From Patescibacteria group bacterium (GTDB lineage Bacteria > Patescibacteriota > Patescibacteriia > JAACEG01): a stretch of 48,232 nucleotides of DNA. Of the stretch, positions 1-48,232 are shown one piece after another; the stretch's first letter is position 1, and the number at the start of each line of letters is the position of its first letter. The stretch covers positions 1 through 48,232 of the forward strand of contig JAYEJU010000012.1 of the NCBI GenBank assembly GCA_034660655.1, written 5' to 3'. The translations under genes were made by a program, and so were the position numbers. Under the pieces are notes generated by a model, which worked only from the letters and a program-made list of their open reading frames with translations, had not been told where the DNA came from and ran no database searches.

Positions 1-58
1 TTTTTTGTTTTGAAAAATGGAAGAGGGGCTGGGGGTGAATTCCATTTTTCAAAACTCC
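1..58. repeat. G-box hairpin repeat (stem 7-22/40-55, G-rich loop)
   Basis: Perfect 16-bp inverted repeat gttttgaaaaatggaa/ttccatttttcaaaac around loop gaggggctgggggtgaa. The reverse complement of the loop (ttcacccccagcccctc) recurs at 34756-34771 and 37883-37905 inside different stems. Confidence 0.6.
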
Positions 59-1054
59 TTATTTTTTTTCAATTTGTTCAATCAATGCTTTTGCAACATG
101 CCATATTAAAACTGGTGGTATTGCATTTCCTATTTGACGATAAGCGTCTGCTTCACTTCCGACAAACTTAAATTTATCAGGAAAAGATTGTATTCTGGCA
201 GCTTCAAGCGGTGTAAATCTTCTATATAATTCTTTTTTGGGATTAACAAGTAAAACAGGATCTCTTGAATTTAAGCTTACTTTTGCTAGATGAGAAGTAA
301 CAGTTAAGCATGGTTTTTCTAAATCTTGCCATAAGCCTCTCTTCATATTGTTCTTAGCATTTTTCATTCCCTCAACAGCTTTTTTCGAGAAATAATATTT
401 ATCATCTTCTGGAATTAATGAATCAATAACTTTTTTTAATGGAACCCAACCACTTTGTTTTTCTTTTGGATTTTCATGAAATATGTTATCGGGAAAGACA
501 AATTTTTGATTGAAATCTTTTCTTATGCCAACAATAAAAACGCGCTGTCTTTTTTGTGGAACCCCAAAATTTGCAGCGTTTAATAATTTGTAACTCAAGT
601 TGTAGCCTTGATCTTCAAACTCTTTTAATACACTTTTAAAAATTTTACCTTTTTTTAATACCATTAGACCTTTTACATTTTCGGCAATAAAGGCAATAGG
701 CTTTTTTTGTTTCAAAATTCTAGCCATATCTTTATATAATTGCCCTCTATCATCAAAAGGATTTTTTGTTGGGTTGACTGTACTAAAAGATTGGCAAGGG
801 AAACCACCTATTAAAATATCAATATTTGGAATGTCTTTTTCTTTACAATCAGTTACAGACCCAATTATAGCTTTGTGCTTAAAATTATTGTTATAGGTAT
901 TTATTGCTTTCTGATCTATGTCTATCGCATATTTAATTTCAGTTGGTAGTTTGTCATATTTTTTATCAACAAATTTAAAACCACCTAAAACACCTAGGTC
1001 GCTACCACCACAACCACAAAAAAGTGAACCTATTGTATATTCTTTCTTTTTCAT
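59..1054 (-). CDS. DNA (cytosine-5)-methyltransferase
   Basis: m5C MTase motifs in canonical order: FCGCGG (I), GGFPCQSFS (IV), ENVKGL (VI), QKRQRVF (VIII), GNAIPP (X). Confidence 0.93.
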   Translation of the reverse strand: MKKKEYTIGSLFCGCGGSDLGVLGGFKFVDKKYDKLPTEIKYAIDIDQKAINTYNNNFKHKAIIGSVTDCKEKDIPNIDILIGGFPCQSFSTVNPTKNPFDDRGQLYKDMARILKQKKPIAFIAENVKGLMVLKKGKIFKSVLKEFEDQGYNLSYKLLNAANFGVPQKRQRVFIVGIRKDFNQKFVFPDNIFHENPKEKQSGWVPLKKVIDSLIPEDDKYYFSKKAVEGMKNAKNNMKRGLWQDLEKPCLTVTSHLAKVSLNSRDPVLLVNPKKELYRRFTPLEAARIQSFPDKFKFVGSEADAYRQIGNAIPPVLIWHVAKALIEQIEKK

Positions 1055-1947
1055 ACTTTTTCAAAAGTTAAATCAATAGATTTAAGTGAGAAATCCAGTC
1101 TGTAATTTATTGGAGTACACTTTACTAATCGTTCCTGATTTTTCAGATATGGGTTCTTAATTACATAAACAATAATTTTTTCTGGGGTAAAATAGACCCT
1201 GTAAATTGAAAAAGAATTGGAGTGTTGTTCTGCTGCAATCCATTCATTTCTTGTTAGCGTGATGGCGTCTATCCAACCGTCAATTCCCTCATTTGGAACT
1301 GTAACTCTTTTTGTGGACTTAACTTCAATATAATGCACAAATTCTGATTTTTCAGAACCGTCTGCAAAAATTGATTGTATGTCATATCCAAGACCTTTTG
1401 TTTTGCCGAGTAATAATACTTTATTAGTAAGTCTTTTATCATACTTTTCGACTTTTTCTTTTTCGTAAGTAAATACAAAACTTTCTCCATCATCTCCAAG
1501 TGCTATTTTATCAAAGTCGGAAATTTTTGGAGCTTTTTCTTCAATATTAAACTGAATTGCATTGATCGATGTGCTAAATAGCTCTATGCCACCCTTGTCA
1601 ACGCTTGAAAAACAAACTTGCCAATCATGCAATAATCTCTTTCTGTCCTCTATGGAAGAAAATGAATATTGATATACATCAAAATTTGGCTTTTTGTCAT
1701 GAAACGATCTTATATAATCAATTGCAACTTTTTCGTAGGGATTTAAATAAATTACTTTATGATCTGTTCTAATTAAATTTGCAAGTTCAAGTAGGTTTAA
1801 CTGTTCATTTATATGTTGCATTGAATAAGATGAGGCTTTTCCATCATCTTGTACTTTAACGATTTTACCTAAGTTTCTATACTCAATAATTTTTTCATAT
1901 ACTTGAATAGGTGGCACAATAGATTGCAAGACCTCAAGACTGTTCAA
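1051..1947 (-). CDS. Putative restriction endonuclease, C-terminal part (DUF3883-like PD-(D/E)xK domain); possibly a fragment of a gene split by a nonsense codon
   Basis: C-terminal GESFVF..GYDIQS..IEVKST..TRNEW..SIYRVY matches the DUF3883/PD-(D/E)xK pattern as I recall it. The ORF opens with TTG, not ATG, and is in the same frame as 1963-2433. It overlaps the downstream MTase start by 4 bp. Confidence 0.55.
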   Translation of the reverse strand: MNSLEVLQSIVPPIQVYEKIIEYRNLGKIVKVQDDGKASSYSMQHINEQLNLLELANLIRTDHKVIYLNPYEKVAIDYIRSFHDKKPNFDVYQYSFSSIEDRKRLLHDWQVCFSSVDKGGIELFSTSINAIQFNIEEKAPKISDFDKIALGDDGESFVFTYEKEKVEKYDKRLTNKVLLLGKTKGLGYDIQSIFADGSEKSEFVHYIEVKSTKRVTVPNEGIDGWIDAITLTRNEWIAAEQHSNSFSIYRVYFTPEKIIVYVIKNPYLKNQERLVKCTPINYRLDFSLKSIDLTFEKV

Positions 1948-1962
1948 GACAAAATAAGCAAT

Positions 1963-2433
1963 TTAATCTTTTGTTATTTTAGTGTTATTTTCTTTCGCAA
2001 TATTTAAGAGTTCTAAAATAAATGGGAATTGTCTAATAGAAATATTTTGAGATATTTTTTCTTCAATAGTGTGAATACTATCCATTCCATTTGGAAATTG
2101 AAATTTTACACAAATATCTTTAAAAAATGCTGGTTGATCTTCATTTTCTAAAAACCTTAATGTGCGTTCAGAGGGATATACAGTATTATCACTATCGTAA
2201 TAATACATACCAAAAAGTTTACCTGCTATTTCAGTTCTGTGGTTATCTAGAGTTTTCTTTGTTCCGCCTATTATTCTTTCAAGGTATTCATTAAATATTC
2301 GAGGAAACTCGTCTTTAGAGCATGGGCAAATCTCTTGAATAATTTTTGCGTATTTTGGCAACAAATTATCTAGGTCTGTTTTTGCCTTACCTCTTATTAT
2401 TGTGCATCTAAATTGTATTTCTGGATTAAACAT
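1963..2433 (-). CDS. Hypothetical protein; probable N-terminal part of the same restriction endonuclease
   Basis: 156-aa ORF between two MTases with no motif I recognise. It ends at a TAA only 5 codons before, and in frame with, ORF 1051-1947. Confidence 0.4.
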   Translation of the reverse strand: MFNPEIQFRCTIIRGKAKTDLDNLLPKYAKIIQEICPCSKDEFPRIFNEYLERIIGGTKKTLDNHRTEIAGKLFGMYYYDSDNTVYPSERTLRFLENEDQPAFFKDICVKFQFPNGMDSIHTIEEKISQNISIRQFPFILELLNIAKENNTKITKD

Positions 2434-2440
2434 ATTGGTA

Positions 2441-3493
2441 TTATAGAAGTTTTAAAAGGTTTTTTCCAATAACTTTTCCAAGTATGGGAGGGACTGCATT
2501 TCCTACTTGTTTTAGTTGATCATTTTTCTTCCCACAAAAAATAAAAGTATCGGGAAAAGATTGTATTCTGGCAGACTCTCTTACAGTTGGCACTCTATTA
2601 AATTTATAATGAAAATGATGATTATGTCCTGTATCAATCGTAAAACTTGGTTTTTTACTATTTAATCTTGTCCAAGCAATATTTACTTTTCTTGTGTTCT
2701 GTAAATTTTTTGGTAAATCTTTATAGTTTCCTCCGTCTGGAACAAGTGAAATTATTTCCACTGTTTTTTCAGTATGTTTTGTTGTCTCATGATTGAAAAT
2801 TTTTATTGAATTTTCTCTTATCATTTTTTGATATTCTGATTTCGGAAAATGAGGGTACAAAGTACCGTCTTTAATTTCGTTTTCTGGTAAATCACTAATG
2901 GCTTCAAAAGCAGTTATTTTATTATCTTTATATTTTCCTTCTGGGAAAGTAAAACTTTTACCATTTTGCAATCCGACAAACACAACTCTTTTTCTGTTTT
3001 GAGGCACTCCAAAATCAGAAGTAAGCAAAATTTTATAAACTACTTTGTAACCTAATGCTTCAAATTCTTTTATGATTTGATCTTTAACTTTTCCATTATT
3101 CATGGCTACCAAATTTGGAACATTTTCCATAATAAAAGCCTTTGGCTTGAAATATTCAACAAAGGAAACAAAAGATTGATAGAGTTTATTTCTCGGATCG
3201 TTTGGATTTCTTTTTCCTGAAATTGAAAATCCCTGACATGGAGGACCACCAATAATCACATCAAATTTTCCATTGATTTCTTGAGGTTTAACTTTTGATA
3301 AATCTGCACATAAAACCTCTGAATTTTTATGATTATTTTTAAATGTTTTCAATGATTCTTCCCAATTATCTATGCCTAGTGAAATTTCAAAACCAGCCTG
3401 TTCAAAGCCAAGAGATAAACCACCGCAACCACAAAATAGATCTAAAACTTTTAAATTCTTTTTTGCCATTTTTGTTTTCGTATTTCCTTGCAT
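2441..3493 (-). CDS. DNA (cytosine-5)-methyltransferase
   Basis: FCGCGG (I), GGPPCQGFS (IV), ENVPNL (VI), QNRKRVVF (VIII), GNAVPP (X). Confidence 0.93.
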   Translation of the reverse strand: MQGNTKTKMAKKNLKVLDLFCGCGGLSLGFEQAGFEISLGIDNWEESLKTFKNNHKNSEVLCADLSKVKPQEINGKFDVIIGGPPCQGFSISGKRNPNDPRNKLYQSFVSFVEYFKPKAFIMENVPNLVAMNNGKVKDQIIKEFEALGYKVVYKILLTSDFGVPQNRKRVVFVGLQNGKSFTFPEGKYKDNKITAFEAISDLPENEIKDGTLYPHFPKSEYQKMIRENSIKIFNHETTKHTEKTVEIISLVPDGGNYKDLPKNLQNTRKVNIAWTRLNSKKPSFTIDTGHNHHFHYKFNRVPTVRESARIQSFPDTFIFCGKKNDQLKQVGNAVPPILGKVIGKNLLKLL

Positions 3494-3540
3494 AAAGTAA
3501 ATAAGTTAATCATTTGTATTGTATCTATTTTCTCTTTATA

Positions 3541-3594
3541 AATAAATCGTTTTCGGAGCGATAGCGGAGAAAACACCTTTTACCCCCCCCTCTT
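3541..3594 (-). repeat. ~52-nt G-box plus hairpin element upstream of the R-M operon
   Basis: The reverse complement aagagggggggtaaaaggtgttttctccgctatcgctccgaaaacgatttatt is ~85% identical by hand alignment to 30222-30274. Both lie ~45 nt upstream of the first gene of a nuclease/methylase cluster, in the same relative orientation. Confidence 0.6.
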
Positions 3595-3676
3595 AAAAAA
3601 TTAAAAAAATCAAATTCCTTATTTCTTAAAGCCCATCAAAAACATTTCAATAAACAAATTTTTCAAAAATATGTCG

Positions 3677-3810
3677 CCTAACATTTTGCATATCAGATGT
3701 TTTGCGAAGCGTAGCGGAGCAAAATATGGGAGAGGTCTCTGTTAAGAGACCGAACCTGATATGCTGTGTTAGCTGATGTATTCCTTTTCTTTCCCCGATT
3801 CTTATCGGGG
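3677..3810 (-). repeat. Degenerate copy of the long palindromic repeat family (lacks the 20-bp GC core)
   Basis: The reverse complement contains cccatattttgctccgctacgcttcgcaaaacatctgatatgc, matching 40035-40105 except for the cctgcctgccggcaggcagg insert. It also contains the ccccgat..atcgggg hairpin seen at 38221-38236. Confidence 0.5.
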
Positions 3811-3815
3811 TTGTT

Positions 3816-6392
3816 TTAAAAAATTTTCAAATTTCTTTGTTTATTTATTAAAATTCCTCGAGTAATTGGCCCAAAATAACCAATGCTCGGGGCTATACTG
3901 TTGTTTTTTTGGAATTTAATCAGAGCTTCTTTTGTTAGTCTGCCGAAAAACATTGTTTCTTCTCCAGGAGAGCCAGGTCCTGATTCAGTCAGGATAGAAC
4001 CATTGTTATTAAGGTAGATCTGCAATTGTTTTACATCACCTCCGGTTGAACCAAGAAATAAGTCGCGGGTAAATTCAGTCTCAGCTTTTTTATACTCTTC
4101 TGTTTTTTGATCCTTAATTTTTATTATTTTCCTCTCTGGGTAGGTGAGGTTGCTATTAATAGTTATAATCTCATCCCAATTATAATTAAAGTAATTGAAC
4201 GTTTTTTCATCGTAGATCCAGTGCTTTACCCCGTCCGTTAGCAAGTAGATCTTTGGTGAGTCTGCATACTTGATTAGTTTGTTGTTACCAAAAGACTGGA
4301 ATGATAGTTGCTCAAAAGTTAGGTCAATCCGGTTAACTAATAGTTCATTGTAGGTTAACTTAATATCATTAATATTATCGTTGTCTAAGTCAATGTGTTG
4401 GGCTTCTTCAATGTCCAGTTCTAATATTTGATGATTTGGTGTAATTTCCACTTTAATTTTTTGGCTTATCATGTCTAAATTAGCTATTTTTAGATTACAT
4501 ACTTGAGCCTCTTGTGTTTTACTGACTACGGCACTAAATTCTGCGGTTGAATCTATAAACATCAAAACATTGATTGGTGTTTGGTTAAATTTATGTATAG
4601 GTTTTAATTTATACATGGGAATAAAAGTATCAGTCTGACCAATACCAATCGACGGAAGAATGATACGTGCCCCACCACCAGAAGCATTACATGTACCGTC
4701 TGAAAGAGTATATCCATCATTGCAAGTAGCCACCCCGCAGGTTGGGTATGCGTTGTAGGTGGCGGTATTATCTATTGTTGGGCAGGTTGGGGTTATGAAT
4801 GCCCAAGAAGTTGTATCAGAAATACCAGCATAGCTATTTCCTGTCGCATCATCAAAGGCTGTGGCATCTATTTGGATATAATATTGTGTTTCATTATTTA
4901 GGTCAGAAGTGGGATCAATAGTGATTTCAGCGGTTCCAGAACCGGAAATATTAGATGTTACGTCAAACTGTTCAATTTGCGTGCCGTCTGATTTGTATAA
5001 AGTAATATAGCCCGATTCAGCATCAACAGCTTCATCAAAGGTAGCGACTATGTTAGAATTAATGGCCACACCAGTGGCACCGTCTGCAGGTGAGAGGGTG
5101 GAGACAGTGGGGTTGGTTTCATCCGCTGTAGTAAAGCTATATGTGGTGCTATTTGAAATACCAGCATAGCTATTCCCTGCCGTGTCGTCAAAGGCTGTAG
5201 CATCTATCTGTAAATAATAACTTGTTTGATCATCTAAATCAGCGGTTGGATTGATGGTTATTGTGTCTGTTCCCGACCCACTTATATCTGAGGTAACATC
5301 AAATTGCTGGACCAAAGTATCATCTGATTTGTATAATGTTATATTTCCGCTCTCTGCATCTACCGTTTCAGTAAAAGTAATCACAAGGCTTGAATCAGTT
5401 GCTACGCCGGTAGCATCATCCGCCGGAGTAGAACTAAGTAGCAAAGGATCACTATCTTGTGTATTTGTAATGATAATATTTGTACTATCTTCAACTGTTG
5501 CAGTCTCACCTCCTAAGCCACCATATTCAATAACATAATCAAGAGCATGAACAGGAACATAATCATTCCATCCACCTGAATTACTAATTGCTAAATAATT
5601 TTCAAATCCCGCATCTCCCTGATTTACATTATTTGGCTCTCCTACGTTCCAATCTTCATAAAATCCCGGAACAACACTTCCTCCTAGTCCTCCAGTCCAA
5701 AACTTTGTTCCTGCTTCAGGCCCCGTCGCCCATTCCCATTCACCCTCTGAAGCTCCTTCTGCTACTGCGTCTGAAGCACCATACCATGCGTCAGACCCTT
5801 GAGGCACCTTTGATTTAACAAAATCATTTTCACTAGAGCTGGTAATTGTTGCTAAATAACCAGTTAACCCATTGAATGAGCTAGAAGATGCGACAATTTT
5901 TGCCGCATCCCAATTTAAACCACTAGCTGATAGTTTATAGTAATGCCCATTATCTGGATTATAAGCAGCCCCGGTCGGAGTTGCAGATGCTTCTAGCGTG
6001 GTAGACGAACTTCCGCTTCCTTGATAAGAAAGAGTTGCAAGTGCATTATTAACATTAGTTTGTGAACCTTCAAAAGCAATTGTACTACTACCAGTCCAAT
6101 CTCCAGAACCATATCCTGTTGGAGCTGTTAATCCAGTTGAAGTTGTTATTTTTATAGTTCCACTTGTTACCGAAAGCGTGATAATAAGATCTGTAGAAAA
6201 ACCACTCACTGAGGAAGTTGTTCCCGAAGAAGAAAGCAGTACGTAGGATGTTGTATCTGCTTCCAATGTAGAGGGCATCGTAATCGTTGCCGCATGTACA
6301 TTACTTTTAAGTATAAAAAAACACATAAATGATAATACAGAAATTAATATTACTCTGTTTATTGTATTATTTTTTATAAAAGTTTTTATCAT
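3816..6392 (-). CDS. Secreted surface protein: signal peptide, C-type-lectin-like domain, two Ig-like repeats, C-terminal peptidoglycan-binding domain
   Basis: Start moved to M39 (ATG at 6392), giving MIKTFIKNNTINRVILISVLSFMCFFILKSNVHA as the signal peptide. CTLD-like W..A......GYLATITSSSENDFV...WYGASD..EGEWEW..G....W..GEPNN...ENYL..GGWNDY. Two ~112-aa repeats (TPADDATGV.../SPADGATGV...). C-terminal PG_binding_1-like GGDVKQLQIYLN...LTKEALIKFQ. Confidence 0.75.
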   Translation of the reverse strand: MIKTFIKNNTINRVILISVLSFMCFFILKSNVHAATITMPSTLEADTTSYVLLSSSGTTSSVSGFSTDLIITLSVTSGTIKITTSTGLTAPTGYGSGDWTGSSTIAFEGSQTNVNNALATLSYQGSGSSSTTLEASATPTGAAYNPDNGHYYKLSASGLNWDAAKIVASSSSFNGLTGYLATITSSSENDFVKSKVPQGSDAWYGASDAVAEGASEGEWEWATGPEAGTKFWTGGLGGSVVPGFYEDWNVGEPNNVNQGDAGFENYLAISNSGGWNDYVPVHALDYVIEYGGLGGETATVEDSTNIIITNTQDSDPLLLSSTPADDATGVATDSSLVITFTETVDAESGNITLYKSDDTLVQQFDVTSDISGSGTDTITINPTADLDDQTSYYLQIDATAFDDTAGNSYAGISNSTTYSFTTADETNPTVSTLSPADGATGVAINSNIVATFDEAVDAESGYITLYKSDGTQIEQFDVTSNISGSGTAEITIDPTSDLNNETQYYIQIDATAFDDATGNSYAGISDTTSWAFITPTCPTIDNTATYNAYPTCGVATCNDGYTLSDGTCNASGGGARIILPSIGIGQTDTFIPMYKLKPIHKFNQTPINVLMFIDSTAEFSAVVSKTQEAQVCNLKIANLDMISQKIKVEITPNHQILELDIEEAQHIDLDNDNINDIKLTYNELLVNRIDLTFEQLSFQSFGNNKLIKYADSPKIYLLTDGVKHWIYDEKTFNYFNYNWDEIITINSNLTYPERKIIKIKDQKTEEYKKAETEFTRDLFLGSTGGDVKQLQIYLNNNGSILTESGPGSPGEETMFFGRLTKEALIKFQKNNSIAPSIGYFGPITRGILINKQRNLKIF
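4800..5470 (-). repeat. Tandem ~336-bp intragenic duplication (two Ig-like modules)
   Basis: gaaataccagcatagctatt.c.tg.cg...tcatcaaaggctgt.gcatcta occurs at 4819 and again at 5155, a period of 336 bp (112 aa). Confidence 0.8.
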
Positions 6393-6582
6393 AAATTTTT
6401 TGATTATAATATGTGTCATTATATCATTTTTGTGGAAACAAATAAAATATTTTTTAAAACAATTGGGCGATAGCCCAGAAAAGAAAAGGAATATTTCAGT
6501 TAACAAGTTATATGCGAATTAGTTGATTCATTATTTTAAACAAGCTAAAATAATTATATAAACTTTAAATCATAAATAGTTT

Positions 6583-7422
6583 ATGAAACAAAGTGATTAT
6601 TATCCAAGCCAAAATCCAATTTTAAAATTAAAACAAGAAATGAAACTGCGAGGCTTTAGCCAAAAAACTGTTAAAAGCTATTTATATTATATCACAGAAG
6701 TTTTAAAATTTGCAAATAAAAATCCAAAGATAGTTAATACAAAAGATATTAGAAATTATTTGGAAAAATTGGCGGATAATAAACAATCAGCTTCAACTTT
6801 AAATACAGCTTATAGCGCTTTGAAATTTTATTTTGAAAAAATTTTATATCGTCGCTTTTTTGTTAATATTCCGCGAGCGAAAAAATCAAAAAGATTGCCT
6901 GAGATTTTTACTAAAAGCGAAGTTAAAAAAATATTATCAACTATTCAAAATGTAAAACATAAATTATTATTAGGATTGATGTATTCTTCGGGATTAAGAG
7001 TTTCTGAAATAGTTAATGTTAAAGTTAGGGATTTAGATTTTGAAAATAATATGTTAAAAGTTAGGCAAGCCAAAGGTGCGAAAGACAGAATAACTATAAT
7101 GTCAAAAAAAGTGGTTAATGTTTTAGAAAAATATGTAAAAAACAAGAAATTAAATGATTATGTTTTTGAAAGCACGCAAGGAAGCAAATTAACCGAAAGA
7201 TCTGTCCAAAAAGTATTTACACAAGCGTTTAAAAAGTCTAAAATAAAAAAGCAAGCCAGTTGTCATAGTTTAAGGCATAGTTTTGCGACCCATCTATTAG
7301 AAAGCGGAACCGACATTAGATATATTCAAGAATTGTTGGGACATGCCAGAATAGAGACTACACAAGTCTATACTAAAGTCGCCGGCAATAAAATCAAAAA
7401 CATCAAAAGCCCGTTGGATTAA
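6583..7422 (+). CDS. Tyrosine site-specific recombinase (XerC/D / IntI-like, SAM-like N-domain)
   Basis: Catalytic signature GLRVSE ... HSLRHSFATHLL ... LLGHARIETTQVYTKV (R-H-R-Y). The N-terminal KTVKSYLYYI...STLNTAYSALKFYF is typical of the integrase SAM-like domain. Confidence 0.9.
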   Translation: MKQSDYYPSQNPILKLKQEMKLRGFSQKTVKSYLYYITEVLKFANKNPKIVNTKDIRNYLEKLADNKQSASTLNTAYSALKFYFEKILYRRFFVNIPRAKKSKRLPEIFTKSEVKKILSTIQNVKHKLLLGLMYSSGLRVSEIVNVKVRDLDFENNMLKVRQAKGAKDRITIMSKKVVNVLEKYVKNKKLNDYVFESTQGSKLTERSVQKVFTQAFKKSKIKKQASCHSLRHSFATHLLESGTDIRYIQELLGHARIETTQVYTKVAGNKIKNIKSPLD

Positions 7423-7439
7423 GAATTTATAATATAATT

Positions 7440-7690
7440 TGTAAGAATCAAGAGCATTGTTTGCACTTTTTGAAAAATTCTTCTTGGTTGTCATTCCGAA
7501 AAGTATAATTTCTCGACGAGCTTGCGAGTCGTAAGAAATTAACTTATCCGGAATCTACGCTATATATAACCACAAATCAATTAAAGCTATAGATTCCGGA
7601 TAAATGATTTTATAAAAGCTCGCAGGCTCGCTTAGAAAATCTATTTTCTGGAATGACAAAAAGTGTAAATAATGCTAGTATATCTTACAT
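7440..7690. repeat. Nested-palindrome element (~250 bp, ~33-bp terminal inverted repeats), MITE-like; copy 1
   Basis: Ends tgtaagaatcaagagcattgtttgcacttttt / aaaaagtgtaaataatgctagtatatcttacat are inverted repeats. Inner inverted pairs are ggttgtcattcc/ggaatgacaa and ttatccggaatcta/tagattccggataa. A shorter copy sits at 20347-20498. Confidence 0.7.
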
Positions 7691-7698
7691 ATAATTTT

Positions 7699-9222
7699 AT
7701 GTCATCAAAAATATTTTCAGCAGCAGCTGTTGGTTTAGACAGTGAATTAATAGAAGTAGAAGCTGATATTTCGGGCGGACTTGGTAATTTTATTATTGTT
7801 GGTCTTCCAGACACTGCCGTGCAGGAATCAAAAGAGAGGGTTAGAGCCGCTATTAAAAATAGTTTTATTCCTTTTCCGCAAACAAGAGTGACAATAAATT
7901 TGGCGCCTGCTGACATAAAAAAAGAAGGGCCTGCTTATGATTTGCCAATAGCAATCAGTATTTTGCTGGCAAACAATAAAAGATTTTTACCAAAGTATGA
8001 TTTGAAAAAATCTGTTTTTATTGGTGAGCTTTCATTAGACGGATCATTACGTGGTGTTAATGGAATATTGCCGATTGCCATAATGTGCAGAGATAGAAAA
8101 ATTAATACTCTGTATTTGCCAAAAGCTAATGTTAAAGAAGCGACTTTAATAAAAGGCGTTGAAATAATCCCTGTTGAAAATTTAAATCAATTAGTCAAAC
8201 ATTTAAGTGGAATTGAAAAAATATTGTCTTATCAATGTCATGGAAATTTTTTAAATCAGGAAAAGCAATATGCTTATGATATGGCGGATGTTCGCGGTCA
8301 GGAATACGCAAAAAGAGCAATGGAAATCGCGGCGGCTGGAGCGCATAATGTTATAATGGACGGGCCTCCAGGATCTGGAAAAACTTTATTAGCGCGGACA
8401 ATGCCGTCAATACTTCCTAAAATGACGTTGGAAGAAGTATTGGAAGCTACAAAGATTTACAGCGTGTCAGGCAAATTAGCAAAACGCAAACCATTAATAA
8501 ATATTCGCCCGTTTAGAAATCCGCACCATACTGCTTCTTCTGTTGCTTTAATCGGCGGAGGTTCGTGGCCAAAACCAGGCGAGATAAGTTTGGCTCACAG
8601 AGGAATTTTATTTTTGGATGAGTTTCCTGAATTTAATCGTCAAGTGTTAGAAAGTTTGCGCCAGCCATTAGAAGACGGAGTCGTGACTGTTTCGCGTGCG
8701 TCCAATAGTTTAGAATTTCCTGCTAAATTTATTTTAATCGCGGCGCAAAATCCATGTCCTTGCGGTTACGCAAGCGATCCTGACAAAGAATGCGTTTGCT
8801 CCCCCGGTCAGATTATGAAATATCAGCGCAGGATTTCAGGTCCGCTTTTAGACAGAATTGATATGCATATTAATGTGGAAAAAGTTAAATTGGAAAAATT
8901 AACCTCAGACGCAAAAGGCGAAAAATCAGAATTAATAAGAGAAAGGGTGCAAAAAGCGCGGAATATGCAGAATAAAAGATTTGAAGAAATGAATATTTTT
9001 ACTAACGCGGAAATGAGTTCGCGACAAGTAAAAGAGCTTTGTAAATCTGAAGACCAAGCGTTAAATCTTTTGAAAAATGCTGTTCAGCAATTTCATTTGT
9101 CAGCGCGTTCTTATTTTCGGATGTTAAAACTCGCTCGCACAATAGCTGATTTAGCGGAAGAAGAAATAATCAAAATTCAGCATATGGCAGAGGCGTTGCA
9201 ATACAGGCCAAAAACGGAATAA
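7699..9222 (+). CDS. comM: Mg-chelatase-family ATPase ComM/YifB
   Basis: Start moved to ATG 7699 (MSSKIFSAAAVGLD...). Walker A GPPGSGKT and Walker B ILFLDEFPEF are present, along with the N-terminal Lon-like domain and C-terminal ChlI-like region typical of YifB. Confidence 0.9.
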   Translation: MSSKIFSAAAVGLDSELIEVEADISGGLGNFIIVGLPDTAVQESKERVRAAIKNSFIPFPQTRVTINLAPADIKKEGPAYDLPIAISILLANNKRFLPKYDLKKSVFIGELSLDGSLRGVNGILPIAIMCRDRKINTLYLPKANVKEATLIKGVEIIPVENLNQLVKHLSGIEKILSYQCHGNFLNQEKQYAYDMADVRGQEYAKRAMEIAAAGAHNVIMDGPPGSGKTLLARTMPSILPKMTLEEVLEATKIYSVSGKLAKRKPLINIRPFRNPHHTASSVALIGGGSWPKPGEISLAHRGILFLDEFPEFNRQVLESLRQPLEDGVVTVSRASNSLEFPAKFILIAAQNPCPCGYASDPDKECVCSPGQIMKYQRRISGPLLDRIDMHINVEKVKLEKLTSDAKGEKSELIRERVQKARNMQNKRFEEMNIFTNAEMSSRQVKELCKSEDQALNLLKNAVQQFHLSARSYFRMLKLARTIADLAEEEIIKIQHMAEALQYRPKTE

Positions 9223-9240
9223 ATTTATTAAAAAATAAAA

Positions 9241-9277
9241 AGCAGGAAGTTTTTAATGAACTTCCTGCTTTATTTTT
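9241..9277. terminator. Bidirectional intrinsic terminator (comM / rRNA-tRNA-Ile unit)
   Basis: Stem agcaggaagtt/aacttcctgct flanked by A-run and T-run, lying between the convergent comM and tRNA-Ile. Confidence 0.7.
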
Positions 9278-9278
9278 G

Positions 9279-9352
9279 TGGGCATACGTGGACTCGAACC
9301 ACGGACCTCGTCCTTATCAGAGACGCGCTCTAACCAGCTGAGCTATATGCCC
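9279..9352 (-). tRNA. tRNA-Ile (GAT)
   Basis: Reverse complement GGGCATATAGCTCAGCTGGTTAGAGCGCGTCTCTGATAAGGACGAGGTCCGTGGTTCGAGTCCACGTATGCCCA folds as a cloverleaf. Anticodon loop is CTGATAA. No CCA is encoded. Confidence 0.93.
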
Positions 9353-9734
9353 CAAAATCACTTTAACATCTAAACACACTAATATTTAAACATTTTAAAT
9401 ATAATTTTTATTTGAATTAATTTTATCAAAATTTTTTAAAAAAGCAATTGTTATTGTCTAAAATAATTTTACATTTTGATTTGTTCTGCTAGAGGCGGAC
9501 AAGCATTTTGAGTTTTGATTTTTGCATTTTGAATTCTTACTAATAAACCCCGCTATCGCGGGGTTATTTTTTAACAACTAAACAGCAACAAGTAGATAAC
9601 ATTTTTTAATGTTTTGATTTATCTAATCTCATAGACAAGTAATAATCTGATTTCCCCAAATATAATTTGGGGCGACCTATAATGATTAGTAAAAAAATTA
9701 TATAAAATAATTTTTTACTAATATTTTCTCCCTA

Positions 9735-11358
<1,624 letters not shown>

Positions 11359-11498
11359 AATATCCAGTTAAAGATTAACTGGAAAAAAGTTTAAAATCCA
11401 AACTAAAAATAAAAAGAAATTATTACTTGTTGCTGTTCAATTGTTAAAGTTCTCAAATAAAAAATTGATAAAAATAGATTTTTATTTTTATTATTTTT

Positions 11499-11527
11499 AA
11501 TATAAATGATAACTAAAAAAATGTCAA
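11499..11527 (-). promoter_or_regulatory. Candidate sigma-70 promoter for the 16S gene
   Basis: The minus strand reads TTGACA-17 nt-TATATT, about 140 nt upstream of the 16S 5' end. Confidence 0.5.
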
Positions 11528-11561
11528 TAGTGTTTGCGAAAAAAATTTAAAAATTTTATTA

Positions 11562-11589
11562 TTGACTTTTAATAAAAAAAATATAAAAT
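11562..11589 (+). promoter_or_regulatory. Candidate promoter for tRNA-Gly
   Basis: TTGACT-16 nt-TAAAAT, ending 11 nt before the tRNA 5' end. Confidence 0.4.
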
Positions 11590-11600
11590 AGAATTTAATT

Positions 11601-11675
11601 GCGGGTATCGTATAGTGGCTATTATATCAGCCTTCCAAGCTGAGGACACGGGTTCAATTCCCGTTACCCGCTCCA
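11601..11675 (+). tRNA. tRNA-Gly (TCC), CCA encoded
   Basis: Acceptor GCGGGTA.../TACCCGC; anticodon stem TCAGC/GCTGA with loop CTTCCAA; T-arm ACGGG-TTCAATT-CCCGT; ends TCCA. Confidence 0.92.
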
Positions 11676-11703
11676 TCAAAATAAAGTACTCAAAATTTAT
11701 TAT

Positions 11704-12624
11704 ATGCTTTACGATGTTATTATTATTGGGGCAGGACCTGCTGGCTACACGGCGTCTATTTACGCTTCACGATATAAATTAAAAAATTTGATCATAAGCA
11801 AAGAACAGGGCGGGCAAATTAACGAGGCGCATTTGGTTGAAAATTATCCAGGATTTATTAGCATTTCAGGGACAGAATTAATGTCTAAGTTTAAAGAGCA
11901 AAGTGAAAAATTGGGCGCTGAAATAATTTTAAAAGAAATAAAAAGGATTATAAAAGAAAAAAATGATTTTGTTGTGATTACTGAAAATAATGAAAAATAT
12001 TTTGCCAAGACAATTATTTTAGCAATGGGAATGGGGTATAGAAAATTAGAAATTCCAGGCGAAAAGGAATTTATAGGCAAAGGAGTTTCTTTTTGTTTTG
12101 TTTGCGATGGCATGTTTTTTAGAGACAAAACAGTAGCTGTTATTGGAGGAGGAGACAGTGCCGTGACAGGCGCTGTTTATTTAGCTGATATTGCCAAGAA
12201 AGTTTATCTGATATACAGAAAAGAAAAATTAAGAGCAAGTCCGTCGCAACAAGAAAAAATTAAAAATAGTCCAAAAATAGAATTAATATTAAATACGAAT
12301 TTAATGGAAATCAAAGGAAATAATATTGTTAAGGAAATTATTTTAGATAAAGCTTTCCAAAACAAAAAAACACTCGCGGTTGATGGAGTGTTTATAGAAG
12401 TTGGATCTGTTCCAAATTTCGCGCTTGCAAAACAGCTTGGTATAAATATTGACGATGACGGACGTATAAAAGTTGAAAAAAATCAATCAACAAATATTAA
12501 AGGAATTTTCGCTACAGGCGATATTACTGACGCGTCTAATGGGTTTCGGCAGGTTATTACGGCTTCTTCTGAGGGAGCAATAGCTTCCAGCGCGGTTTAT
12601 AAATTTTTGCAAGAAAAAAAATAA
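11704..12624 (+). CDS. trxB: Thioredoxin-disulfide reductase
   Basis: FAD motif GAGPAGYTASIYASR, redox CFVCDG (CxxC), NADPH motif GGGDSAV, and C-terminal GDITD. Confidence 0.92.
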   Translation: MLYDVIIIGAGPAGYTASIYASRYKLKNLIISKEQGGQINEAHLVENYPGFISISGTELMSKFKEQSEKLGAEIILKEIKRIIKEKNDFVVITENNEKYFAKTIILAMGMGYRKLEIPGEKEFIGKGVSFCFVCDGMFFRDKTVAVIGGGDSAVTGAVYLADIAKKVYLIYRKEKLRASPSQQEKIKNSPKIELILNTNLMEIKGNNIVKEIILDKAFQNKKTLAVDGVFIEVGSVPNFALAKQLGINIDDDGRIKVEKNQSTNIKGIFATGDITDASNGFRQVITASSEGAIASSAVYKFLQEKK

Positions 12625-12691
12625 ATAATAACTATAAAATTTTTAATTCATCAGCTGACGAATTAATTTTCAATTTTTTTTATATAAAATT

Positions 12692-13939
12692 ATGTTAAAT
12701 TATAAAAATTTATCAGAGCAGGATCCACAAATAATGGACGCGATAAACAGTGAAGCAAGAAGGCAATCAGAAGAGATGGAACTGATTGCTTCTGAAAATT
12801 ATGTTTCAAAAGAAATTTTAGAAGCAATGGGAACGGTCTTAACAAACAAATACAGCGAAGGTTATCCTGGGAAAAGATATTACGGTGGGAATCAGAATAT
12901 TGACGATATAGAAAATATAGCAATAGAACGGGCAAAAAAACTTTTTAACGCGGAACATGTGAATGTCCAGCCGTTGTCTGGCTCGCCTGCTAACGCGTCT
13001 GTTTATATGGCTTTTTTAAAATCTGGCGATAAAGTGCTTGGCTTGAAATTAGACCATGGAGGACATCTTTCGCACGGACACCCAGTTAATTTTTCAGGAA
13101 TGCTTTATAATTTTGCGCAATATGAAGTTGACACAAAAACTGGCAAAATTGATATGGAAGAAGTAAAAAAAATAGCTAAAAAAGAAAAACCAAAAATGAT
13201 CGTTGCTGGATATAGCGCTTACTCTCGAGAAATAGAATGGAAAAAATTTAAAGAAATAGCTGATGAAGTCGGGGCGTACACTTTTGCTGATATAGCGCAT
13301 ACAGCCGGTTTGATTGCTGCAAAACAAATGGATAATCCAACTCCTTTTTTTGATGTCATTACAACAACGACGCATAAAACTTTGCGTGGACCAAGAGGGG
13401 CAATAATAATGTGCAAAGAAAAATTTGCTAAACAGATTGATAGAGCTGTATTTCCAGGAATGCAGGGCGGTCCGCATGATCATATTATCGCTGCAAAAGC
13501 GGTAGCTTTTGGAGAAGTTTTAAAACCAGAATTCAAAGATTATGCAAAACAAGTTATTGCTAATGCGAAATTTTTAGCTCAGAAATTACAAAATTTAAAT
13601 TATAAAATAATTTCCGGAGGGACTGATAATCATTTGATGGTAATTGATTTAACAAATAAAGGATTAGCAGGGAAAGAAGCTGAAAATATTTTGGATAAGG
13701 TTGGAATTTCCATTTCTCGTTCTACTATTCCTAATGATCCAAATCCTCCAATGAGTCCTTCAGGAATTAGACTTGGAACTCCAGCAATTACTAGCCGTGG
13801 AATGAAAGAAAAAGAGATAAAACAGATAGCGAATTTTATAGATCAGGCAATACAGAATAAGAACAAAGAAGAAAAATTAAAAGAAATAAAAGAGGAAATT
13901 AAAAAAATTTGTTTAAATTTTCCAATACCAAGCGTATAA
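12692..13939 (+). CDS. glyA: Serine hydroxymethyltransferase
   Basis: LIASENY, YPGKRYYGG, and the PLP-lysine block TTTTHKTLRGPRG. Confidence 0.95.
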   Translation: MLNYKNLSEQDPQIMDAINSEARRQSEEMELIASENYVSKEILEAMGTVLTNKYSEGYPGKRYYGGNQNIDDIENIAIERAKKLFNAEHVNVQPLSGSPANASVYMAFLKSGDKVLGLKLDHGGHLSHGHPVNFSGMLYNFAQYEVDTKTGKIDMEEVKKIAKKEKPKMIVAGYSAYSREIEWKKFKEIADEVGAYTFADIAHTAGLIAAKQMDNPTPFFDVITTTTHKTLRGPRGAIIMCKEKFAKQIDRAVFPGMQGGPHDHIIAAKAVAFGEVLKPEFKDYAKQVIANAKFLAQKLQNLNYKIISGGTDNHLMVIDLTNKGLAGKEAENILDKVGISISRSTIPNDPNPPMSPSGIRLGTPAITSRGMKEKEIKQIANFIDQAIQNKNKEEKLKEIKEEIKKICLNFPIPSV

Positions 13940-13996
13940 TCAAAGTTCAAAGTTTAAATAGTTCCCCCTTTGAAAAAGGGGGATTTAGGGGGATTT
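13940..13996 (+). repeat. G-box hairpin repeat (caaagttcaaa...ccccctttgaaaaaggggg atttagggggatttt)
   Basis: 7-bp stem ccccctt/aaggggg followed by a second G-run. Related copies are at 14930-14980, 29939-29982 and, inverted, 29996-30042. Confidence 0.7.
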
Positions 13997-14064
13997 TATA
14001 ATCAAAAAATTTAAAAATCCTCCGACTTCCTTTGTTAAAGGAGGAATATATCAAATTAAAATTT

Positions 14065-14892
14065 ATGATTTTGCGAGGGGACAAATTAGCAAAAGAAATA
14101 AACAAAGAAACTAAAAAGGAAATTCAAAAATTTAAAATAACGCCGGGACTGGCTGTTATTTTAATTGGCAATAATCTAGCTTCTAAGCTTTATGTTGAAT
14201 TAAAAGAAAAAACAGCCAAACAAATTAAAATAAATTTTTATAAATTTTATTTTTCAGAAAAAGCGAAAGAAAACGAAATTTTAAAAATCATTACAGAATT
14301 GAATCAAGATAAAAATGTTAGTGGGATTATTGTCCAGCTTCCTTTGCCAGAAAAATTTAATACTAATAAAATTGTTCAATGTATAAATTCCAAGAAAGAC
14401 GTTGACGGGTTTCATAAACAAAATATAAAAAGTTTATTAACAAAAAAATCAAAAATAATTTCTCCTTTGATTTTAGCTGTTATTAATATTTTAAAATCAA
14501 CTAAACAAAATTTATCAGATAAATCAGCAGTAATTATTTCTAAAAATAAAATTTTTGTTAAACCTCTTAAAATAGTTTTGCAAAAAGAAAAAATAGCTTG
14601 CGAAAAAATTGAATGGGTAAAAGAAATTAATAAAAAAACAATTGAAAAAATTGAATTGGCTGATATTGTTATTGTAGGCATTGGAAAAGCAAGAATTTTG
14701 AAAAAAGAAATGATTAAAAAAAATGCAATAGTAATTGACATTGGCATTAACAAAGAAAACAATAAAGTCGTTGGCGACGCTGATTTTAAAAATTTAAAAA
14801 ATAAAGCGTCTTTTATTACGCCTGTTCCCAAAGGAGTTGGGCCGATGACTGTCGCGATGTTGATGAAAAATGTTTTAAAATTGTCGCGATAA
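14065..14892 (+). CDS. folD: Bifunctional methylenetetrahydrofolate dehydrogenase/cyclohydrolase
   Basis: GIIVQLPLP and VPKGVGPMTVAML motifs. I prefer ATG 14065 (MILRGDKLAKEI) over the track's TTG at 14032. Confidence 0.88.
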   Translation: MILRGDKLAKEINKETKKEIQKFKITPGLAVILIGNNLASKLYVELKEKTAKQIKINFYKFYFSEKAKENEILKIITELNQDKNVSGIIVQLPLPEKFNTNKIVQCINSKKDVDGFHKQNIKSLLTKKSKIISPLILAVINILKSTKQNLSDKSAVIISKNKIFVKPLKIVLQKEKIACEKIEWVKEINKKTIEKIELADIVIVGIGKARILKKEMIKKNAIVIDIGINKENNKVVGDADFKNLKNKASFITPVPKGVGPMTVAMLMKNVLKLSR

Positions 14893-14929
14893 TGCATTGA
14901 CAATTTATAAATTTATAATAATATTATAA

Positions 14930-14980
14930 TTCAAAGTTCAAATAGTTTTCCCTTTATCAAAGGGGGACAGGGAGGATTTT
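14930..14980 (+). repeat. G-box hairpin repeat, copy downstream of folD
   Basis: ttcaaagttcaaatagttttccctttatcaaagggggacagggaggatttt aligns with 13940-13996. Confidence 0.7.
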
Positions 14981-15088
14981 AAAATTAATTTTCAATTTAC
15001 AAATTATTGTTTTGTTGTTTAAAAAATTAAGTCATTAAAAATTGTTTAAAAATTAAAAATTAGAAATTGAAAATTTTATATTATATAC

Positions 15089-15159
15089 GCGGGATTAGTA
15101 TAATGGTAGTACAGAGGTCTCCAAAACCTCTGGCGGGGGTTCGATTCCCTCATCCCGTG
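15089..15159 (+). tRNA. tRNA-Trp (CCA)
   Basis: Acceptor GCGGGAT/ATCCCGT (G-U at 1:72); anticodon stem GAGGT/ACCTC with loop CTCCAAA; T-loop TTCGATT. Confidence 0.88.
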
Positions 15160-15227
15160 CTAATTTACTTGATTTTTTATAAAAATCATTTATAATCTTG
15201 ATATATTTGTTAACCATTTTTATTTAT

Positions 15228-15365
15228 ATGCCGAAAAGAACTTTTCAGCCGAACACAAGGCGAGCCAAGAAAAAGCACGGTTTTAGAAAAAGAATGTCAA
15301 CTAAGGCTGGGCAAAATATTTTAAAAAACAGAAGAGACAAAGGAAGAGAAAAATTAAGCAAATAG
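15228..15365 (+). CDS. rpmH: 50S ribosomal protein L34 (below the ORF-track size cut-off)
   Basis: Translates to [45 protein letters not shown], the canonical L34 sequence, and is followed directly by rnpA. Confidence 0.93.
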
Positions 15366-15390
15366 GTCTAATAAACAATTTGCTATTTTT

Positions 15391-15732
15391 ATGTTGCCTA
15401 AAAAAGAGCGATTACAACACAGAAGAGACTTTGACAATGCTTTTAAATCTTCAAAAGGCGTTTTTACTAAAATTGTCGGAATAAAATTTATTGCCAATGG
15501 TTTGGAAAATTCCAAATTTGGAATAATTGTTTCCAATAAAATTTCCAAAAAAGCTGTTGTCAGAAATAGAATTAAAAGGCAGATCCGCGAAATTATCCGT
15601 TTGAATTTAGAAAATATTAAAAAAGGTTTTGATATAGTTATAATTATAAGGATTGGAATTGTTGGAAAAAAATATCAAGAAATTGAAAAAAATATTTTAA
15701 ATATTTTTAAAAAAATAAAATTATTAAAATAA
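15391..15732 (+). CDS. rnpA: Ribonuclease P protein component
   Basis: Small basic protein (KKERL..RDF) in the conserved position immediately after rpmH. Confidence 0.85.
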   Translation: MLPKKERLQHRRDFDNAFKSSKGVFTKIVGIKFIANGLENSKFGIIVSNKISKKAVVRNRIKRQIREIIRLNLENIKKGFDIVIIIRIGIVGKKYQEIEKNILNIFKKIKLLK

Positions 15733-15834
15733 AAAAATTTAATCTTCCTTTTTTTATTAAAAAGAAAAAGCCCTGGCTTAAAAGTCAAGGCTTTATTTTC
15801 AAATTAGACCAGCTTGCTTTTTAAAAAAGCAAGA

Positions 15835-16083
15835 TTAAGAAAACAAAGTTTTTTTAGGAATATTTTTTTTTGTAAAAAATAACCACCCCCTTAAATCAGT
15901 TACTGCTGTTGACTCACAATTTGGGCAGCGGAAGCATCCTGGGCAATATTCCTCTAATCTTGCGCCGCAAAAACAAGTTTTGACATTTTTTGTTATTATT
16001 TTCATGTTTTTCTCCTCTTCCTTCTTTACTTGTTGAAATTCATTGGGCGTCCATGGCGCCGCGTACAATTTTTTTTCGGGCAT
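15835..16083 (-). CDS. Small Cys-rich (zinc-ribbon-like) hypothetical protein
   Basis: AGGAGG lies 7 nt upstream of the ATG at 16083. Cys cluster CFCG...CPGCFRCPNC. No family recognised. Confidence 0.45.
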   Translation of the reverse strand: MPEKKLYAAPWTPNEFQQVKKEEEKNMKIITKNVKTCFCGARLEEYCPGCFRCPNCESTAVTDLRGWLFFTKKNIPKKTLFS

Positions 16084-16293
16084 TTTTTCCTCCTTTGAAT
16101 TTGTAAAATGTGCGTAAAATAAAACCGACTCCTTAGGAGCCGATTTTTTGTATTTTATTTTTGTTATTACTTATTTATTCAATACAAAATTTCTGACTCC
16201 GAAAGCCGCTGAAAAACCAAAAGCTGAAAAAATAAAAATTTTGTATTAAGATGTTTTTCATATATTTACACAATAACATAGTAAATATTTACG

Positions 16294-17445
16294 TCAAGTA
16301 TTCCAGGCCTTTTTTACGGCATTTGTTACAGCAAGATGCGTTTTAGGATTAAGAATACTTGGAATAATATTATTTTTATTTAAATTTTTAACCAAATTCG
16401 CGAGAGTGTAACTGGCTGAAAGTTTCATTTTTTCTGTAATTTTTTCAGCGCGCGCGTCAATGGCTCCTCTAAATATTCCTGGATATGCTGAAGCATTATT
16501 AATCTGATTTAAAAAATCAGAACGCCCAGTCGCCACAATATACGCGCCTGCCTTTTTTGCCTTGTTTGGCAAAATTTCAGGATCAGGATTTGCCATGGCA
16601 AAAACAATCGGTTTTTTGTTCATCAATTTTATCCATTCTTTTTTTAAAATATTAGGCGCTGAAACCCCGATAAAAACATCCGCGTTTTTTAAAGCATCTG
16701 GCAGCAAGCCATTTTTAATATTTTTATTTGTGAATTTAGCAATTTTTTGTTTATGTGGAATTGATTTAATATCTGATCGTTGATTATAAATAATTCCTTT
16801 GCTGTCGCACACTACAATATTTTTCGCCCCAGCCATTTTTAACAGTTTCCAAATCGCAAATCCGGCCGCGCCAGCTCCGCTAATTACGATTCTAATCTTA
16901 GTTAAATTTTTTTTAACAATTTTTAAAGAATTAATCAACGCTGACAGAACAACAATAGCTGTTCCATGCTGGTCGTCGTGCATTACTGGGATTCCTATAT
17001 TTTGCAAATTGTTTTCTATTTCAAAACAGCGAGGCGCTGAAATGTCTTCTAAATTTATTGCTGCAAAATTCGGCGCGATGTTTTTTGCGATATTTATTAT
17101 TTCTTTCGCGTTTTGAGTTTTAACACAAATCGGGAAAGCGTCAATATTCACGAATTTTTTAAAAATTACTGACTTGCCTTCCATCACTGGAATAGCGGCA
17201 TAAGGCCCAATATTACCTAATCCCAATACCGCGGAACCGTCGCTCACAATCGCGACTGAATTTCCTTTCATTGTCAGTTTATAAGCGTTGTTTTTGTCTT
17301 TATAAATTTTTTTGCTGACTTCGGCGACACCCGGCGTATAAATAGTTGAAAGGTCGTTTTTATTTTTTATAGAAACTTTTGGCTTTATTTCAATTTTACC
17401 ATTATATTTTTTATGCAAAGCAATTGATTTTTTAAAATAATTCAT
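16294..17445 (-). CDS. NAD(P)-dependent malic enzyme (short form)
   Basis: [17 protein letters not shown] and the Rossmann motif GAGAAG are present. The 383-aa length means there is no PTA domain. Confidence 0.9.
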
Positions 17446-17499
17446 AGTTGTTATTTTATTTATTTTATTATAATATTAAATTACCTTAAATATACTAAA

Positions 17500-17781
17500 A
17501 TGTCAAAACGAAATTTAAAAAATAATTTATTATTATTCTCGTTTATCCCAAGACAAATAATTCTTAAATTAATAAAATTTTATCAAAAGACTTTTTCTTT
17601 TGATCATGGATTTTTAAAAATATTTTTTCCAAATGGATATTGCCGTTTTAGACCGACTTGTTCTGAATATGGTTATGAGGCAATTAAAAAATACGGTATA
17701 ATTAAAGGAGGGGTAATGGCGCTTTGGAGAATTATAAGATGTAATCCATGGAACAAAGGAGGCAATGATCCCGTTAAATAA
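17500..17781 (+). CDS. yidD: Membrane protein insertion efficiency factor YidD
   Basis: YQK..S.....[32 protein letters not shown] signature. Confidence 0.88.
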
Positions 17782-17794
17782 TTTATTTTAATTT

Positions 17795-18682
17795 ATGGTA
17801 AAAATATTAACAATTGATGTTGGCGCGACAAAAATCAGCGCTGGCATTGTTTCTAAAAGTAAAGTTTTAATTTTTGAAAATTTTAAAACTGATATAAAAG
17901 CTGATAAGCAAAAATTTTTAAGCGATTTGAACGATATAATTGAAAAATTTATTTCAAAAGAAATAAAAGGAATAGGAATTTCATTAGCGGGACAGGTAAA
18001 TTGGTTTGATAATATCGTTGATATAAGCCCTTTTTTTAAAAAAGGAATAAAAAATTTTTCTTTAAAAAAATATTTAGAAAAAAAATATAAGTTACCTGTT
18101 GCTATTGATAATGACGGGCATTGTTTCGCGCTAGCTGAAGCAGTATATGGCGCTGGTAAAAAATATCAAAATGTTATAGGCGTTGCGATCGGAACTAATT
18201 TGGGATGTGGTATAATTATAAATAAAAAAGTTTATCGCGGATCACAAAATATGACTGCTGAATTTAGCCATTTTATAATTGATAAGTCTTCAAAAATAAG
18301 ATGTAGTTGCGGGAATATAGGACATTTCGCGAGCTTGGCAAGCGGTTCAGGAATGGTAAAATTATATAAAGAAAAATATAAGAAAAAAATATCAACTCAA
18401 CAAATATATAAGGACTATAAAAATAAAGACCAAAAAGCAATAGAGATTATTAAAAAAACAAGCGCAAATTTAGGAATAGGCTTTGCAAGTATTATAACAA
18501 TCCTTAATCCAGATGTTTTGATTTTAGGCGGAGGGCTTTTAAAAATCAAACCGCTTTTTAATTTAACAAAAAAACAGACTATTAAAAATCTGCCATTTAA
18601 AAAACTTAAAAAAGTTAAAATCTTAAAAGCTGAACTTGATTATCCGCATTTAATCGGGGCAGGATTGTTATTAAAGATTTGA
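17795..18682 (+). CDS. ROK-family sugar kinase (glucokinase-like)
   Basis: N-terminal ATP motif IDVGATK, DNDGHCFALAE, and the ROK zinc motif CSCGNIGHF. Confidence 0.85.
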   Translation: MVKILTIDVGATKISAGIVSKSKVLIFENFKTDIKADKQKFLSDLNDIIEKFISKEIKGIGISLAGQVNWFDNIVDISPFFKKGIKNFSLKKYLEKKYKLPVAIDNDGHCFALAEAVYGAGKKYQNVIGVAIGTNLGCGIIINKKVYRGSQNMTAEFSHFIIDKSSKIRCSCGNIGHFASLASGSGMVKLYKEKYKKKISTQQIYKDYKNKDQKAIEIIKKTSANLGIGFASIITILNPDVLILGGGLLKIKPLFNLTKKQTIKNLPFKKLKKVKILKAELDYPHLIGAGLLLKI

Positions 18683-19288
18683 CATTGGTTTAAATGATTT
18701 CCTGTGAATTTCACAAATTCCGTATTTTTTAATCATTGCGCGATGATAAGCAGTGCCATAACCTTTGTGTTTTGCAAATCCGTAATTTGGAAATTTTTTC
18801 TCATAGGAAACCATTATTCTATCGCGAGTTACTTTTGCGATTATTGAAGCCGCTGAAATTGAACATATTTTTTCATCGCCTTTTTTTATTAAAATATAAG
18901 GAATATTATTTGTTATTTTTATTTTCTTTTTTAATAAAAAATCAATTAGTAAATAATTAGGTTTTTTCTTTAAATTTTTTATCGCTTTATTCATCACATC
19001 AAGATTAGCTTGGCTAATTCCAATTTTGTCAATTATTTTATTACTGATTATTTCAGCTGACCAACAAATAGCTTTTTTAATAATTATTTTATAAACTTTT
19101 TCGCGAGTGATAGGAGATAGCATTTTAGAATCTTTCAAATCAGGAATTTTAATATTCGCGGGTAAAACAACAGCCCCCGCGACTATTGGTCCGGCCCAAG
19201 ATCCGCGGCCTGCTTCATCAACTCCGGCAATAGTTTTAAAGCCTTGTTTTATTAATTTGTTTTCATATAATGAATTTGGATATTTCAT
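18671..19288 (-). CDS. rnhB: Ribonuclease HII
   Basis: GVDEAGRGSWAGPIVAGAVV and DSKMLS motifs. Confidence 0.92.
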   Translation of the reverse strand: MKYPNSLYENKLIKQGFKTIAGVDEAGRGSWAGPIVAGAVVLPANIKIPDLKDSKMLSPITREKVYKIIIKKAICWSAEIISNKIIDKIGISQANLDVMNKAIKNLKKKPNYLLIDFLLKKKIKITNNIPYILIKKGDEKICSISAASIIAKVTRDRIMVSYEKKFPNYGFAKHKGYGTAYHRAMIKKYGICEIHRKSFKPMSNL

Positions 19289-19349
19289 AAATTAATTATA
19301 ATATAAAATAAAAATATTATAAAAATAAGTAAAATATAAATATACAAAA

Positions 19350-19877
19350 ATGTCAACAAAAGATTTAAAATTCGCGATTATTTCCGATGTTCATGACAAT
19401 TTAGCAAATCTAAATAAAGTTTTAGATTATTGTGATAACAAAAAAATAAAAATTTTAATCTGTTGCGGGGATCTTGCTAATATGGAGACTTGGGAATATT
19501 TGAAAAGCAAATTTAAAGGAAAGATTTATTTTGTTTTTGGAAATATGGACGAAGATTATTTTAAAAGCGAGGCGCAGAAAAAAAATTTGCAAGAAGCAAA
19601 CCCAGATGTAAAAATTTTTTATAAAATAGGGGAGTTTGAAATAGAAAATTTTAAAATAGCCATTACGCATTTTCCAGATATTGCCAATGATTTGGCAAAA
19701 ACAAAAAAATATGATTTAGTATTTTTCGGGCATACTCATAAGCCAACATTAGAAAAACAAAATAATACTCTGCTTCTGAACCCGGGAAATATTGCTAATT
19801 TATATTACGCGCCAAGTTTCGCAATATTTGATATTGAAAAAAACAAGCCAGAGCTGATATTACTGAATGAATTATAA
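19350..19877 (+). CDS. YfcE/MJ0936-family metallophosphoesterase
   Basis: SDVHDN, CGD, GNMD and GHTH metal-binding motifs in order. Confidence 0.82.
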   Translation: MSTKDLKFAIISDVHDNLANLNKVLDYCDNKKIKILICCGDLANMETWEYLKSKFKGKIYFVFGNMDEDYFKSEAQKKNLQEANPDVKIFYKIGEFEIENFKIAITHFPDIANDLAKTKKYDLVFFGHTHKPTLEKQNNTLLLNPGNIANLYYAPSFAIFDIEKNKPELILLNEL

Positions 19878-19996
19878 ACAGCGCAAAATCTTGGCAAAAT
19901 CTATTTTTTTAATAGTCTTTGTTGATATCTTTTTGTCAATCAAAAAGTAAAATTAATCAAATAATAAATCTATTTTGAACACAAAAGGAGGAGGTT

Positions 19997-20173
19997 ATGG
20001 ATTTAAAAGAAATAGCTGAACTATTGGAAGTAGGAAAAACAACAGTTAACTTTGTCTTAAAAGGAAAATGAGCAATTCCTTTTTTAACAACCCCAAAGGA
20101 AGCTATGGGGCTATATAATAGTTGCCCTAGTTCAATGAAATCTGCTATAATTAAAATTTTATCCAAGATGTAG
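19997..20173 (+). pseudogene. Excisionase/HTH_17-like small ORF interrupted by an in-frame TGA at codon 25
   Basis: SD aaaggaggagg lies 4 nt before the ATG. The ORF reads MDLKEIAELLEVGKTTVNFVLKGK-TGA-AIPFLTTPKEAMG... and ends at TAG 20171-20173. A terminator follows at 20197-20233. Confidence 0.35.
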
Positions 20174-20196
20174 AATAGGGTGATTGACGCTATTTC

Positions 20197-20233
20197 AAGC
20201 CGAAGGCAATTTGTCTTCGGCTTTTATTTTTTT
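20197..20233 (+). terminator. Intrinsic terminator
   Basis: Stem aagccgaag/cttcggctt followed by ttattttttt. Confidence 0.75.
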
Positions 20234-20346
20234 GACACAAAAACAAAAAATATTTATAATCAAAGTATATTAAATATTCAAATAAAAATTTTAAATTTTT
20301 GACGCCCCAAATATTGACTTTTATAGCCTTAAAGCTACAATATAAA

Positions 20347-20498
20347 ATGTAAGATATGATAGAGTTATTTATACTTTTTGAAAAATTTTTTTTGGTTGTC
20401 ACGCTATATATAATTACAAATCAACTAAGGTTCTAGATTCTGGATAAATGATTTTCTAAAATGACAAAAAGTGTAAACAACGCTCTTGGCTCTTATAT
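20347..20498. repeat. Nested-palindrome element, short copy 2
   Basis: Ends atgtaagatatgatagagttatttatacttttt / aaaaagtgtaaacaacgctcttggctcttatat. The central 55 nt (cgctatatataattacaaatcaactaaggttctagattctggataaatgatttt) is co-linear with 7558-7611. Confidence 0.7.
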
Positions 20499-20520
20499 AT
20501 AAAATAATAAAATAAATTTT

Positions 20521-21225
20521 ATGAAAAACAATTTTTTTGAAAAAATACAATTAGAAGAAACGGAAAAAGAATTTTCCAGTGATCGTTGTTTAGAGCAGGC
20601 AATAACTTATATCAGTGATTTTAAAAAATTTTATGAAAGCGATTTTGTAAAAGAAACCTCTATGGAAAAATATGGATTTTCAAAACAAGAGCAAGAAAAA
20701 ATATTAGGACTGGCAGAAAAATTAAAAAGTAATATACTTGATGAATATGAAAATAATGAAAAATTATTAGTGTCAGGAGATTCTCAATTCAAACATTTAG
20801 CTGGAAATTCTACAATGGTTTTTGCTGGCGGGCAGGCAAGGCGTTATGAAAGTGGAAAAACAATTTCCGAAGAATTCAGAAAAAAGATAAAAAATCAAAT
20901 AGAACTTTTAAATTATTATATTCAAGAATTAGTTGAAAATAAAGAATTATTGCAAGACGAATTAACGCTTAAAAACGGGCATTTGCAAAAATTTTCTAAA
21001 TATTTTTCCAGTGAAGTAGTTTCTGAGTCGCCAAAAAGAATTTTAGTTTTTAAATTTTTTCGCGATTTAGAAAAACAAGGAATCCTCAAAAAAAACTTTT
21101 CTCATCGTTTAGAAGAAATAGATGAAGAAACCAAAATAAAAAATTTTTTAGACATTAAAAAATTAGAGCAAGAAGGATTAATTTTAGTAAAAGAAAACGA
21201 TGATGAAATATATAAATATGTTTAA
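20521..21225 (+). CDS. Hypothetical protein
   Basis: 234-aa ORF, Lys/Glu-rich, with no recognisable motif. It is tightly packed, 6 nt upstream of alaS. Confidence 0.5.
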   Translation: MKNNFFEKIQLEETEKEFSSDRCLEQAITYISDFKKFYESDFVKETSMEKYGFSKQEQEKILGLAEKLKSNILDEYENNEKLLVSGDSQFKHLAGNSTMVFAGGQARRYESGKTISEEFRKKIKNQIELLNYYIQELVENKELLQDELTLKNGHLQKFSKYFSSEVVSESPKRILVFKFFRDLEKQGILKKNFSHRLEEIDEETKIKNFLDIKKLEQEGLILVKENDDEIYKYV

Positions 21226-21231
21226 CTTTGT

Positions 21232-23247
21232 ATGACAGCAGAAGAACTTAGAAAAAAATATATAAAATTTTTTAAAGAAAAAGGGCATCAAGAAATTGCG
21301 TCAGCTTCATTGGTGCCAGAAAATGACCCAACAACACTTTTTATAACTGCCGGAATGCATCCTTTGGTTCCGTATTTAATGGGCGAAAAACATCCAAAAG
21401 GAAAACGACTTGTGAGTGTTCAAAAATGTGTCAGAACAGTAGATATAGAAGATGTTGGAGATAGCACGCATAATACTTTTTTTGAAATGCTTGGAAACTG
21501 GTCGCTTGGAGATTATTTTAAACAAGATTCAATTAAATGGAGCTGGGAATTTTTAACAGATAAAAAATGGCTTAATATTTCTCCTGAAAAAATAAAAGTG
21601 ACAGTTTTTGAGGGCGATAAAGATGCTTCGCGTGATGATGAATCAGTAAAAATTTGGCAAAAATGTTTTAAAAAATCAAAAATTTCTTTTGAAGTTTATG
21701 ACAATAAAAAAAAGAATAATAAAACCGCGCGAATTTTTCCTTTGCCTAAAAAAGATAATTGGTGGGGGCCGGCTGGGGAAACAGGTCCGTGTGGTCCTGA
21801 CACAGAGATTTTTATTGATTTAGGCAAGCCAGTAAATTTTGAAAAATGTCCAAATAACAATAATTGTAAACCTGGCTGTAATTGTGGAAGATATATTGAG
21901 ATATGGAATAATGTTTTTATGGAATATAACAGAAAATTCAAAATTCCAAATTCCGAATTCCAAATAAATTCAAAATCTCAAATTCAAAATAATAAAAAAT
22001 ATAAGTATATTGCTTTGTCGCAAAAAAATGTGGATACAGGGATGGGATTAGAAAGAACTTTGGCAATTTTGAACGGGTTTGATAATGTTTATGAAATAGA
22101 ATTGTTTAAGCTGATTATTCAAAAAATTGAACATTTAACAATAAGGACATTAATGCATTTTGAAACAGAAGAAAAAGAAGAATATGAAAATAGTGGAACT
22201 AAATATAAAGACAACCCAAAAGCTTTTAGAATAATAGCTGATCATATAAGAACATCCGTGTTTATGATTTCCGATGGTGTGATACCGTCTAATCTTGGAA
22301 GAGGATATGTTTTAAGGCGTTTAATTAGACGAGCTATTCGTTATGCTAAAATGATTAAAATAGAAGAATCACATTTTACTTTTTTAATTGCGAAAGAAAT
22401 AATAAAAATATACAAAGATGTATATCCAGAGTTAGAAAAAAATAGAGATTTTATTCAAGACTGTTTAGTAAAAGAAGAACATAAATTTTGTCAAACTTTA
22501 GAAAGAGGATTAAAAGAATTAAAAAAAATTTATGGAACGGTTATTAGAGGTGTAGATCCTGAAAATTTGTCAAAAGATATGGTTATACAAAATAATATAA
22601 TGCGTGCTGACGGCAAAAAAATTTTTCATATTTATGAGACTTATGGGTTTCCAATTGAGATGTCGCAGGAAATTATGAAAGAATGGGGAATAGCATTTGA
22701 CGAAGAAACAATTGAAGAAGCAAAAAAAGCATTTAAAGAACATCAAGAACTTTCTCGCACTGCTTCAGTAGGGATGTTTAAAGGCGGATTGGCAGACGCC
22801 GGGGAACAAGCAACTAAATATCACACAGCAACACATCTGCTTTTGGGATCTTTGCGAAGAATTTTAGGAAATCATATTTATCAAAAAGGAAGCAATATCA
22901 ACGCTGACAGATTAAGATTTGATTTTTCGCATTCGGAAAAATTAAGTGAAGATGAAAAACAAAAGATTGAATATTTGGTAAATAAACAAATACAAAAAAA
23001 ATTGCCTATCAATAGTGAAGAAATGAGTTTAGAAAAAGCGAAACAGCTTGGAGCAATAGGAGTTTTTGATTCTAAATATGGAGATAAGGTAAAGGTTTAT
23101 ACAATAGGCAACCCAGACAATGTTTTTAGCAGAGAAATTTGCAACGGACCTCATGTAAAAAATACTTCTGAATTAGGGAAATTTAAAATAAGGAAAGAAC
23201 AATCTTCGAGCGCCGGAGTCAGAAGGATAAAAGCTATTTTAGAATAA
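21232..23247 (+). CDS. alaS: Alanine--tRNA ligase (short form lacking the C-Ala/DHHA1 domain)
   Basis: FITAGMHP, WNNVFMEYNR...VDTGMGLERT, editing-site HTATHLL and CNGPHV. It ends at GVRRIKAILE (671 aa). Confidence 0.92.
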   Translation: MTAEELRKKYIKFFKEKGHQEIASASLVPENDPTTLFITAGMHPLVPYLMGEKHPKGKRLVSVQKCVRTVDIEDVGDSTHNTFFEMLGNWSLGDYFKQDSIKWSWEFLTDKKWLNISPEKIKVTVFEGDKDASRDDESVKIWQKCFKKSKISFEVYDNKKKNNKTARIFPLPKKDNWWGPAGETGPCGPDTEIFIDLGKPVNFEKCPNNNNCKPGCNCGRYIEIWNNVFMEYNRKFKIPNSEFQINSKSQIQNNKKYKYIALSQKNVDTGMGLERTLAILNGFDNVYEIELFKLIIQKIEHLTIRTLMHFETEEKEEYENSGTKYKDNPKAFRIIADHIRTSVFMISDGVIPSNLGRGYVLRRLIRRAIRYAKMIKIEESHFTFLIAKEIIKIYKDVYPELEKNRDFIQDCLVKEEHKFCQTLERGLKELKKIYGTVIRGVDPENLSKDMVIQNNIMRADGKKIFHIYETYGFPIEMSQEIMKEWGIAFDEETIEEAKKAFKEHQELSRTASVGMFKGGLADAGEQATKYHTATHLLLGSLRRILGNHIYQKGSNINADRLRFDFSHSEKLSEDEKQKIEYLVNKQIQKKLPINSEEMSLEKAKQLGAIGVFDSKYGDKVKVYTIGNPDNVFSREICNGPHVKNTSELGKFKIRKEQSSSAGVRRIKAILE

Positions 23248-23256
23248 AAATATTAA

Positions 23257-23330
23257 GCGCTCGTAGCTCAACTGGATAGAGCGTCTGGCTTCGGACCAGA
23301 AGGTTGTGGGTTCAAGTCCTACCGAGCGCG
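23257..23330 (+). tRNA. tRNA-Arg (TCG)
   Basis: Acceptor GCGCTCG/CGAGCGC; anticodon stem TCTGG/CCAGA with loop CTTCGGA; T-loop TTCAAGT. Confidence 0.92.
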
Positions 23331-23340
23331 CATAAAACAA

Positions 23341-23371
23341 AAAATCCCTAAATAGGGATTTTTTGTTTTTT
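23341..23371. terminator. Bidirectional intrinsic terminator (tRNA-Arg / hup)
   Basis: Stem aaaatccc-taaata-gggatttt followed by a T-run, with an A-run on the other side. Confidence 0.65.
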
Positions 23372-23397
23372 ACAATTTTTTTGTAAAAAATAAAATT

Positions 23398-23673
23398 TTA
23401 TTTTTTAAGAGCGTCCTTCAAATTTTTGCCTGCTTTAAATTTTGGCACAACAGTTGCCTTAATTTGAATTGTTTCGCCAGTCTGAGGATTTCTCCCTGTC
23501 CTTGCTGCTCTTTGTTTAGCGGAAAAAGTTCCAAAGCCTGTTAAAGCCACTTCTCCTCCAGCTTTTAATGTGTCAATTACAATGTCAGTAAAAGAGTCAA
23601 CAAAATTTTCAGCATCTTTTTTACTAGCTTCTGTTTTATCAGCAACAGCTGAAATTAGTTCTGATTTGTTCAT
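23398..23673 (-). CDS. hup: DNA-binding protein HU
   Basis: MNKSELI..., GFGTFSAKQRAARTGRNPQTGE.I.I, 91 aa. SD AAGGGGGTGA lies upstream. Confidence 0.95.
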   Translation of the reverse strand: MNKSELISAVADKTEASKKDAENFVDSFTDIVIDTLKAGGEVALTGFGTFSAKQRAARTGRNPQTGETIQIKATVVPKFKAGKNLKDALKK

Positions 23674-23797
23674 TTATATTCACCCCCTTTCTATATTCAC
23701 TTTAACATTTTAGCAATATAACACATAAACAATTTATAATTCTAATGCCATTTTTGTTAAAATGTTTTAATAAATTATTTTATCTCAGATGTTTTTA

Positions 23798-25315
23798 TTA
23801 ACGGGCATATTCTAACACGCGTGTTTCTCTGATTATATTGACTCTTATCTCGCCGGGATATTTTAGTTCTTTTTCTATTTCTTTAGCAATATTTTTAGCT
23901 AATTTATGCGCTTGGAGATCGCTTATTTCTTCGGAATTTACAAAAACTCTTATTTCCCTGCCTGCCTGAATCGCGTAGACTTTATCAACTCCGTCAAAGT
24001 TTTTAGCTATGCCTTCAAGCTCTTCTAATCTTTGAAGATATTCTTCGTAAGTGTCTTTTCTTGCTCCTTGGCGAGATCCAGAAATTGAGTCAGCAACCTT
24101 TACAATTATCGCTTCTAATGTTGGGGGGTGATCATCGTGATGAGTGAGAATTGGTATTATGATTTCTTCTGGCAGTTTAAATTTTTTAGCAATGTCTCTG
24201 CCAATTTCAGGATGCGTGCCTTGTATTTCTTGGTCTACTGCTTTTCCAATATCATGCAGTAAACCAGCTTTTTTAGCCACAACAGAATCAGCGCCAAGTT
24301 CTTCGGCTAATATAGCAGATAGTTGAGCTACTTCCACGCTATGTCTTAATACATTTTGCCCATAGCTTGTGCGATATTTTAATCTGCCTAAAATTTGAAC
24401 CAACTTTGGATCCAAACCAGCGACTCCTGTTTCATAAACAGCGTCTTCGCCTGCTTTCTTAATATCAATTGATAATTCTTTTTTAGCGGAAACAATGGCT
24501 TCTTCGATCCTTCCAGGGTGTATTCTTCCATCTTTAATTAATTTTTCTATCGCAATTTTCGCGACATTTCTTCTAATTGGGCTAAATCCTGATATTATTA
24601 AAGTTTCTGGTGTATCATCTATTATAATCTCCACGCCTGTTAGTTGTTCAATAGATTTGATATTTCTTCCTTCTCTGCCAATAATTCTGCCTTTCATTTC
24701 ATCGTTTGGCAACGGCACTGATGTTGTTGTTGTTTCAGCAGTATGTGAAGAAACACATCGTTCAATAGCTGAAATTAAAACCTCTTTAGCTTTCTTGTCA
24801 ACTTCTTCTGATGATTCTTTTTCAACTTTTCTAATTCTTGTAATAAGATTTTCTTCTGCTTCTTTTTCTATTAAATCAAGCAAAATATCTTTTGCTTTGG
24901 TTTTTGTTATTGTAGCTATTTTTTCTAATTTTTTAATTTGATTTTCGCGAATTTTTTTTATTTCTTCTTTTATTTTCGCAATATGATACGCTTCTTTTTG
25001 AATTCCTTTTTTCTTATTTTCAATTTCCAGAATTTTTTTGTCAAAAGCTTCCTCTCTATTTTCTAATCTAGATCTCATTCTTGATAGTTCGCGACGTCTT
25101 GAATATTCTTCTTGCTTTGCCTCATCAATAACTTTTATTGACTTGTCTCTTGCTGACAAAAGAACTTCCCTTGCTTTTTCTTTTGCATTAGAAACCAGGT
25201 CAGTTGATTTTTTTTCAGCGTCATCAGCTTGTTTTATCGCGACTGTTTTTCTCAGTAAATACCCCACCGCTATGCCAGAAAATATCCCGATAGTTAAAAA
25301 TAATACTTCCATCAT
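23798..25315 (-). CDS. rny: Ribonuclease Y
   Basis: N-terminal TM helix, coiled-coil region, KH motif GRIIGREGRNI, and HD domain LLHDIGKA. Confidence 0.93.
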   Translation of the reverse strand: MMEVLFLTIGIFSGIAVGYLLRKTVAIKQADDAEKKSTDLVSNAKEKAREVLLSARDKSIKVIDEAKQEEYSRRRELSRMRSRLENREEAFDKKILEIENKKKGIQKEAYHIAKIKEEIKKIRENQIKKLEKIATITKTKAKDILLDLIEKEAEENLITRIRKVEKESSEEVDKKAKEVLISAIERCVSSHTAETTTTSVPLPNDEMKGRIIGREGRNIKSIEQLTGVEIIIDDTPETLIISGFSPIRRNVAKIAIEKLIKDGRIHPGRIEEAIVSAKKELSIDIKKAGEDAVYETGVAGLDPKLVQILGRLKYRTSYGQNVLRHSVEVAQLSAILAEELGADSVVAKKAGLLHDIGKAVDQEIQGTHPEIGRDIAKKFKLPEEIIIPILTHHDDHPPTLEAIIVKVADSISGSRQGARKDTYEEYLQRLEELEGIAKNFDGVDKVYAIQAGREIRVFVNSEEISDLQAHKLAKNIAKEIEKELKYPGEIRVNIIRETRVLEYAR

Positions 25316-25586
25316 ATTTTTTGATTTTTCAAAAAACTATCAACACAATTTTTGCTTTTAAGCTAACTTTTTATTTTTAAACTTAATTCTAACGCAAATA
25401 AAAAAACTATTTATAAAGTATTCAAATTTTTAGTAAAATTAAGTTTTATTTTTTTTATATCCATTTTTTTATTTTGTAGATACTATGCTCTTCAGTATTG
25501 AGTTGATTAGCTGTCTGAAATTATTTAATAATTTAAAATTTTATTTTTTTATATTAAAAATATAAAAAAATAAAATTTTAAGTTAT

Positions 25587-26162
25587 TTATTTCACAATTT
25601 TATCAATAATTCCATATTTTAACGCTTCTTCCGAAGACATATAATAATCCCTGTCCGTGTCTTTTTCAATTTTTGGGAGATTTTGTCCTGTATGTTTTAC
25701 TAAAATTTTATCTAATTTTTCTTTTAATTTTAAAATATATTCCGCTCTGATTTTAATATCTGACGCTTGCCCCTCAGCTCCGCCCATTATTTGATGGATC
25801 ATAATGCTTGAATTTGGCAAAGCAAATCTTTTATTTTTAGCGCCAGCAGACAAAAGCAATGCTGCCATTGAAGCAGCGTTTCCAATGCAGATAGTGGAAA
25901 TATTTGATTTTACGTATTGCATTGTGTCGTAAATCGCCAAGCCGGCAGTTACAGATCCGCCATTACTGTTGATGTAAAGTTTAATATCTTTATTTTTATT
26001 TTCACTTTCTAAAAATAGAAGTTGAGCGATGATTGTATTCGCGACAACATCATTAATTACTGAACCCAAAAAAATTATTCTGTCTTTTAAAAGACGTGAA
26101 TAAATATCATAAGCTCTTTCGCCAAAATGTGTTTTTTCAATAACTGTTGGAATTAAATGCAT
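25587..26162 (-). CDS. clpP: ATP-dependent Clp protease proteolytic subunit
   Basis: Active-site context [11 protein letters not shown] (Ser), IMIHQ (His), and DTDRDYYMS (Asp). Confidence 0.95.
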
Positions 26163-26232
26163 AAAATAAAAAATTTTTATTTTTTTTCATATTCTCACTA
26201 TTTAGCTGTTTAGTCAAGTATTTTTATAATAA

Positions 26233-27195
26233 TTAAACAATTTTCCATCCATAAGCTGTTTTTTTGATACATCCGTTTATTGTAAAGCCAGCAGCTTTTT
26301 TATGTCCGCCTCCGTTAAAAAAAATTGCGAAATAAGAAAGATTAATATTTTCTTTTGTTGTTCTTAGGCTAATTTTTACGCTATTTTCCTGCTCTTTTAA
26401 AACCATAACAAAGTCTAAGTTTTTTAAATTATTAAAAAAATTTACCAGATCTTCAACTTTTTCAATAAAACCGTTTTTTTCAGCGTTTTTGATTTCGTTT
26501 TTATGAATAACAGTATGGGCAAAATTATATTGTTTATTTTCTTTTATTCTTTCAAAGGATTTACCCCAAAATTTTAAAGTGTCTATTTTTTTGTTTTTGT
26601 GATTATTACGATTAAATTTGGCGATATTCGCGCCTTTTTCCAATAAATATGACGATATAGCAAATGCGTCTGAAGATGTGCCTTTGTTAGAAAAGTTATC
26701 AGTGTCTGTTAAAATTCCAAGTAATAGTGCTGACGCAGTGTCTTTGTCTATTTCAAAATTAACTGTCTGAAAAAATTTAGTTAATATTTCGGTTGTTGAA
26801 GAAGCATTGCTGTTAACTAAATTAATATCTCCAAAATTATTATTTGATATGTGATGGTCAATATTAATAATTTTTAAACCAGTTATTGCCTTGTCTAATC
26901 CTGTCCTGGCCAAATCTCCAGAGTCTAATGTTATTAACGCGTCAAAATTTGCATTGCTAATATTTTTTATGTCAACACTGGTAAAATTTAAAAAAGGCAT
27001 ATTTTTATAATTATTTTCGCCTTCTATATAAATTTTATAATTTTTGCCTTGGCTTTCTAAATATTTAGTTATAGCAAAAATAGAGCCTAAAGCGTCGCCG
27101 TCAGGTTTTTGATGCGCTGTAACAAGAATTTTTTTAGCTGACTGGATAGCTAATTTTATTTTTTTATATTTTATCTTTAACATAATTTTTTTCAT
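26233..27195 (-). CDS. nrnA: DHH-family phosphoesterase (NrnA-like oligoribonuclease/pAp phosphatase)
   Basis: HQKPDGDALGS, IDHH, and the DHHA1 motif GGGHKKAAG. It sits in the conserved infB-rbfA-nrnA arrangement. Confidence 0.85.
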   Translation of the reverse strand: MKKIMLKIKYKKIKLAIQSAKKILVTAHQKPDGDALGSIFAITKYLESQGKNYKIYIEGENNYKNMPFLNFTSVDIKNISNANFDALITLDSGDLARTGLDKAITGLKIINIDHHISNNNFGDINLVNSNASSTTEILTKFFQTVNFEIDKDTASALLLGILTDTDNFSNKGTSSDAFAISSYLLEKGANIAKFNRNNHKNKKIDTLKFWGKSFERIKENKQYNFAHTVIHKNEIKNAEKNGFIEKVEDLVNFFNNLKNLDFVMVLKEQENSVKISLRTTKENINLSYFAIFFNGGGHKKAAGFTINGCIKKTAYGWKIV

Positions 27196-27481
27196 CCTCT
27201 ATCGCGAATCTAATCAGTGGAGAATGTTTTAAAGAAAGCCTTTTGCAAATCAAATGCTTAAAATAACTTGTTCTTTTGTTTAATAAAGTTAAAACTTTCC
27301 CGCTAAATCTGCCCGGCAAAACTGAAATACAAATTTTTGCCTCTTTGCAATTTTTTAAAGTTTCAACTTTAATAACGGTAACTAAACATCCTTTTGGAAA
27401 ATCAATATTTTTTAGCATTATATCGCCGAGTTCTTTTCTAATTTGTTCATCCATTTGTAAATGTCTGTAATCTGTTTGCAT
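27164..27481 (-). CDS. rbfA: Ribosome-binding factor A
   Basis: 105-aa protein immediately downstream of infB, with an RbfA-like pattern (R...E.......D.....VT...V....D...A.I..S). Confidence 0.8.
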   Translation of the reverse strand: MQTDYRHLQMDEQIRKELGDIMLKNIDFPKGCLVTVIKVETLKNCKEAKICISVLPGRFSGKVLTLLNKRTSYFKHLICKRLSLKHSPLIRFAIEDEKNYVKDKI

Positions 27482-27482
27482 A

Positions 27483-29486
27483 TTAGGCTTTTGGAATTAT
27501 TTCTTCCTTTTTGTAAATAATTATTTTATCATCTTTTTTAATAATTGGATCGCCAGCAAAAAGCATTCCAAACTCTTGTCCGTCTTCAACAAAAGAAACT
27601 TCTTGCCTTCCTGATTGCAAGCTTTCAATTTTTCCAATTCCTATTTTTTCGTTGTCGCGCCAAATTTCTGCTTTATCTGTTTTTTCAGCTTTTCCTTTCA
27701 AAATTTTGCCGCCGATTATCATTGATTTTTTGTCTGTTTTAAAAATTTCAACAACAGATAATTGAGCTATTTCTTTTTCTATAGTTTCTACGCCAATCAT
27801 TTCTTTTACAATTTTATTAACATAATCCAACAAACCGTATATAACCTGAAACAATTCTATGCTGATATTTTTTTCTTTTGCCATTAAATCTGCTTCTGCC
27901 GCGGTTTTAATATTAAATCCAAGCAAAATTGTTTTGCTATTTTTTTGTTGATTATTAATAATTCCTTCCATTTGTAAAATATCAGACTCTGTAATATTTC
28001 CCAATCCTTTATTAATAATTTTTATTTTTACTTTTCCTGATTCTATTTTTTCTAAACTTTCCATTATTACTTCTGTTGACCCCAAAACATCAGATTTTAA
28101 AAGAATATTCAGAGAATTTTCCCTGTTTTTTTCGTCTTCTTGATTTTGGCTGTGAGCAAATTGTTTTGTATCCACGCCAGTTTTTTGCGTTTTTTTAATT
28201 TTTCCTCTTTTATCTACGACTTCCAAAATATCGCCAACCTGCGATAAATTTTTGATCCCGGATATCCTTACGGGAGTTGACGGAACAGCTTTTTCAATTT
28301 CATTTCCATTGCAGTCTTTCATTATTCTTATTTTTCCAGAAAATTGCTTATTAATGTTAATAAGATCTCCTTTATTTAATTTTCCCTTTTGGATTAATAT
28401 TGTCATTATTCCTCCTTCGCCTTTATCTAGGCAAGATTCAATAACAGTGCCGACTGCTTTTCCGTTATAATCAACATTTAATCTTTCTTTGTCAATATCA
28501 ATTGTTAAAAGCAGCATATCAAGCAGTTCATTTATCCCTATCTTATTTTTTGCGGAAATAGGGACACAAACAGCTTTGCCTCCCCAATCTTCCGTAACCA
28601 CATTATGCGTTGAAAGCTCTTTTTTAACCTTATCTATATTTGCTTCTTTTTTATCAATTTTATTTATTGCGACAACAAAAGGAATTTTTGATTTCTCAAT
28701 GATTTTTATCGCTTCTATTGTTTGCGGTTTTACTCCATCGTCAGCCGCCACAACTAAAATAGCGATATCAGCAATACTAGCGCCGCGAGATCTCATTGCC
28801 GTAAAAGCTTCATGCCCTGGAGTGTCAATAAAAGTAACTAAACGATTATTTTTTTTAATTTGGTATGCTCCGATATGCTGGGTAATTCCGCCAGCTTCTT
28901 TGTCAACTATGTTAGTTTTTCTAATTGCGTCTAAAAGTTTTGTTTTTCCATGGTCAACATGTCCCATCACGACTACAACAGGCGGTCTTTCTTTAATATG
29001 ATCGTCATTTTTATTCTTTTTTAATAAATTAACAAGATATTCTTCTCTATTTAAATCATAGTTTTTTTTATCCATTTCTATTTTTTTTGTTTTAGCTCCT
29101 AAATCCATAGCAATTATAGCGGCTGTGTCATAATCAATTTTTTCATTAAGCGAAATAAAAATTCCGTTTTTCATTAAAATTTCCATAAGCTTATTAACTG
29201 GGATTGAAAGGAGAAACGAAAAATCCTTTACTGTTATAAAAGGCGGTATTTCTATTTCTTTATCTTGAAAATCTATTTTTTCTTCTTTTTCTTTTTTAAT
29301 CTCTTCTTCAGCGATTATTTTTTTATATTGGATTAATATTCTATTCCAATCATTTAAAACCCTTTTAGCTGTTTGCTTGTCAATTTTGATGGCTTTTGCT
29401 CCAATATCAATACCAACCGCGGAAAGAATTTTACGCAGTTCTTGAGGCGATATTCTTAATTTTCTCGCTAACTCAGAAATATTCAT
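27483..29486 (-). CDS. infB: Translation initiation factor IF-2
   Basis: G-domain motifs GHVDHGKT, DTPGHEAF, NKID and SAK. Confidence 0.95.
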   Translation of the reverse strand: MNISELARKLRISPQELRKILSAVGIDIGAKAIKIDKQTAKRVLNDWNRILIQYKKIIAEEEIKKEKEEKIDFQDKEIEIPPFITVKDFSFLLSIPVNKLMEILMKNGIFISLNEKIDYDTAAIIAMDLGAKTKKIEMDKKNYDLNREEYLVNLLKKNKNDDHIKERPPVVVVMGHVDHGKTKLLDAIRKTNIVDKEAGGITQHIGAYQIKKNNRLVTFIDTPGHEAFTAMRSRGASIADIAILVVAADDGVKPQTIEAIKIIEKSKIPFVVAINKIDKKEANIDKVKKELSTHNVVTEDWGGKAVCVPISAKNKIGINELLDMLLLTIDIDKERLNVDYNGKAVGTVIESCLDKGEGGIMTILIQKGKLNKGDLININKQFSGKIRIMKDCNGNEIEKAVPSTPVRISGIKNLSQVGDILEVVDKRGKIKKTQKTGVDTKQFAHSQNQEDEKNRENSLNILLKSDVLGSTEVIMESLEKIESGKVKIKIINKGLGNITESDILQMEGIINNQQKNSKTILLGFNIKTAAEADLMAKEKNISIELFQVIYGLLDYVNKIVKEMIGVETIEKEIAQLSVVEIFKTDKKSMIIGGKILKGKAEKTDKAEIWRDNEKIGIGKIESLQSGRQEVSFVEDGQEFGMLFAGDPIIKKDDKIIIYKKEEIIPKA

Positions 29487-29908
29487 AGATTAAAATTAAT
29501 ATTTAATATTATTTAGCCTACTATAAATTATTGAATTAGTCAATAAAAACCGCTTTAACACTTGAATATACAAAGACTTTAGCGCGCCAATGCTTTAACA
29601 TTTAAACATACAAATTTTAATACGCGAATGTTTAGCCTTTTTAAATTGTTGTGAAATTACAACGACCGCAAGTTTTTTACAACAATTCAATTTTTTTTAA
29701 AAAAATAGAAATTTAAAAATTTTAGTTGTTAATATTTTTTGGATTTTTTTTTGTTGTATTTTAATAATTTTTTATTATAATACAAATAAGTTTTGATTGC
29801 TTTAAAATTAGAACATTTAATTTTCAATCTTCGCTCAGGATTATAATATATTTGATTTTTTTGTTCTAATTATTTTATTATAATTTTATGTATTCATAAT
29901 CCTTGCTA

Positions 29909-30069
29909 ATTATTTTGAATTACGAAATAATATTATTTCATAGTTCCCCTCTTTGAAAAAGAGGGGTAAGGGGAGATTTTTAAATAAAAATCAATAATAA
30001 ATCCCCCTTGCTCCCCCTTTTTCAAAGGGGGAAACCTGCTTTCAATGAATTTCGTAATTCAAAATAATT
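29909..30069. repeat. 161-bp composite palindrome: two inverted G-box hairpin units inside a 20-bp inverted repeat
   Basis: aattattttgaattacgaaat (29909-29928) pairs with atttcgtaattcaaaataatt (30048-30069). Inside are cccctctttgaaaaagaggggtaaggggagattttt and its inverted relative aaatcccccttgctccccctttttcaaaggggg. Confidence 0.75.
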
Positions 30070-30221
30070 ACATATTTACTATAAAATATTGTTTATTTTG
30101 AATAAAATAATTAACTAATTCAGATATAACTTGTTGTGTGAAATAATTTTTTTCTCTTTTTTAAATTTTTATTTATTGGTCTTTTTTAATAAGGAAAATT
30201 TTAATTTTTTTTATTTATTTT

Positions 30222-30274
30222 AAAAGGGGTATAAGGAGTGTTTTTTCCGCTATGCTACGAAAACGATTTATTTT
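30222..30274 (+). repeat. ~52-nt G-box plus hairpin element upstream of the nuclease island
   Basis: aaaaggggtataaggagtgttttttccgctatgctacgaaaacgatttatttt matches the reverse complement of 3541-3594. It lies 44 nt before the ATG at 30319. Confidence 0.6.
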
Positions 30275-30318
30275 AATTTTTTATTGATGTATAATTATAA
30301 TAACTTTAAACCATATTT

Positions 30319-31188
30319 ATGACAAAAAATACTTTGGATAAAAAAGAGGCAATAAGATCATTGGTGCATACAGCAGTTGAAGCATACGCAGAGGGTTTTC
30401 AAGCACGACACGAGGGAGAAGTTGATAATCCAAACGGAACAATCAACATGAAAATTCATAATGTTTTTATTGCAGCGCTTGGAGAGGATATACAATATTA
30501 TTCATCTCTTGTTCGTTCCCTTGATAGTTCACTTGGGAATATGCTTGAAAAATTAGCGATAAATATTGCTGGTTTTTCATACGAGGTTAATAAACGAGTC
30601 GAAGGTCTTTTGGGGGTTGAACAAACAAGAGGTGTTGCTGAATTACTGGAAAAATACAAAAGACGAGAAATAACACCGCCAACAACAGAGGATTATCAAT
30701 TTTTAAGAGTAAACCCAAAAGACAAATCGCTAAAAACCAAAAGGCATGAAAGCGATTATTATTTAATTGATAAGGATACGAAAGACAGTTATTTGATTGA
30801 ATTAAAAATTGGAGGCGATTTAGATAACAAAAAAGCAAGATCTGAAAAGGAGGCTCTGCTGGAACAGTTTGCTATTCTCTCAAACACACTACCAAAAACT
30901 AAAAAAATAATATTATATTTCGCAACAGCGTATAATCGTTATGGCGAGGGGAAAGAATGGAAGCAAGAAAGAGTACGCCAATTTTTTGCTGATGATGAAT
31001 TGCTTATTGGAAAAGATTTTTGGGATTTTGTTTGCAAAATGGATAATGGATACGATATTGTTCTTGATACATATAAAGATGCAATCAAAAAGTTAAAGTA
31101 TAAAAAGATTAGAAATGATTTTTCAATTTTTAAAAACTTTAACAATCTTCCTTATTTTTTAAAAAATAAATTTGAACAAATTTATTAA
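30319..31188 (+). CDS. Putative type II restriction endonuclease (TdeIII-like pattern)
   Basis: SL.SSLGN..E..A; D...YLIELKIGGDLDNKKARSEKEALLEQ; AYNRYG..KEW; ELLIGKDFWDFV...Y. This agrees with my recollection of the RE_TdeIII family (D...ExK-type core). Not verified by search. Confidence 0.5.
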   Translation: MTKNTLDKKEAIRSLVHTAVEAYAEGFQARHEGEVDNPNGTINMKIHNVFIAALGEDIQYYSSLVRSLDSSLGNMLEKLAINIAGFSYEVNKRVEGLLGVEQTRGVAELLEKYKRREITPPTTEDYQFLRVNPKDKSLKTKRHESDYYLIDKDTKDSYLIELKIGGDLDNKKARSEKEALLEQFAILSNTLPKTKKIILYFATAYNRYGEGKEWKQERVRQFFADDELLIGKDFWDFVCKMDNGYDIVLDTYKDAIKKLKYKKIRNDFSIFKNFNNLPYFLKNKFEQIY

Positions 31189-31193
31189 TATTT

Positions 31194-31835
31194 ATGACTA
31201 AAGTTGAAGCGATAAAAAAAGTTCTTGAGGATAATGGAGGTATTGCGACATGGGAAATTATCTACAACGAGATTGAAAAATATTATCCAGAAGCGAAAAA
31301 ATCTAAAGAATGGTCAGCTGGTATTCGTGGTGTTTTATATAGAGAAATTAAAAATAATAAGAATTTTAAAAAGATTAACGAGGGGACATTTTCTATTGCT
31401 GATTATGATGAAACTAAACTTGCATTGTCGCCAAAAGACTTAATAACTACAAAAGATATACTAACTGCAATCCGCATAGGGCAAAGTCAATTTAGAAAAA
31501 AACTTATTACTTCGTTAAAAAAATGCCCGATTACTGGAATTGATGATACCCGTATTCTAACTGCCAGTCATATTAAACCATGGACACAAGCAACAAATCA
31601 CGAACGATTAGATGTTTGCAACGGATTTTTGTTTAGCCCGACATTTGATAGGCTCTTCGATAGGGGAATTATAAGTTTTTCAAATGACAAACAATTGTTG
31701 GTATCTAAAAGTTTTTCAGAAAAAAATCTTTTAAGGCTCAATTTAAAACATCATCAGATAATTGAAAATTTACCAATTATTGGAAGAGAAGAATATTTGG
31801 AATATCATCGTGACAAGATATTTCTTCATAACTAA
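31194..31835 (+). CDS. HNH endonuclease (HNH_2-type) with N-terminal winged-helix domain
   Basis: QSQFRKKL...CPITG......LTASHIKPW......RLDVCNGFLFSPTFDRLFDRGIISF. Confidence 0.8.
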   Translation: MTKVEAIKKVLEDNGGIATWEIIYNEIEKYYPEAKKSKEWSAGIRGVLYREIKNNKNFKKINEGTFSIADYDETKLALSPKDLITTKDILTAIRIGQSQFRKKLITSLKKCPITGIDDTRILTASHIKPWTQATNHERLDVCNGFLFSPTFDRLFDRGIISFSNDKQLLVSKSFSEKNLLRLNLKHHQIIENLPIIGREEYLEYHRDKIFLHN

Positions 31836-31844
31836 CTCAAATAT

Positions 31845-32666
31845 ATGACAACAAAAATTGCTATTTTTCAAAAAAAAGAAATTCGCAAAACTATTTATAA
31901 AAATGAGTGGTGGTTTTCAGTCGCTGATGTGATTGAAGCACTTACAGATACGGTTGATGTTAGGGATTATATAAAAAAGATGAGAAAACGGGATAAGGAA
32001 TTAAATTCCTACTGGGGGACAAATTGTCCCCCACTTGAAATGATCGCTAAAGATGGCAAAAAAAGGAAAATAATCAGCGCTAATACTGAGGGTCTTTTTC
32101 GTGTTATCCAATCAATTCCGTCGCCAAAAGCCGAGCCATTTAAACGTTGGTTGGCGAAAGTTGGTTATGAACGAATACAGGAAATAGAAGATCCTGAATT
32201 GGCAACAAAACGAACAAGAGCTATTTATAAAGCAAAAGGTTATTCGGACGCTTGGATTAAAAAACGAATGCGTGGAATTGAAGTTAGAGAAACTTTAACA
32301 AATGAATGGAAAAATCGTGGCGTGAAAAAAGAGCAAGAATATGCGATTTTAACAGCTGAAATTTCTAAAGCAACTTTTGGAATGACGCCGAGCGAATATC
32401 AAAAGTTTAAAGGATTAAAACGAGAAAACTTACGAGATCATATGAATGATTTAGAATTGATTTTTACCATGCTTGGTGAAGCGTCAACAACGGAAATCGC
32501 GAAAAATAAAAATACGCAAGGATTTGTCGAAAATCAAACAGCGGCTAAAGATGGTGGCGCCATTGCGGGAGATGCTCGAAAAAAACTTGAACTTAAAAGC
32601 GGTAAAAAAATTTCAACAAACAAAAATTATTTACCAAAGATAGAGGATAAAAAAAGATTGAATTAG
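31845..32666 (+). CDS. Bro-N domain / DinD-like (antirepressor-type) protein
   Basis: N-terminal Bro-N-like WWFSVADVIEAL... and RVIQSIPSPKAEPFKRWLAKVG. The C-terminal LRDHMNDLELIFTMLGE..T.EI...GG.IAGDARK resembles the DinD family. Confidence 0.7.
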   Translation: MTTKIAIFQKKEIRKTIYKNEWWFSVADVIEALTDTVDVRDYIKKMRKRDKELNSYWGTNCPPLEMIAKDGKKRKIISANTEGLFRVIQSIPSPKAEPFKRWLAKVGYERIQEIEDPELATKRTRAIYKAKGYSDAWIKKRMRGIEVRETLTNEWKNRGVKKEQEYAILTAEISKATFGMTPSEYQKFKGLKRENLRDHMNDLELIFTMLGEASTTEIAKNKNTQGFVENQTAAKDGGAIAGDARKKLELKSGKKISTNKNYLPKIEDKKRLN

Positions 32667-32677
32667 AATAGTGGGTT

Positions 32678-33109
32678 TTGAATAATGTAATGTTGGTAAA
32701 AATTGACGCTATGCCTAATTTTAACGGCAGAAGATTTACGAATAACCATGAAACGCTAATTTGGGCGGTAAAAAATAAAAATTGCAAAAATTATACTTTT
32801 AATAACGAATTTTTGAAGCAAATGAATGGCGGACAGCAAATGAAAGACACGGATTGGGTGTTTAAAATTTGTCGCGGAGCAGAAAGATTAAAAGATGAAA
32901 ACGGCATAAAAGCTCACCCCACGCAAAAACCGCTTAAACTTATTCAGCAAGTTTTGTTAGCGGCAAGCAAAAAAGACGATATTGTTTTAGATCCATTTTT
33001 GGGAAGCGGTACTACCGCTTTCGTTGCCAAAGCGCTTGGCAGAAATTGGATAGGAATTGAGAAAGAAAAAAAATATGTTGATTTAGCAGACAGTAGGTTG
33101 AGACAATAA
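32678..33109 (+). pseudogene. 5'-truncated CcrM/HinfI-type N6-adenine DNA methyltransferase (C-terminal ~140 aa only)
   Basis: MPNFNGRRFTNNHETLIWA...ERLKDENG.KAHPTQKPLKL...VLDPFLGSGTTAFVAK aligns with the C-terminal half of CcrM as I recall it ([21 protein letters not shown]...HPTQKP...DPFFGSGT). The DPPY motif-IV region is absent and there is no ATG start. Confidence 0.75.
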
Positions 33110-33119
33110 TTTTGAAATC

Positions 33120-34724
33120 ATGAAAATTTCCAAAATAATAACTGAAAATTACCGCTCAATTCAAAAGACCGAAATTTTACCGAATAATTTTTCGGTTTTT
33201 GTGGGTCAAAATAATCATGGCAAAACTAACTTTTTTGAATCAATAGAATGGTTTTATACCGCGAAATCATCCAAAGCAGACGAGCATTTTAATAAAGATG
33301 AAACAAATAAAATATCTGTAGAAATCTTTTTTGAAGATGTAGTCGAATCTGATATTGAAAAATTAACTACTGACGCAAACAAAACAAAAATAAAAACAAT
33401 GCTTGGCGAGCATAAAAATTTTTCTGTTTTGAAAACCAGCACAGATCATAAAAGAAAATATTTTGTTAATGACGAAGACAAGGGTAATCCGTCTGGCTTA
33501 GACACAGCTATAAATGAATTTTTACCAAAATTAGAATACGTGAATACAAAAATATGTCTTGATGATGTTTCAAAGTATAAAGACAAAAATCCAATAGGCA
33601 CAATGCTATCAGGAGTCTTAACTGCAATTATTGAAAATTCTCAGGATTATATAGATTTTAAAGCACAATTTTCAAAATTATTTGATAGCGACTCCTCTGA
33701 AGTGCGGCAAGAATTAGACAAGCTGGGAACAAAAGTTGAAATATATTTGCAAAAACAATTTCCAGACGGTACAAAAGTTAAATTCGGAGTTAATCCTCCA
33801 AATTTTAACGACTTGCTAAAAAGTTTTGACACAACAGTTGATGATGGTATTGAAACAAAGGCGGAAGATAAAGGCGATGGAATGCAAAGAGCTATAATGC
33901 TATCAATTATTCAAGCATTCGCAGATTATAGAAAAGAAAAGAGTGGTGGCGGAACATTTCTATTTTTAATTGACGAGGCAGAATTACATCTACACCCTTC
34001 GGCCCAACGAGCGTTGAAAAAAGCCTTGATTGATATTTGCACAACCGATCAAGTTTTTATCAATACTCATTCATCGGTTTTAGTGGTAGAAGATAATAAA
34101 TGTCAAAAAATTTTTAAAGTAGAAAAAACAAATAAGATTACCGACATAACAGAAGTTGGCGAAGCAGAAAAAATTGATGTTATTTTTGATTTATTAGGTG
34201 GCAGTCCTTCCGATCTTTTTTTGCCAAGAAATTTTTTAATCGTCGAAGGCAGAAGTGAATTTGAATTTATAAATTGCATAATCAAACGTTTTTATATTTC
34301 AAAATACAAAGGAATAAAAATAATTTTTGCGGGTGGCGATATTGACGAGCAAGAACCAAGCTTACTCGCTGTCCACAAACTTTTTGTACCATTGGCAGGA
34401 TCTGATAATCCGATATATAAAGACAAGGCAGTAGTACTAATTGATAAACCAAACAGCAAACAACAAACAAAATATGATCAATTCAAAGCTGGCTATCCAT
34501 ATTTATTTGAGAATAAACAGGTTTTTGAATTAGATGTTGAAACACTTGAGCAATATTATCCTAATGGATACAAAAAAGCAAAAAACGAGATAGATGCGAA
34601 TAAAAAAGTTGAATACACAAAAGAGGTTGCTACGAATATTACAAAAGAGCAATTTGAATCAGAAATGAAAATCATATTTGATGCGTTGGAAGCTGTCAAT
34701 ACAAAAGGATTTAATCCGAATTGA
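33120..34724 (+). CDS. OLD-family-like ABC-type ATPase with C-terminal Toprim-like nuclease domain
   Basis: Walker A GQNNHGKT, signature-like GDGMQR, Walker B FLFLIDEAELHLHP, and H-loop NTHS. The C-terminal FLIVEGRSEFEF ... GGDIDE is Toprim E / DxD-like. Confidence 0.7.
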   Translation: MKISKIITENYRSIQKTEILPNNFSVFVGQNNHGKTNFFESIEWFYTAKSSKADEHFNKDETNKISVEIFFEDVVESDIEKLTTDANKTKIKTMLGEHKNFSVLKTSTDHKRKYFVNDEDKGNPSGLDTAINEFLPKLEYVNTKICLDDVSKYKDKNPIGTMLSGVLTAIIENSQDYIDFKAQFSKLFDSDSSEVRQELDKLGTKVEIYLQKQFPDGTKVKFGVNPPNFNDLLKSFDTTVDDGIETKAEDKGDGMQRAIMLSIIQAFADYRKEKSGGGTFLFLIDEAELHLHPSAQRALKKALIDICTTDQVFINTHSSVLVVEDNKCQKIFKVEKTNKITDITEVGEAEKIDVIFDLLGGSPSDLFLPRNFLIVEGRSEFEFINCIIKRFYISKYKGIKIIFAGGDIDEQEPSLLAVHKLFVPLAGSDNPIYKDKAVVLIDKPNSKQQTKYDQFKAGYPYLFENKQVFELDVETLEQYYPNGYKKAKNEIDANKKVEYTKEVATNITKEQFESEMKIIFDALEAVNTKGFNPN

Positions 34725-34745
34725 AATTAGAATAAGGAGTTTTTT

Positions 34746-34781
34746 ATTTTTGGCATTCACCCCTACCCCTCTGCCAAAAAT
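34746..34781. repeat. G-box hairpin repeat (stem atttttggca/tgccaaaaat, loop ttcacccctacccctc)
   Basis: The loop is near-identical to the loops at 23-39 (reverse complement) and 37883-37905. The stem sequence is unrelated but still self-complementary. Confidence 0.6.
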
Positions 34782-34869
34782 AAAAAGACAAAAAAACTTA
34801 TCTTATTTAAAAGCAGATTGAGAAAAGAATAATAAGGATGAAAAAAATTTACATCACATAACAAAGTAT

Positions 34870-35424
34870 ATGAGGGAAAAGAAAAAGAGCATTTTAAACT
34901 TTTCAGCGGTTGCACTTTTTCTTTCACCCAAATTTCGCTTCCTCTATGATAAAATAATAAGGAAGTCGGCGAAACTTCTCATATTCGGATACGTTATATG
35001 CAATTCAAAAAATATAGGAATGGCAGGGATTAGAATTGGGTATATTTTAACCTCTGAATGTTTAGCGGGAATGATAGAAAAATTTAAGCCGATGATGGAG
35101 GTAAGCTCTTTGGCGGTAAATGCAATTGTAGCTATTTGTTCCAGTAGGAAATATTTAAAGAGTGCCGTAAAAGATATTGTTATTTCACGGGGTAAGTTTA
35201 CATATGGTTTAAGAGATTTAGGGTATAATGCTATTGAAAGAGGAGGTAATTTTATTCTTGTTGATTTTGGAGATAAGCGAAAGGAGGTCTTAGAAAGTTT
35301 AGGAAAGAATAATATAGAATATAGAATTTTTGGCAGTCCACTGAAAAAATATACCAGAATAACAGTCGGGAAATACAAGATAATGAACTATGTATTGAAA
35401 ATTATTAGAAAACATAATAAATAA
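34870..35424 (+). pseudogene. Remnant of a class I/II (HisC-like) aminotransferase; C-terminal ~140 aa only
   Basis: NSKNIGMAGIRIGY (PLP-Lys context, cf. SFSK..GLAGLR.GY), then GGNFILVDF and TRITVG. The ~200 N-terminal residues of the fold are missing. Confidence 0.65.
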
Positions 35425-35534
35425 TTGAATATTTTTTTGAAATTTACTTTTATTTATTGATATTGACTTTTAGGTTAAAATATATTAAATTATTATTATG
35501 TCAAAATAAAAAATTAAACTTAAGAAGAAAAGTT

Positions 35535-36977
35535 ATGATAAAAATCTATAATTCTTTAACAAGAAAAAAGGAAGATTTTGTACCGCTTTTGGAGGGTGAG
35601 TTGAAAATGTATGCTTGTGGTATAACTCCTTATGATGAAATTCATATTGGACATGCTAGACAAGCAGTCGTTTATGATGTTGTTAGGGCTTATTTTGAAT
35701 ATCTTGGATATAAGATTACATATGTAAGAAATTTTACAGATGTAGATGACAAGATAATCAAAAGAGCAAATGAGGAGGGCAGAGATAGTATAGAGGTAAG
35801 CGAGCATTATATCAAGGAAAATTCAGAAGATTTGGAAAAACTTAAAGTTAAGCACGCTACCCATGAGCCAAAAGTCACTGATTGTATTGCTGACATAATA
35901 GAGTATATTCAGGTTCTTATCGACAAAGGTTTTGCCTATGTTGTTAAAGGCGAAGTGTTTTTTGATATCGATAAATTTACTGAATACGGCAAGTTGTCCA
36001 ACCGGAAAAGAGATGATTTGATAGACTCTGAAGATTCTCCAAACAAAAAGAATAACAATGATTTTGCTTTGTGGAAACCTCATAAGCCAGGCGAGCCATA
36101 CTGGGATTCGCCTTGGTCAAAAGGTCGGCCTGGATGGCACATCGAATGTTCAGTAATGGCTCATAAATATCTTGGCGATGAAATAGATATCCATGGAGGC
36201 GGATTGGATTTAATATTTCCTCATCATGAAAATGAAATTGCTCAAAGCGAGGCTTATTCAGGTAAAGCTTTTGCAAAATACTGGGTTCATAATGGTCTGG
36301 TAATGATCAACGGAACTAAGATGAGTAAAAGTTTGGGAAATTTTTTGACAGTTAAGGATGCTTTGAAAAAATATTTTCCAGAAGAAATCAGATATGTAAT
36401 ATTAACCAATACTTATAGTTCTAATATCGATTTTTTAGATGATCTATTCTTGAATGCCAGAAAGAGACTTTATTATTTTTATACTACTCTTTTGCGAATG
36501 GAGGAATTTGCCAATGGTGCGGATGCTAAAGTTGATTCAGATCGAGTCCCTGGAGTTATTATCGGTCTTGAGGGAAAGTTTAATGAGTTAATGGATGATA
36601 ATTTTAATACTCCTAGAGTAATTTCCGAAATAACGGAAATATTCAAAGAGTTGAATAAGATTATTGATTCCAATAAATATTCTACCGAAGAAAAGAGCGG
36701 TATCTTTAAATCCTTTTTCCAAATTTTTAACAAAATTTCTTCTGTTTTAAGACTCTTTGAAGATAGTCCAAATGAATATCTTTCAAAATTAAAAGAGAAA
36801 ATCTTGACAGAAAAAAATATAACTGAGAATTTTATTAATTCAAAGCTGGAAGAGCGTCAATCTGCCAAAAAAATAAAAGACTATGAAAAGGCAGATAGTA
36901 TAAAGGAGGAACTAAAATCAAAGGGGATATCAATTCAAGATTCTCCTGATTCTGTAAAATGGGAAATTATTTTTTAG
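35535..36977 (+). CDS. cysS: Cysteine--tRNA ligase
   Basis: Start moved to ATG 35535 (MIKIYNSLTRKKEDF). HIGHAR and KMSKS motifs and WHIECS are present. Confidence 0.93.
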   Translation: MIKIYNSLTRKKEDFVPLLEGELKMYACGITPYDEIHIGHARQAVVYDVVRAYFEYLGYKITYVRNFTDVDDKIIKRANEEGRDSIEVSEHYIKENSEDLEKLKVKHATHEPKVTDCIADIIEYIQVLIDKGFAYVVKGEVFFDIDKFTEYGKLSNRKRDDLIDSEDSPNKKNNNDFALWKPHKPGEPYWDSPWSKGRPGWHIECSVMAHKYLGDEIDIHGGGLDLIFPHHENEIAQSEAYSGKAFAKYWVHNGLVMINGTKMSKSLGNFLTVKDALKKYFPEEIRYVILTNTYSSNIDFLDDLFLNARKRLYYFYTTLLRMEEFANGADAKVDSDRVPGVIIGLEGKFNELMDDNFNTPRVISEITEIFKELNKIIDSNKYSTEEKSGIFKSFFQIFNKISSVLRLFEDSPNEYLSKLKEKILTEKNITENFINSKLEERQSAKKIKDYEKADSIKEELKSKGISIQDSPDSVKWEIIF

Positions 36978-37040
36978 TAATTAAATTTTTTATTGGCACT
37001 ATCCAGGTAGCGCCATTTATTTTATTATTATTTTTGCAAT

Positions 37041-37832
37041 ATGACTAAATTAGAAATAAAAATGTTAAATTTTTTGAAGGAGTTAAAGAAAAAATATTCA
37101 GTCGTTGGCATAAAGGCTGAATTTGAAGCAGAAGGAAGTCGCTTGACTGAACTTTTACGCTTAAAGGAGATAGTCGCCAAAGCTGGCTTGGGTTTGACTA
37201 TAAAAACAGGAGGCGCTGAAGCTATTAGGGATTTATATGATGCAAGGCTTATTGGTGTTTCCGGTATAGTCGCTCCTATGATTGAATCTCCTTTTGCTTT
37301 AAAAAAATTTTTATCGGCAATAGACACAGCTTTCCCAGAAAAAGAGGAAAGAGAGGATATTTCCTTTTTCGTTAATATAGAAACAATTGATGCATATAAT
37401 AATTTTGACGAAATGCTTGAGATAGAGAATATAAATAAATTAGCAGGAATTGTTTTGGGTAGATCAGATATGTCTTGTTCTCTTGGGCTCGCAAAGAAAG
37501 ATATTAACTCAACTAAATTATTTAAAATAGCAGAAACTCTTATTAAAAAAATAAAAAAGAAAGATTTAAAATTTATAATTGGCGGATCTGTTGATATTAA
37601 ATCTTTAGATTTTTTTAATAAACTTCCGAAAACTAATTTTGTTGGATTTGAAACCAGAAAAGTAATATTTGAATGCCCAACTGCGCTTAATCGACAAGCT
37701 AAGGAGGGAATACAAAAGGCCTTGGAATTTGAGTTATTATGGTTACTGAATAAAAAAGATTATTATAATAAAATTTCAGCTGAAGATAGCGAGAGAATTA
37801 AAAAATTACAAAAAAAGTATAATCTTAAATAA
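37041..37832 (+). CDS. HpcH/HpaI aldolase / citrate-lyase-beta-like TIM-barrel protein (tentative)
   Basis: IVAPMIESP.A, VNIETIDAYNNFDEML and GRSDMSCSLG resemble the HpcH_HpaI pattern (PM.E...E, IE, G..DL..SLG). Confidence 0.5.
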   Translation: MTKLEIKMLNFLKELKKKYSVVGIKAEFEAEGSRLTELLRLKEIVAKAGLGLTIKTGGAEAIRDLYDARLIGVSGIVAPMIESPFALKKFLSAIDTAFPEKEEREDISFFVNIETIDAYNNFDEMLEIENINKLAGIVLGRSDMSCSLGLAKKDINSTKLFKIAETLIKKIKKKDLKFIIGGSVDIKSLDFFNKLPKTNFVGFETRKVIFECPTALNRQAKEGIQKALEFELLWLLNKKDYYNKISAEDSERIKKLQKKYNLK

Positions 37833-37867
37833 ATGTTTATACTTAGAGATTAAATAATAATAAAGAG

Positions 37868-37920
37868 TTTTAGGCAAAGGGAATTCACCCTTTTAATTTC
37901 CCTCTTCCCTTTGCCTAAAA
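37868..37920. repeat. G-box hairpin repeat (stem ttttaggcaaaggga/tccctttgcctaaaa)
   Basis: 15-bp perfect stem with loop attcacccttttaatttccctct, related to the loops of the 1-58 and 34746-34781 copies. Confidence 0.6.
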
Positions 37921-37989
37921 CAAAAAAATCAAATTTTCTTTTCTAGTAGAAAAGGTTTAAAATAATTAAAACGAGATAAAAAATTTACT

Positions 37990-38305
37990 CTGCGGATTTG
38001 CTTTTCAAAGTTATTCTGGAAATTTATATTTAAATCAGTATTAAAATCAGTTTTTCTTTTCACGTTCATCCAAAGCAAATCCTTGTCCCGTTGCGCCTGC
38101 CTGCCGGCAGGCAGGCTCTCCTCCTTTCAGTCGTCGTGGCGTAAACAAGGGATAAAAGGAAAATTGCTCGGCTCGCAATTTTCCCAAATTTTTTTTGCTA
38201 CGCTCTGAAAATTTTTTTTATCCCCGATGTTATCGGAAATAATCAAAAGTTTTTTATCAGCTTAGCGGATAATTATTTGGGGCTATTTTTTATTTTTATA
38301 TTACA
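37990..38305 (+). repeat. Long palindromic repeat, copy A (GC core 38095-38114; right arm shared with copy B)
   Basis: Core cctgcctgccggcaggcagg. 38221-38300 (ccccgatgttatcggaaataatc...tcagcttagcggataattatttggggctattttttattttt) is near-identical to 40110-40180. Extra hairpins are ggaaaattgc/gcaattttcc and ggatttgcttt/aaagcaaatcc. Confidence 0.75.
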
Positions 38306-38311
38306 AAAACC

Positions 38312-38341
38312 CTTAACAAAATGGGGGGGGTAGTGATAAGG
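38312..38341 (+). promoter_or_regulatory. Candidate promoter (duplicate of the one at 40198-40225)
   Basis: TTAACA-18 nt-(TGA)TAAGGT. The surrounding block cttaacaaaatgggg...tagtgataaggta aligns with 40196-40226. Confidence 0.55.
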
Positions 38342-38404
38342 TATCAATGACTATCATGGTGGTAGTTAAATCGTTCATTCCAAACCAAAAGGAGGTGAGA
38401 ACCG

Positions 38405-38545
38405 ATGGGAAAAAAGAACACTCCAACACGCGGACCTTCGAAACATGGTGGTTGGGGAGGCAAGAGAGCATCTAAGGGAGGTGGCCTTTCCACAACGAAA
38501 TCCGGAGGCAAATCCGGAACTTCTGGCGGTGGCAAAAAGAAATAA
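38405..38545 (+). CDS. 46-aa Gly/Lys-rich basic peptide (below the ORF-track cut-off)
   Basis: MGKKNTPTRGPSKHGGWGGKRASKGGGLSTTKSGGKSGTSGGGKKK. GGAGG lies 10 nt upstream of the ATG. The gene has its own promoter and its own terminator (38559-38591). Confidence 0.6.
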   Translation: MGKKNTPTRGPSKHGGWGGKRASKGGGLSTTKSGGKSGTSGGGKKK

Positions 38546-38558
38546 ATGTTACCGCAAA

Positions 38559-38591
38559 GCGAGGTAGATTTCATAATTACCTCGCTTTTTT
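38559..38591 (+). terminator. Intrinsic terminator
   Basis: Stem gcgaggta/tacctcgc followed by tttttt. Confidence 0.8.
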
Positions 38592-38700
38592 AATATTACG
38601 ATACATGTTATAATATAACTAACTTAATTTGCTTACATTAATAAATAGTCAAGTGTAACGCATTAGGTTAGAATGGTCTAAATTATATTATTCCACAACT

Positions 38701-39900
38701 ATGTTAAAATTTTATCTTAAAAAATTGAAAAATAATTTAACTGTATTTATTATTAAAACACAAAAATTATCATCTCTTGATATTACTTTGTATATTAAGA
38801 CTGGTTCAGTTTATGAAGATAAAAAAAATAATGGAATTTCCCATTTACTTGAACATTTGCTCTTTCTAAAAACTAAACAACTTGAATTACATCCCATTGT
38901 CCTTGATATATATCCATATACTAGAAAGGATTTTACTTATTTTGAAATTACTACTTATAAAGATTTAATAAATGATGCTCTGTCATCTCTATTTTCAGTA
39001 ATTGCATTTCCTGATTTTACAGAAAATAATCTTAAAATTATTAAAAAAATTACCACAGAAGAAATAATGGAATTTTATGATAATCCTTGTGATGTTTTAA
39101 ATCAAAAAATAGATCAATTTTTATATCAAAAGAACAGCTTGGCGCTTAATGTGGCAAGTAGCGAAGAAAATCTAAAAAATATTACCATAGCAAATTTAAA
39201 AGAATGGTATAAAAATTTTTATGTTCCAAGCAATATGATTTTAACCTTAGTTGGTGATATAAATATCAGCAAAACAATAAAACAAATTAATAATATTTTC
39301 CATTTTAATAATTTATCTGATAGAACAAGTAAAAATAAAAAAATTGGCAAGATTGTTTATCCCAAGACTATATCAAAGCCAATCAAATTAAAAAGTAGTA
39401 ATAATTTTAAACAAACATATTTAACTTTTGTCTTCCCAGTGTCCAGCATTAATAATTCAAAATATACTCATTTTATTTTGTTAGCAGAAATTTTAAATAA
39501 AAAAATAAGGCAAAAAATGGAAAATAGCGGCCTCTTTTATGATATTCAGTTTTGTTACCATCACTATTTAAATGTAGGAGAATTTAGGATAATAACTGCT
39601 TGTAAAAAAAATAATACGGATAAAATAATAAAAAAAATTTATAATTTTATTAATGCTATTAAAATATCGGATTCATTTTTTAATGAAACAAAAAAATATA
39701 TTAAATATCAATTTTTATTAAAAGAGGATAATGTAGACGAATTGTCATCTTTGTCTTTGTATTTATTAAATAACAATTCTAAATTAACTACTCTTAAAGA
39801 TGAAATAGATAAAATTGACAGTATAAAATTTGATGAAATAATCACTATTAAGAAAAAATATTTTAATAAGAAAAACAGTTATCATTTTCTAATGAATTAA
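38701..39900 (+). CDS. M16 (pitrilysin/insulinase) family zinc peptidase
   Basis: GSVYEDKKNNGISHLLEHLLFLKT contains the inverted zinc motif HxxEH. The 399-aa length is compatible with M16 N- plus C-domains. The gene is extremely AT-rich. Confidence 0.8.
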   Translation: MLKFYLKKLKNNLTVFIIKTQKLSSLDITLYIKTGSVYEDKKNNGISHLLEHLLFLKTKQLELHPIVLDIYPYTRKDFTYFEITTYKDLINDALSSLFSVIAFPDFTENNLKIIKKITTEEIMEFYDNPCDVLNQKIDQFLYQKNSLALNVASSEENLKNITIANLKEWYKNFYVPSNMILTLVGDINISKTIKQINNIFHFNNLSDRTSKNKKIGKIVYPKTISKPIKLKSSNNFKQTYLTFVFPVSSINNSKYTHFILLAEILNKKIRQKMENSGLFYDIQFCYHHYLNVGEFRIITACKKNNTDKIIKKIYNFINAIKISDSFFNETKKYIKYQFLLKEDNVDELSSLSLYLLNNNSKLTTLKDEIDKIDSIKFDEIITIKKKYFNKKNSYHFLMN

Positions 39901-39906
39901 AAAAAT

Positions 39907-40190
39907 TAAAAATAAAAAATAGCCATAAATAATGTTTTGATTCCCGCCAATTCGGCGGGCAGGCGCAAAACAAAAATTTTTAATTACATCCGATAACAGC
40001 GTGTATGAGGCTACGGCTTCTATACAAGTTTCCACCCATATTTGCCATATTTTGCTCCGCTACCTGCCTGCCGGCAGGCAGGCGCTCCGCAAAACATCAG
40101 ATATACGCAAACGTTATCGGAAATAATTAAAAATTTTTTATCAGCTTAGCGGATAATTATTTGGGGCTATTTTTTATTTTTTCATCGCAA
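39907..40190 (+). repeat. Long palindromic repeat, copy B (complete; GC core 40062-40081)
   Basis: The left end aaaataaaaaatagccataaataat is the inverted repeat of the right end ataattatttggggctattttttatttt. The internal arms aaaaatttttaattacatccgataac/gttatcggaaataattaaaaattttt pair. The left half matches copy C and the right half matches copy A. Confidence 0.8.
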
Positions 40191-40197
40191 CAAAATC

Positions 40198-40225
40198 CTT
40201 GACAAAATGGGGAATAGTGATAAGG
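40198..40225 (+). promoter_or_regulatory. Candidate promoter for the rSAM operon
   Basis: TTGACA-16 nt-TAAGGT with a TGA extended -10, 43 nt upstream of the ATG at 40268. Confidence 0.6.
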
Positions 40226-40267
40226 TACTGTCAGTTCTTTAACATCAAAAACAAGGAGGATAGAAAC

Positions 40268-41683
40268 ATGGAAAAACAAAAGTATCAGTTATCCCCAAAT
40301 ATCCGCATTATATCTGATTCTGAATCAGATATGGCGATGGTTTATCACGCCCTATATGGTAATCCTCGAATTATCAATGACGAGGGTTTGCGATTTTTGA
40401 ATCTTTTCAAACGACCAAGCAGCGCAGAAGAAATCTCTGAAATTTGCGACGACAATCCAAAGGGTACAATTCAAGAGTTCGCCGAGATTTTCTTTCTTGT
40501 CGAACCCGGCTTTGACGAGAAAAAATTCCTACGAGAGAAGAAAGAACAACAACTCATCGAAGTACAGAAGCAAAGGACGGTTGACCGAATGGGCCTCGCA
40601 ATCAGCGATTCGTGCAACTTTGGATGTACACACTGCATTCATTTCCAGCCTGCGACCAATCTTGATCAAGTGCTGCCTATATATCAACGAGCGGCTCCGC
40701 AACTCAATATGACTTGGGAAATCGCAAAGCGATGCGTAGATCAGTATGTTGCATTAATGAGAGAGCAAGAAAAGACTCACGGAAAGATACATTTTGGAAA
40801 CGCAGAACCGTTAGTCAATTGGCCTGTTATTGAGCAAGTGCTTGAATACTGCGATAAGATGAGCGATTTCTCATTTGAATTTGCCATCAATACAAATCTG
40901 GTACTCATGACAAAGCAGATCGCCGAGACATTCAAACGATATCAAGTCCGTATCGCAACGTCACTTGACGGAACTCAAATAGCTAACGATGCTATTCGCA
41001 TTACAAAAGGTGGGCGGGGAACATTTACCCGCATCCTTGAGAAGTTCGATCTCCTATCAGAGATCGGTTATTCGCTTGATGGATTCAGTATCACTGTTAC
41101 AAGAGGCAACTTCGAACTCATTGACACAGATATTTTAGACTTGGCCATTGAAAGAAGAATGTCTTCAATCGCTTTCGATTATGACCTTGTTGGTCTGATT
41201 CACATTTCTGCTGAGGAACGAATTGCAAAACTCATGCGACTCAAAAAGTACGCCAATGAACACGGCATTGACTTCTTTGGAACATGGGATTCTCCGTTTC
41301 GTAATCTGACCTCAGAAAGTCTATTGTCTGGAGATCACGCGTTTTGTGCCGCCGTTCAAGGCAAATCCATTGAGTTTAATGTGAATGGCAGTATCAAGAT
41401 CTGTAGTCACACCACCACGACGATCGGGCATCTCGACAGCTTCGATGAGATGTTCGGAAAAAATGGTGGTTTAACACAGATTGTTGCCAATCGTTTTCCG
41501 GGGACAGATGAATACTGTTCCGGGTGCGAGATTGAAGGTCCGTGCGGTGGACAATGCCATGTCACCAGAGAGGTTGTTTCTCGTTCAATGGGTGGGGAAC
41601 AACAAGAAATTTTTACAGATATGTGTAATTTCTATCGCGGAATCACAAAAGCGCTTGCGATAGAGTATATCCGGTCAAGCTGA
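40268..41683 (+). CDS. Radical SAM / SPASM-domain peptide-modifying enzyme with N-terminal RRE-like (PqqD-like) region
   Basis: Start at ATG 40268, with GGAGG 9 nt upstream. CNFGCTHC (CxxxCxxC). SPASM signature C..(x)..NGSIKIC then CSGCEIEGPCGGQC (CX2CX5CX3C). N-terminal LRFLNLFKRPSSAEEISEICDD..IQEFAEIFFLVEPG. GC content is visibly higher than in neighbouring genes. Confidence 0.85.
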   Translation: MEKQKYQLSPNIRIISDSESDMAMVYHALYGNPRIINDEGLRFLNLFKRPSSAEEISEICDDNPKGTIQEFAEIFFLVEPGFDEKKFLREKKEQQLIEVQKQRTVDRMGLAISDSCNFGCTHCIHFQPATNLDQVLPIYQRAAPQLNMTWEIAKRCVDQYVALMREQEKTHGKIHFGNAEPLVNWPVIEQVLEYCDKMSDFSFEFAINTNLVLMTKQIAETFKRYQVRIATSLDGTQIANDAIRITKGGRGTFTRILEKFDLLSEIGYSLDGFSITVTRGNFELIDTDILDLAIERRMSSIAFDYDLVGLIHISAEERIAKLMRLKKYANEHGIDFFGTWDSPFRNLTSESLLSGDHAFCAAVQGKSIEFNVNGSIKICSHTTTTIGHLDSFDEMFGKNGGLTQIVANRFPGTDEYCSGCEIEGPCGGQCHVTREVVSRSMGGEQQEIFTDMCNFYRGITKALAIEYIRSS

Positions 41684-41737
41684 ACCGCGGCGGTCGGCAA
41701 CCGTCAAACCTGCATCTTATGAAAGGAGGTGAGCCAG

Positions 41738-41833
41738 ATGAGAAAGATCAAGATCAAAAAGATCAAGATTGCCAAGGTCGTCCCACTGCCTTCGGGGATG
41801 TCTTTCCCCGGCAAACGAACCAGTTGCAAGTAA
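41738..41833 (+). CDS. 31-aa candidate precursor peptide (unannotated small ORF)
   Basis: MRKIKIKKIKIAKVVPLPSGMSFPGKRTSCK. GGAGG lies 8 nt upstream of the ATG. It starts 54 nt after the rSAM stop on the same strand and is followed at once by a terminator. Confidence 0.6.
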   Translation: MRKIKIKKIKIAKVVPLPSGMSFPGKRTSCK

Positions 41834-41842
41834 TTGCAGCCC

Positions 41843-41882
41843 GTGGGGTTAAGTACGTAAGTGTTTAACCCCACTTTTTTTT
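41843..41882. terminator. Intrinsic terminator (bidirectional; overlaps the 3' end of the convergent kinase gene)
   Basis: Perfect 10-bp stem gtggggttaa/ttaaccccac followed by tttttttt. Confidence 0.8.
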
Positions 41883-42797
41883 GTCCCACTGCACCACAAG
41901 TTCATAAATATTTTTTTGAGGATTATTTGAGCTCACTGCCCAATGAAGCGCGTTAAGATAAAAAATGGCATAAACAAACTGATATTTTTTCTGAAATAAT
42001 TTTTTATCTTCTACAAGAGTGGATTCCCAAATCGCCGCAATGAGTTTATCCATATAATCAGCTTCAAATGTTTCATCAACGCCCTGCTCTTGATATGCTT
42101 TAGCGCACTCTTGATAATAAAAGAGGCGAGAGAGATCATAGTTGGGATCGCCAAATAACGCTAATTCCCAATCAAGTACCCCCGTTAAATTTTTACCATC
42201 AGTAAGTAAATTATGAATAATAAGATCGCCATGAACTAAGGTAAACTTTATTTTAGTAGTAAATAGATTTTTAATTTCGGGGTTATTAATTATTAAAAAT
42301 AAATCCCGCAATAATTTATTAGCTTGCTCAAATTTTTTAATATCAATACTTTTCTGCTTTACTCCATCTGTAAGGTAGTCCAAAAACCTTTTATATTTTT
42401 TACCTGTTTTTACCGAATAAATATTATCTTTTATTATGATTCTCTGATACTGAAGAAATTCAACGACTTGTTTGATAATATCACTTTTACTGCTTGACGA
42501 AAGATTTTTCCAAGTTAAATCCATTGTCTGTCCGGGAAGGCGATTCTCAACCATAAAAAATAATTCATCAATTTTTCCATACCATAAAACTTTTGGTATT
42601 AATTGATAATTAAGACGCTTTAAAAAATTTGCCTCTCTTAGTAAAAGTTTAGGGTTATCGTCCCTAAAACGTATAACATAGTTATCCGAGAGAAAAACTT
42701 TGTAGTTAGTGCCACTTGGCGCAACCGTAAAATTTTCCCCTACGGGGATGGCAAATTGTCTCTTAATTTTTTTAATTCGTAAAAGATAATTTTTCAT
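41865..42797 (-). CDS. APH/choline-kinase-fold phosphotransferase
   Basis: Catalytic loop LVHGDLIIHNLL and metal-binding VLDWELALFGDPNYDL. Confidence 0.8.
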   Translation of the reverse strand: MKNYLLRIKKIKRQFAIPVGENFTVAPSGTNYKVFLSDNYVIRFRDDNPKLLLREANFLKRLNYQLIPKVLWYGKIDELFFMVENRLPGQTMDLTWKNLSSSSKSDIIKQVVEFLQYQRIIIKDNIYSVKTGKKYKRFLDYLTDGVKQKSIDIKKFEQANKLLRDLFLIINNPEIKNLFTTKIKFTLVHGDLIIHNLLTDGKNLTGVLDWELALFGDPNYDLSRLFYYQECAKAYQEQGVDETFEADYMDKLIAAIWESTLVEDKKLFQKKYQFVYAIFYLNALHWAVSSNNPQKNIYELVVQWDKKKWG

Positions 42798-42903
42798 AGT
42801 ATAATTTTATCAAAAATAATAATATTTGTCATTTTTTAAAAATTTTAAAGATTGAATTTTAACTTATTTTAATTTATAATATCAGTATATGGTACGATTT
42901 CAA

Positions 42904-43110
42904 AAAAATAAAAAATAGCCCTAAATAATATTTTGATTCCCGCCAATTCGGCGGGCAGGCGCAAAACAAAAATTTTTAATTACATCCGATAACGGCGTGT
43001 ATGAGGCTACGGCTTTTTACAAAAGCCTCTACCCATATTTGCCTCAGCTACCTGCCTGCCGGCAGGCAGGCGCTACGGCAAACATCAGATATGCCGAAAC
43101 GTTATACGCA
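42904..43110 (+). repeat. Long palindromic repeat, copy C (GC core 43051-43070; divergent right arm)
   Basis: 42904-43100 aligns with 39907-40110 (aaaataaaaaatagcc.taaataat.ttttgattcccgccaattcggcgggcaggcgcaaaacaaaaatttttaattacatccgataac.gcgtgtatgaggctacggc...). The 20-bp core is identical. Confidence 0.8.
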
Positions 43111-43189
43111 ATTTAAAAAATATTTTTGCTATATTAAAAATAAAAAAGCCATAATTTAATATTATGGTTTTTATATAACAATTAAATTG

Positions 43190-43261
43190 TACCGCTAACG
43201 GGAATCGAACCCGTGTTTCCGCCGTGAGAGGGCGATGTCCTAACCCCTAGACGATAGCGGC
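43190..43261 (-). tRNA. tRNA-Glu (CTC)
   Basis: Reverse complement GCCGCTATCGTCTAGGGGTTAGGACATCGCCCTCTCACGGCGGAAACACGGGTTCGATTCCCGTTAGCGGTA; anticodon loop CTCTCAC. Confidence 0.9.
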
Positions 43262-43281
43262 TATATTACTCAACAAACCTA

Positions 43282-43980
43282 CTACTTTTTTGCGTCGCCG
43301 CCAAATCTTCTATCGCGATTGTTAAACCAGTCAATTGCTTCATCTAAGTCGCTTTCGGAAAAGTCAGGCCAGCAAACAGATGGAAAATATAACTCGCTAT
43401 ATGATGACTGCCAAAGAAGAAAGCCAGAAAGCCGCTGTTCTCCGGATGTTCTGATAATTAAATCAGTGTCAGGCAATCCAGCAGTATAAAGATTATCATT
43501 AACTATTTTTTCTGTTATTTTGTCAGCGGGTATTTTTTCTTGTATAATTTTTTTTATGGCATTAACAATTTCTACTCTTCCTCCATAACTAATAGCAATA
43601 TTTAAAAGTCCTTTTTTGCAATTTTTAGTTGCTTGTTCCATTTTTTGAATGCTTTTTTGCATATCAGACGACAGATCAGAAATTCTCCCAATAACACGCA
43701 CTTGAATATTTTGTTTTTTAAAATATTCTATCTCGTTTATCATCGCGTTTTTTAACAATTTCATTAAATAACCGACTTCTTTTTTTGATCTGTTCCAATT
43801 TTCAGTTGAAAAAGCGTAAATAGTTAAAATTTTTATTCCTTTTTTTAAGCATAACTCTCCAACCTCTTTGATTTTGTCATATCCTTTGCTGTGGCCTTTT
43901 AAAGTCGGCAGGCCTTTGTTTCGCGCCCATCTTCTGTTCCCATCCATTATAATTCCTAAATGGTTTATATTTCTAGGCAT
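43282..43980 (-). CDS. uppS: Undecaprenyl-diphosphate synthase (cis-prenyltransferase)
   Basis: HLGIIMDGNRRWA and IRTSGEQRLSGFLLWQSSYSELYF. Confidence 0.95.
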   Translation of the reverse strand: MPRNINHLGIIMDGNRRWARNKGLPTLKGHSKGYDKIKEVGELCLKKGIKILTIYAFSTENWNRSKKEVGYLMKLLKNAMINEIEYFKKQNIQVRVIGRISDLSSDMQKSIQKMEQATKNCKKGLLNIAISYGGRVEIVNAIKKIIQEKIPADKITEKIVNDNLYTAGLPDTDLIIRTSGEQRLSGFLLWQSSYSELYFPSVCWPDFSESDLDEAIDWFNNRDRRFGGDAKK

Positions 43981-43984
43981 AGAT

Positions 43985-44140
43985 TTATTTTGTTTCTTTA
44001 TGAAGAGTATGAGCTTTGCAAAATTTGCAATATTTTTTTAGTTCTAAACGGTTTTTTATTGTTTTTTTATTTTTTTGAGAATAATAATTTATTCTGTGGC
44101 ATTTAGAACATTCTAATTTTATTAGGTTATCTTGCGACAT
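43985..44140 (-). CDS. rpmG: 50S ribosomal protein L33 (below the ORF-track cut-off)
   Basis: [51 protein letters not shown]: CxxC...CxxC zinc-ribbon L33 pattern. Confidence 0.9.
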
Positions 44141-44209
44141 AATTTAAATTTTAGCTTTTTAGCTTTTAGCTTATAGATTGAATTATAAACTAAAAATAAT
44201 TAAATTTTT

Positions 44210-44286
44210 TGGAGCCAGCGAAGGGATTCGAACCCGTGACCTACTGTTTACAAAACAGTTGCTCTAACCAACTGAGCTACGCTGGC
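44210..44286 (-). tRNA. tRNA-Thr (TGT), CCA encoded
   Basis: Reverse complement GCCAGCGTAGCTCAGTTGGTTAGAGCAACTGTTTTGTAAACAGTAGGTCACGGGTTCGAATCCCTTCGCTGGCTCCA; anticodon loop TTTGTAA. There is one mismatch in the T-stem. Confidence 0.88.
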
Positions 44287-44296
44287 AAATCTATTG

Positions 44297-44368
44297 AGCC
44301 GTTGCGCGGGCTTGAACCGCGGACCTCTTCCTTACCATGGAAGCGCTCTACCGCTGAGCTACAACGGC
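44297..44368 (-). tRNA. tRNA-Thr (GGT)
   Basis: Reverse complement GCCGTTGTAGCTCAGCGGTAGAGCGCTTCCATGGTAAGGAAGAGGTCCGCGGTTCAAGCCCGCGCAACGGCT; anticodon loop ATGGTAA. Confidence 0.9.
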
Positions 44369-44475
44369 AAAAAAACAAATTAAAATGTGAAATGTTTTGC
44401 TAAGTTGTTGACTATCCTAATAAATATACTAGCTTGTCCCGCCGTATGGCGGTAAGCTACAACGGCAAATTAAAG

Positions 44476-44937
44476 TTATATTATTTTTTTTTCTATATCT
44501 TTATAGATACTGCCGAGCACTCCATTAACAAATTTTCCAGAAGAAGTTCCGCCAAAAGTTTTTGCTAATTCTATTGCTTCGTTAATTGCGACTTTTGCGG
44601 GAATATTTTTATCATAACATAATTCATAAACTCCGATACGCAAAATATTTCTGTCTATGTTGGTAATTTGGTTAATAGGCCATTCAGGTGCGTATTTAGT
44701 TATTGTTTTATCAATTTTAACCAAATTTTCAATAACACCATCTATAATATTGGTAATAAAGTCTTTTTCATTTATTCCGGGAGCAAATCCTTTTATATTT
44801 TTATCAGCTTCTTCTTTTACATTTTTAATAACAGCATCATCTTTGAGTCGATTATAGTCAGAATGAAAAGCATTGCGGAAATCTATTTGATACAGAGTCT
44901 GCATTGCTACTGTTCTTCCAAGGTGGCGATTAGACAT
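44476..44937 (-). CDS. nusB: Transcription antitermination factor NusB
   Basis: [14 protein letters not shown]..., [26 protein letters not shown]. Confidence 0.9.
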
Positions 44938-45006
44938 ATTATTAGCTTTTAGCTTTTAGCTTTTATACAAAGACAAAAAACTAAGAAATTAAAAAATTAA
45001 AAAATT

Positions 45007-45228
45007 TTATTTTTTTTCTTTATCTTTTTTTTCGTCTTTTTTCTTTTTTGAAACAGCGATTTTTAAAACCTGCTTGCCTTTGTATGTTCCGCAATTTTTA
45101 CAAACAGTATGAGATAATATTGGTTGCTTGCATTTTGGGCATTTAGAAAGGCTTATTTTTTTTAATGCGTTATGCGACTGCCTTTTTTTGATTGATGATT
45201 TTGTGCGGCGTTTTTTTGGTACTGACAT
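45007..45228 (-). CDS. rpmF: 50S ribosomal protein L32 (with Lys-rich C-terminal tail)
   Basis: MSVPKKRRTKSSIKKRQSH, CPKCKQPILSHTVCKNCGTYKGKQV. Confidence 0.9.
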   Translation of the reverse strand: MSVPKKRRTKSSIKKRQSHNALKKISLSKCPKCKQPILSHTVCKNCGTYKGKQVLKIAVSKKKKDEKKDKEKK

Positions 45229-45658
45229 AGAATATTAATTATCCCAGCCAGAGGCTGGTCAGCCTTCGGCTGAAATTTACAATTTTTAATTATAAACTGA
45301 ATTTATTTTTTTAAATTAAACTTGATAAGTATTTTAACATAAAGAATAAAGAAATCAAGGGAATAAGGTTTATATTCAATTTAGTTGTAAATTCCGATAA
45401 TATTATATAGAATTGATTTTATAAATACTTTTTTAAAAGCACCAAATCCAAAATTACAAATAACAAACAAATTACAATAACCAAAATTACAAATTCAAAA
45501 CTTTTCAATTATATTGTTTTGAATTTTGAATTTTGAACATTGGTGCTTATTTGGAATTTATGATTTTGAATTTTGAATTTTCTAAATAAAATCCTATTCA
45601 ATTTTATTATCTAATTTTATTTTTTGAAATGATTAAATTGCGTATAGCCTGAAAATAA

Positions 45659-48151
45659 TTATATAAAAGTTATATTAGCTACTTCATCTTCCTTATTTTT
45701 AAATCTCATAAGCTTTACTCCTTGCGTTGACCTTCCCAATGAATTAACAGATTTTAGAGGAAGCCTGATAATTTGTCCAAGTTTGGAAATGATAATAATA
45801 TCCTCGTCCAAGATTTTAGAATTTGTAATAACCATAGCTATTAAATTTCCTGTTCGCGATGTTATTTTTGCTGTTTTTATTCCTGATCCTCCTCTTGATT
45901 GCAAACGATATTCAGACAATTTTGTTTTTTTGCCAAAGCCATTTTTGCTAATTATTAAAACTTGCAAATTTTTTTCTTTTGCTTGAAAATCAATGACATC
46001 CATTCCAATCACTCTATCATCTTTTTTCAGCCTTATTCCCTTAACTCCGCTTGCGTTTCTTCCCATTGAACGGACGCCTTTTTCATTAAATTTTATTGAC
46101 TTGCCAAGAGTTGTGGCAATTATAATATTATCTTTTCCAGAAGACGGGCTAACCCATTCTAATAGGTCGTCATTTTTAAGTTTAATTGCGATAAGTCCGC
46201 TTCTTCTCACATTAGTAAAGTCTGATATAGCTACTTTTTTTATTAAGCCATTTTTTGTTTGCATTATTATATATTTGCATTCTTCTAATTCATCAAAAGG
46301 AAGAACAGCTGAAATAAGTTCGTCAGATCCTAATTGTAAAAAATTTACGATTGCTTGTCCTTTTGACTGGCGGGTTGCCTGCGGAATATCATAAGCTTTT
46401 AATTGGAATACTCTTCCTTTTGTCGTAAAAAATAGAACATCAGAATGTGTCATTGCGGTAAAAAAATGTTCTACTAAATCTTCTTCTTTTGTTGTTAAGC
46501 CAATAACTCCTTTTCCTCCGCGAGATTGAGTTTTAAAATTATCAGGAGACATTCTTTTAATATATCCGTCGCGAGTTATCGCGATAATCGTTGATTCATT
46601 AGGAACCAAATCTTCCGCTGAAAATTCCCCAACAGCTCCGGCAACAACTTTTGTTCTTCTTTCGTCAGCAAATTTTTCTTTAACTTCTTTTAATTCATCT
46701 TTTACTATATTTGACATCAACTTTTTAGACGCTAATATTTTTTTTAATTCTTTAATAATTTTTTTCTTTTCTTTTAGTTCATCTTCAATTTTCATTCTTT
46801 CCAAATTTGCCAAATTTTGCAATTTCATTTCTAAAATAGCAACTGATTGTTTTTCAGAAAGTTTGAATTTTTTTATTAAATTGATTTTTGCTTCTTCCTT
46901 GTCTTTGGATTTTTTAATCACTTTGATAACAGCGTCAATTTTATCTAAAGCGATTTTTAAACCTTCTAAAATATGCGCGCGGTCAAGAGCTTTTTGCAAT
47001 TCAAATTTGCACCTTCTTTCAATAACTGTCAATCTGTGTTTAATGTGTTCTTCTAACGCTGTTTTTAAATTTAGTACCTTAGGCTGTATCCCATTGATTA
47101 ACGCTAACATATTAAAGTTAAAATTTTCTTGCAAAGGCGTTAATTTAAATAAGCGATTTAATATTTTTTTAGGATAAGAATCGCGTTTTAATTCAATAAC
47201 AATTCTTATATCTTCCAGCCCTTTTGATTCATCTCTCAAATCTTTAATCCCGTCTATTTTTTTATTTCTAACCAAGTCAGCTATTTTTTCTATTAAAGTA
47301 GCTTTATTAACTTGATAGGGAATTTCTGAAACAATAATTTGGAACTGATTAGTTTTCACTTCCACTATTTCAGTTTTAGCCCGCATTGTTACTCTTCCTC
47401 GTCCAGTGTTATACGCTTCTCTTATTTCTTTTTTATTATAAATAATTCCGCCTGTTGGAAAATCAGGACCTTTAACAAATTTTATTAAATCGTCAATTGT
47501 GGCATCAGGCTTGTCAATCAAATATTCAAGCGCGTCTATAAGTTCTTCTAAATTATGCGGTGGAATATTTGTTGCCATGCCAACTGCAATTCCCAATGTT
47601 CCATTTAATAAAAGAATAGGGAGTTTAGAGGGTAGAATCCTTGGTTCTTTTTGGCTTCCATCATAATTAGGAACAAAATCAACAGTATCTTTATCAATGT
47701 CTTTTAAAACTTCTTCAGTAATTTGTTCCAGCTTTGCCTCTGTATATCTCATAGCTGCTGCCTTATCTCCGTCCATTGATCCAAAGTTTCCCTGTCCTCT
47801 TACTAATGTATAACGCAAAGAAAAGTCTTGCGCCATTCTTACCATACTTTCATAAACAGCGGCGTCTCCATGAGGATGATATTTACCAAGAACTTCACCA
47901 ACTACTGTGGCTGATTTTCTGAATTTAGCCGTATGTTTCAGCCCAATGCTCCACATCGCGTAAAGAATTCTTCTGTGAACCGGCTTTAATCCATCGCGGG
48001 CGTCAGGCAAAGCGCGAGAAATTATCACGCTCATGGCGTAATCAAGATATGATTCTTTCATTTCATCAACAATGGCTAAATCTTCTATTTTTTCAATGAT
48101 TTCTGTTTGCTTGTCTTCCTTATTTATATTATTGTTTTTATCTTTTTTCAT
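45659..48151 (-). CDS. gyrA: DNA gyrase subunit A
   Basis: [22 protein letters not shown], active-site AAMRYTE, and C-terminal beta-pinwheel repeats. Confidence 0.96.
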
Positions 48152-48232
48152 AAAAATTTTTTAAAAAAATAAAAAAACGGCAGTCGTTTTTTTATTTTGA
48201 TTTTTATACAGTGTGTATATTATTTCCTGCCT

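Follow-up and report, generated by a model that had tools for sequence, protein, structure and literature searches.

Promiscuous mini-palindromes nested in a local intergenic repeat family of a Patescibacteria genome, probably mobilized in trans by a mini GIY-YIG nuclease

Several families of small palindromic repeats invade bacterial or organellar genomes. Correia elements, which measure 100-155 bp, are associated with TA target duplications and occur in hundreds of copies in Neisseria only, while Rickettsia palindromic elements (RPEs) of 100-150 bp are confined to Rickettsia. The mitochondrial GC-cluster or hairpin elements are organellar and include the translationally bypassed 'byps' of Magnusiomyces; to our knowledge, neither RPEs nor GC clusters are conserved across phyla or tied to any particular nuclease gene. 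Among free-standing GIY-YIG homing endonucleases are the Seg proteins of T4 (SegB, for instance, belongs to the tRNA gene region of this phage) and I-TevI, known to cut at a distance from its insertion site. We know of no partial-tRNA duplication bearing a constant palindrome for Seg or Tev enzymes. The small dispersed repeats SDR4-6, found in cyanobacteria including Nostoc, were reportedly described by Elhai and colleagues in 2008 in Genome Res 18:1484. These cyanobacterial repeats are cited in passages of PMC4390886 and PMC3116915, and REPs carry a GTAG or CGTC head (PMC3733652).

The window analyzed here, a stretch of 48,232 nt from a Patescibacteria genome, contains four repeats (A, B, C and D4) that flank pieces of a RiPP-like island adjoining a tRNA-Glu gene. 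Synteny with a Falkowbacteria relative (GyrA-L32-NusB-tRNA-Thr x2-L33-UppS-tRNA-Glu) stops at this tRNA-Glu. No regulator gene was found in the island, and neither a transposase gene nor a GIY-YIG gene, intact or degenerate, in the window. The repeats, the genes and the two short palindromic modules discussed below (F1 and F2) are distributed as follows.

3655..3790, minus strand: D4, diverged scaffold copy without F1, the empty-site paralogue, upstream of the minus-strand gene 2441-3493
37990..38343, plus strand: element A, degenerate left part with F1, and right module (38229-38343) matching B 40113-40227 at 88% identity
38096..38115, unstranded: F1 in A, exact match, with flanks only ~67% similar to the reverse complement of the flank in C
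38313..38342, plus strand: promoter-like block of A (TTAACA, 18 nt, TAAGGT), upstream of the 46-aa peptide gene
38405-38545, plus strand: gene for a 46-aa Gly-rich peptide, flanked by repeats and 3' of the promoter-like block of A
38701-39900, plus strand: M16 peptidase gene, 22% GC
39908..40190, plus strand: element B, full scaffold, filling the gap from the M16 peptidase stop codon to the rSAM gene
39943..39963, plus strand: F2 in B, within the loop of a GTTTTG/CAAAAC hairpin (sequence and predicted fold)
40063..40082, unstranded: F1 in B, capping the central hairpin (gcta^cgct), absent from the paralogue D4
40198..40225, plus strand: promoter-like block of B (TTGACA, 16 nt, TGaTAAGGT), conserved with A, 43 nt 5' of the start codon of the rSAM gene (40268)
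40268-41683, plus strand: rSAM/SPASM peptide maturase gene, 41-44% GC
41738-41833, plus strand: gene for a 31-aa peptide, the last of the repeat-flanked gene set 38405..41833
41865..42797, minus strand: APH-family kinase gene, convergent with the rSAM operon, with element C upstream
42904..43125, plus strand: element C, bounded by tRNA-Glu plus its terminator and by the APH-like gene start
42939..42959, plus strand: F2 in C (sequence)
43051..43070, unstranded: F1 in C, in the apical position that it also has in B
43189..43261, minus strand: tRNA-Glu, the island boundary

Judged from their sequences, A, B, C and D4 do form a local family of intergenic repeats, AT-rich and built of nested palindromes, with terminal inverted repeats of ~26 bp, present as two full and two partial copies, all within the 48 kb window. 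The left homology of B and C proposed by the initial annotation survives formal alignment (233 nt at 86%, the left 112 nt being 97% identical), as does the right homology of A and B, which includes the TTGACA/TTAACA...TAAGGT block (117 nt in common at 88%, 38229-38343 / 40113-40227). The terminal inverted repeats of B, expected at ~28 bp, were recovered as 26 nt at 92% identity (39908-39933 pairing with 40156-40181). Element C has neither the right inverted repeat nor the promoter-like block, and its orientation relative to its downstream gene is opposite. The degenerate fourth copy said to lack the central palindrome corresponds to D4, homologous over ~135 nt on the minus strand.

This palindrome, F1 (CCTGCCTGCCGGCAGGCAGG), is a perfect palindrome of 20 nt with three exact copies in the window, whereas shuffled sequences predict 0; its annotated start at 43051 is exact, and those given as 38095 and 40062 are off by one (38096 and 40063). 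Where D4 runs from gctccgcta directly into cgcttcgc, B reads gctccgcta, the 20-mer, then cgctccgc, a difference of exactly 20 nt. F1 in B occupies a TAC triloop without target duplication, and the earlier suggestion that the palindrome was inserted into an apical loop is right and turned out to be the key point.

F1 is by no means restricted to this repeat. Exact copies were found at no fewer than 120 genome loci in at least eight phyla, with unrelated flanks; although it had been taken for the defining core of the element, F1 is an independent module found in many phyla and in viruses. Among the first 80 titles listed, 24 were Patescibacteria, 22 Bacteroidota, 8 Gammaproteobacteria/Pseudomonadota, 7 Planctomycetota/PVC, 6 Omnitrophota, 6 Delta/Bdellovibrionota, 2 Thermodesulfovibrio and 1 Chloroflexi; F1-bearing genomes include cultured isolates and assemblies from different technologies. 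Exact F1 also occurs in 35 viral stretches, with a maximum of six copies on one 29.5-kb contig, while a composition-matched control palindrome gave 0 viral matches. Since all database matches were collected by exact match, the apparent invariance of F1 is partly a matter of ascertainment; variants do exist: copies with one mismatch, one of 16 nt and one that is symmetric. Fetched loci usually hold one to a few copies, no gene family is common to most F1 loci, and the F1 sequence was not found in the literature searched. In protein genes, F1 persists only as an in-frame insertion of +21 nt read as LPAGRQ (in FtsK, GatB, RfbB, bS6 and others), and further copies lie in phage intergenic regions and pseudo-tRNAs.

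F1 goes into DNA as a clean 20-nt insertion without target duplication; removal of the 20 nt exactly restores hairpins and tRNAs. Empty-site comparisons are provided by locus L155, whose two copies of a tRNA 5' part differ by a clean 20-nt F1 insertion, and by pairs of pseudo- and intact tRNAs at L037, L106, L118, L211, L223 and L224. On either strand, A (or G) is weakly preferred directly before the insert: base counts are A 69, G 50, C 29 and T 15 at position -1, and T 66, G 43, C 39 and A 15 at position +1 (p ~1e-7 for each). F1 was enriched in hairpin loops with stems of at least 6 bp (9.2% versus 4.0% in controls, p = 0.008); over all solo copies the preference for hairpin loops is weak, and with stems of at least 4 bp it is not significant (17% versus 13%). 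In tRNA-derived DNA, its sites are cloverleaf loops or their edges, of which two fall 2 nt inside the D stem, and it can nest inside older F1 copies. About 8% of the copies are flanked by direct repeats of 6-14 nt, which a mechanism without duplication does not predict and which count against the explanation that we favor below.

The second hairpin of B and C, F2 (CCCGCCAATTCGGCGGGCAGG), is a 21-nt module that behaves similarly. The cccgcc-aattc-ggcggg hairpin had been described as part of the element; the same 21-mer occurs in 50 metagenome contigs in ~27 unrelated contexts and is therefore an independent module as well. In four of these contigs, representing three distinct sequences, it lies in frame in a NifS/IscS-like gene. 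The two modules co-occur, exact and near-exact F1 being present in loci selected for F2.

The constant home of F1 in genomes, and a candidate agent of its movement, is a family of genes for GIY-YIG nucleases of ~80 aa. Free-standing GIY-YIG ORFs of ~78-88 aa, which match Pfam GIY-YIG PF01541, are embedded in tRNA genes as cassettes in which a partial or pseudo-tRNA interrupted by F1 is followed by the GIY-YIG ORF, then by an intact tRNA copy. The fetched loci contain 12 mini GIY-YIG ORFs, and for 8 of these an exact F1 is no more than 130 nt away (binomial p ~1e-7); the pair also occurs at loci not selected for F1 (L077, L172 and L210). The decisive test of the link came from seven independent loci picked by protein similarity alone (L211, L219, L220, L221, L222, L223 and L224), all of which carry exact or near-exact F1 in the adjoining tRNA-derived fragments. 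Moreover, the phyla with F1 match those with this mini GIY-YIG subfamily. F1 marks the predicted cut site, 6-30 nt away from the insertion point of the GIY-YIG ORF.

We therefore favor, with a probability of roughly 0.6, a two-layer model in which the local repeat has received F1 and F2 as nested insertions of promiscuous mini-palindromes, mobilized in trans by a mini GIY-YIG nuclease, a mechanism that we infer from these associations. The first layer is the genome-specific, AT-rich nested-palindrome family lying between genes, and the second consists of F1 (20 nt) and F2 (21 nt) set into scaffold hairpin loops and foreign to the local repeat. The mini GIY-YIG nuclease would make the breaks at which F1 inserts, acting in cis on the duplicated tRNA piece and in trans at other sites. 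The F1 copies of the window would then be solo insertions that depended on a nuclease from a virus or from another part of the genome; as the window has no GIY-YIG gene, the link to these three copies is indirect.

F1 could instead be a passive passenger of the cassettes, moved by other machinery or by host repair or replication at hairpin loops, in which case pseudo-tRNA pieces could simply offer neutral, loop-rich landing sites. Most F1 copies are indeed solo, only ~5-8% adjoining a GIY-YIG gene; their positions in tRNA fragments vary (D, anticodon, T and variable loops); and the several tandem or nested copies in the pseudo-tRNAs of L210 and L219 resemble repeated opportunistic hits. Nevertheless, the presence of F1 in seven of seven protein-selected cassettes far exceeds any plausible background density, and the coincidence of the phyla also speaks against a passive role, which we regard as a less likely alternative.

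The scaffold itself recalls a miniature transposable element, and the initial annotation likened A, B and C to Correia-type MITEs having the GC palindrome as functional core and delivering an outward promoter to the downstream gene. Its ~26-bp terminal inverted repeats, its position at gene boundaries and its strong end-to-end folding fit such a view: the predicted fold of B reaches -102 to -110 kcal/mol (z ~ -9) on both strands, and is multibranched, with an outer stem and three inner hairpins, rather than the single long hairpin initially envisaged. A conserved promoter-like block is present in three of the four repeats and points toward the gene that follows; it precedes two unrelated genes in A and B and is reduced to a degenerate G-run/AAGGT block after D4. 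The duplication of this putative portable promoter is thus substantiated, but the TTGACA...TAAGGT block was not called by a consensus promoter scan because TAAGGT matches only three of six positions. The homology of A and B continues ~45 nt past the right inverted repeat, which consequently is not the element end. MITE status is unproven because no target-site duplication could be defined in the AT-rich flanks, no transposase was found, and the few copies are all in the window, with no B/C-like scaffold in the syntenic Falkowbacteria relative. Furthermore, F1 and F2 occur independently, with unrelated flanks, in hundreds of other genomes, D4 exists without F1, and none of the 50 F2-containing metagenome contigs has B- or C-like flanks. 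A local palindromic family with inverted repeats stands, whereas the Correia-like interpretation as a whole appears unlikely.

Even less probable is the proposal that a structured RNA, either cis-regulatory or small, is transcribed from the repeats, and that selection on its structure accounts for the symmetric stem changes. The fold z-score of ~ -9, the G-U pairs of the inner stem and the reported change from ttttgc/gcaaaa to tttgcc/ggcaaa, which is real and part of 6 of 36 pairs changed on both sides in B, C and D4, are compatible with it. However, these changes come from three sequences only and cannot separate selection on RNA structure from maintenance of a palindrome in DNA, because the opposite strand folds equally well, as a DNA palindrome would. 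In addition, C is oppositely oriented relative to its downstream gene, and the GC hairpins that provide much of the stability are foreign insertions. No Rfam match was obtained even at E up to 10. The '52-nt element' proposed as a relative (37868-37920) is a hairpin of its own, directly 3' of the preceding gene, and does not belong to the family.

We consider it very improbable that F1 is an operator through which a dimeric regulator coordinates three transcription units of the RiPP island. Its three perfect copies lie amid diverged flanks (between B and C, F1 is 100% identical and the flanking 95 nt only 81%, for a chance of 0.81^20, or ~0.015, under neutral divergence), and two of them lie 135-220 nt upstream of promoter-like blocks. 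Yet the identical sequence occurs in many phyla, in coding regions, pseudo-tRNAs and phage intergenic regions without common neighbor genes, the island has no regulator gene, and D4 has a promoter-like block without the palindrome. Finally, assembly artefacts such as collapsed or chimeric joins are the least likely explanation: same-sample Logan contigs do end inside the repeats and none spans the three F1 sites, but B and C are too diverged (86%) to be collapsed copies, F1 flanks are contiguous and removing 20 nt exactly restores hairpins and tRNAs, F1 occurs in isolate genomes and in assemblies of different technologies, and decayed one-mismatch copies exist.

Among the systems introduced above, SDR4-6 resemble F1 and F2 in being very small (21-27 nt versus 20-21 nt), hairpin-forming, often nested modules that encode no protein and appear as precise insertions. 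They are unrelated in sequence, cyanobacteria-specific and high-copy in each genome, whereas F1 is invariant across at least eight phyla and viruses and has a constant protein-coding partner in the mini GIY-YIG cassette of tRNA genes. REP/REPIN sequences are likewise GC-rich palindromes of 20-40 nt, non-autonomous, mobilized in trans by RAYT (Y1 HUH) transposases and intergenic, and serve as building blocks of mosaic repeats (BIMEs); unlike F1 and F2, they have the GTAG/CGTC head and are species-specific and high-copy, and no RAYT or IS200-like gene recurs near F1. The likeness to Correia/NEMIS elements concerns scaffold B, with its inverted repeats of ~26 bp, long-hairpin potential, intergenic location and promoter-like block; size, TA duplication, copy number and host all differ, and there is no sequence similarity. 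As with RPEs and GC clusters, GC-rich palindromes invade AT-rich genomes, in frame in protein genes and also in RNA genes, and nest in hairpin loops. Like Seg proteins and I-TevI, the mini GIY-YIG is a small selfish ORF in or beside conserved genes, here tRNA genes, and its predicted cut site is set off from its insertion point, but with ~78-88 aa it amounts to the catalytic domain alone, without a DNA-binding domain, and its cassette duplicates part of the tRNA, with the 20-nt palindrome (exact or near-exact) in the duplicate.

For the island, F1 and F2 probably have no role in the regulation of the RiPP genes. A terminator/promoter function is possible for the scaffold, as is a part in assembling the mosaic island by serving as a substrate for recombination. 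Beyond this genome, the pairing of F1 with mini GIY-YIG genes gives a lead, open to experimental test, on the movement of ultra-small mobile DNA.

The three exact copies of the 20-bp perfect palindrome CCTGCCTGCCGGCAGGCAGG (F1) reported in the initial annotation were all recovered, and 0 matches to F1 are expected in dinucleotide-preserving shuffles, even when 3 mismatches are allowed. All three lie in a local family of intergenic repeats built of nested palindromes (A, B, C and D4); two members also carry a second module, the 21-nt GC hairpin CCCGCCAATTCGGCGGGCAGG (F2). F1 and F2 are mini-palindromes that occur widely and independently of this repeat scaffold, in the hairpin loops of which they are inserted here. 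The features concerned are the following.

3655-3790, minus strand: D4, fourth copy of the scaffold
38096, 40063 and 43051: starts of the three exact F1 palindromes
38229-38343: segment of A shared with B 40113-40227
39908-40190: B
39908-39933 and 40156-40181: terminal inverted repeats of B
39943-39963 and 42939-42959: F2 in B and in C
42904-43125: C

The modular homology proposed among the copies holds in formal alignment. B and C are 86% identical over 233 nt and 97% identical in the left 112 nt, and the segment common to A and B (117 nt, 88%) spans the TTGACA/TTAACA ... TAAGGT block. The terminal inverted repeats of B (26 nt, 92%) were likewise found; C has the left one only. D4 is a real homologue of B and C, with ~135 nt aligned, and it lacks exactly the 20 nt of F1 (...gctccgcta/cgcttcgc... 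in D4 versus ...gctccgcta-F1-cgctccgc... in B), which bears out the earlier suggestion that the core is an insertion into the apical loop. By comparison with D4, F1 in B was inserted in a TAC triloop, the target bases of which are not duplicated. The flanks of F1 are 81% identical between B and C and F1 itself is identical (0.81^20, or ~0.015), which fits recent independent insertion in the same loop, homogenisation, or constraint by the mobilising machinery.

Exact F1 was found at no fewer than 120 genome loci in at least eight phyla in a scan restricted to one genome per species, against a chance expectation, by simple arithmetic under uniform composition, of ~0.5 occurrences of a 20-mer palindrome per 596 Gb. 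The 80 F1 titles listed include 24 loci from Patescibacteria, 22 from Bacteroidota (among them the isolates Winogradskyella echinorum, Flagellimonas yonaguniensis, Longitalea luteola and Flavivirga sp.), 8 from Gammaproteobacteria/Pseudomonadota, 7 from Planctomycetota/PVC, 6 each from Omnitrophota and Deltaproteobacteria/Bdellovibrionales, 4 unclassified, 2 from Thermodesulfovibrio and 1 from Chloroflexi; cyanobacteria were not a source of F1 or F2 among the matches listed. The flanks of F1 are unrelated between loci and to the window, and a fetched locus usually carries a single copy, over many phyla. Among IMG/VR viral contigs, 35 stretches contain F1, one 29.5-kb contig having as many as six copies, and a control palindrome of matching composition gave 0 viral matches. 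F2 was found in 50 JGI metagenome contigs representing ~27 unrelated contexts, none of them B/C-like. Exact and near-exact F1 are also present in loci selected for F2, and other mini-palindromes, such as TCCGCCAGCTGGCGGA, recur in F1 and F2 loci.

Ten CPR contigs (L164, L172, L174, L177, L178, L187, L189 and L197-L199) share a conserved ~110-nt segment after a tRNA 3' end, which contains F2 and reads ...agccaatttgtaaagtttgcgtttcccgcctcgctcggggcttcgcccctcgct-F2-tcggcggacgaattttcaagcaatttcc...; possible explanations are a composite repeat and an as yet unrecognised RNA.

Wherever an uninterrupted paralogue exists, F1 is a clean 20-nt insertion without duplication of its target. Such empty-site comparisons comprise B versus D4 (exactly 20 nt), the viral locus L155, where the 5' part of a tRNA is present twice, and pseudo-tRNA versus intact tRNA at L037, L106, L118, L211, L223 and L224; the one exception is an insertion of 21 nt at L221. 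A general target-site duplication was not supported, being absent in ~70% of copies. Exact adjacent direct repeats of 6-14 nt accompany ~8% of F1 copies, often in arrays of 7-nt tandem repeats. The bases next to F1 show a weak preference, with A 69, C 29, G 50 and T 15 at position -1 and A 15, C 39, G 43 and T 66 at position +1 (p ~1e-7 for each).

Arrays of 7-nt tandem repeats often adjoin F1 or F2 copies (L124 10590-10670 and 11200-11320; L101, L002, L132, L145, L176, L186), and their arms, for instance ggtgaga and tctaacc, would pair via G-T wobbles. Exact flanking direct repeats of 7-14 nt were seen at a few F1/F2 copies.

In tRNA-derived DNA, F1 occupies cloverleaf loops or their margins, with two exceptions situated 2 nt within the D stem. 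The D loop is the usual site (GAA^ATTGG in tRNA-Leu, GGATA^GAGC in tRNA-Arg), and the anticodon, T and variable loops are also occupied. A strong general preference for hairpin loops was not supported, the enrichment being only modest: 9.2% of solo F1 copies lie in loops closed by stems of at least 6 bp, versus 4.0% of controls (p = 0.008), and enrichment is not significant for stems of at least 4 bp. F1 is also nested in F1-like copies (L018, L042, L146 and L021). Within bona fide protein genes F1 is found in a single frame, encoding LPAGRQ, with one extra base that brings the insertion to +21 nt; the genes encode FtsK (L013), GatB (L104), RfbB (L021), ribosomal protein bS6 (L047) and a glycosyltransferase-like membrane protein. 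The insert is in frame and therefore translated rather than removed, and the single frame is what selection would leave of random insertions. F2 is likewise in frame in a NifS/IscS-like gene, in four contigs with three distinct sequences.

At these NifS/IscS-like cysteine desulfurase genes (L167, L169, L173 and L200), F2 occupies an identical position, with an identical 21-mer between flanks that diverge by ~15-20%; either an orthologous insertion that has been conserved or a hot spot could account for this.

No gene family is common to most F1 neighbourhoods, the maximum being 8 of 155 loci, for phage genes. Free-standing ORFs of ~80 aa with a GIY-YIG domain (Pfam PF01541) are nevertheless strikingly close to F1: considering all fetched loci, 8 of 12 such mini GIY-YIG ORFs lie within 130 nt of an exact F1 or F2 (binomial p ~1e-7). 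At L155, L037, L106 and L118 the order is the same, namely the 5' part of a tRNA split by F1, 16-25 nt, the GIY-YIG ORF, and the intact version of the same tRNA. Loci that had not been selected for F1 showed an F1 variant in place of the D loop-anticodon segment of a pseudo-tRNA-Met (L077), a 36-nt CCTGCC...GGCAGG palindrome within a pseudo-tRNA-Gln (L172) and a pseudo-tRNA with three F1-like copies (L210); two others, L074 and L093, have no F1-like copy.

Ascertainment was controlled by a profile search of the protein database with the mini GIY-YIG ORFs, which returned at least 7887 homologues, mostly of 77-82 aa, with Bacteroidota, Omnitrophota, WWE3 and Chlorobi among the named sources. The DNA of seven proteins, picked blind to that DNA, was then retrieved, and F1 or a near-copy was found in tRNA-derived fragments next to the ORF at 7/7 of these independent loci.

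F1 and its near-copies beside mini GIY-YIG ORFs selected by protein
L211, metagenome: exact F1 in the D loop of tRNA-Leu
L219, Ekhidna lutea isolate: two degenerate copies in tandem
L220, Cytophagales: T-loop fragment with a degenerate copy
L221, Chitinophagaceae: exact F1 in the 5' fragment and a second exact F1 in the T loop of the 3' fragment
L222, Leeuwenhoekiella: near-full-length pseudo-tRNA-Arg with exact F1 in its anticodon loop, and a variant upstream
L223, Chlorobi: exact F1 in the D loop
L224, metagenome: exact F1 in the D loop

F1 is thus an integral feature of a family of tRNA-embedded mini GIY-YIG cassettes, and the phyla that harbour this GIY-YIG subfamily match those that harbour F1. 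The protein gave no tblastn match in GenBank phages or PLSDB plasmids, and a protein-guided scan of viral contigs recovered two loci only.

Three further observations concern the cassettes. A mini GIY-YIG ORF at L093 (4757-5042, minus strand) lies inside a 23S rRNA gene, with rRNA on both sides and F1 absent; rRNA genes are therefore a further target of this cassette family or of a relative. At L060 (3861), in a Thermodesulfobacteriota MAG, a 714-codon ORF carries a GIY-YIG domain as an in-frame C-terminal fusion, and F1 precedes this domain by ~40 nt; a host gene seems to have captured the cassette here. A second tRNA-Lys-like 5' part at L155 (820-1000), without F1, enters a long non-tRNA sequence past the anticodon stem, which may be an intron or another tRNA insertion.

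F1 and F2 are best classed with the ultra-small palindromic mobile repeats, a known kind of element. Beyond this, we propose, with a probability of roughly one in three, that F1 is smaller than any other transposable unit so far observed for which a partner enzyme can be named: a 20-nt perfect palindrome that enters, without duplicating its target, breaks introduced by a GIY-YIG nuclease consisting of the catalytic domain alone. The gene of this nuclease would reside in tRNA genes and spread between phyla and viruses, and F2 and other CCGCC...GGCGG mini-hairpins would be sister modules. The nuclease probably makes the breaks at which F1 inserts. Its action would be in cis on the duplicated piece of tRNA, in which an insertion would do no harm because an intact tRNA copy follows, and in trans elsewhere, including the hairpin tips of the window. 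According to the main rival, F1 is moved by something else, and pseudo-tRNA pieces only offer it neutral landing sites rich in loops; the blind recovery of F1-like copies at every protein-selected locus speaks against this. Neither a GIY-YIG ORF nor a remnant of one was found in the window, and a search for a tRNA-derived origin of the scaffolds A to D4 found none. The local F1 copies are therefore solos, and their link to the nuclease is indirect.

An assembly artefact is unlikely. In its favour, independent Logan contigs of a single run (SRR26901924), on which these genes are also present, break inside the repeats and do not span the F1 sites. Elsewhere, F1 is also met as decayed copies with one mismatch, as a variant of 16 nt (CCTGCCTGCAGGCAGG) and as a symmetric variant (CCTGCCTACCGGTAGGCAGG), the last of these rare, with 1 viral match; these are evolving sequences and not a laboratory artefact. 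An adapter, linker or chimera origin was ruled out by the contiguous flanks of F1, by its presence in isolates and across platforms, and by the decayed copies and single-frame coding copies.

That the repeats are a structured RNA is also improbable. B folds strongly, as had been predicted, at ~ -102 to -110 kcal/mol (z ~ -9), but into a multibranched structure with an outer stem and three inner hairpins rather than one end-to-end hairpin. The fold is equally strong on either strand, which argues against an RNA, as does the lack of an Rfam match: Rfam 15 covariance models gave no family for A, B or C, even at E up to 10, and the matches of the window at the gathering threshold are tRNAs and 16S rRNA only. 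The co-variation it described beside the core is real as a symmetric change, but does not establish selection for RNA structure, because only three sequences could be compared and they form a DNA palindrome whose two strands fold equally well. None of the F1 and F2 sites was called an intrinsic terminator, and a T run is absent 3' of them.

The likeness to Correia-type MITEs was not sustained. Because no target duplication was found, a transposase is absent, copies are few and the syntenic relative has none, the scaffold cannot be called a MITE, whether of Correia or NEMIS type, on present evidence. B is flanked by aaaaaatt and ttcatcgc, which hold no matching direct repeat, although in such AT-rich sequence a 2-nt duplication could go unseen. 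Instead of many dispersed copies, there are two full and two partial ones in 48 kb; B/C-like flanks occur in 0/50 F2-bearing metagenome contigs, and no B-like sequence, F1 or F2 was found in 20 kb of the syntenic Falkowbacteria relative. The proposed portable promoter fared better in part: the block is duplicated at A and B and degenerate at D4, but TTGACA/TAAGGT fails a sigma-70 consensus scan. The right-hand module common to A and B reaches ~45 nt past the inverted repeat and includes this promoter-like block, and D4 is followed by a degenerate version (a G-run and AAGGT), so that scaffold plus block precede three different genes, each time in the same orientation. C is without the block and faces the APH gene in the other direction. 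The scaffold may act as a terminator/promoter unit and may also supply homology for recombination at the joints of an island of mosaic composition.

The window has ~30% GC, a 16S rRNA gene and seven tRNAs, and its UppS is closest to Patescibacteria (71% identity to a protein of Candidatus Falkowbacteria). The region syntenic with the Falkowbacteria relative comprises GyrA, L32, NusB, two tRNA-Thr, L33, UppS and tRNA-Glu. It ends at tRNA-Glu, and the repeats are missing from the 20 kb of the relative; the island therefore occupies a tRNA-flanked variable spot. This RiPP-like island, flanked by the repeats, contains genes for a 46-aa Gly-rich peptide, an M16 peptidase (22% GC), an rSAM/SPASM peptide maturase (41-44% GC), a 31-aa peptide and a convergent APH-family kinase. 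GC differs across B, with 22% on one side versus 43% on the other. As regards an integron attC or cassette boundary site, no tyrosine recombinase was found among the annotated proteins of the island and its immediate neighbours. Three identical palindromes around such an island might suggest operators, a very unlikely reading given that F1 occurs in coding regions and in unrelated genomes. The three cores should not be read as operators or as a MITE signature.

Several other features of the contig were noted. The maturase and 31-aa peptide genes (40198-41860) have 41-44% GC versus ~30% for the genome, and the island is a compositional mosaic joined at B, with the 22% GC M16 peptidase gene adjacent. 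Just upstream of the island region, a DNA methyltransferase fragment (32678-33109) followed by an OLD/AbiEii-like AAA ATPase (534 aa) looks like a defence-type pair (32678-34724). A second repeat family, unrelated to A-D, is present at 7428-7694 and 20336-20502 as three consecutive blocks 77-87% identical, with a 70-nt inverted repeat (7488-7557/7590-7659); its copies lie directly upstream of plus-strand genes (7672-9222 and 20521-21225). The 16S rRNA gene (9736-11359, minus strand) is 1624 nt long against a model of 1533 positions, and the ~90 nt extra fit the rRNA insertions common in Patescibacteria.

Ultra-short mobile palindromes have been reported for decades, as cyanobacterial small dispersed repeats (SDRs), Rickettsia RPEs and organellar GC clusters, and we know of no enzyme or mechanism assigned to any of them. 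The closest analogue in behaviour is the cyanobacterial SDRs, which are reportedly 21-27 nt long, precisely inserted and nested. The precise insertion of such a repeat into HIP1, described by Elhai et al. 2008, is restated in a passage of PMC4390886, and that study is also cited in a passage of PMC3116915. F1 resembles SDRs in being shorter than 30 nt, in its precise insertion relative to empty sites and in its nesting (F1 in F1-like copies, F1 and F2 in B and C). REP/RAYT elements are species-specific and high-copy, with a RAYT partner gene; by contrast, no RAYT (IS200/IS605-like Y1) or other gene family recurs near F1 in 155 loci. The palindrome of REPs carries a GTAG or CGTC head (PMC3733652). 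Neither F1 (CCTG...CAGG) nor F2 (CCCG...CAGG) has one. Rickettsia RPEs are elements of 100-150 bp restricted to Rickettsia, and GC clusters are organellar; F1 and F2 share with both the habit of in-frame, nested insertion and differ from RPEs in their length of 20-21 nt and their spread over many phyla. The mini GIY-YIG cassette recalls the T4 Seg proteins and I-TevI, as a selfish ORF whose cut site, here a predicted one, is displaced from its insertion site. Those enzymes have DNA-binding domains and are not known to carry a constant palindrome. The full-text literature searched gave no relevant match to the 20-mer, its halves or its encoded peptides, nor a description of the cassette.

Modules of the F1/F2 type can disrupt tRNA prediction, lengthen conserved proteins by 7 aa, cause repeat-induced contig breaks in MAGs and, as in this window, mimic conserved regulatory palindromes. 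Through its GIY-YIG link, F1 stands a fair chance of being a new class of mobile element, which it would be if the joint reading of F1 and nuclease is true. The link provides a concrete candidate enzyme, with cultured hosts such as Ekhidna lutea for the cassette and other Bacteroidota isolates for F1. If true, it would offer a mechanistic entry point to the mobile hairpins of cyanobacteria, Rickettsia and organelles.

Follow-up and report, generated by a model that had tools for sequence, protein, structure and literature searches.

The window (the whole 48,232-nt stretch analysed here, contig JAYEJU010000012.1 of the Patescibacteria group bacterium assembly GCA_034660655.1) carried a compact module made of a radical SAM (rSAM)/SPASM maturase gene, a 31-codon open reading frame (ORF) and a convergent APH-family kinase gene (Table 1). 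All sequence features listed in the initial annotation were found at the positions it gave, and the small ORF started 54 nt past the maturase stop behind a strong Shine-Dalgarno (SD) sequence, as described there. The "tight two-gene operon" of that annotation had to give way to a three-gene module, the convergent kinase being linked to the maturase in both directions of search. No lyase, protease, exporter or immunity-type membrane protein was encoded in the core module. Upstream, a 46-aa ORF at 38405 displayed an SD identical to that of the peptide gene; tblastn of this ORF against the fetched loci returned low-complexity noise only.

Table 1. Features of the module and its boundaries (nucleotide positions in the window, unless residues are given)
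Feature	Position	Strand	Basis or remark
Palindromic intergenic element, ~275 nt, 26-nt terminal inverted repeats, core CCTGCCTGCCGGCAGGCAGG	39908-40181	.	
Left copy of the 24-nt boundary motif ATTATTTGGGGCTATTTTTTATTT	40156-40179	+	Also right arm of palindromic element 39908-40181
Predicted promoter	40199-40226	+	-35 TTGACA 40199-40204; 16-nt spacer; extended -10 TG 40218-40219; -10 TAAGGT 40221-40226
Conserved 5' UTR (..CAGTTCTTTAACATCAAAA..) with SD AAGGAGG 40253-40259	40227-40267	+	Upstream-region alignment
Radical SAM/SPASM peptide maturase, 471 aa	40268-41683	+	PF04055, TIGR04085, invariant Cys, TigE match
RRE-like domain of maturase	residues ~1-100		
CNFGCTHC of maturase	40613-40636 (residues 116-123)		
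G338-T339-W340 of maturase	41279-41287		
SPASM domain of maturase	residues ~345-471		
TGA stop where aligned homologues carry Gly, then untranslated C-terminal tail remnant (TAAVGNRQTCIL, then stop)	41681-41722	+	
SD of peptide gene, GGAGGTGAG	41725-41733	+	
Putative precursor peptide MRKIKIKKIKIAKVVPLPSGMSFPGKRTSCK, 31 aa	41738-41833	+	39 distinct homologous peptides, 49 loci
Peptide leader; linker; core GKRTSCK	residues 1-15; 16-24; nt 41810-41830		
Hairpin, 14 pairs plus T8	41843-41882 (hairpin 41843-41874)	.	3' arm overlaps last kinase codons
APH-family phosphotransferase, 310 aa, convergent with maturase	41865-42797	-	PF01636
Conserved kinase upstream region, two promoter-like sites	42798-42903	-	Near-identical in L001; similar in L010, L015
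Right inverted copy of the 24-nt boundary motif	42906-42929	-	Also left arm of palindromic element 42904-~43165

The maturase start at ATG 40268, preferred by the initial annotation over a longer frame opening at 40199, was borne out by the SD upstream of it and by the N-termini of 27 aligned homologues; the TTG that opens the longer frame at 40199 belongs to the -35 hexamer, of which it forms the first half, so that this frame is an over-extension. The CNFGCTHC motif and the SPASM arrangement CX2CX5CX3C reported earlier were both present, with C116, C120 and C123 of the former and the seven SPASM cysteines (C360, C379, C417, C420, C426, C430 and C453) invariant throughout the family alignment. 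Both corresponding models scored above cut-off, PF04055 with 46.6 bits (gathering cut-off 29.5) and TIGR04085 (SPASM) with 31.2 bits (cut-off 27) when the 127 C-terminal residues (345-471) were searched alone. The residue triplet G338-T339-W340 (GxW) was an invariant GTW in the family, replaced by GSW in a distant CPR clade.

The PqqD-like RiPP recognition element (RRE) proposed for the N-terminus was upheld by structure and not by profile. PF04055 was the sole Pfam match of the whole maturase and of its isolated domains, PqqD and SPASM models being silent, and PF05402 (PqqD) stayed undetected in the whole maturase and in residues 1-100 at E-values up to 10. In the AlphaFold (AF2) model, however, residues 1-75 formed four strands and then three helices (E5-8, E12-16, E22-27, E31-37, H38-45, H53-57, H65-73; pLDDT 84-95), which covers the three strands and three helices of a winged helix-turn-helix placed ahead of the catalytic domain. 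The maturase also aligned over its full length with TigE, in which an RRE was seen crystallographically at residues 3-85 (PMC10878394). By fold and TigE homology, the N-terminus is predicted to be an RRE.

Most close maturase homologues ended in ..RSNGTAAVGNRQTCTL, and the IRSS end was unique to the window copy; with its conserved C-terminal tail missing, the window maturase might be impaired. Recoding of the TGA at 41681 as Gly was considered and is unlikely because other long genes (GyrA, 830 aa, and CysS) were uninterrupted under the standard code. An AlphaFold model of the homologue P0003, examined for docking of its core-like C-terminal tail, gave this tail a pLDDT of only ~50.

The maturase family encompassed at least 225 homologue clusters, including relatives in cyanobacteria and in an ANME-1 archaeon. 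Profile matches were by far strongest for TigE (E 1.4e-60), followed by CteB (E 3.7e-21), with anaerobic sulfatase maturase (anSME) at just 1e-6. The closest relatives were thus RRE-bearing RiPP-type rSAM/SPASM enzymes, and not the anSME or QhpD enzymes that the initial annotation had retained as competing assignments. When five enzymes from all clades were compared with NCBIfam, every model remained below its cut-off; these sub-threshold matches were all RiPP maturases, the top ones being thioether-forming (RumMC, PapB, CcpM, QhpD, SCIFF). For the window maturase, scores reached 82.1 bits for PapB (cut-off 340), 70.3 for SCIFF (TIGR03974, cut-off 425) and 56 for anSME (TIGR03942, cut-off 349), while the PqqE and MftC models were not among its best 25 NCBIfam matches, all far below cut-off. 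PADLOC anti-phage models gave weak generic matches only (rSAM pVip, 24.7 bits; kinase). No description of the GKRTxCK cassette family was found in the literature searched, including the rSAM-RiPP compendium paper. Around TigE, the middle residue of GxW varied by clade (T, F, Y, S, M and others), which suggests different chemistries.

The initial annotation had proposed looking for a conserved short ORF beside the homologous enzymes, and one was present. A short ORF ending in G-[KR]-[KR]-[TM]-x-C-K, nearly always GKRTxCK, followed the maturase gene in every CPR homologue down to 34% enzyme identity. The peptide adjoined enzymes of 86% to 34% identity across phyla, and its core was near-invariant while enzyme identity spanned 34-100%. 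Related cores (..KGKDA[ST]C.. and ..R[AV]TCQRR[SN]) lay beside homologues in other CPR lineages, in cyanobacteria and in an ANME-1 archaeon. Variable core sites were distributed 1/1/7 over codon positions 1/2/3 (all seven third positions varied), and pairwise codon differences amounted to 332 synonymous vs 72 non-synonymous, a protein-level signature indicating purifying selection on the core codons. On this comparative evidence, the small ORF can be taken as a real gene. Gene callers usually missed it or called another frame, which was not conserved, and a peptide profile search recovered 26 called clusters only, vs 225 enzyme clusters, any names being "hypothetical protein". NCBIfam returned zero matches for five peptides.

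Within the peptide, a Lys four or five residues ahead of the Cys and a Thr/Ser one or two residues ahead of it matched the Cys itself in conservation. The Ile/Val-rich N-terminal half varied in sequence and length; its KIKIKKIKI stretch was not a conserved repeat unit and was reduced in the 20-aa peptides, which read MRKVKSEIKLSM.. The N-terminus KIKIKKIKIAK had been judged unusual for a leader. It displayed instead the pattern of an amphipathic beta-strand, and one conserved from clade to clade (the cyanobacterial counterpart reads KIKVSL), which is not odd because such a strand is expected of an RRE-bound leader.

The promoter-like TTGACA-16-TAAGGT pattern was present as first described, with an extended -10 TG in addition. 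A near base-for-base copy was found 5' of the module in six loci (L001, L008, L010, L011, L015 and L102); in a generic consensus scan the window promoter fell below threshold, its -10 matching only 3/6 positions. At least seven other radical SAM cassettes were preceded by the same conserved promoter. Its pattern had no match in viral contigs, and hence no sign of a phage vehicle was seen. Neither the palindromic elements nor the 5' UTRs matched an RNA family in Rfam searches (window; 37800-43300). The terminator placed after the peptide ORF was recovered with a longer stem than first counted (14 pairs instead of 10 bp). Hairpin 41843-41874 had a folding z-score of -4.5, and a hairpin with altered stem bases occurred at the same place in L001-L004; the element 41843-41882 was read as a putative bidirectional intrinsic terminator common to both convergent units.

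The kinase matched PF01636 with 62.6 bits (gathering cut-off 23.2), and its HGDxxxxN (H189-G190-D191..N196) and DWE (D209, the predicted Mg-binding Asp) motifs were invariant in 24 sequences. It was adjacent to and convergent with the maturase at every locus of the window clade with enough flank, and reverse look-ups agreed; within this clade, it is an obligate partner. It was missing in some clades with an identical GKRTxCK core, and the KGKDA[ST]C sister clade carried a GNAT acetyltransferase where the APH kinase would be. No SD was visible in the region upstream of the kinase (42798-42903). Among APH-fold kinases, those of thioamitide and class V lanthipeptide pathways (LxmK) act on peptides, as do the viomycin/capreomycin phosphotransferases Vph/Cph. 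The cassette kinase shares with them the APH fold, the intact catalytic loop and a gene-level association with a peptide natural product, with negligible scores against their models (LxmK 12.1 bits, cut-off 315; Cph 19 vs 390) and against LanKC (11.9, cut-off 575). Neighbourhoods examined contained no lyase or cyclase, and dehydration is unlikely because no partner lyase of the HopA1/LxmY type was present. MFS/BT1 exporters adjoined the cassette in cyanobacteria, in Saccharibacteria (L034), and in L002 and L038, M16 peptidases neighboured the module in some lineages, and one relative (L089) adjoined a YcaO-nitroreductase.

The inverted 24-nt motif bracketed the module in the window and in four other genomes (L001, L010, L015, L093/94). 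The palindromic element at 39908-40181, predicted to fold into a long hairpin (folding z -9), had further copies at 42904-~43165 and, in part, at ~38090-38297, and its relatives flanked the module in L001, L010, L011 and L015; these palindromes may simply be bidirectional terminators. The unit of 2.6-3.0 kb behaved as a discrete homology block in unrelated genomic contexts, and some copies showed nonsense or frameshift decay. As an analogy only, it resembles integron-like and MITE-bounded cassettes, the shared traits being discreteness, bounding by short inverted repeats or palindromes, and occurrence both as tandem arrays and in unrelated contexts. It differs from them in that one shared promoter recurs as a separate copy in each cassette, and no integrase, transposase or attC-type site was found in the flanks examined.

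The GC contrast from which horizontal acquisition had been proposed was confirmed, the maturase gene having 43% GC (GC3 0.42) and the neighbouring M16 gene 21% (GC3 0.16), with a GC3 of 0.69 for the peptide and of 0.16-0.29 for the other measured genes, kinase included. This mosaic GC3 travelled with the module. The GC island nevertheless marks just part of the acquired DNA, since the AT-rich kinase travels along. Transfer is not proven by the GyrA comparison alone, because window and L003 share 66% identity in GyrA, close to the 63% of their maturases. Between window and L024, identity was 29% for M16 (paralogy being possible) and 76% for the kinase, the best tblastn segment of the frameshifted enzyme reaching 67%. 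A self-contained cassette moving horizontally among CPR bacteria is the best explanation for the unit, and the model as a whole is somewhat favoured.

Among characterised systems, the cyclopropyl synthases TigE/TvgB (PDB 8VPO; PMC10878394, PMC9062424) were the most similar, sharing the N-terminal RRE, the partial TIM-barrel rSAM core, the seven-Cys SPASM domain with two auxiliary clusters and a small precursor gene next to the enzyme. TigE was the best full-length sequence match and the best fold match (TM 0.80/0.83), at an identity of just ~20%. Both enzymes have a C-terminal tail, which in TigE sits in the RRE groove. TigE/TvgB differ in the Tyr of GYW, which supplies a ligand of the auxiliary cluster Aux I in TigE (PMC10878394) and is replaced in the cassette maturases (G[T/S]W), as well as in their substrates, which carry TVGG/TIGSVS-type repeats and not a single C-terminal Cys-containing core. 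The dedicated APH kinase and the hosts (CPR bacteria, cyanobacteria and an ANME-1 archaeon) further set the cassette apart. CteB (PDB 5WGG), the second-best solved match, and the other SCIFF/ranthipeptide and sactipeptide maturases share the RRE, rSAM and SPASM organisation, and a substrate Cys would be expected on the open Aux I site as in CteB. SCIFF precursors differ by their ~45 aa and six Cys, the cassette peptide having one, penultimate Cys.

These comparisons left the earlier exclusion of known peptide families standing for PQQ (no E-x3-Y), mycofactocin (no C-terminal GVY) and SCIFF. It did not hold for sactipeptides, since just one Cys occurs in the core SMKGRCPPS of the enteropeptins, which are KGR-cluster sactipeptides from Enterococcus cecorum (PMC12395415). 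Likeness to enteropeptins concerns the peptide logic only: a short cationic Lys/Gly/Arg core with a single Cys, in which a small thioether ring forms between this Cys and a residue that precedes it (PMC12395415). Their tailoring by an arginase and an N-methyltransferase contrasts with the kinase of the cassette.

Taken together, the TigE-like enzyme, the conserved peptide and the lack of a curated family supported the reading of a candidate novel RiPP operon, and the cassette is a good candidate for a new modified-peptide family. The module very probably encodes a peptide-modifying rSAM system with the 31-aa peptide as substrate. As judged from sequence and conservation, the extended -10 promoter would drive co-transcription of the maturase and the 31-residue substrate as one bicistronic mRNA, ended by the shared hairpin. 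By homology with TigE and CteB, the leader M-K-K-I-K-I-K-K-I-K-I would be bound by the RRE, and the core G-K-R-T-x-C-K would thereby enter the rSAM active site. Aux I would have three Cys ligands only (C360, C379, C430), the fourth-ligand Tyr of TigE being Thr/Ser here, and for this reason the invariant substrate Cys is proposed to bind the open Aux I iron. A 5'-deoxyadenosyl radical would take a hydrogen from one invariant upstream residue (Thr, Arg or Lys), after which the Cys would close one small thioether ring of the sactionine or ranthionine type. The separately transcribed kinase would most likely O-phosphorylate the product at the invariant Thr. Phosphorylation would be an accessory step, because GKRTxCK clades without the kinase exist and the sister clade has a GNAT enzyme, and self-protection or latency is slightly more likely as its role than obligatory tailoring.

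The thioether itself is a tentative assignment, falling a little short of probable. The nearest characterised homologue forms C-C and not C-S bonds, the Thr/Ser of GxW might itself ligate Aux I and leave no site open, and the YcaO-nitroreductase beside L089 could consume the Cys by heterocyclisation. The maturase may thus act on the core in another way, by a C-C or C-O cross-link at Lys, Arg or Thr, by epimerisation, or by conversion of Cys to formylglycine or a thioaldehyde, with the Cys serving as metal ligand or reactive group of the final product. All such reactions are known for rSAM/SPASM enzymes (general knowledge; review statements in PMC10878394), the Lys and Thr/Ser are as conserved as the Cys, and the YcaO of one clade would use the Cys for an azoline. 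This is unlikely, though not negligibly so: a single invariant Cys, an Aux I with apparently three Cys and the precedent of single-Cys sactipeptides make a thioether simplest, anSME models score far below cut-off, anSME has no RRE and its target C/S-x-P/A-x-R is absent from the peptide. Cyclopropyl chemistry, in which Ile/Val of K-I-K-I-K-K-I-K-I would become (methyl)cyclopropylglycine and GKRTxCK would serve in recognition or as a follower, draws on the proximity of TigE, much closer than any other characterised and solved relative, on the Ile/Val-rich half of the peptide and on the repeats with conserved Val or Ile always found in cyclopropyl-synthase substrates (PMC10878394). It appears quite improbable, since GYW is strict in cyclopropyl synthases, with a Tyr needed for TigE activity (PMC10878394); the replacement by G[T/S]W makes a chemistry like that of TigE doubtful, as does the clade-wise variation of this residue. 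The invariant residues of the peptide moreover lie in the C-terminal core and not in the variable Ile/Val segment.

Two further alternatives concern the role of the peptide. A core near-invariant at 34-100% enzyme identity would be unusual for arms-race bacteriocins, and together with the absence of transporter, protease and immunity-type protein from the core module it could suit an intracellular cofactor or signal comparable to PQQ or mycofactocin, with a biosynthetic or activating kinase, instead of an exported antibiotic-like peptide. The patchy mobile distribution and repeated decay of the cassette point rather to an accessory function, exporters adjoin it in several lineages, and neither a conserved partner oxidoreductase nor the cofactor-precursor motifs were found; such a product is improbable. 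That the 31-aa ORF is a chance ORF or a regulatory leader, the substrate being encoded elsewhere, could be argued from its poor record among called genes, and is effectively refuted by a position, strong SD, frame and C-terminal motif kept in 49 loci and by core variation nearly all at third codon positions.

On the wider scale, the preferred reading of a thioether-forming peptide cassette can be extended to a common pool, in CPR bacteria, of peptide-modification cassettes that are interchangeable and passed on by horizontal exchange, with a shared promoter, a 5' leader with a variable poly-G spacer (possibly a phase switch) and palindromic boundaries. GKRTxCK would be the commonest type, its product a kinase-phosphorylated small-ring cationic peptide, i.e. 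a new chemotype, for interaction with hosts or competitors, and the enzyme tail (..GNRQTCTL) would be a pseudo-substrate capping Aux I. This speculative picture is rather unlikely to hold in all its parts at once.

CPR/Patescibacteria are usually called nearly devoid of biosynthetic gene clusters. None was found in the Patescibacteria genomes of one survey (PMC11613949). At least 225 enzyme clusters are now tied to a delimited substrate motif and a dedicated kinase. The maturase family adjoins the cyclopropyl synthases but lacks their signature Tyr, and can therefore serve as a natural experiment on the influence of the fourth Aux I ligand on radical SAM chemistry, in a system of three small genes that is directly testable. 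In organisms about whose gene regulation very little is known, the common promoter and the palindromic boundaries suggest cassette exchange as a mechanism and possibly one regulon for peptide natural products.

The radical SAM/SPASM maturase, its 31-aa peptide and the convergent APH-family kinase formed a three-gene module. The initial annotation had proposed an undescribed, horizontally acquired RiPP-type operon in a CPR-like genome, which was supported; architecture, conservation, selection on the peptide, kinase linkage and cassette boundaries were demonstrated. The enzyme-peptide unit also stood, though not as a two-gene operon only, since the unit includes the kinase. Neither curated models nor papers on the enzyme-peptide family were found in an incomplete literature coverage, in which an earlier mention may have been missed.

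The enzyme gene ran from ATG 40268 to TGA 41683 behind AAGGAGG, as first read. The longer TTG start at 40199 was indeed an over-extension, this TTG being the first half of the TTGACA hexamer, and the N-termini of all 27 aligned homologues started at the M40268 position. The CNFGCTHC motif and the SPASM cysteines were confirmed (seven further Cys, in SPASM arrangement, were invariant in the alignment), PF04055 was passed by the enzyme and TIGR04085 by its isolated C-terminal domain. The suggested PqqD-like recognition element (RRE) was undetected by the PF05402 HMM, but was favored by the N-terminal fold and by superposition on TigE. In the AlphaFold model (pLDDT 86.8), the N-terminal unit comprised four strands and three helices, and the whole model aligned with the TigE crystal structure at TM 0.80/0.83; TigE residues 3-85 are an RRE (PMC10878394), and leader recognition by the corresponding unit is probable here. 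The window enzyme carried a TGA where aligned homologues have Gly (41681-41722 region), removing the C-terminal tail ..NGTAAVGNRQTCTL kept by most close homologues; among homologues P0002-P0094, the tail ..RSNGTAAVGNRQTCTL was conserved in most close ones and lost in the window copy alone. The R-x-T-C of this tail resembles the cyanobacterial-type peptide core ..ARVTCQRRS. The TigE C-terminal tail sits in the RRE groove, and AlphaFold placed the tail of the window-type family with low confidence.

Enzyme homologues formed 225 clusters in a large protein collection, for which the source labels, where given, read Patescibacteria, Kuenenbacteria, Wolfebacteria or Taylorbacteria. Searching species-representative genomes widened the family to records titled Saccharibacteria, Peribacteria and Absconditabacterales (34-36% identity) and to cyanobacteria and one ANME-1 archaeon (40-42%), below which branch identity fell to 21-28%, in unrelated families.

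The peptide ORF was found as described, starting 54 nt past the enzyme stop with the Shine-Dalgarno sequence GGAGGTGAG and followed by a hairpin of 14 pairs plus T8. Four independent contigs (86-56% enzyme identity) carried an ORF of 30-31 codons of the same design after the enzyme stop. In the 34-36% clade the peptide was down to 20 residues (MRKVKSEIKLSMAGKRTECK), and some loci had it twice in tandem. In cyanobacteria and ANME-1 (L028-L033, L041), the peptide lay upstream of the enzyme and ended in ..F[KN][AS]R[AV]TCQRR[SN], and a further CPR clade (L026, L027, L088, L089) displayed the core ..W[AM]KKGKDA[ST]C(T/AY). All peptides (39 distinct, from 49 loci) shared an N-terminal alternating basic/hydrophobic strand (KIKIKK, KIKVSL, KVEVSL), a lone Cys at the C-terminus or close to it, and, ahead of this Cys, Thr/Ser by one or two positions and Lys by four or five. 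When 16 different DNA versions of the 31-codon gene were compared, third positions varied in all seven core codons, but only one first and one second position did, both in the free 'x' codon of GKRTxCK; pairwise core differences were 332 synonymous versus 72 non-synonymous. Such a pattern marks a translated, constrained peptide, and the ORF is a real, conserved gene. Gene callers mostly missed it: only 26 peptide clusters were on record, with given names all 'hypothetical protein', and in L001 a 36-aa gene was called in the wrong frame at this position.

The convergent APH-family gene was present in every window-clade locus (56-86% enzyme identity) whose contig extended beyond the peptide, and in the 49% branch L090-92, while the neighborhood beyond the three genes differed between window-clade loci. 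The kinase family comprised 223 clusters, about equal to the enzyme's count, many of them on contigs equal in length to those of enzyme matches; two kinases without an evident partner among the enzyme matches listed both lay tail to tail with an enzyme and peptide. Both the HGDxxxxN catalytic loop and the Asp of DWE were invariant, and the closest solved relatives were aminoglycoside kinases, with weak scores. Clades with the GKRTxCK core at 34-36% enzyme identity lacked the APH gene, some instead having an MFS transporter; a RimL-type GNAT acetyltransferase stood at the kinase position in the KGKDA[ST]C clade, with a YcaO-nitroreductase fusion added in L089 and a methyltransferase in L088. 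Since it is absent or replaced in related clades, the kinase would be an accessory partner, outside the minimal chemistry. A BT1/MFS transporter gene lay directly downstream in two cyanobacterial loci (L029, L030), and L030-L033 and L041 carried a divergent STAND-type NTPase with a sigma-70 region 4 HTH. Upstream of the kinase (42798-42832, minus strand) there was no Shine-Dalgarno sequence; a -10-like TAAAAT, in a region almost identical in L001, ended 6 nt ahead of the ATG, so the mRNA may be leaderless. An insulinase-type M16 peptidase (HLLEH) lay no more than about three genes from the maturase in three independent contexts, at a mutual identity of just 22-29%. By rough estimate this is commoner than expected in genomes of about 1000 genes, and it is a possible leader peptidase.

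All NCBIfam matches were RiPP-type rSAM/SPASM maturases (RumMC, PapB, CcpM, QhpD and SCIFF among them), none near its cut-off, and the same held for another five enzymes chosen from across the clades. Among solved structures, the profile of the family matched TigE over the full length (E 1.4e-60), then CteB (3.7e-21), ChlB (1e-10) and anSME (1e-6), an order also obtained with Foldseek. Within TIGSVS repeats, TigE turns Ile into methyl-cyclopropylglycine. A strictly conserved GYW motif defines its family; the Tyr of this motif supplies the fourth ligand to auxiliary cluster I (Aux I), and activity depends on it (PMC10878394). Although TigE is the closest characterized relative, this defining residue is absent here: GYW aligned with G338-T339-W340, invariant in the family and GSW in the distant CPR clade, and by the criterion of those authors the enzyme falls outside the cyclopropyl synthases. 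Around TigE, exhaustive profile searching gave 345 representative clusters (E<=1e-30); in the best 150 (P0267-P0416), the middle residue of G-x-W, read by regular expression (no motif in 20), was T in 27, F in 27, Y in 25, S in 11, M in 6, P, K and Q in 5 each, and others too. Several of these 150 were fused to N-terminal extensions of about 650 residues (proteins of 1118-1164 aa).

In the G[T/S]W branch, as judged from the alignment, Aux I would be left with three Cys ligands, and its fourth site could accept the substrate Cys, as in CteB. In enteropeptins (core SMKGRCPPS), Cys and the N-methylornithine next to it make up a thiomorpholine ring, so that a small ring N-terminal of Cys in a single-Cys, Lys/Gly/Arg-rich core is established chemistry (PMC12395415); the N-methylornithine is assumed here to derive from the core Arg. 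Taken together, the three-Cys Aux I, the CteB parallel and this precedent make one small thioether ring the most likely modification.

Third-position GC (GC3) was 0.42 in the enzyme gene and 0.69 in the peptide, versus 0.16-0.29 in all other window genes measured. The enzyme exceeded the adjacent kinase in 18 of 19 fetched two-gene loci and in the window (typically 0.35-0.53 versus 0.22-0.37), whether the host's other genes had a GC3 of 0.15 or 0.5; the mosaic composition thus travels with the module, and in an AT-rich host only enzyme and peptide stand out. Nucleotide homology to other genomes was a sharply bounded block, without any match to the compared loci outside its limits. A 24-nt motif, ATTATTTGGGGCTATTTTTTATTT, stood inverted on either side of the block in the window, L001, L010, L015 and L093/94, its pairs being arms of long palindromes; the minimal one (L015) was a 29-bp hairpin, perfectly paired and set between runs of A and T (z -10.5). 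Decayed copies occurred besides the truncated window enzyme: the L102 maturase (12925-) was broken by TAG at codon 7, and in the L024/L095-97 lineage it was split by a +1 frameshift (1-nt insertion after ..QLNMT), L095-97 being three Hainich assemblies and the split product P0102 being on record from 11 contigs. Block, brackets, mosaic GC3 and decay fit an accessory unit that would be horizontally exchanged.

Coordinates of the module, its surroundings and related cassettes
Feature	Locus	Position	Details
Maturase	window	40268-41683 (+)	471 aa
Peptide	window	41738-41833 (+)	31 aa
Kinase	window	41865-42797 (-)	APH family
M16 peptidase	window	38701-39900	
M16 peptidase	L024	7596-8843	
M16 peptidase	L095	1705-2952	
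M16 peptidase	L026	9-1244	
Promoter copy TTAACAAAATGGGGGGGGTAGTGATAAGGT	window	38313	upstream of 46-aa Gly/Lys-rich ORF 38405-38545 (MGKKNTPTRGPSKHGGWGGKRASKGGGLSTTKSGGKSGTSGGGKKK); unit 38313-38592
Promoter copy	L011	1218	before 30-aa peptide, different 480-aa rSAM/SPASM enzyme, methyltransferase
Promoter copy	L015	5425	before 41-aa Cys-rich peptide, 342-aa rSAM/SPASM enzyme, PqqD-like protein
Promoter copy	L015	7961	
Sister rSAM/SPASM cassette	L011	1026-3804	same promoter
Sister rSAM/SPASM cassettes	L015	5383-7742 and 7919-	same promoter
Sister rSAM/SPASM cassettes	L098-L104		same promoter
Homology block, with L001	window	40083-43127	84% over 3.09 kb
Homology block, with L015 and L010	window	40112/40114-42931/43012	
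Homology block, with L011	window	40084-42849	
Homology block, with L007, L008, L012, L024, L003	window	only ~40253/40288-42798/42833	
Palindromic element	window	39908-40181	~275 nt; folding z -9
Further palindromic copies	window	42904-~43165; ~38090-38297	second partial

The stretch at ~38090-43165, with two promoter-bearing units and three palindromic elements, was flanked by an HpcH-family aldolase gene (37041-37832) and tRNA-Glu(CTC) (43189-43261), the latter abutting the right-hand element. Elsewhere in the window, Rfam placed a 16S rRNA gene (1,624 nt versus 1,533 nt in the model) and, after it, tRNA-Ile at 9278-11359, with no 23S rRNA match within the 48 kb.

A predicted promoter, TTGACAAAATG(4-9)TAGTGATAAGGT, with an extended -10 (TGnTAAGGT), preceded the module in the window, L001, L008, L010, L011, L015 and L102. 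The G-tract within its spacer (spacer at 40205-40220 in the window) ranged from 4 to 9 G among the window, L001, L010, L011, L015 and L098-L104, whence a -35/-10 spacing of 15-19 nt; two possible explanations are a slipped-strand phase switch and an assembly artefact. The 46-aa ORF behind the second window copy had the module's Shine-Dalgarno sequence, its own hairpin terminator and a 5' UTR nearly identical to those of L098 (Cys-rich peptide and rSAM cassette) and L099, with no Pfam match and no homologue among fetched loci. Scanning metagenome contigs for the promoter returned seven loci, all with a radical SAM gene downstream. One was a GKRTxCK-type copy (L102); another four enzymes were represented, of which none reached a curated cut-off and two had short Cys-containing ORFs ahead of them. 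Viral contigs gave no match. The sister cassettes, often also framed by the 24-nt motif, had short peptides of their own (e.g., MNQQNKAVVAKFSVLKGSMPKLTPMRMATLKCAGQCTCRCK, MQKNAVQPKTKNATPKRVVKVTLSRCRCFTCDTN, MQPEIKKKPEKKRVKVRIGKGSCSICD), and none of their enzymes (L011, L015, L098-L104) reached an NCBIfam cut-off. The module is one of a set of promoter-equipped cassettes.
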